Positions 1-31,111 are shown, counted from the stretch's first letter. The stretch: 31,111 nt of DNA from Candidatus Zipacnadia bacterium (GCA_029821515.1 JALGTD010000082.1:1-31111), one strand, 5' to 3'. Translations and numbers: made by a program. Notes: generated from the sequence alone by a model not told the origin.

Positions 1-526
1 TCCCGCCAAGCCATGGCCCTACGGTAATCCCAGAGAAGACCGCAGTCTGCATCAGTCCCAGACTATAACCCAATCTGGTTATGGGCGTCACGCTGGAGAC
101 CAGTGCTACAGAGGCAGCTACGGTGCCTGTTACTGCTCCTTGCATCAACCGCAGCGCCAGGAGCTGGTAGACATTTTTGGCTGTACCCATTAAGGCCAGC
201 AAGACAGCTCCCCCGAACATCGCCCGTTCCACCATAAGCTTGCGACCATAACGATCGGCGATTGTTCCCCAAATTGGGCTGAAGACCGCGAACACCAGCC
301 CGGGACCAGTCACCAGAATGCCGGCCCAAATGGGCACCAACCGCTCATCAGTTACCCCCAACTCCCTAATGTAGAAGGGAATAAAGGGCATAACAAAGGA
401 AAAGCCCACTATGCATATAAGCTGGGCAATCCACATCGCATACAGCGTCCGGCGCCAGCCGGGTTGCCCGTCGCGTTCAGCCTGCGAGGTAGTTTCTTGG
501 GGTTTTGAATGCTCTTCACAACTCAT
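1..526 (-). CDS. MFS transporter (DHA1/MdtG-like), N-terminal part; runs off the window edge
   Basis: Not in the ORF track; hand-translated from ATG 526 (RBS AAGGA upstream): MSCEEHSK...WRRTLYAMWIAQLICIVGFSFVMPFIPFYIRELG...FSPIWGTIADRYGRKLM...LALRLMQGAVTG. Contains MFS motif A (GxxADRYGRK) and hydrophobic helices. Confidence 0.9.
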   Translation of the reverse strand, partial: MSCEEHSKPQETTSQAERDGQPGWRRTLYAMWIAQLICIVGFSFVMPFIPFYIRELGVTDERLVPIWAGILVTGPGLVFAVFSPIWGTIADRYGRKLMVERAMFGGAVLLALMGTAKNVYQLLALRLMQGAVTGTVAASVALVSSVTPITRLGYSLGLMQTAVFSGITVGPWLGG

Positions 527-580
527 ATCCTTCTTGACTCACTTTCACAATGGAACCTTCACTGCAGTAGGACTACGATG

Positions 581-1594
581 TCAAAACTGCTCCAGAAACC
601 TCATATCGCCACTGTAGAACAGACGAATGTCATCAATACTGTGCCGCAGCATGGCCAGACGCTCCACTCCCACCCCAAAGGCGAAGCCAGTATACTTTTC
701 GGTATCGTAGCCGACTCCGGTCAGAACGGTGGGGTCAACCATTCCGCTGCCTCCAACCTCCATCCAGCCAGTGTACCCACAGGCCCGGCAACCTGCACCT
801 CCACATATCATACAGGTCAGTGCAATTTCAGCACTCGGCTCGGTGAACGGGAAGAAATCGGGCCGGAAGCGCATATGGCAAGACGGCCCGAACATCTCGT
901 GGGCAAAGACCTCCAGCGTGCCCTTCAGATCAGCGAAGGTTACACCTTCGTCAACCAGCAGGCCTTCGAGCTGATAGAAGGTATGGCAGTGAGTGGCATC
1001 AACAGTATCGCGGCGGAAACAGCGACCAGGAGCGACGATGCGCACCGGCGGTGATTGTTGTTCCATCACCCGTATCTGCACTGGTGAGGTCTGCGAGCGT
1101 AGCAGGACATCGTCACTGATGTAGAAAGTCATCTGCTCGTCCATGGCCGGATGAAACTCGGGGTAGTTGAGCGCATCAAAGCTGTAGTGGTAGTTTTCAA
1201 CCTCCGGGCCCTCTGCCACGTTAAACCCCAAACCCAGGAAGATTTCTATCATCTCGTCCAGCGTCGCCAGTAGCGGATGGCGTCGGCCCACTCGCGGCGC
1301 GCGGCCCGGCAAGGTTACATCAATACGCTCGGCAAGTTCCTGTGCCGCCTGCTCAGCGAGCTGTTGCTGCCGCTGTTCGTACGCCTGCTGCAACTCCTGA
1401 GATACGCGGTTGGCCAGTCGGCCGACCGCCGGCCGCTGCTCTTTGGCCAGACTACCAAGGTTTTTCATCATCTCGCGCAGCTCACCCTGGCGGCCCAGGT
1501 ACTGGACCCGCATCTGTTCAAGCTGCTCCTCATCATCAGCTTCCCGAAAGGCTACCACAGCCTCATCACGTAGCTGCTCAAGCTTGTCTTCCAT
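581..1594 (-). CDS. pheS: Phenylalanine--tRNA ligase alpha subunit
   Basis: Class II motifs (GRCFRRD, YQLEG, FFPFTEPS, GFAFGVGVERLAML) and N-terminal coiled coil. ATG 1594 is better spaced from AGGTG than the GTG at 1603. Confidence 0.98.
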   Translation of the reverse strand: MEDKLEQLRDEAVVAFREADDEEQLEQMRVQYLGRQGELREMMKNLGSLAKEQRPAVGRLANRVSQELQQAYEQRQQQLAEQAAQELAERIDVTLPGRAPRVGRRHPLLATLDEMIEIFLGLGFNVAEGPEVENYHYSFDALNYPEFHPAMDEQMTFYISDDVLLRSQTSPVQIRVMEQQSPPVRIVAPGRCFRRDTVDATHCHTFYQLEGLLVDEGVTFADLKGTLEVFAHEMFGPSCHMRFRPDFFPFTEPSAEIALTCMICGGAGCRACGYTGWMEVGGSGMVDPTVLTGVGYDTEKYTGFAFGVGVERLAMLRHSIDDIRLFYSGDMRFLEQF

Positions 1595-1634
1595 CAGAAT
1601 CACCTTTGCTAATTACCAGACACCAAACCAACTA

Positions 1635-1680
1635 CAAACAATAAACCCTCTGTCATCGTCTTGGGACGAAAGCAGAGGGT
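1635..1680 (-). terminator. T-box attenuator terminator
   Basis: ACCCTCTG-CTT-TCGTC-CCAA-GACGA-TGA-CAGAGGGT followed by TTATTGTTTG; mutually exclusive with the antiterminator. Confidence 0.9.
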
Positions 1681-1905
1681 CTTCGCTATACCACCCAAGT
1701 GGAGCGGACTGCGATAACGGTGCAGTAATCCGACCTAACCTATTGGGCTTAGCTGCTGCAATTTACCTTGCAAGCAAGCTAGTTGCCGTTCAGCCGGCGG
1801 TTTGGGGGCGAACTTCGGCTGCGCGGTCACTGGAGATGCTTCCAGCCGCGGCATCTCCTCTCTGCAGTTCCATACGCCGCCTACTTCTCCCCGTCGTCAC
1901 CTTTG
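1635..1905 (-). ncRNA. T-box riboswitch, Phe specifier, transcription-attenuation type
   Basis: Minus strand shows: antiterminator UUGGG-UGGUAUA-GCG (1684-1698) pairing with CGUCCCAA (1661-1668); Stem I with GCAGAGAG AG-box, GGCUGGAA-type distal loop and specifier loop GAAG-UUC-G (UUC at 1810-1812); CCGUUA-like element; overlapping terminator; pheS directly downstream. Confidence 0.9.
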
Positions 1906-1929
1906 TATGATCTTCGATTGCTTGTATCA

Positions 1930-1958
1930 ATTATACCGCTGCCAATAGCATTTATCAA
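1930..1958 (-). promoter_or_regulatory. Sigma-70/A promoter of the pheS leader
   Basis: TTGATA-N17-TATAAT immediately upstream of T-box Stem I. Confidence 0.85.
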
Positions 1959-2044
1959 GAGCAAGTGCCACCGTAGAGCTTGCCACCAGGAAGGACTTTC
2001 CAGGTGCACAGCGAAATCATTAAGCACTAAGGAGGATACGAGCA

Positions 2045-2437
2045 GTGGCCAACACATCCAACGAGCGAGAAACTGGCGGCCGGGCTATGATCAGTGATAC
2101 GCCGCGACTGGTCGGCCTGGTGGTGTTCTTAGGCGGCATAGCTATGGTCGTGATGGTCTTCGTATGGGCTTATGCGCTTTATAGTAGCGTTGGCGACGAG
2201 CTGAACCAGGTCGCCATTAGCCGAGCCGTACCGACAACTAATCCAGCAGCCGCCCAGAGCGACCAGCCGCCAAGTGTACCCGCAGAACAAGTTACCATTG
2301 CTGCTCCAATGCCGGGAACAAGCCTTGTCGACGTGGCCGCGGTCTTCGCTTTGAAAGTAGTATTTCTAGCTCTAATGGCCTGGGCCGGTGCACTGGTAGC
2401 AAGCAAGGGCGTAGCTATGACCAGACAAAGCCCTTAA
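2045..2437 (+). CDS. Hypothetical small membrane protein (2 TM helices, Pro/Ala/Gln-rich linker)
   Basis: Strong RBS TAAGGAGG before GTG 2045; two hydrophobic segments; the only plus-strand ORF not shadowing a real minus-strand gene. Confidence 0.75.
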   Translation: MANTSNERETGGRAMISDTPRLVGLVVFLGGIAMVVMVFVWAYALYSSVGDELNQVAISRAVPTTNPAAAQSDQPPSVPAEQVTIAAPMPGTSLVDVAAVFALKVVFLALMAWAGALVASKGVAMTRQSP

Positions 2438-2466
2438 GAGCCAGCCGCCGACCTGCCTAAAAGGGG

Positions 2467-4822
2467 TCAGGTCCTGCCGCCAATTTCAAGCAAAATGTCC
2501 GCCAGCTTCTGAGCAATGTGACCCCAGGTATATTTCTCCAATACCCGCTGCCTTCCCCGCCGGGCCAACACTTCCCGCTCGTCGGGATTGTTCAGCAGCC
2601 GTTCTATGCTTTCCGCAAGTGCCCCAATATCTCCCTCCGGGAAGATTATCCCGCCACCGGTGTCATTGATCAAGTAGGGAATATGGCCCGAATCCGAGCC
2701 GATTATTGGTACTCCACAGGCCAGCGCCTCAATGATGACACGGCCAAACTGCTCCTTCCAGCGTGGCGTAGTTCGAGAGGGGAGCACCAGTACATCCAGA
2801 GCATTGAGGTATGCCGGCATTTGATGATGGGGGACATGTCGAATGACTGCTACCGACGGCTTAGCCGTACTATGCTGGGTCAGCTTAGTGATCTTACTGC
2901 GTAGCGGACCACCACCAATCAGCACCAGACCGAACTCGGGCGCCCCGCGCTGTGCGGCCAGTTGCGCCGCCGCCAGCAAGTCCCAAACGCCTTTGGCAGC
3001 ATCAAGCCGACCGGCATAGCCGACCGTCGCGCCGCTTTGAGGAAACTCACGAGGGCGCGGCAGACCCAAGTGGGGGGTGAAGACAGTGGGGTCTACACCA
3101 TGAGGCAGCACACTGGCCGGTCCCTGGTAACCGCGGGCATCCAGCACCTCTGCACATGGCTGGCTTATCACCAGGATATGATCCGATCCCGACAGCACCT
3201 TTTGATATATCCACTCGAAAGGCAGGAGCAGTCTGCGCCGGATATTCTCCTTGCTGAAGATTACGAGTTTGTAGCCGCGGCTACTCACCAGTCGCACTGC
3301 TTGGGCAGCAGCCAGGCTGTAGGGCTCTTCGTCAACGAACAGAATATCCGGGCGGAACTTATCCAGCTTTTGAGCCAGCTCGCTGGTGTACCAGTGCAAA
3401 TGTATCTGGCCAGGCAACCACACAGAAAGAGCCTCAGCGCAGTCAGCAATCTCCGGCAGGGCGCTAAATTGCACCTCTCCGCCTACCGGCGCCCACCAGC
3501 GCTGTGGACTGAACAGACGCAGGCTAATATCAGCACAATCCAGCAGCTCTGCGTAGGGCCTTTGGTTCAAATCAACTACACACGAGTGGCTAATGACAGC
3601 TACACGCAGGGGATCCGGGGCATCAGAGAGAGAGAGCCCGCCAGTGCCGGCTAACTTCTCTGGGGCCAGTTGTTCAGTGGCGGGCCCCGGCAAATGAGCA
3701 AGAAAGAATTCCTCAATCTGCTCAGCCTGCCGGTCCCAAGAAAGCCGTTGCGCCTTCTGGTGAGCAGCTCGCCCCATCTGTTCGCGCAATTGTGCATCAG
3801 CAGCCAACTTCTCGAGCCGGTCGGCGATCTGAGCAGGATCTCGGCCTACCCGAAAGCCGCTGACCCCATCTTCGACAAGCTCATCTGCTGCGCCGATGTC
3901 TGTGGTGACCAGCGGGAGCCCGCAGGCAGCCGCCTCCGCCACCACCAGGCCAAAGGCTTCACCACGCGCCGGCATCACCAGACAGTCGGCTGCAGCATAG
4001 TATTCAACAATCCTGTCGGTAACACCCACGAAGATGACCTGGTCTGCCACTCCTCTTTGCCGGGCTAACTGAGCAAAGAATTCTTCATCGCCTCTGCCCA
4101 CTATCACCAACCTGGCGGGATGCTCCATCATAGCCAGGGCATCGATTACCAGCGGCAGACCCTTGTCAAACCAAAGCCCACCGGCAAAGAGGATGACGAA
4201 CTCTTCTGGGCCAACCTCGAGAGCTTCACGGCGTGAAGATCGAAACTGGCGGCGAACTGCCAGATTGAAGACATCATGGTCGAGGCCATTCGGCACAGCT
4301 TGCGCGGGCGGCTTGTCCAGGCCGTGTTCCTGCGCTAAATAGCGGACGACCATCTGCGAGACCGCCAGCACGCGACCCCGGCAGCGGCGCACCGCCCATC
4401 CCTCCATTCGGGTAGCCCATGCTTGACGCAGTGTCCAGCCCAGATGCACCAGCCACGAGGGCTGTTGATATTTCCAGCGCACCTCCCGCAACGCCCGCGC
4501 CCGCTCGGCATGACAGGTATGGACCAAAACGAAGTTGCGGACCAAACTGTTGCCGCCCTGAGACAGGACGACATCGTATTTATGCTGCTTGACAACGAAA
4601 GGCGAGAGTAGAACCATCCAGAGGGCCTGCAAGGTGCTGGATTTGAAGGGACACCACAGCCGGTGGACTCGGATTCGCCCACGGGGGATATCAGCGGCTG
4701 AGAAACAAAACACGTCCACCTGATGTCGCTTGGCCAGGCGGCTGACTAACTCAGCCAGAACTCGCTCCTGTCCCCCACGCTGGTTGATGTGCTCAGTCAC
4801 TATGGCAATCTTCTTGTTTCAT
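2467..4822 (-). CDS. Tandem GT4 (GT-B) glycosyltransferase with two fused enzyme units; apparent +1 frameshift just after ATG 4822 (open frame 2467-4800)
   Basis: Two GT4 signatures (EAFGLVVAEAAACGLP; EQFGRVIIEALACGVP). The frame upstream of GTG 4800 reads N-K-K-I-A-I-V (typical first beta strand) but is 1 nt out of frame with ATG 4822. Confidence 0.9.
3625..3636. repeat. (AG)6/(CT)6 dinucleotide tract in the linker between the two GT4 units
   Basis: agagagagagag, encoding L-S-L-S on the minus strand. Confidence 0.8.
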
Positions 4823-4941
4823 TGGATATGTGTCCGGTAGAAACTATCTGACGATGCAAAACAGCACTTGCACATCGCCGTGATCCATCCAGACTGCTAT
4901 ACCCGGGAAACGGCTAGCAAAAGAGCTAACCGGCCCTTCGC

Positions 4942-6435
4942 TCACAGACTTCGTGACGCCTTCCGGTTTCCAAGTTCAAACTCTGGGGCAGCTTCGCACA
5001 CAGCCTGGCGGCTAGCTGTCTCAATCTCAGCCGTTCGCACAGCCATTGCCGCAGCTAACCAAAACAGCGGGCCACCGGGCACCAAGTAGATGGCGCTGCC
5101 CACTGCCAAGCGCGCCAGGGTAGAGACCACTACTGCCAGGCAAGCGGCAATTAGTGCCCTGGATTCAACTGTGCGGACTCGCCTAAAGCTCGCAACAGTC
5201 ATCCTAACCGTTCCATACAGTAGCCACAGAAATAGGGCGAGCCCGGGAAAGCCCAACTCGCGCAGCGCCCGCCCATACTCGTTTTCCACCATTCCACCTG
5301 CAGTTCGCTTAACTGCCATTGCCTCGCGGCCAACCACAAGCTCACCTCGACCCACACCCGTACCGGTGGCAACACCAACACCGAGGGGACGTTCGAAAGC
5401 AGAATTGATACCATTAAGCATTGGGCCCATCGTCCGGCTAACCACTGTCCGATAGCTAAGCATCTGCGGATTGTAGCGAGCCTCGAATGCCCCACCGGCG
5501 TAGTTATTCAGCACAACCACGGCCAAGACGCCAATGACGACCACCGCAAACAGAAAGCGCGGCCGGCGTATCAATAACAGAAGACTCAGTCCACCTATTA
5601 CTAAGCCCAACAGCGGAGCACGACTGGCGCTAGTCGCCAAGGCTACCAGGCACACTGCAGCAGTGCCAATCATCAGTGGCTTGAGCCACGCTTTGCCTCG
5701 AACATAGAGTACCGCGCCAATACAGAATATAGCCGACAGTGACATTGCGTCCCCCAGGGCTCCTGGGCCAACAAATGTTGATACAGCCCGCACGCCACTA
5801 CCCCACCCGAAACGGTTGTAGAAGTCAAATCCTGGGCCCAGAGCATACAGGTGCTCAAAACCGAGATTCCACTGAATGATGGCGTAGGTGCCGGTGCCTA
5901 GCGACAGTAGCACAATGGTAACAAGCATACGTTCAATATGGGCCCGCGTAGTCATGTACTCGTATGCCACGACCAATACAGCAATCCAAACAACCCAGGT
6001 ACGCAGGCCAGCCAGAGCAACCAGCATACTCGCCGTTTCCGTGTTGAACATCTCAGCAGCACAGTACAGTATGAACAGAAATGCCGGCAATATAACAGGT
6101 AGGTGCAGCGCATCCCATCGCTGCCTGCTTAAGCCAAGCCATAACCAACGGACTAATGCAATCGCCAACACGATATCCTTAGCGAACACAGTAGCAGTGC
6201 TGACCACAAGCCCTTTGAGAAACCCGTCCACATAAGAGATGGCCATCAGCTCAATCATTGCTACTTCCAGCGAGCTTAGTGCCACAATAAGGCCAACACT
6301 GCCACCAAGGAGCAACAGCAACTCCTTTGTGCGCCCTGCCAGCATCGGGCCAGCCGACAGGAAAGCAATCCCGGCGCCTAGCACACCAGCCATCATCAGC
6401 AGCACTGTAAGCGGAAGCCTACGTCGCCGCATCAC
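4942..6435 (-). CDS. O-antigen ligase/polymerase-like (Wzy_C family) membrane protein
   Basis: Roughly 12 hydrophobic segments; RAVSTFVGPGALG; ATSASRAPLLG; periplasmic loop ERPLGVGVATGTG and ENEYGRALRELGFPGL. Confidence 0.8.
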   Translation of the reverse strand: MMRRRRLPLTVLLMMAGVLGAGIAFLSAGPMLAGRTKELLLLLGGSVGLIVALSSLEVAMIELMAISYVDGFLKGLVVSTATVFAKDIVLAIALVRWLWLGLSRQRWDALHLPVILPAFLFILYCAAEMFNTETASMLVALAGLRTWVVWIAVLVVAYEYMTTRAHIERMLVTIVLLSLGTGTYAIIQWNLGFEHLYALGPGFDFYNRFGWGSGVRAVSTFVGPGALGDAMSLSAIFCIGAVLYVRGKAWLKPLMIGTAAVCLVALATSASRAPLLGLVIGGLSLLLLIRRPRFLFAVVVIGVLAVVVLNNYAGGAFEARYNPQMLSYRTVVSRTMGPMLNGINSAFERPLGVGVATGTGVGRGELVVGREAMAVKRTAGGMVENEYGRALRELGFPGLALFLWLLYGTVRMTVASFRRVRTVESRALIAACLAVVVSTLARLAVGSAIYLVPGGPLFWLAAAMAVRTAEIETASRQAVCEAAPEFELGNRKASRSL

Positions 6436-7426
6436 TCTGTCCTCGTCTCTTCCCGTTAGTTTCCGATTCCATTGCAGTCTGCCTTGCTATCCGATACGTG
6501 CGTAGCCCCTTGAGCTTACCGGCTGTTGACGCTACAAACAGACGGCTTGCAGCAATCGGCCCGCGGGGAAGACTGATTAAATACTTGATCAAACCGTAAC
6601 GGTTGCCCATACCGATCAGAAACGCGCTAGCTATGAAGGCAATCTTCCGCAGTCCAGATAGATGCTTGACCATACAGTACACCCAATTGTGGCTATCGGA
6701 GGAAACCAGGGACAATGCTTCCAACTGACGGGTAGACTGACCGAAGCGCGGCGCCGGGTAATGATCAACCAGTGCCTCTGGATCGTAGACCAGGCGAAAA
6801 CCCTGCTTGGTGACCGACAGCGAAACCTCAGTGTCATTAAGACATGACGAGCCGCCGGCCAGATTCTGATCAAAGCCTCTTATCAGCACCCGGCGAAAGC
6901 TCATATTAGCACCCTTGAGGTGATCAACCTCTATCGGTGCATCAACCGCTGCACAGTGGTGGTTACCAATAATCTTCCCTGCCCAGGTGACCTTTCCCAC
7001 CGAACACTTGCGAGTTGGCACCTGCTGCTCGCCGTGATGGACGACATCTCGGCCGCCCACACCGCCAACGGAAGGATCAGCATAATGGCTCGCCAGGCAC
7101 TGCAACCACTGCGGGCGGGGAACGCAGTCGTCGTCAGTGAAGCAGACGACATCCCCAATTGCAGCACCCAGCCCCCGGTTCATGGCCTCAATTTGCCCGG
7201 ATTTGGTCGCTAATACCACATCTACACGCTCTCCCAGTTCGTTGGCCGTACACCACTGCTGCAGCAGTTGCCGGCTCCTCTCATCCACATCACGCAGCAC
7301 CACCACAACTTGATCAGGCAGACAAACACCTTCCTGCAGGCCGACCAGGCACTTGCACAGAGGCTCAGGCCGACGGTAGCTGGGTACCACAACCGAAAAT
7401 GTCAGTCCATTCCCAGAGTTGCTCAT
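6419..7426 (-). CDS. Glycosyltransferase family 2
   Basis: SVVVPSYRR, FTDDDC (DxD), KGANMSFRR motifs. Confidence 0.92.
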   Translation of the reverse strand: MSNSGNGLTFSVVVPSYRRPEPLCKCLVGLQEGVCLPDQVVVVLRDVDERSRQLLQQWCTANELGERVDVVLATKSGQIEAMNRGLGAAIGDVVCFTDDDCVPRPQWLQCLASHYADPSVGGVGGRDVVHHGEQQVPTRKCSVGKVTWAGKIIGNHHCAAVDAPIEVDHLKGANMSFRRVLIRGFDQNLAGGSSCLNDTEVSLSVTKQGFRLVYDPEALVDHYPAPRFGQSTRQLEALSLVSSDSHNWVYCMVKHLSGLRKIAFIASAFLIGMGNRYGLIKYLISLPRGPIAASRLFVASTAGKLKGLRTYRIARQTAMESETNGKRRGQSDAAT

Positions 7427-7447
7427 AATAGACTCAATGTCAATAAT

Positions 7448-10261
7448 TCACTGGCAGTTTAGAACTTGCCGCAAGAATTGTCCAGTGTAAGAATCATCAC
7501 AGGCTGCCACTTGTTCGGGAGTGCCCACGGCCACGACCTCGCCGCCTTCCTCTCCGCCTTCGGGACCAAGATCAATTATGTAGTCGGCCGCCTTTATTAC
7601 GTCCAGGTTGTGCTCGATAACCACTACGGTATTGCCAGCCTCCGTCAAACTATGAAGCACTTCCAGCAGCTTCTCAATATCGGCGAAGTGCAGACCCGTA
7701 GTCGGCTCATCGAGCAGGTATATGGTATCACCACTGCTGACACGGCTTAGCTCGCGAGCCAGCTTTATGCGTTGGGCCTCGCCGCCGGAGAGTGTCGGGG
7801 CCGGCTGGCCCAGACAGATATAGTCCAACCCCACCTCACACAGTGTGCTCAGGATGCGCTTGATCTTGGGCACATTGCGAAAATGCTCTTGAGCCTCTGC
7901 GACCGTCATCTCCAATATATCGGCGATATTCTTACCCTTGTAGCGAATCTGGAGAGTTTCCCTATTGTAACGCGTGCCGCCGCAGACTTCACAAGGCACA
8001 TAAATATCCGGCAGTAAGTGCATCTCAATCCGGCGTGTGCCGTCGCCCGAGCAGGCCTCACAGCGCCCTCCGGCCACATTGAAACTAAACCGACTGGCCG
8101 AATATCCGCGCATACGCGCCGCCTGGGTCTGGGCAAAAAGCTCACGAATCGGTCCAAAGACACGCACGTAGGTAGCTGGGTTAGAGCGTGGTGTCCGCCC
8201 GATCGGACTCTGATCAATATTGATTACCTTCTCGAGCAGATCAACACCCTCTATGGCCTTATGGCGGCCCGGGGAACGCTTGGAACCCTGTAGCTTACGT
8301 GCCAGAATCGGATAAAGAGTATCGTTGATCAGGCTGCTCTTGCCCGAGCCTGAGACGCCGGTAATACAAATCAACAGGCCCAACGGAAGCTCCACGTCTA
8401 TCTTCTTCAGATTATGCTGAGATGCTCCCCGAATACATAGGCTGCGACCGTCAGGCTCGCGTCTATGCGCAGGCACAGGTACCTTGCGCTGGCCGGTAAG
8501 ATATTGTCCAGTGATTGAATCGTCATCAGCCTTCAGACTCGCAACCGTGCCGGCGTGGATGATGCTGCCCCCCTCTGCACCGGCGCCGGGGCCGAATTCT
8601 ACTACATAATCGGCGCTCTCAATTGTTTGGGGGTCATGTTCTACAACTATTACAGTATTGCCCAGATCGCGCAGTTCCCAAAGCACCTCAATCAGCCGTT
8701 TTTGGTCGCGGGGATGCAAGCCAATGCTGGGTTCGTCCAGGATATACATCACGCCGGATAGACCGCTACCTATCTGAGTCGCCAGCCGGATTCGCTCGGC
8801 CTCTCCTCCAGCCAGCGTGGGCGCGGAGCGGTCCAGGGTCAGATAGCCGACGCCGACCTGCTCCATAAAGTGCAAACGCGCAGTGATCTCTTTAACCAGC
8901 TCTTCAGCTATAACCTGCTTAGTGCCGGCAAACGAAAGCTGCTCGAAAAACTCAATTGCTTCCTCCACTGTAGAGGAAGTGATATCGAAGATTGTCTTGC
9001 CGCCGACGCGTACCGAGCGGGCCTCCGGACACAGACGACTACCGCCGCAGGCCGGGCACGGCCCCGGCACAAAGAACTGATCATAGAACGTTTCAGTCTG
9101 CTGGGAGGACTCGTCCCGCTGGCGCTCAGCCAGGGGCAGAATTCCTTCATACTCCTTGGTGTATTCGAACTCGCGACCAGATTTTGCGCGATATAGAAAG
9201 GTGATCTCCTCGCCGCCAGAGCCGCACAGAATTACTTCCCGGATTTCTTCGGGAAGTTCACGCCAGGGCGTAGCAAGGTTGAATCCGTAATGGTCAGCCA
9301 ATCCTTCAAACTTATGCCGAGTATGTCGGGTATTGACATCGCCGACAATTCGCAGCGCACCCTCAAGTATGGAGCGCTCGGGGGCGGCCACCAGCAGGTC
9401 AGGATCAATTTGGCTCACGGTACCTAATCCCTCGCACTCCGGACACATACCTGCCGGTGTGTTGAAAGAAAACAAGCTCGGGGTCAATTCGGGGTAGGTA
9501 ATCTTACAGTGCGGGCAGGCGAATCGTGTCGAGAAGAGCCGCTCTTCGTCGCCGTCCACGCAGGCAATCAGCGTCTGGCTGCCTTCTTGCAGAGCGGTTT
9601 CCACAGACTCAGCCAGGCGCGACTCGACACCAGGCTCGATCACCAACCGATCTACGACTGCCGCGATATCAGCCGCCTCATCTCGGGGCAGTTCCTCCGC
9701 AAGATCGTAGATCTGGCTGTTGACTCGCGCCCGGGCGTATCCGCTTTGCCGCAGGCGGCGCAAGGTCTGCTGGATGTTCTCAGTGTCATTGTTCTCTACC
9801 GGCGCCAGCACATGAACCAGCGTACCAGCGGGCAGCTTAAGCAACTCATCCACGATCTGCTGGCTGCTGGTTGCCGAAATGGGCTTGCCACACTGGTAGC
9901 AAAAGGGCTGCCCAATCTTGGCAAAAAGCACCCGCAGGTAGTCGTAAATATTAGTTATGGTACCTACCGTCGAACGGGGGCTGCGACCTCCGGACTTCTG
10001 GTCAATCGCAATGGCCGGGGAGAGACCCTCAATATGGTCAACATCGGGGCGGCCGGCATCCTGCAGCAGTCGTCGCATATTTACCGAGAGGGCTTCTATG
10101 TAGCGCCGACGGCCTTCGGCATATATTGTGTCAAGAGCCAACGAAGACTTACCCGAGCCGCTTACCCCACAGAAGACGATCAGCTTGTTGCGGGGCACGG
10201 CCAGATTGATATCTTTCAGATTATGTTCGCGGGCTCCATACACCCGGATTTCGTCTGACAT
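7448..10261 (-). CDS. uvrA: Excinuclease ABC subunit A (divergent)
   Basis: Two GVSGSGKSS Walker A motifs, CxxC zinc modules, DEPSIGLH / DEPTTGLH; 937 aa. Confidence 0.95.
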   Translation of the reverse strand: MSDEIRVYGAREHNLKDINLAVPRNKLIVFCGVSGSGKSSLALDTIYAEGRRRYIEALSVNMRRLLQDAGRPDVDHIEGLSPAIAIDQKSGGRSPRSTVGTITNIYDYLRVLFAKIGQPFCYQCGKPISATSSQQIVDELLKLPAGTLVHVLAPVENNDTENIQQTLRRLRQSGYARARVNSQIYDLAEELPRDEAADIAAVVDRLVIEPGVESRLAESVETALQEGSQTLIACVDGDEERLFSTRFACPHCKITYPELTPSLFSFNTPAGMCPECEGLGTVSQIDPDLLVAAPERSILEGALRIVGDVNTRHTRHKFEGLADHYGFNLATPWRELPEEIREVILCGSGGEEITFLYRAKSGREFEYTKEYEGILPLAERQRDESSQQTETFYDQFFVPGPCPACGGSRLCPEARSVRVGGKTIFDITSSTVEEAIEFFEQLSFAGTKQVIAEELVKEITARLHFMEQVGVGYLTLDRSAPTLAGGEAERIRLATQIGSGLSGVMYILDEPSIGLHPRDQKRLIEVLWELRDLGNTVIVVEHDPQTIESADYVVEFGPGAGAEGGSIIHAGTVASLKADDDSITGQYLTGQRKVPVPAHRREPDGRSLCIRGASQHNLKKIDVELPLGLLICITGVSGSGKSSLINDTLYPILARKLQGSKRSPGRHKAIEGVDLLEKVINIDQSPIGRTPRSNPATYVRVFGPIRELFAQTQAARMRGYSASRFSFNVAGGRCEACSGDGTRRIEMHLLPDIYVPCEVCGGTRYNRETLQIRYKGKNIADILEMTVAEAQEHFRNVPKIKRILSTLCEVGLDYICLGQPAPTLSGGEAQRIKLARELSRVSSGDTIYLLDEPTTGLHFADIEKLLEVLHSLTEAGNTVVVIEHNLDVIKAADYIIDLGPEGGEEGGEVVAVGTPEQVAACDDSYTGQFLRQVLNCQ

Positions 10262-10312
10262 CCGCCTCCCCCTACATCCTCCGGTTGAGGACCACCAGCA
10301 GTATATCCGGGT

Positions 10313-10342
10313 AGTATACCACCGACTCTAGCTGCTGGTCAA
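10313..10342 (-). promoter_or_regulatory. Sigma-70 promoter of uvrA
   Basis: TTGACC-N18-TATACT with TG-N extended -10; GGGGGAGG RBS before ATG 10261. Confidence 0.7.
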
Positions 10343-10449
10343 CGCTAATAGGGGAATCCTCCACGTGCGGCAGGAGCCGCTGGCTGTTCACAGGCGGACT
10401 AATAGTCCAAGTTGGCAGAGCAACTAGCAGTGGTGACCGGGCAGGCGTC

Positions 10450-12824
10450 TTACTCAGCGGGCACAATCCGCACCTGTGCCCGCCGGCCCTGCAAATCAAA
10501 GCGCAGCCGGCCGGAATGATCTGCCTGCAGAATCTGACGCCAGGTCGCTTGAAACTCGTAATCAATTACGACCTGGTGATGAGAAAGAGGGGCGACCGGA
10601 TAGACGCCTGTTTCTACTGTTATACGCACCGGCGTGCTGGCGCCGTAGCTCAGTTGCCATCCCGTACTCCGACTGCCGCGCAGTTCAGCGCCCACTCCGG
10701 CAATCTCCAGTTCCACCAGGTCAGACTGATACTTGAGCAACACCGCCGAAGCCTCGTCGTAGTGGGGATTGATTATGATGGGACGGGCTACGGTAGAAGT
10801 CAGGTGCAGAGGCGGGACAGGCACTGTCACTATTACCCGCCCGCTACGTCGACCTGACGGCAAACGCTCATAAGCAGAAAACCGGCAGAAACCACCAGCG
10901 TAGAGGTGGTCATCTGCTTGAATGGCGCTGAACTCAACCCGGGTAGTGTAGCGGCCTGTATTCAGCAGATAACAGGAGTCACCACTTCCGCAAATCTCTA
11001 CATTGCCAACAAATAGTTCCGGCTGATGAAGCTCGTAGGCCGCCCGCCTGGCCCACAGGTCGTGGTGGAACGCTCCAAAGACGGGGTCGGTGGGTATCCA
11101 GTTAGCCCACAGGCGCGTTGTGGCGAACAGAGCCACCCCCAGCCCGTATTCGTTCAGCACAATTCCAGAATACATGTAACCGCTGCCCTCAGCGGGCAGG
11201 CGACGTCCCACCGCCCAGGGAACAGCATCGGGGGCAAGTGTGACGTAAGCTACCGGCCCACCAAAAGTGTAAGACCGGCGCTGAGCGGGAGTACCCTGTT
11301 TCAGATGCTCAGCGAGCCGGAAGCTACCCTGGCTTTGCAGAGGAGGTGGCAGCGAGGGAAAGTGCTCTGACCTAATGCCAAATGAGAAGTCTCCTATTTC
11401 TTCTTGCAGCAGCGGCATTTGTTCAATCCCGAACAGAAGCTGCAACTGGCCGGGCAAGCGCTGCCAGGAGCCGCTCTGACGCAATCGTATTCACAGAGCC
11501 TGCTGACAGCCTGCAGGGGCAGATCAAGCGCCAGTGGGGCAGCGATGAAGCTGTACTGCTGCAGATCCACCTCGGGATCTTCCAGCGCTGCAACAGTTAA
11601 ATAATCAACCAGTCCAAAGCGGCTGCCGCACCGAAAAACGTTGAACAGACCGTTAGGTTCACCCTCAGAGAAATCAGCAATGTAGCCGTAGACTGATAAA
11701 TCGCCGACTCGATACCCCTCAGCATACGGCTCATACAGGAAAGCTGCCACTGGCTTCGGTGTCACCGTAAAAATATGGCGGTTCAGAGCGGGGTGAATTA
11801 TTTGAGCCAGTTTACTGTCAGCCAACGCTGCGGGGCCCTCTTCATCATCTGGCCCTGGCAGCAAGCCGCTGGCGACCAGTCTACCATAGTTGTCCAGCCC
11901 GATACCCACCGCTCCGTGCAGAGCTGCCTGGTTGATCCAGCGCTGGAGCGCATCTTTGCTGTAGATTGGCTCGCCCGGCACCGGCACCCACAGCGCCCGC
12001 ACCACCTGGAAGCGCCCAGCCTGGCGTGCAATGTCTATGGCGTGGACGTTGTGGGCAAGCTTGTCAGGCTCCAGCACATCCGGCGCCATCGCCGGCATCA
12101 CGAAATCATAGCTATCAGGCACTGCGCTAAGCGAATAGTACAGACCAATGCGCCCGGCAAATAGCGGCGTGTCCGGATCCACGCTGCGCACTTGCTGCGC
12201 CCACAAAGATAGCACACCGGCAAGAGCCTGGTGCCGGTAGTCAGCCAGATCAATAGAGGGCCGCCCCACACCGAAAGGCTGCTCGTCATCCAGCGTGGTT
12301 GCCTCCTGGGTGGTGATCTGTGTCCAGTCGCCGAAGTTGCCACCCCATGCGGCATTCAACGCCTCCAGCAAGCCGTACTGCCGCTGAAGATATTGGCGGA
12401 AGCCCCGGTCAGTCTCCTGCAGCCGGGAGTCGAGGTAGTCACCAATGGCCCATCCGCCCACCGCTGGCTCATTTTTCAAGACTGATACTACCTGTTGGGC
12501 GGTCTTCCAGGCATACGCTGCCAAATCTGGATCGTCAGCAGCTATGGCTACCGGCCCTGGGGGAATGGTGGGAAGGGCCACAATCACCTTGAGGCCAGTC
12601 CGCTCGGCTGCAGCGATCTGACTGCGGATATCAGGTAGCCCGGAATCGTAGCGTGGGGGCACTTCCAGGTAGAGGGTATTTAGCCCAACGGCGCTGGCTA
12701 CTTGTGCAGCACCGTCGCCTTGCAGACCATAAACAAAAACAAAAGGGCCAGACTGCGCCCAGCTAAGCGCGCAACTGGCCAATATTGCTACCGTTGCCGC
12801 GATCAGTGTTGCTAATCTATTCAT
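10450..12824 (-). pseudogene. Secreted GH42 (beta-galactosidase)-fold protein split by a frameshift near 11490 (ORFs 11394-12824 and 10450-11484)
   Basis: Signal peptide MNRLATLIAATVAILASCALSWA; GH42-like YLQRQYGLLEALNAAWGGNF motif; trimerisation-domain-like segment. The first ORF ends in a spurious Cys-rich tail while the second frame opens at the same point. Confidence 0.65.
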
Positions 12825-12864
12825 TGCACGGTACGCCGGACCGTCTGCTTGAGAAGGCTGGACG

Positions 12865-13599
12865 CTATTCCGATCCGTTGGCCGCTGCTGGCAGCTCATC
12901 AGTCCACTCATCCTGAAACGCCAGAGCATCATGGGCGGCTGCCTGCTCAGCCTTCTGTTTGCTGCCACCGTGGCCTATGCCCAATACCCGGCCAGCCAAG
13001 CGCACCTCCACATCAAAAACCGGGTCGTGGTCAGGGCCAGCCCGCCCCGTAGTCACGTACTCAGGTACCAGTTGAGTCAACGACTGGCACAGCTCCTGGA
13101 GAGTGGTCTTGGCATCCCGGAAGCTCTCGTCCTCAACTCCATCAATGATATCAAGGAAATGAGCGACCACGAACTGGTGGGTCTGCTGGTAACCGCCGGA
13201 CAGATAGACAGCGCCCAGCAGTGCTTCCAGTGAATCAGCCAATACTGAGGTCTTGCGTCGCCCTCCGGTATTTTCCTCGCTCTGCCCCAGTTGCAGATAC
13301 GAGCCCAGCTTCAGTGACCGTGCCACATTGGCCAAATTAGCCGTCTGTACTACTGCTGATTTTGCTCGAGTTAGCCACCCTTCATCAGCTTGAGGAAACC
13401 GCTGATATAACTCCCCGGCAACTATAGCGTCCAGCACGGCATCGCCCAGGAATTCCAGGCGCTCATTTGACTCATAAGCGGCGCCGCCTCCCTCCCGGAC
13501 ATACGAAGCATGGGACAGTGCCTGTTTGAGTAGGTCAATATCCAGGTCAGTGATTTCCAGCTCATCAGCTAACTGCTGCCATCCGTCGTCACTGCACAT
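12865..13599 (-). CDS. rnc: Ribonuclease III
   Basis: NERLEFLGDAVL signature, ADSLEALLGA, C-terminal dsRBD (DAKTTLQE...GSKQKAEQAAA). Start set after the fabF stop. Confidence 0.96.
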   Translation of the reverse strand: MCSDDGWQQLADELEITDLDIDLLKQALSHASYVREGGGAAYESNERLEFLGDAVLDAIVAGELYQRFPQADEGWLTRAKSAVVQTANLANVARSLKLGSYLQLGQSEENTGGRRKTSVLADSLEALLGAVYLSGGYQQTHQFVVAHFLDIIDGVEDESFRDAKTTLQELCQSLTQLVPEYVTTGRAGPDHDPVFDVEVRLAGRVLGIGHGGSKQKAEQAAAHDALAFQDEWTDELPAAANGSE

Positions 13600-13630
13600 A
13601 ATACTAATCGTTTCGCCTGCCTCGGAAGGA

Positions 13631-14869
13631 CTAGCCAAATCGGGAAACAATGAGAACCGCGTTGTGGCCGCCGAAGCCGAAGGAATTAGACATCGCCACG
13701 TCAACATTGGCTGTACGAGGCTCCCCCTGGACAATATCCAGATCCCGTGGGAGAGACCCATCCAGGTTATCACAGTTTAAGGTATGGGGAATCAGGCTAT
13801 CGCGCATCGCCAACATACAGGCTACCAATTCGGTAGCACTGGTCGCCCCCAGTTGGTGGGCGTGGATTGGTTTGGTGGACGATATAGGAACACTGTCTGC
13901 AAAAGTCGCCGCCAACGCATTAGCTTCCATAGCGTCGCCGTTGGGAGTGCCTGGGGCATGGGCGTTGACGTAATCAATGTCCGCCGGCTGCAGGCCAGCA
14001 TCGTCCAGAGCCGCCTCCATGGCCAGACAAGCACCAATGCCCTCCGGGTCGGGCGCTGTGATATGCCAGGCATCGGCACTGGCGCCATAACCCATCACCT
14101 CGCCCCAAATCGACGCGCCCCGGGCCTGAGCATGCTCCAGCTCCTCAAGTATGAGAATCGTGCTGCCCTCCCCAACCACAAAGCCATCCCGATCTCGGTC
14201 GAAGGGGCGACAGGACCGTTGCGGATCGTCATTGCGCGTGGACACGGCCTTAGCCGCAGCAAAGCCGGCCATAGCCGTAGGCGAGATGGTTGCCTCAGCG
14301 CCTCCCGTTATCATTATTTCTGCCGCGCCCCGCCTAATAGTGACAGTTGCCTCGCCAATGGCATGCCCAGCACTGGCGCAGGCGGTGGCGATGGCAGTAT
14401 TGGGGCCACGGGCGCCGGTCTGTATCGAAACCATACCCGCAGCCATGTCAATGATCATCTTGGGCACCAGGAACGGCGAGACACGGGAAGGGCCGCGGCT
14501 CAGCAGAATCTCATACTGCTCCTCCCAGGCACGCATCCCACCTATGCCCGACCCGATCAGCACGCCCACCCGATCGCGATTCTTCTCGGTTATCTCGAGC
14601 TGGGCGTCGGTCAGAGCCATATTAGTGGCCGCCAGCGCAAACTGCACGAAGCGATCACAGCGCTTAAGCAGCTTGCGATCAATCCAGTCGGTGGGGTCGA
14701 AGTCATTGACCTCACCAGCGATACGCACATCATACTGGCTTACATCAAACTGCGTGATCGGCCCGATACCCGATCGGCCCTCGCATACAGCCTGCCAGAA
14801 CTCGTCGGGCGAATTACCGACGGGCGTGATCATCCCTACACCAGTTATGACTACGCGTCTGTCACTCAT
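13631..14869 (-). CDS. fabF: 3-oxoacyl-ACP synthase II
   Basis: RVVITGVG, ATACAS (catalytic Cys), two catalytic His, SNSFGFGGHN. Confidence 0.95.
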   Translation of the reverse strand: MSDRRVVITGVGMITPVGNSPDEFWQAVCEGRSGIGPITQFDVSQYDVRIAGEVNDFDPTDWIDRKLLKRCDRFVQFALAATNMALTDAQLEITEKNRDRVGVLIGSGIGGMRAWEEQYEILLSRGPSRVSPFLVPKMIIDMAAGMVSIQTGARGPNTAIATACASAGHAIGEATVTIRRGAAEIMITGGAEATISPTAMAGFAAAKAVSTRNDDPQRSCRPFDRDRDGFVVGEGSTILILEELEHAQARGASIWGEVMGYGASADAWHITAPDPEGIGACLAMEAALDDAGLQPADIDYVNAHAPGTPNGDAMEANALAATFADSVPISSTKPIHAHQLGATSATELVACMLAMRDSLIPHTLNCDNLDGSLPRDLDIVQGEPRTANVDVAMSNSFGFGGHNAVLIVSRFG

Positions 14870-14966
14870 AATGAGCAGCTACGGGACTGGCAACTGTGAC
14901 TCCCGGCAGCCACTGACCTCCACATAAGTGCGGACCCCTGCCGGAACAGTTGTGCACCAGCCTGAG

Positions 14967-15206
14967 CTATCCATTCACACCTTGTTCTTCAAGATAGCGC
15001 ACCGCGGCGCCGACCGTCGTGATCCGCTCCGCGTCTTCTTCGGGAATCTCCAGATCAAACTCGTCCTCCAGAGCCATAACCAACTCTACCACGTCCAACG
15101 AATCCGCCTTCAGATCGCCATCAAAGGTAGCATTCTCGGTCACTTGACTCTCCGGGACCGCCAGCTCGCGTACTATTACTTCCCTGACTTGCTCAAACAA
15201 TGCCAC
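14967..15206 (-). CDS. acpP: Acyl carrier protein
   Basis: [11 protein letters not shown] phosphopantetheine site; acidic; 79 aa. Confidence 0.97.
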
Positions 15207-15245
15207 TCAAGTTCACCTACCTATCGTAGTTTGTGTGCTGCCAGA

Positions 15246-15254
15246 ATTATATCA
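15246..15254 (-). promoter_or_regulatory. Internal extended -10 promoter for acpP
   Basis: TG-A-TATAAT in the fabG-acpP gap; no consensus -35. Confidence 0.6.
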
Positions 15255-15271
15255 GATTCTGCCCTAATCTT

Positions 15272-16021
15272 CTACATCACCATTCCGCCGTCAACGATAA
15301 GAACCTGCCCGGTAATGTAAGCCGCTTCGGGCCCCGCCAGAAAAACCACCGCAGCAGCGACATCCTCGGGCTGACCCGGGCGGCCCAGCGGTACCCGCCC
15401 CAGCATCTGTTCGCGGGCTTCATCGGAAAGCTGGGCAGTCATCTCAGTCTCAATGAAGCCGGGCGCTACTGCATTGCAGGTAATCCCGCGGCTGCCCAGC
15501 TCCTGAGCAGTGCTTTTGGTCAAAGCAATCAACCCGCCCTTGGACGAGGAATAGTTAGCCTGGCCGACATTTCCAGTCAGTCCCACTACCGAGGCGATAT
15601 TGATAATGCGCCCACGACGTGCCTTAACCATAGGACGGGCTACCGCCTTCGTGCACAGAAATGCTCCCTTGAGATTGACCGCCAGTACCGTATCCCACTG
15701 CTCTCCGGACATACGCATCAGCAGATTATCCTGGGTAATCCCAGCGTTGTTCACCAGAATATCGATCTGGCCAAATCTGTCCATAGCCGCCGTGACCATC
15801 GCCTTGACTTCGTCCTCAGAAGTGATATCAGCCACCACTGGCATAGCCACCCTCCCCATTTCCTCTATCTGGGCCGCGACTTGCCCGGTACTTTCCTCCA
15901 CCACATCATTAACCACCACATCAGCACCGTGCTCGGCCAGAGCCAGGGCAATCGCCCGCCCAATGCCCCGTCCACAACCCGTTACTAAGACCACTTGATC
16001 TTCCAGGTGCAATCGGCTCAC
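15272..16021 (-). CDS. fabG: 3-oxoacyl-ACP reductase
   Basis: TGCGRGIG, NNAGITQD, NYSSSK (YxxxK), PGFIET. TTG at 16012 may be the true start (AAGGAG 8 nt upstream). Confidence 0.96.
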   Translation of the reverse strand: MSRLHLEDQVVLVTGCGRGIGRAIALALAEHGADVVVNDVVEESTGQVAAQIEEMGRVAMPVVADITSEDEVKAMVTAAMDRFGQIDILVNNAGITQDNLLMRMSGEQWDTVLAVNLKGAFLCTKAVARPMVKARRGRIINIASVVGLTGNVGQANYSSSKGGLIALTKSTAQELGSRGITCNAVAPGFIETEMTAQLSDEAREQMLGRVPLGRPGQPEDVAAAVVFLAGPEAAYITGQVLIVDGGMVM

Positions 16022-16028
16022 TCCTTCG

Positions 16029-16955
16029 CTACGCTAACTTTGCCACCACTTCTTCAATGGCCTTCCCATCAGACGTGTCCATAGCCCCGACGGTATCGTC
16101 AATCTTGTCCAGCATCCTGGTCAGCACCCGCTTGGGACCGACTTCCACAAAAACCTCGACGCCCATCTCAATCATCCTGCGGACAGATTCCTCCCAGTGT
16201 ATGCTGTGGTTGATCTGCCGTGCCAATGCCCGCACAATTCCTGATGCATCACTGCGAGCGGTCGCATCCACATTAGAGACAATTGGCACGCGGGCATCAC
16301 TGATACCGGCTTGATGCAGATACTCACCGAATCGCTGCGCAGTACCGGTCATTAGCGGCGAATGAAACGCTCCACTGACCTTGAGCAATATACTGCCTTT
16401 TGCTCCCCGCTGCTTGGCAAGCTCACAAGCCTGCTGTACCGCCGATACTGCCCCGGAAACAACCACCTGGCCAGGACAGTTGTAATTAGCGACCACCAGC
16501 ACCTGGCCGCTGCCCGCCTCCTCTACTACCGCCTCAACCTTCTTCTTCTCCAGGCCAATTATAGCAGCCATCGTTCCGCCGACTCGCTGCCCGTCTTCCG
16601 CCATCAACTCTCCGCGATGTCGCACCAACCGCAAAGCATTTTCAAAGTCCAGCGCACCTGCGGCCACCAGTGCCGAGTATTCGCCCAAACTGTGGCCAGC
16701 TACCACGTCAGGCTGCAAGCCCTTCGCCTTGAGCACCCGCAGCACCGCTACACTGTGCGTAAGCAGGGCTGGCTGGGCCGCCTCAGTGGCCGTCAGCTCT
16801 TCTGCTGGCCCTTCCCTCATCAGCCGGGATAGCTCGATACCCAGCACTGCATCCGCCTGCTCAATTACCATCGCAGCGGCCGCATACTGCTCAGCCACAT
16901 CAGCTCCCATACCGACATATTGCGAACCCTGTCCTGGAAAGATAAAGGCAATCAT
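16029..16955 (-). CDS. fabD: Malonyl-CoA:ACP transacylase
   Basis: FPGQGSQ, GHSLGEY, VSGAFHS motifs. Confidence 0.97.
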   Translation of the reverse strand: MIAFIFPGQGSQYVGMGADVAEQYAAAAMVIEQADAVLGIELSRLMREGPAEELTATEAAQPALLTHSVAVLRVLKAKGLQPDVVAGHSLGEYSALVAAGALDFENALRLVRHRGELMAEDGQRVGGTMAAIIGLEKKKVEAVVEEAGSGQVLVVANYNCPGQVVVSGAVSAVQQACELAKQRGAKGSILLKVSGAFHSPLMTGTAQRFGEYLHQAGISDARVPIVSNVDATARSDASGIVRALARQINHSIHWEESVRRMIEMGVEVFVEVGPKRVLTRMLDKIDDTVGAMDTSDGKAIEEVVAKLA

Positions 16956-16971
16956 AATTGCAGGCGCTCGC

Positions 16972-18050
16972 CTATCCGCTCCCTAACTCTTCCCGGGCAA
17001 TCTCAGTCAACGCCGGCACGACCTCAAACACATCGCCAACGATGCCGTAGTGAGCAACTTCAAAAATGGGAGCAGCAGGATCCGTATTGATAGCCACAAT
17101 ACAATCCGCCCCGGACATACCCGCCAGGTGCTGGACCGCTCCTGATATGCCACAGGCGATATAGAGCCGGGGCTGGACGGTGCTGCCAGTTTGGCCGACC
17201 TGGTGGTAGGGAGCTATCCAGCCGTCATCCACCGTCGGGCGCGAAGCTCCCACCACTCCGCCCAGAGCATCAGCTAACTCTCTGATAATAGCGAAATTCT
17301 CCGGCTTCTTCAGCCCCCGGCCACCGGAAACGATGATCTCCGCGTCCTGAAGATTCACCTGCCCCGCAGCTTCATCGCGGGCAATATCAATAATCTTCGT
17401 CATTATTGAATTCTCATCAAAGCTTACGGGAACTTCAACTATTTCCGCAGTATGTTCCGGCGGTGATTCCAGCCGCTGCATAACCCGCGGGCGTACCGTC
17501 GCCATCTGCGGGCGGTGGTTACGCGTAACAATGCGCGCCATAATATTGCCGCCGAAGGCCGGTCGCGTCTGCACCAGCAGGTGCTCTTCGGGGTCAATCT
17601 CCAGACCGGTACAGTCAGCGGTCAGGCCAGTTTTGATGCGAGTGGCTATGGCTCCTCGGCATAAAACACCCGATCTGGTCCAGACTGCGCTGCTTTCTGA
17701 GCAAGCTCACCCGCTTTATCACCCAGGACAACCAGACTCAGCTCGGTATCCAGGTTCTCAGCCAGCTCGCGACCCTTGCCCAACAACTCCCAGGTCACGC
17801 CCGCCAGCCCATCTTCGCCAACTTCGCCGATTACCCACACGCCCTGGTAATCACTGGTATCCACCTCTTCAATAGCGGGAACTTCCCAGATAATAGCACC
17901 AACCGGGCAGACACTCACACACCCGCCACACAGCGTGCATGCCTCGGTGATGGTCGCCAGCCCTTCGGCCATCTCGATCGCGCCGTACGGACAAGCCTTT
18001 ATGCAAAGTTGACAGCCGGTACATTTTTCTGCGTCAACATGGATATTCAT
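16972..18050 (-). pseudogene. etfA: Electron transfer flavoprotein alpha subunit with N-terminal 2x[4Fe-4S] ferredoxin domain; split by an apparent deletion/frameshift at about 17650
   Basis: CTGCQLCIKACP and CTLCGGCVSVCP, then the EtfA N-domain up to YAEEP*. The other frame resumes [16 protein letters not shown]...QTRPAFGGN and includes the FAD motif GASRPTVD...QVGQTG...[12 protein letters not shown]. Confidence 0.9.
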
Positions 18051-18084
18051 TTTGCGTCTTTATCTGCTAAATTCAGCAGGCCAC

Positions 18085-18821
18085 TTAGAGCAATTGTGCC
18101 TCACGCAGCTTGTCAAGAAGCTCGAACGCTGGGGCGGGAATATTTCTACTACCGTGGTCGGCGAGCCAGACAGTCCGCATTTTTCGGGATCAGCTTGGAT
18201 ATCCTCCAGTGTCCAGGTAGGTATCTCTTTTTTGCGGGCTGCCATAACCCCGCGCAGCCCGGCGTGCCGGGGAACATTCATATGTTTGTCAGCAGTAATC
18301 AGAGCCGGCAGCTTCATTTCAATAGTCTCAAAACTGCCAGCCAGCAGGCGCTTGACCTGCATCTTCTTCCCGTCTACTTTCACTTCCATTGCGTAGGTAG
18401 CCTGGGGAATGCCCAACTGCTCGGCAATGCCCGGGCCGACCTGAGCGGTGTCTCCATCAAAAGCCTGCTTACCACAGATAACCAGATCGTAGCCGCCAAT
18501 CTTCTGTATCGCCTCCGCCAGGACATAAGAGGTCGCCAGCGTGTCGCTGCCGGCAAGGGCCCGGTCACTGATGAGAACAGCGTCATCGCAGCCCATAGCC
18601 AGTGCCTGGCGGAGAGCCTCTTCGGCCTGCGGCGGGCCCATGCTGAGGGCGGTAACCGTCCCGCCATATTCTTCCTTAAGCTGTAGGGCAGCCTCAATAG
18701 CATTCTCATCATAGGGATTGATAATGCTGGGAACGCCCTCACGCACCAGCGTATTGGTCTCGGGGTCAATGCTGATCTCGCTGGTATCCGGAACCTGTTT
18801 AATGCAGACTATTATGTTCAT
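18085..18821 (-). CDS. etfB: Electron transfer flavoprotein beta subunit; C-terminal frameshift near 18130 (ORF track end 18060, likely native stop 18085)
   Basis: VCIKQVPD, NPYDENAIEAAL, ALAGSDTLAT, GKQAFDGDTAQVGP, GLSGSPT. An alternative frame gives the typical tail AFELLDKLREAQLL*. Confidence 0.92.
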
Positions 18822-18831
18822 ACAACTGCTC

Positions 18832-19539
18832 CTATTTCTCTGCTCTTATCCCAGTAATTGCTGTAGCTATCCCCCACTTGAGAACCTTCCACTGCAACTG
18901 TTCAAAACCAACAGTTTCGAGCATCGTCGTCAACTGCTGAGGTGACAGAAACTCTGCTGTAGACTGGGCCAGGTAGCGATAGGCATCCCCACGCCCGGTT
19001 AGTATTCCTCCGATAACTGGCACAAAATGCCGCCGAAACAGTTCGACCGGCCACGAAGCGCCGCCGCCGCACATTTCTAGAACCAGTATCCAGCCCCCTG
19101 GGCGCAACACGCGCGCCATCTCCTGCAAGCCGGCCTGCAAATCTACAAAGTTGCGTATAGCAAATGCTGCCATTACTCCATCAAATTGTCCCGTTCGCCA
19201 CGGAAGCTGCATGGCGTCACAACGTACCAACCTTACCCGGCTGCTGTTAGCCTGCTTCCATTGAGCCCGCTGCAGCATTGACTCGCTAAAATCAGCGGCC
19301 AGCAATCTGCTGGTGTCCGGATGCTCCCCACTGCCGGCTCCCACATCCAAGACTATCCTTGACCGAGCCGGTGGAACTAGCGCCGCCGCTTCGCGCCGCC
19401 AGGCCCGATCATTATCCAAGGTCAACAGCCGATTCAGCAGATCGTAGCGAGGAGCGATCTCGCCGAACATACGGCAAATTGTTTCTCGCTTCGGCTTCAT
19501 ACGACTCTGACGCAGCCCGGCCCGGGCAGATTGCTTCAC
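18832..19539 (-). CDS. MenG/UbiE-family SAM-dependent methyltransferase (short in-frame gap after motif I)
   Basis: MFGEIAPRYDLLNRLL...WRR, VLDVGAGSGE, DFSESML, DAMQLPW, FAIRNF, EMARVLRPGG, AYRYLAQS. Confidence 0.85.
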   Translation of the reverse strand: MKQSARAGLRQSRMKPKRETICRMFGEIAPRYDLLNRLLTLDNDRAWRREAAALVPPARSRIVLDVGAGSGEHPDTSRLLAADFSESMLQRAQWKQANSSRVRLVRCDAMQLPWRTGQFDGVMAAFAIRNFVDLQAGLQEMARVLRPGGWILVLEMCGGGASWPVELFRRHFVPVIGGILTGRGDAYRYLAQSTAEFLSPQQLTTMLETVGFEQLQWKVLKWGIATAITGIRAEK

Positions 19540-19566
19540 CCTCCGTTCTCTCTACCTTTACACAGC

Positions 19567-20661
19567 CTACTTCCCCTCAACGATATCAAACAGCTTGGCC
19601 TCGCGGTAGTAGCGCTCTACCGGATAGTCCTTGGTATACCCGTAGCCGCCGTGAATCTGCACTGCCTTGCTGCAGACCTCCACGCACATCTCCGAGGCGA
19701 ATACCTTGGCCATAGCCGCCTCTTTCTCGAACTCCAAACCCTGGTCCTTGCGCCAGGCCGCACTGTAAGTCAGCCAGCGGGCCGCCTCAATGCTGGTGGC
19801 CATATCCGCCAGCATGAACTGAACTGCCTGGAACTCGCTAATCGGCTGTCCAAACTGCTCGCGGGTAGGCGCATAGGCAATCGCTGCATCATAAGCTGCT
19901 TGAGCCAGACCGACTGCGCCGATGGCCATGCCAACGCGCCCGGCTCCCAGCGTGGTCATCGCTACCCGAAAGCCTCGTCGCTCGCGGCCCAGCACATTCT
20001 CCTTAGGCACGCGAGCATCCTGGAAGATTAGTTCACGATTGGACAGGGCGGGATAGGCCATCTTCTCTTCATCCTTGCCAAAAGTGAAACCCTCCGTGCC
20101 CTTTTCCACGATGAAAGCTGTCATCCCCCGCGCTCCTCTTTCCGGAGCAACGTTGGCGATGATCACGTATATCTCAGCATCACCGCCATTGGTGATGAAT
20201 ACCTTGGTGCCATTCAGGATATAATGATCACCGTCCAGCTCGGCGCGGGTCCGCACGCTGGCGGCATCTGAGCCGGCTCCCGGCTCAGTCAGGCCGAATG
20301 CTCCGATCTTTTCCCCGCTAGCCAGCGGCCGGAGATACTTCTCTTTCTGCTCTTCGCTACCAAACTCCATAATGGGATATTCAGCCAGCAGATGAGCGCC
20401 GTACACCGCACCAGTTGTGGTGCAAGCTGCCGAAAGCAGCTCACCAACGACCGCCCAGTCCAGAATTCCCAGCCCCAGCCCGCCGTACTGCTCAGGCACT
20501 GGCACACCGAACAGATCCAACTCGGCCAGCATCTTTATGTTATCCCAGGGGTACTCCCCACGCTGGTCAACTTCCTTAGCTTTGGGTTTAAGCTCCTCCT
20601 CGCAGATTCCTCTGACCGCCGCGAAGATCTCCTGCTGTTCGTCAGTAAATGAGAAATCCAT
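19567..20661 (-). CDS. Acyl-CoA dehydrogenase family protein (Bcd/CarC-like); last helix appears missing
   Basis: [39 protein letters not shown]; ends abruptly at DIVEGK*. RBS GAGGAAGG before ATG 20661. Confidence 0.93.
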
Positions 20662-20701
20662 CGCCTTCCTCCCTGAACTGTTGGTCACAGCATACAGCTA
20701 C

Positions 20702-21712
20702 CTATGCAGAAGTGAAGGGTGGCAGCGTCCAGCGAACGACGGCTGCCCCCAGGGTGAAGCCGGCTCCAAACCCCACGAACAGCACAATATCGCCTGGGGA
20801 TAGCTGGCCTTTGCGGTAAGTGTCATCCAAACACATTGGCACTGACGCCGCCGAGGTGTTGCCATACTTGCTGACGGTGTTGATCACTTTCTTTGGGTCT
20901 ATATCCAGGCGATCCGCCGCAGCGTCGAGTATGCGTCGGTTGGCCTGGTGCATAATAACTGCCGAGACATCTGCCGGACGCAGGCCAGCTTTGTCTAATG
21001 CTTCATGGGCAATTCTGGGAATACCCCGCACCGCCAGCTTGAATATTTCGGGTCCCTGCATCGCCAGACAGTCCTGGCCCTGAGCAATTAACTCAGAGGT
21101 CAGGCGCAGCCGCGAGCCGCCGCCCGGCAAGATGAGCAAATCACCATATTCGCCGTGCGAGCTCAGCGCGAACGACAGCAGTCCCTCATCGCGTCCGCAA
21201 GGCCCCATTACTGCAGCTCCTGCTCCGTCACCGAACAGCACACAGGTGGAGCGGTCGGTCCAATCGGCAATACGGGTGAGCACCTCGGCGCTGATCAACA
21301 AAACGTAGTCGTAGTCACCACTACGCACAAAATTGGCCCCGGCGGCCATAGCGTAGATAAATCCGGTGCAGCCACTGCTCATATCCATTGCGCCGGCATT
21401 CTTTGCCCCAATCGCATCCTGGACGAGGCAAGCAGTGGCGGGGAAGAAGTAATCAGGGGTAACAGTGGTCAGCATAATCAGCCCAATCTGCTCAGGGCTG
21501 ATGCCGGCGTCGTCAAGGGCGCGCTGAGCAGCTTTGATAGCCAGGTCCGAAGAGGCCTGGTCGTCGGCCGCCAGACGCCGCTCGTTTATGCCGGTGTGGC
21601 GGATAATCCACTCATCGGTGGTATCAACCATTCGCTCCCAGTCGGCATTGGTCAGAACAGTCTCTGGCAGATACGAGCCTACCCCACAGATTGTCGCACC
21701 ACGCAAAGACAT
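20702..21712 (-). CDS. fabH: 3-oxoacyl-ACP synthase III
   Basis: Cys-His-Asn triad (SGCTGF, HQAN, GNTSAAS), LFGDGAGA. Confidence 0.97.
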   Translation of the reverse strand: MSLRGATICGVGSYLPETVLTNADWERMVDTTDEWIIRHTGINERRLAADDQASSDLAIKAAQRALDDAGISPEQIGLIMLTTVTPDYFFPATACLVQDAIGAKNAGAMDMSSGCTGFIYAMAAGANFVRSGDYDYVLLISAEVLTRIADWTDRSTCVLFGDGAGAAVMGPCGRDEGLLSFALSSHGEYGDLLILPGGGSRLRLTSELIAQGQDCLAMQGPEIFKLAVRGIPRIAHEALDKAGLRPADVSAVIMHQANRRILDAAADRLDIDPKKVINTVSKYGNTSAASVPMCLDDTYRKGQLSPGDIVLFVGFGAGFTLGAAVVRWTLPPFTSA

Positions 21713-21768
21713 ACTCTATTTCTTTCTTGGGCAGGAGAATTGGACGACGGCGACTGGGTGGGCCGCAC

Positions 21769-22773
21769 TCAGCTCGCTTCGGCCACCAGTTGCCTGCAGG
21801 CCTGCTGGAGGTGTTTGACAACTCCGCCTTCTACAGCACGGTGGGCTACCCCGATCGCGCTGGCGATAGCTCTCCCATCGGACCGACCATGACTGACAAC
21901 GGTGATGCCCCGGACCCCCAGCAGTGGAGCACCGCCATAGTTGGCGTAATCGTATCGCTGGCGCAAGCTGCCCAACTTGCTGCTCAATAACAGGCGAGCG
22001 ATCCTGGCACTCAAGCCATCACATAAGCAATTGTGTAGGTCATCCATCAGGAACTGGGCCATCGCTTCGGCGGTCTTCAGAGCCACATTGCCTACAAAGC
22101 CGTCAGCCACCGCGACATCAGCCTGGCCATTAAAGATGCCGTCAGCTTCGATGTTGCCGACAAAGTTAATGGGCATCTGCGCCAGCATACCAAAGGCTGC
22201 CGCAGTCAAACTGTTGCCTTTTGACGATTCTGCGCCGATGTTCAGCAGGCCAACCCTGGGACTTTCAATGCCCAGAGCGCTCTCGGCGTAGACACTACCC
22301 ATCAGGCCAAACTGCGCCAGATGAATCGGCTGACAGTCCACGTTGGCCCCACCATCAATAATTACTCCCGCACCACGCTGCGATATCATAGGCGCGGCGA
22401 TGCCTGGACGCCGCAGACCCTCTATAACACCCAGTCGGGTGTGAGCCAAAGTCAGCAATGCCCCGGAATTGCCCGCCGAGACCACGGCCTGGGCTTCTTG
22501 ATTCCGTACCATATCAACGGCCACAAACATGGAGGCATCCTGACTTCGCAGCGCACCTCGTGTCGGATCAGCCTCCATCTCAATGACGTCATTAGCCGCC
22601 ACAATCCGGAGGTTGGCGGGCCGCTGAGCGGAGTCAGGCAGGTACTTTTCGATTTCCGCAGGCCGACCCACAAGGGCAATTTGCACCGGCAACTGCTCCG
22701 CGCTGCGCAGCGCCCCCCTGACCGCTGCTTGCGGGGCAAAATCTCCACCCATGGCGTCAACAGCAATAACCAT
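21769..22773 (-). CDS. plsX: Phosphate acyltransferase PlsX
   Basis: IAVDAMGGDFAP, VSAGNSGA, DGGANVD, DGFVGNVALK, YGGAPLLG, SHGRS. Start set at ATG 22773 with GGAGAGG. Confidence 0.97.
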   Translation of the reverse strand: MVIAVDAMGGDFAPQAAVRGALRSAEQLPVQIALVGRPAEIEKYLPDSAQRPANLRIVAANDVIEMEADPTRGALRSQDASMFVAVDMVRNQEAQAVVSAGNSGALLTLAHTRLGVIEGLRRPGIAAPMISQRGAGVIIDGGANVDCQPIHLAQFGLMGSVYAESALGIESPRVGLLNIGAESSKGNSLTAAAFGMLAQMPINFVGNIEADGIFNGQADVAVADGFVGNVALKTAEAMAQFLMDDLHNCLCDGLSARIARLLLSSKLGSLRQRYDYANYGGAPLLGVRGITVVSHGRSDGRAIASAIGVAHRAVEGGVVKHLQQACRQLVAEAS

Positions 22774-22805
22774 AAGCCTCTCCCAGAGCCTCGGAGTAAC
22801 GGTCC

Positions 22806-23003
22806 TTAGTGACGCTCCTGTTCCAGTTCGACGGTGTGGTCCACTTTCTCGCCCTGGTAGTAGCCACACTTGTGACAGGCATTGTGCGGACGAATCATTG
22901 CCCCGCAATTGGAGCATTTCACCAGCGCCGGGATACTCAAGCCCTGATGGGTGCGCCGCTTGTTGCGTCGCGACTTGGAAGTTTTTTTCTTTGGTACAGC
23001 CAT
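22806..23003 (-). CDS. rpmF: 50S ribosomal protein L32
   Basis: MAVPKKKTSKSRRNKRR, CxxC...CxxCGYY. Confidence 0.97.
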   Translation of the reverse strand: MAVPKKKTSKSRRNKRRTHQGLSIPALVKCSNCGAMIRPHNACHKCGYYQGEKVDHTVELEQERH

Positions 23004-23024
23004 ATCGCGTCAACTCCACCTATC

Positions 23025-23055
23025 AACTAAACTGCGTGGGCATCTCCCCACGCAG
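23025..23055 (-). terminator. Terminator-like hairpin between yceD and rpmF
   Basis: Perfect 9-bp stem CTGCGTGGG/CCCACGCAG, 6-nt loop, then TTTAGTT. Confidence 0.5.
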
Positions 23056-23087
23056 GCACAAGATGGTCGAAAGATATATGCTGCATG

Positions 23088-23606
23088 CTACTGGTGGTGC
23101 AGTTCCAGCAGTGGCGCCAGACGGGAATCTACCTGCTGGCGCTGGCAGTCACAGTCACCCTCGTTGAGATTCTGCCCGCATACCGGGCACAGGCCCCGAC
23201 AGTCAGGTCGGCAAAGCCAACGCCAGGGCGTGTTGAGCATCGCGAGCTGCCGGACAAGTTCAGACAAATCTATCTTACTCCCACTGCGTAGGGAGATAAG
23301 CTCACTTCGCTCCTCCTCAGCGGTAACCGAGTCATACCGTTCAACAGCTTCCAGCGAGCACACCTCGTCAATTTCAATCTCTATGGGCACCCAGTGCTTG
23401 GTCAGACACCGGCTGCACGTCAGTTCAACAGTAGTGCTTACAAAGCCGAACGCCTCGACTTTGCCTCCCGCGTTAATCAGAGTGACTTGACCTTTAACCG
23501 GACCATATAATGCTTCGCTTGCTTCAACCGCAACTTCAGCATCAACTACACAAGTAAGTTCAACTCCTGGCTTCTGCAATTCATCGAGAATGTCGTATTG
23601 CATCAT
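23088..23606 (-). CDS. yceD: YceD/DUF177 family protein
   Basis: CSRCL and LCRPDCRGLCPVCGQNLNEGDCDC...DSRLAPL; canonical position before rpmF. Confidence 0.93.
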   Translation of the reverse strand: MMQYDILDELQKPGVELTCVVDAEVAVEASEALYGPVKGQVTLINAGGKVEAFGFVSTTVELTCSRCLTKHWVPIEIEIDEVCSLEAVERYDSVTAEEERSELISLRSGSKIDLSELVRQLAMLNTPWRWLCRPDCRGLCPVCGQNLNEGDCDCQRQQVDSRLAPLLELHHQ

Positions 23607-23652
23607 CCAGCCGGCTCCTCGTCTCAGGCCTGTCAGCCCGGAGATGTGCTTG

Positions 23653-23681
23653 AGTATAGCCCGTTAGGGGGCGATTGTCAA
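23653..23681 (-). promoter_or_regulatory. Sigma-70 promoter of the yceD-rpmF-plsX-fab operon
   Basis: TTGACA-N17-TATACT; the -35 lies in the last codons of the upstream gene. Confidence 0.88.
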
Positions 23682-25616
23682 GAATTCATCCAGGCCCTGG
23701 GCCCGCCAGAGCAACACTCGCTGGCCAATCTGCCAGGGCCCGGCCAAGGCCACCGGCCCCCCATTTACCGAGCGAGCTGTAACCTCGTCATTGAGCATGT
23801 CCTCCTGGACCTGCCAGGAGGTCTCATTGTCCTCGTAACTTATCGTGTGCAGCAGCATATGCTTGTACTCAAGCTCGGATTTGCTCTTGGGCTTGTGTTC
23901 AGTCAGAACACCCTTGAAAGGATCAGTAGGCTCGGGCAGTAGTTCCTTAGTACGCTCAACACTCTGCCGTAGTCGTGCGCGGGCAAAGTTAGCAGCAAAA
24001 TCCACCAACGAATCGAAGCTGCTGGCCGGCGCCACTTTCACCACTACTCCGGCCCGCAGATTATTCAGCGGTTGGCGCAGCCGGTAGCTACGCTTACGGG
24101 CATAGATTGTCAACTGTAGTTCAGCGGTATCACCCTGGTCAGTCCACTCCAGAACTGCTGGCTTAGGCCCCGAGACAATGGCTCTACCCTCTGCCGGTCC
24201 CGCCCGCAAAGCCCGTATTCCTACATAGCACCCGGCTCTCTCTACTGCTACGGTGCCCATCGCCGGTATCGCGGTCGGCAGTCCGTTCCACTCGCCTCCG
24301 CCTACAATCACTCGATCTATCTGTGAACGCGGGCCCAGCACTCCGCGCAGCCAGGCGCTCAGGCGGTTGCCCTGCCCAATTACGTCGAAGTCAACTGTGA
24401 TCATACCTACATTATTGACCTGCACACTGGTGACGTAGCTGGGCCACGGATCAGTAAAAAAATAGGCGGTAGGTCGCTCGGGGCAATCAGCGAAAGTGAC
24501 CATCAACGGTATACTGGTGTTACTGGGCCGACCGGTCATTGTGCCCAGACTGAAGCGATCATACATATATGTGTCTGTGCGGACAATATATGCCTCACCG
24601 CGCGCTTCAGTTGAGATTTGCGCCGGTAGTTGCTGGCCGGCTACTGCCAGCAGGTCGCCGGATGGCGCGTAGTCGGGAGCCACAAAAAACATCGCAAATG
24701 GCGACATCATCTGTGGCCGCGGGCCGCCCAGATCAACATAAATCAGGTACGGGCTGTACTGCCCGCCATACAGATAATCCCCAGGCTCAGCGTACAACGC
24801 TGCCCCCGCCAGCGCACCTGAGTTGGCCTGCACGCGCCAGGCCAGATCCTGATACATCAGTACCAGGGCATCGCGAAGTTGGTCGCTGCGCATTTCGGTA
24901 CCGGCCGCCTGCCAGATCCATTTCAGCGCCGCCAGTCGGTAGCTATCCGAGCTGGGGCTGTGCCCATCACCGAGGCCTTTATCAAGCGTCTCCCCCAGCC
25001 AGGTTGCAACTTCCTTCAGGCTTTCTGTAATCTGCTGGTCGGCACCCAGCGCTCGCCCCACCATCGCCAGGCTGGCCGCCCGCAGCAGGCCCGTGACATC
25101 GTCTTCGGAGGGAGCTGGCTTACCTCGCACCGCCGCAAGTGCTAACTCCAAGCCACTGTGCAACTGTGCACTCAACTCCGATGAAAGCTTTTCGGCATGC
25201 TTGATGTAAACCTGGGCAAGTACCGGACTGGCAAAGTAAGTCGCCTGGAGGCTGGGAGCCTGCCCCTGGCCAGCCAGCCAGGGGAACTGGCCCTCTGTCG
25301 CCGAGCCTGGCTGGGTATCCTGGGCAGCCAGAACTGCTTTTAGTACCTGCTGGGCTTGTGCAATATTGGTGTCGCTCTCACAAGCTGCCAGAACATAGCC
25401 AGGGCTTTCCGTCGCTACACTGGGCAGGCCCGCCTGATTCAGTAGCAGGCCAGTGGCCTCATCAATTTGGGGGCGGTACTGCTCGGATGAGCTGAGCCAG
25501 CCGACCAGATCGCGATATTGCTGCTCGTGCTTGCTTGCCTCCGCTGTCATCGCACCCGTTAACAAGCACACTACCAACACCAGACGCCCAATTGAGCAAT
25601 CAGAAAGCCAGGCCAT
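23664..25616 (-). CDS. Secreted hypothetical protein, 650 aa (helical N-domain, beta-rich C-domain)
   Basis: Long ORF with a probable signal peptide and GAGGAAG RBS; no family motif recognised with certainty. Confidence 0.8.
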   Translation of the reverse strand: MAWLSDCSIGRLVLVVCLLTGAMTAEASKHEQQYRDLVGWLSSSEQYRPQIDEATGLLLNQAGLPSVATESPGYVLAACESDTNIAQAQQVLKAVLAAQDTQPGSATEGQFPWLAGQGQAPSLQATYFASPVLAQVYIKHAEKLSSELSAQLHSGLELALAAVRGKPAPSEDDVTGLLRAASLAMVGRALGADQQITESLKEVATWLGETLDKGLGDGHSPSSDSYRLAALKWIWQAAGTEMRSDQLRDALVLMYQDLAWRVQANSGALAGAALYAEPGDYLYGGQYSPYLIYVDLGGPRPQMMSPFAMFFVAPDYAPSGDLLAVAGQQLPAQISTEARGEAYIVRTDTYMYDRFSLGTMTGRPSNTSIPLMVTFADCPERPTAYFFTDPWPSYVTSVQVNNVGMITVDFDVIGQGNRLSAWLRGVLGPRSQIDRVIVGGGEWNGLPTAIPAMGTVAVERAGCYVGIRALRAGPAEGRAIVSGPKPAVLEWTDQGDTAELQLTIYARKRSYRLRQPLNNLRAGVVVKVAPASSFDSLVDFAANFARARLRQSVERTKELLPEPTDPFKGVLTEHKPKSKSELEYKHMLLHTISYEDNETSWQVQEDMLNDEVTARSVNGGPVALAGPWQIGQRVLLWRAQGLDEFLTIAP

Positions 25617-25664
25617 AGCCCATCACTTCCTCGGCTAAACTGCGTTGCCACTGTTAATCTAGGC

Positions 25665-25697
25665 AGACAGAAAGCCGCCGAGTTCGCCCCGGCGGCT
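25665..25697 (-). terminator. Intrinsic terminator of the ribosomal protein operon
   Basis: AGCCGCCG-N9-CGGCGGCT followed by TTCTGT, about 80 nt after the rpsI stop. Confidence 0.75.
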
Positions 25698-25773
25698 CCC
25701 CCAGTTTACCGCATCGTGTCATCCTGTGCTGACGATGCCACAAACAGCACTGCATTAGCGGCATTCCCCGAGT

Positions 25774-26169
25774 TTAACGCTTGGAGAACTGCTTGGCGCG
25801 ACGTGCTTTACGGAATCCGGCATGCTTACGCTCCTTGACGCGGGCATCACGGGTGAGTAACCCCGCCTGGCTGAGGAGAGTGCGAAACTCCTCATTATCC
25901 TTCACCAGGGCCTTAGCAATCCCGTGACGCAGGGCGTGCGCCTGACCGACGATTCCTCCACCCAGCACCTCGGCATCCACGTCGTACTGCCCGGCGGTAT
26001 CGGTGGCCCCAAAAGGCTCTTGAACCAACTGGATCAGCGAGTAGCGGTGTAAATACTCTTTCGCAGGTTTGCCGTTGACAGTAATCTCACCACTGCCTGA
26101 CTGCAACCGCACCTTAGCGATAGCACCCTTACGCTTGCCTGTTCCATAACCAGCTTGTGCTCCGGCCAA
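25774..26169 (-). CDS. rpsI: 30S ribosomal protein S9
   Basis: GYGTGKRK...GGGIVGQA...LLTRDARVKERK...QFSKR. True start is probably TTG 26169 after AAGGAGG. Confidence 0.96.
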   Translation of the reverse strand: MAGAQAGYGTGKRKGAIAKVRLQSGSGEITVNGKPAKEYLHRYSLIQLVQEPFGATDTAGQYDVDAEVLGGGIVGQAHALRHGIAKALVKDNEEFRTLLSQAGLLTRDARVKERKHAGFRKARRAKQFSKR

Positions 26170-26213
26170 TATTGCCTGCCTCCTTGGTCCCGTAACAAGA
26201 AATGAAAGTTGTG

Positions 26214-26631
26214 TCAAATCTCTTCGAGCTGCAGCGGCTCAGCCTACATAGACTTTCAGCTTCTCGCCCATCTTGCGCCCCAGCCGATTGTGGGGCAGCA
26301 TACCCAACACCGCCCGGCGTACCAGCTCATCCGGGGAGTGTTCCATAAGCTCCCCAGCAATCTCTACCTTCAAGCCACCCGGATACTGCGAGTGGCGGTA
26401 ATACTTCTTATCCTCCAGCTTGTTACCCGTCAGCACTACCTGCTCAGCATCCGTGATAATCACAAAATCGCCAGTGTCAATATGCCGAGTATATTCCGGC
26501 TTATGCTTGCCCATAAGAATACGGGCAACACGCGAGGCTAGCCGGCCCAGTCGCTGCCCGGCGGCGCTGATGACCCACCAGTCTTGCTGCACTTCATCCT
26601 GTTTCATTGATTCAGTCTTCAAGTTTCCCAT
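26214..26631 (-). CDS. rplM: 50S ribosomal protein L13; premature TGA at 26239 from an apparent small deletion
   Basis: LGRLASRVA, GKHKP, DTGDFVII, YPGGLK, GMLPHNRLGR, KLKVYVG*. The shifted frame continues EPLQLEEI* to 26214. Confidence 0.95.
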
Positions 26632-26707
26632 TTTATAAAACCCTTTCGTGCCTCACCCACTTGGCGGTGCACCCAAAAGAACTACGGCCGCCGCGACCCC
26701 GCGATAT

Positions 26708-27445
26708 CTACTCGTAAGTCACTCGCACCAGCCACAGCCCACAACCCGGTGCCGTCGGACCAGCTTGCCGGCGATCCCGACTGGCCAAAATCTCAGCTAC
26801 CGCCGACGAAGCCCGGCGCCCCTGTCCAACTTCGACCAGGGTTCCGACCATAATCCGCACCATCTTATACAGAAAGCCATCTCCCTGCACATACATTCTA
26901 ATCATATCGCCATCGCGGCAAACCTCGAGACGGTCAATAACACGCACCATATCTGTTGCCGAACCGCCCGAGGCACAAAAGGCACTAAAGTCATGCCGAC
27001 CCAGCAGAACCTGGGCAGCCTGGCCCATCGCCTTGACATCCAACCGATCACCGATATACCACGCATATCGAGTTATGAACGGCGACCCAGCGGGGCGATT
27101 TAGAATCTGATAGCAGTAGAGTTTGCACCGGGCATCGCGGCGCGCATCAAACTCCGGCGCAACTTCACAGGCCTCCACCACCCCAACCGCCACTGGTAAT
27201 CGCTCGTCTAGCGCCCTGACCAAGTTACTGGGCGGAATGGGACTGGAACTTTCAAAGGTCACAATCTGGCCCAGCGCATGGACTCCGGCGTCGGTACGAC
27301 TGGCCGCACGAATCTTAACCGGATGCCCCAATAGCTCGCCTAGTGCTTGTTGCAACTCGCCTTGGACCGTTTTCGCATTAGACTGTATCTGAAACCCGGC
27401 GTAGTCAGTGCCGTCGTACTGGACGGTGACCATCAGCTTACGCAT
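26708..27445 (-). CDS. truA: tRNA pseudouridine(38-40) synthase
   Basis: YDGTDYAGFQ, ASRTDAGVHA, GRHDFSAF, FLYKMVRIMVG, APGCGLWL. Confidence 0.97.
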   Translation of the reverse strand: MRKLMVTVQYDGTDYAGFQIQSNAKTVQGELQQALGELLGHPVKIRAASRTDAGVHALGQIVTFESSSPIPPSNLVRALDERLPVAVGVVEACEVAPEFDARRDARCKLYCYQILNRPAGSPFITRYAWYIGDRLDVKAMGQAAQVLLGRHDFSAFCASGGSATDMVRVIDRLEVCRDGDMIRMYVQGDGFLYKMVRIMVGTLVEVGQGRRASSAVAEILASRDRRQAGPTAPGCGLWLVRVTYE

Positions 27446-27487
27446 AGCTGGCACCAACTTCGGCTCCGGGCAAAAAACAGACTATCC

Positions 27488-27841
27488 TTATTCGACCAGC
27501 TCGAGGATAGCCATCTCGGCCTGATCACCGCGCCGCACCCCGGCTCTAATCATGCGGGTATACCCACCGGGCCGGTCAGTATAGCGCGGGGCAATTTGGG
27601 TAAACAGATAATCCACCAGAGCTGCATCGTTAATGATCCGCAGCACCTGCCGGCGCGCCGCCAGATCACCGCGCTTGGCCTTGGTGATAATCTTCTCTGC
27701 TATAGGCGCAGCCTGCTTGGCCTTCGCTACCGTAGTCTTTATGCGGTTGTGCCGCAGCAGCGCATCGACCACTCCCCGCAGCAGAGCCATGCGTTGATCA
27801 GTTGGCCTTCCCAGTTGTTTCCCGGCTTTGCGATGTCGCAT
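27488..27841 (-). CDS. rplQ: 50S ribosomal protein L17
   Basis: MRHRKAGKQLGR...IKTT...RPGGYTR...RRGD. Confidence 0.97.
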   Translation of the reverse strand: MRHRKAGKQLGRPTDQRMALLRGVVDALLRHNRIKTTVAKAKQAAPIAEKIITKAKRGDLAARRQVLRIINDAALVDYLFTQIAPRYTDRPGGYTRMIRAGVRRGDQAEMAILELVE

Positions 27842-27898
27842 TCGGCTATCCTCTTCTATTAGCTCAACTACCAATTATCTGGAAAAGCTCCGGCCTTG

Positions 27899-28897
27899 CT
27901 ATGCGCTGTCGTCCTCCGCTTCATCCTCAGGCTGCGCCAGGGTCAGATCAAACCTGGCCAGCTTCTCGACGACTGCCTCCAGCGAACTCTCACCAAAGTT
28001 GCGAATGCCCAACAGGTCCTGCTCAGTGTGCTCCACCAGATCGCCAATTGTGTCAACATCGGACTTCTTCAAGCAATTTAGAGCGCGGACAGTCAGATCC
28101 AACTCCTCAAGAGGCAGGGCCAGGGTCTTATCATAGACTTCGGCTTCGGCCGCTTCGAGCTTGGCTTCGGCCGCTTCTTCGGGCACAGCGGCAAAGACGC
28201 TCAGATACTGTTGAAGGACCGCCGCCGCCCGGCGCAGTGCCTCATCAGGCATAATCGCTCCGTCACCCCACAATTCCAGGATCAGGCGGTCAAGGTCAGT
28301 GCGCCGACCCAGGCGGGTTGGTTCAACATGGTATGAAGCCCGGGCAACCGGCGAGAAGACAGCGTCAACCGGGATTACATCGAGCGCAGTAGCCTGGCGG
28401 TCGCGCTCCTCAACAGGTACGTAGCCTTTGCCCTCACTTACCCACATCTCGATGTACAGCTCGGTCTCTTTTCCGGTGATCTGAGCCAGGTGCAGATCCG
28501 GATTTACTATCTCCAGTCCGAGCGGGCAGTGCACATCCGCCCCCGTCACCTCTCGAGGCCCGTCTACTTCGACCTTAAGCTCATACTGGGAGTCTTCATC
28601 GTCTTCAAGCTCAGGCGCTTGGCCGTCCGCCCACCTGATGACTAGCTCCTTCAGGTTAAGTATAAGCTCGGTACTATATTCCATAATACCAGGGATGGTG
28701 CTGAATTCATGGCGCACCCCTTCAATTCTCACGTCAGTCACAGCCACACCACGCAAATGCGCCAATAGTACGCGGCGAAAGGCATTGCCCAGCGTGTGAC
28801 CAAAACCGCGCTCCAACGGCTCTATTGAGAAACGACCATATTTCTCGTCGAGCTGGAGTATGACGATTTCAGGCTTAATCCCCTCAGGCATATCCAC
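27899..28897 (-). CDS. rpoA: RNA polymerase alpha subunit
   Basis: EPLERGFGHTLGNAFRRVLL, HEFSTIPG, VDAVFSPV; CTD LTVRALNCLK...IRNFG. Confidence 0.98.
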   Translation of the reverse strand: MDMPEGIKPEIVILQLDEKYGRFSIEPLERGFGHTLGNAFRRVLLAHLRGVAVTDVRIEGVRHEFSTIPGIMEYSTELILNLKELVIRWADGQAPELEDDEDSQYELKVEVDGPREVTGADVHCPLGLEIVNPDLHLAQITGKETELYIEMWVSEGKGYVPVEERDRQATALDVIPVDAVFSPVARASYHVEPTRLGRRTDLDRLILELWGDGAIMPDEALRRAAAVLQQYLSVFAAVPEEAAEAKLEAAEAEVYDKTLALPLEELDLTVRALNCLKKSDVDTIGDLVEHTEQDLLGIRNFGESSLEAVVEKLARFDLTLAQPEDEAEDDSA

Positions 28898-28980
28898 GGC
28901 TCCTCATTCATTATGTTCAGTTCTCGCTCAGTTCCAATGAACGACAATTACTGCCTGGCTCGCACCAGCCCGACAGCAGG

Positions 28981-29613
28981 CTATCGCGAGTAAAACTCTA
29001 TAACCTGCTGTTCGTCAACGTCTACATCAATCTCTTCGCGCTGGGGCAAGCCGACAATCTTCACACTACGGTTATCTCGGCTCACTTCCAGCCATGAGAG
29101 ACTCCCGCCACCAGCGGTGGCAGCCAGGGCCTGTTCAATGGGCTGGAGGTCCTTGCTGCCATCAGCCACCTCTACCTGCTCTCCGACGCTTGCTAGATAC
29201 GAGGGTATATTAACCGGCTGAGCATCGACGGTAAAATGCCGGTGGCTGACTAACTGACGAGCCTGCGCCCGGCTACTAGCCAGACTCGCACGATAGACGA
29301 CGTTATCCAGGCGACGTTCCAACAACTGCAGCAGGTTATGCCCGCTAATTCCCGACATCCGCTCAGCCTCACGAATGTAGCGGCGGAATTGCTCTTCGCT
29401 AACCCCGTAGATATGGCGGATCTTCTGCTTCTCACGAAGCTGCTTGGAATAGTCACTGCGCCGGTACCGGCGGCTGCCGCTGCCCCGTTGCCCCGGGGGG
29501 TAACTTTTGCGCTCCATAGCACACTTGGGGCTATAACAACGCTGCCCTTTGAGAAACAACTTCTGACCGGCTCGCCGACATAGCTTACAAACTGAGCCAC
29601 GTAGCTGGCTCAT
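28981..29613 (-). CDS. rpsD: 30S ribosomal protein S4 (zinc-binding type)
   Basis: CKLCRR...C...C, LREKQK, LERRLDNVVYR, EFYSR. Confidence 0.98.
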   Translation of the reverse strand: MSQLRGSVCKLCRRAGQKLFLKGQRCYSPKCAMERKSYPPGQRGSGSRRYRRSDYSKQLREKQKIRHIYGVSEEQFRRYIREAERMSGISGHNLLQLLERRLDNVVYRASLASSRAQARQLVSHRHFTVDAQPVNIPSYLASVGEQVEVADGSKDLQPIEQALAATAGGGSLSWLEVSRDNRSVKIVGLPQREEIDVDVDEQQVIEFYSR

Positions 29614-29685
29614 TAGAACCGTTCACCTCCGAACGCCAACCATACCACTGACATCATCTCATTGATTACTTTGTGCAACGTCCAT

Positions 29686-30081
29686 CTACACCCGGCGCCG
29701 TTTTTTGAGTCGACACCCGTTGTGAGGCACCGGGGTGACATCTTTTATCTCGCCGACCTCAATACCGGCGGCCTGAAGTGCCCGGATAGCAGTCTCGCGA
29801 CCCGAGCCGGGGCCCTTAGTAAAGACATCAACCTTGGATATCCCAAACTCCTTAGCCTGGCGGGCAACATTCTCAGCCGCCAACTGAGCCGCGAAGCTGG
29901 TGCCCTTCTTCGTCCCGGTGAAACCAATCGTACCACCACTGGCCCAGCACAGAGTGTTGCCGTCGGGATCAGTTATAGTCACAATTGTGTTGTTATAGGT
30001 TGATCTGATACACGCACGCCCATAAGGCACCTGTTGGGTGGCTTTACGGCGGCGGCGCGAACTCGATTGGTTGCGGCGCAT
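29686..30081 (-). CDS. rpsK: 30S ribosomal protein S11
   Basis: [41 protein letters not shown] 30081 follows GGAGG. Confidence 0.97.
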
Positions 30082-30130
30082 TGCTCTTGCCTCCATCAGC
30101 AGCCTCACCTGCTGACTGCTGTAGTTAACA

Positions 30131-30514
30131 CTACTTGGGGCCAGGTGTTCGCTTGCGACCTGCCACAGTCTTCTTGCGCCCCTTACGAGTGCGGGCATTG
30201 GTCTTGGTCCGTTGTCCGTGCACCGGCAGACTCCGGCGATGACGCATACCGCGGTATGAACCTATTTCAATTAGCCGCTGGATATTAGCGTGCACATCCC
30301 GGCGCTTTTCCCCTTCAATTGTGTAGTCGCGGTCAATGATCTCCCGCAGACGGGCGGCATCTTCTTCGGTAATCTCGTACATACGAGTGCTGGGATCAAT
30401 TCCTGCCTCTTCCACAACGGCTTCGGCACGGGCTCGCCCGATTCCATAGATATAAGTCAAAGCAATACGAACCGGTTTGTCACGGGGTAAGTCAACTCCA
30501 GCTATTCTTGGCAC
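30131..30514 (-). CDS. rpsM: 30S ribosomal protein S13
   Basis: [43 protein letters not shown]. Confidence 0.98.
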
Positions 30515-30532
30515 TATTGATCCCTCCCGGCG

Positions 30533-30646
30533 CTATCCCTGGCGTTGCTTGTGGCGAGGGTTGGAACAAACCACATAAACCCGCCCTCGTCGGCGTACGA
30601 TCTTGCACTTGTCACAACGTTTTTTAACTGACGCACTGACTTTCAT
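30533..30646 (-). CDS. rpmJ: 50S ribosomal protein L36 (zinc-binding type)
   Basis: Below the ORF-track cutoff; hand translation gives [37 protein letters not shown]. Confidence 0.97.
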
Positions 30647-30731
30647 ATTAATATTCTCCTCACTACAACCAACCCGCTGCCCGTCCGACCCAGGCCCCCT
30701 GGCGCGCGCAGGCGATGCTAACCAAACCGAG

Positions 30732-30965
30732 TCACTTATGCAGCCAGGTGATACGCGCCCGGGTTACATCATACGGCGATAGTTCCACAGTAACCTTGTC
30801 ACCCGCCATAATGCGAATGTAATTGGTTCGCATCTTGCCGGACAGATGAGCGAGTACCTCATGCCCGTTCTCCAGTTCCACCTTGAACTGGGCATTGGGC
30901 AGCTTGTCCACTACTCGCCCGATCATGCGAATCTTCTTGTCACGTCTACCATTTGTCTCGGACAT
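30732..30965 (-). CDS. infA: Translation initiation factor IF-1
   Basis: [25 protein letters not shown]...[12 protein letters not shown]. Confidence 0.97.
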
Positions 30966-31111
30966 CCGATAGCAGCTTAGCCCCTTCCGCCAGACTCAAT
31001 ATTAGCGGTTCCGAGTCGGTTACCACTACATCATGTTCAAAGTGTGCCGATAGTTCACCGTCGGCTGTGCGCACTGTCCAACCATCTTCATCCACCTTGA
31101 CCTGCTCAGTG
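30946..31111 (-). CDS. map: Methionine aminopeptidase, C-terminal fragment (runs off the window edge)
   Basis: Hand translation: ...[32 protein letters not shown]...DKW*; overlaps the infA start by 20 nt. Confidence 0.92.

Follow-up and report, generated by a model that had tools for sequence, protein, structure and literature searches.

Described enoyl reductases and related complexes

Enoyl reduction is a classic antibacterial target for which four solutions are known, namely FabI, FabL, FabV and FabK, which are unrelated or only distantly related to each other. The first three are SDR proteins and FabK is an FMN-containing TIM barrel. An enoyl-ACP reductase (ENR) built from an acyl-CoA dehydrogenase (ACAD) and an electron-transfer flavoprotein (Etf) was found neither in a 2022 ENR review nor in full-text literature searches. 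A precedent for a flavin and [4Fe-4S] enzyme acting on ACP thioesters in type II fatty-acid synthesis (FAS-II) is FabX of Helicobacter pylori, although this protein has a FabK-like fold, lacks both an ACAD fold and an Etf, and functions in the oxidative direction, towards unsaturated fatty acids.

Two described complexes resemble the cassette reported here. In CarCDE of Acetobacterium woodii (PDB 6FAH), an ACAD-fold reductase is combined with an EtfB (CarD) and an EtfA (CarE) carrying an N-terminal 2x[4Fe-4S] domain. The present cassette has the same layout, but it sits in a FAS-II operon with no CoA-ester pathway seen, whereas the CarCDE genes belong to a caffeate-respiration operon. Bcd-EtfAB, described for C. 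difficile (5OL2) and Acidaminococcus fermentans (4L1F/4KPU), differs in that its EtfA has no ferredoxin domain and in its gene neighbourhood, as the cassette is not flanked by thl, hbd or crt.

Operon organization

The host is an uncultured marine-sediment Armatimonadota bacterium, represented by a metagenome-assembled genome (MAG) that is 81% complete. The window, i.e. the whole stretch of DNA analysed, is 31,111 nt long. Based on Pfam and NCBIfam profiles, the minus-strand gene order is yceD-rpmF-plsX-fabH-[ACAD, MT, etfB, Fd-etfA]-fabD-fabG-acpP-fabF-rnc, in which MT is a methyltransferase gene and Fd-etfA encodes an EtfA with a ferredoxin domain. The features are:

23653..23681, minus strand: candidate sigma-70-like promoter 5' of yceD (TTGACA-17-TATACT, 11/12 consensus positions; consensus match only)
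23088..23606, minus strand: yceD (DUF177), first gene of the operon (Pfam YceD, 90 bits)
22806..23003, minus strand: rpmF, read as ribosomal protein L32 (65-aa ORF, MAVPKKKTSKSRRNKRR...)
21769..22773, minus strand: plsX (TIGR00182, 335 bits, domain from residue 83 of a 416-aa ORF)
20702..21712, minus strand: fabH (TIGR00747, 395 bits, above cut-off)
19567..20661, minus strand: Bcd-like ACAD of an Armatimonadota-specific clade, C-terminus truncated here (Pfam/NCBIfam and tree)
18832..19539, minus strand: UbiE/MenG-family SAM methyltransferase, accessory insertion (TIGR01934, 169 bits vs cut-off 158)
18060..18821, minus strand: etfB, predicted bifurcating type (GKQAFDGDTAQVG), C-terminus frameshifted here (Pfam/NCBIfam)
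17646..18050, minus strand: 5' piece of etfA, with the 2x[4Fe-4S] ferredoxin domain and the start of ETF domain I, stop TAG
16972..17649, minus strand: 3' piece of etfA in another frame, with the remaining domain I and the FAD-binding ETF_alpha domain
16029..16955, minus strand: fabD (TIGR00128, 336 bits)
15272..16021, minus strand: fabG (TIGR01830, 338 bits)
14967..15206, minus strand: acpP (DSLD phosphopantetheine site seen in a 94%-identical ortholog)
13631..14869, minus strand: fabF (TIGR03150, 574 bits)
12865..13629, minus strand: rnc (RNase III), 3' of fabF (profile match)

The true start of plsX lies near 22773-22788, as relatives map to 22773/22788-21772; the 416-aa ORF runs too far, across rpmF. 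The order from plsX to rnc given in the initial annotation is real by Pfam/NCBIfam, with yceD and rpmF additionally upstream. Its short gaps of about 10-40 nt were measured as 9-40 nt, its promoter at 23653-23681 was recovered as a consensus match, and, as it had stated, no convincing terminator bounding the cassette was found in the window. Profile searches also agree that neither an ENR (FabI, FabK, FabL or FabV) nor fabZ is encoded in the window; fabZ is located on another contig of the same MAG. The description of the locus as the 'usual fabK slot' is best read as an analogy, not as a test. Fd-etfA had been described as a single gene, but in this assembly it is split between two frames (17646-18050 and 16972-17649).

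The methyltransferase had been counted as a cassette member as well. It scores above the cut-off of TIGR01934 and below the cut-off of every equivalog model. Within the genus it is present in G000, G001, G002 and G007 only, being absent from G005, G006 and every other genus looked at. The copies are mutually only 52-79% identical, against 86-94% for the flanking genes. Read depth over MT is near zero in related populations, and some co-occurring populations have it while others do not. MT is a recent passenger and not part of the core unit.

The dehydrogenase and its Etf

The intact ACAD ortholog P0001 is closest to the C. difficile Bcd (5OL2_C, 418 bits), a bona fide crotonyl-CoA reductase to which the ACAD is about 53% identical; CarC is more distant (336 bits). 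It has the three-domain ACAD fold with the catalytic Glu in an xEGT motif, which is shared with Bcd, as is the bifurcating-type FAD region of EtfB; the copy in the window has lost the helix that follows this motif. In contrast to Bcd, the ACADs fall into a separate, Armatimonadota-specific clade (100/100 support, long stem of 0.56), apart from the Bcd-like relatives, with the in-operon members set off together by a 98/98 branch. The fixed motifs differ too, with KM[AG][YFW]xxLxNREL instead of KMGIRGSxTxEL and [IL]VEG instead of IYEG, and the Asp of Bcd TLDxGR is replaced by a variable residue. In a representative-library search, no relative exceeded 54% identity.

The models of two carrier-linked dehydrogenases do not claim the ACAD as a member, namely the MbtN acyl-ACP dehydrogenase model (58 bits vs a cut-off of 700) and the prolyl-PCP dehydrogenase model (252 bits vs 650). 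When the operon ACP was co-folded with a dimer of the intact ACAD of G006, the score was 0.07 against a mark of 0.34, which speaks neither for nor against binding. All 120 close ACAD homologs carry VEG. The exchange of IYEG for IVEG was considered as a marker of ACP use and rejected; a VEG-type ACAD with thiolase and Hbd as neighbours exists elsewhere, so that Val in place of Tyr next to the catalytic Glu has no diagnostic value. Two further VEG-type ACADs have uninformative gene contexts.

EtfB aligns to CarD and to the EtfB of C. difficile and A. fermentans with 243-258 bits (258 bits for CarD), compared to 123 bits for human ETF-beta. It carries a DGDTAQVG motif, which we take to be a mark of the bifurcating type (a second FAD and an NADH site rather than AMP). 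In relatives, EtfA is intact at 399-402 aa, and the intact ortholog aligns with CarE over its full length (residues 3-391), ferredoxin domain included, at 408 bits. By these sequence features, the Etf belongs with CarDE among the bifurcating Etfs.

Conservation and distribution

The placement between fabH and fabD holds throughout the order. Each of the 20 loci fetched from the order, which represent 16 genera and six of its seven families, has fabH-ACAD-etfB-etfA-fabD, and the longer arrangement yceD-plsX-fabH-ACAD-etfB-etfA-fabD-fabG-acpP-fabF is likewise present in 20/20, contig ends permitting. An Armatimonadota MAG from NCBI shows the same order through etfA, where the contig ends, and a pattern scan of species genomes gave at least one close relative outside the genome set. 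An ACAD ortholog is present in 24/24 high-quality relatives. Within the operon, constraint is strongest on the cassette genes, with dN/dS values of 0.06-0.14 compared to 0.11-0.18 for fabD, fabG and fabF.

In sister lineages, most of which also have no FabI, an orthologous cassette with 64-72% identity is found outside the fab operon. Membership of the operon therefore reflects one relocation and not many independent events. The stand-alone orthologs have no crt, hbd or thl as neighbours, nor is fabH nearby.

Lesions in this assembly

Each core gene carries one deletion private to this assembly. In the ACAD gene, 57 nt are missing at about 19573, by which the last ~19 residues (TSEIQRLVIANRLL...) are lost and the protein ends in VEGK*. 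A 46-nt deletion at about 18124 shifts the C-terminal frame of etfB, and a deletion of 121 nt relative to same-genus genomes removes ~41 residues of EtfA domain I and leaves two frames. Beyond 19574, the TSEIQRLVI segment is present in relatives, most of them without MT, as seen in Logan contigs of four related sediment metagenomes. These contigs are fragmented and mixed. At most 17% of the query words occur in any one run, which means that none of the runs stems from the source sample.

The three cassette deletions are probably assembly artefacts, while they possibly reflect very recent decay. A decaying pseudogene cluster, compatible with any functional reading, would explain why each core gene is hit (46-121 nt), twice with a frameshift, and why the lesions are concentrated, with three in the 3.7 kb of the cassette vs one in the remaining ~27 kb. 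We consider this less likely than not. The remaining codons show dN/dS values as low as those of intact relatives, so any decay would be very recent, and the assembly, at 81% completeness, revealed no second ACAD, no second cognate Etf and no substitute ENR. Moreover, an unrelated gene resembling glycoside hydrolases is interrupted at about 11487 by a frameshifting deletion of similar size, and the contig breaks inside the cassette in four of the seven same-genus assemblies fit, together with the patchy occurrence of MT among populations, a region prone to assembly problems.

Census of known enoyl-ACP reductases

The census covered 36 genomes of the order, 34 of them of high quality. FabK had no match over the cut-off (best 144 bits) and FabL none above 215 bits (cut-off 328) in these 36 genomes. 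FabV (PF12241, NF010177) was absent from the order as well; this is the weakest of the four censuses, since none of the 14 control genomes matched either. FabI occurs in three genomes only, all of family f5, alongside the cassette. None of the four enzymes was detected in 31 of the 34 high-quality genomes.

In a phylum sample of 201 genomes, the ACAD clade is present in 27, four of which have a FabI-like and none a FabK-like match, compared to a FabI-like match in 132 of the 174 genomes without the clade. Since kin are not independent, this anticorrelation reflects few evolutionary events. The cassette combines a fab-cluster location with a distribution complementary to the known ENRs, family f5 and genome G127, which has FabI as well as the ACAD clade, being the exceptions. 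Neither FabI, FabK nor the ACAD clade is present in around 32 of the sampled genomes, which means that there are unrecognised ENRs in the phylum or that the models miss some. The order genomes encode 8-30 SDRs each, any of which could be a cryptic ENR, and sister-order fab operons contain an extra FabG-like SDR, possibly an ENR of the SDR type. Among the SDRs of the host genome, the most FabI/FabL-like one, C7, was rejected as a hidden ENR, with 107 bits for FabI and 197 for FabL, far below the cut-offs. It is encoded next to an MlrC peptidase, a xylose-isomerase-like protein and an aminotransferase, with no lipid genes.

Proposed function and rival explanations

Based on sequence and gene context, we propose, with a probability of roughly 0.55, that ACAD, EtfB and the ferredoxin-domain EtfA form an Etf-dependent enoyl-ACP reductase of type II fatty-acid synthesis in this anaerobic sediment order. 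With FabI, FabL, FabV and FabK it would share the reaction and the fab-cluster position, without any homology, and its cofactors would differ (FAD, Etf, Fe-S clusters, possibly reducing ferredoxin). More tentatively, and by analogy, enoyl-ACP reduction by NADH may be coupled to ferredoxin-reducing bifurcation in each elongation cycle. As in Bcd-EtfAB and CarCDE, NADH would reduce the beta-FAD of EtfB, from which one electron would pass via the alpha-FAD of EtfA to the dehydrogenase FAD, two rounds reducing the FabZ-made trans-2-enoyl-ACP. Ferredoxin would receive the other, low-potential electron by way of the two [4Fe-4S] clusters in the N-terminal domain of EtfA. The ACP substrate, the reaction direction and the ferredoxin coupling are the parts that we infer. 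A bifurcating enoyl-ACP reductase was already suggested in the initial annotation; synteny, ENR absence and Etf type speak for it, while the position of MT outside the unit, the occurrence of the cassette outside the fab operon, FabI in f5, the 53% identity to a bona fide crotonyl-CoA reductase and the damaged copies speak against it.

The cassette might instead encode an ordinary bifurcating butyryl-/acyl-CoA dehydrogenase-Etf that works on CoA thioesters in energy metabolism and by chance was transposed to the fab operon in the ancestor of the order, the real ENR being an unrecognised SDR/MDR. Its closest characterised proteins, Bcd and CarCDE, agree with this, as do the stand-alone orthologs of the sister lineages, the extra FabG-like SDR in sister-order operons and the other Armatimonadota lineages that have no recognisable ENR and no ACAD clade either. 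Public annotations name the ACAD butyryl-CoA dehydrogenase, and similar genes were read this way by Matheus Carnevali (2019). Yet crotonase (ECH_1) is present in only one of the 36 order genomes and absent from 33 of the 34 high-quality ones. In five genomes of the family to which the window belongs, f1 (92-95% complete), no Thiolase_C and no true 3-hydroxyacyl-CoA dehydrogenase were found, 3HCDH giving only Rossmann-type matches of at most 30 bits. A Bcd-type enzyme would thus have no CoA pathway to serve, as searches centred on thiolase, Hbd and crotonase gave no known route to its presumed enoyl-CoA substrate. Neither the stand-alone copies, which likewise do not adjoin these genes, nor the operon position kept over six of seven families and 16/16 genera examined at very low dN/dS fit this explanation well, and C7, the best SDR candidate, lies amid peptidase, sugar and aminotransferase genes. 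Taken together, we regard it as rather unlikely.

An oxidative acyl-ACP dehydrogenase would run in the usual ACAD direction, giving trans-2-enoyl-ACP for anaerobic unsaturated fatty acids, for which FabX sets a precedent as a flavoenzyme dehydrogenating acyl-ACP in FAS-II, or passing electrons from lipid turnover to Etf. The operon position suits an ACP-linked substrate equally well in this case. It is nevertheless improbable, as it leaves the ENR step empty in 31/34 high-quality genomes, the operon shows no isomerase partner, and bifurcating-type Etfs are known from reductive enoyl-CoA systems and lactate oxidation. The supply of butyryl- or branched acyl-CoA primers to the adjoining FabH, the alternative offered initially, draws on the adjacency of fabH and on the short-chain, Bcd-like ancestry of the ACAD. 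It is disfavoured to the point of being very improbable: the thiolase, Hbd and crotonase needed for crotonyl-CoA are missing as described above, oxidation of branched acyl-CoA would destroy primers instead of making them, and the stand-alone orthologs are not near fabH.

Significance

If the proposed enoyl-ACP reductase is real, the ACAD/Etf enzyme would be a fifth, mechanistically distinct ENR class and would explain lipid synthesis in genomes with no recognisable ENR. The 'butyryl-CoA dehydrogenase/EtfAB' genes of uncultured anaerobes, now routinely taken as a sign of butyrate metabolism, would then need rereading. If the enzyme also bifurcates, the synthesis of each palmitate would yield roughly seven ferredoxin-reduction events instead of only consuming NAD(P)H. 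An anabolic pathway would in that case recover energy as reduced ferredoxin, which would matter for sediment life at the energy limit.

Organization and conservation of the operon

Identification of the operon genes using Pfam and NCBIfam bore out the gene order of the initial annotation, as follows:

23088-23606, minus strand, yceD
22806-23003, minus strand, rpmF
21769-22773, minus strand, plsX
20702-21712, minus strand, fabH
19567-20661, minus strand, acyl-CoA dehydrogenase (ACAD)
18832-19539, minus strand, UbiE/MenG-family methyltransferase
18060-18821, minus strand, etfB
16972-18050, minus strand, EtfA with an N-terminal 2x[4Fe-4S] domain
after EtfA, minus strand, in this order: fabD, fabG, acpP, fabF, rnc

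Intergenic distances within this operon are 9-40 nt, and a promoter-like sequence (23681-23653) agrees with the consensus at 11 of 12 positions. The window has neither an enoyl-ACP reductase gene nor fabZ, and a convincing terminator bounding the cassette was not found. The remaining genes are housekeeping genes, i.e. pheS (phenylalanyl-tRNA synthetase alpha subunit, 581-1603), glycosyltransferases, uvrA, rpsI, rplM, truA, rpoA and rpsD. The window is an entire contig of the MAG (1.97 Mb, 304 contigs, 81% complete). Directly upstream of the promoter region lies a 650-aa ORF (23664-25616) without a Pfam match; its counterparts in G001 and G005, of the same genus, are 55-58% identical. Between yceD and rpmF, a GC-rich hairpin (23032-23055; 9 pairs, weak T tail) may be an attenuator or processing site within the operon.

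An ACAD ortholog was found in 37 of 41 relatives, including 24/24 of high quality. The synteny survey proposed in the initial annotation gave a consistent picture: contig ends permitting, all 20 order-level loci fetched, covering six of the order's seven families and 16 genera, have the arrangement yceD-plsX-fabH-ACAD-etfB-etfA-fabD-fabG-acpP-fabF, with the cassette between fabH and fabD. The identical order, up to a contig end at etfA, was seen in an Armatimonadota-labelled MAG from NCBI. Judging by the source names of close homologs, the lineage falls within Armatimonadota, close to Ca. Zipacnadales. This is consistent with the sequencing runs with related sequence, which are of marine-sediment and vent origin, and with the MAGs surveyed by Carlton et al. 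(2023), who do not discuss lipids.

The methyltransferase, originally counted as a cassette member, occurs only in the window's own assembly (G000) and in G001, G002 and G007, whereas ACAD is directly followed by etfB in the same-genus genomes G005 and G006 and in every other genus examined. Its copies are 52-79% identical, compared to 86-94% for the flanking genes, and a paralog (31% identical) is located elsewhere in G006 and G007. The methyltransferase is a passenger, accessory to the ACAD-etfB-etfA trio. Other genes occupy the operon in single lineages: ACAD and etfB are separated by a DUF4268 gene in G012 and G013, etfA and fabD by a GNAT acetyltransferase in one genus (G013; G015 and G010 have conserved ORFs), and acpP and fabF by another methyltransferase, of the class-I SAM type, in G025. 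In G008 and G027, the fab operon carries two acpP genes in tandem (L065:12400-12929 and L070:13058-13643).

Lineage-specific operon passengers (DUF4268, GNAT, SAM methyltransferase) in the fetched loci:
L074:8680-9609, 11731-12147
L064:7905-8366
L071:12955-13767

Deletions in the window copies

Comparing the window with same-genus genomes revealed a private deletion in each core gene of the trio. In ACAD, 57 nt are missing at about 19573, by which the C-terminal helix is lost and the protein ends in ...IVEGK*, compared to ...IVEGTSEIQRLVIANRLLKEA... in the relatives. In etfB, the absence of 46 nt at about 18124 shifts the frame of the EtfB C-terminus. The EtfA with ferredoxin domain reported initially is present, but not as a single intact gene, since it is split at about 17653, where 121 nt and with them ~41 residues of its domain I are missing. 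Apart from this damage and the accessory methyltransferase, the original observation is real.

At about 11487, a frame shift with the loss of ~13 residues splits a glycoside-hydrolase-like gene unrelated to the cassette (10450-12968), whose product in G001 and G005 is about 826 aa long. This lesion resembles the three cassette lesions in size, with a frameshift. The region is strain-variable, and the lesions in the cassette are probably artefacts of the assembly or its consensus, to which most observations point; very recent decay seems rather unlikely. The remaining codons of ACAD, etfB and etfA are under strong purifying selection, with a dN/dS of 0.06-0.14 compared to 0.11-0.18 for fabD, fabG and fabF. 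No second copy of ACAD or a cognate Etf was found in the 81%-complete assembly, the contig ends inside the cassette in 4/7 same-genus assemblies, the methyltransferase is carried by some related populations and missing from most, and a comparable frameshifting deletion affects the glycoside-hydrolase-like gene.

Relation to known complexes

The complex was typed using an intact same-genus ortholog set (P0001, locus L063) instead of the damaged window copies. The ACAD ortholog scores best against Bcd from the bifurcating complex of C. difficile (5OL2_C, 418 bits), with A. fermentans Bcd and CarC next. The closest matches of EtfB, at 243-258 bits, are CarD and clostridial bifurcating EtfBs (human ETF-beta reaches 123 bits), and it retains GKQAFDGDTAQVG, while EtfA aligns end to end with CarE, ferredoxin domain included. 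Based on these matches, CarCDE/Bcd-EtfAB is the nearest known system. According to Matheus Carnevali et al. (2019), Bcd adjoins EtfAB in Margulisbacteria, Saganbacteria and Melainabacteria, which was interpreted as Bcd/EtfAB. Contig C92 of G000 (L118:70-1365, 2123-2959), which begins inside the unit, encodes a second EtfA paralog with a ferredoxin domain (49% identical) and, after it, an FAD-dependent oxidoreductase resembling FixC. Therefore, a FixABCX-type Etf system is probably also present in this genome.

Enoyl-ACP reductases and the CoA pathway

Known enoyl-ACP reductases were searched in 36 genomes of the order, 34 of high quality. FabK (TIGR03151) exceeded the cut-off in none of the 36 (best 144 bits). 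FabI (NF005717) was found only in three genomes of one family (f5), at 272-292 bits, with E. coli FabI itself scoring 293 bits and the remaining genomes at most 107 bits. All 36 genomes stay at or below 215 bits for FabL (NF005975; cut-off 328), and FabV (NF010177) had no match, the control genomes being equally without one. All four enzymes are missing in 31/34 high-quality genomes and, in this genome-wide check envisaged at the outset, likewise in the window's own genome.

Crotonase (ECH_1) was detected in 1/36 genomes of the order. In five genomes of the window's own family (92-95% complete), neither crotonase nor the thiolase C-domain was found, 3-hydroxyacyl-CoA dehydrogenase gave generic Rossmann matches only, and MaoC gave borderline matches in two. 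As crotonase, thiolase and a true 3-hydroxyacyl-CoA dehydrogenase were not found, a Bcd-type enzyme would have no visible enoyl-CoA source in these genomes, FabZ being the sole enoyl-thioester producer in evidence. This disfavours the alternative initially offered, i.e. that the trio supplies acyl-CoA primers to FabH. We consider the missing CoA pathway the strongest new argument for a putative ACP-linked role.

Distribution of the ACAD clade

In a phylum sample of 201 genomes, ACAD matches form two tiers. The window's order and four further families (f8, f9, f31 and f42) make up the upper tier (61-94% identity); in these four families the trio stands alone amid unrelated genes, with no fab, crt, hbd or thl genes nearby. 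The fab operons of these families read plsX-fabH-fabD-fabG-acpP-fabF. In sister orders of the same class, the fab operon has an extra FabG-like SDR after fabD, which may be a second ketoreductase or an enoyl reductase of the SDR type. G135, G222 and G101 have such a divergent SDR flanked by fabD and fabG (L114:6804-7544, L113:8992-10380 and L115:8888-9511); in G222 it appears fused to fabG in one 462-aa open frame.

In a maximum-likelihood tree, in-operon and stand-alone ACADs form a single clade (support 100/100, stem 0.56), in which a 98/98 branch sets the in-operon ACADs apart, consistent with a single relocation of the trio at the order's root. Fixed motifs of the clade are KM[AG][YFW]xxLxNREL and [IL]VEGTSEIQ, alongside a variable TLxxGR, while lower-tier and outside ACADs retain the canonical Bcd motifs. 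The VEG motif alone was rejected as not diagnostic of ACP use.

Of the 27 genomes with this clade, only 4 have a FabI-like match, which is strong in three and weak in one, and FabK-like matches are absent, compared to FabI-like matches in 132 of the 174 without it and FabK-like matches only in 10 more. The distributions are strongly complementary, but on few independent events. About 32 genomes lack FabI, FabK and the ACAD clade, so the phylum contains further unexplained cases.

Proposed function

A 2022 review of bacterial enoyl reductases covers FabI, FabK, FabL, FabL2, FabV and FabI2, and nowhere mentions acyl-CoA dehydrogenase, electron transfer or ferredoxin. Full-text literature searches returned no description of an ACAD/Etf enoyl-ACP reductase, in agreement with the initial remark that no such FAS-II system is known. 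The main competing explanation, a Bcd-Etf of the usual kind that acts on CoA esters, together with an unrecognised enoyl-ACP reductase of the SDR type elsewhere in the genome, seems rather unlikely. Judged from comparative genomics, the conserved trio would most likely carry out the enoyl-ACP reduction step of FAS-II (probability roughly 0.55), for which ferredoxin-reducing bifurcation may be a plausible, if less certain, mechanism.
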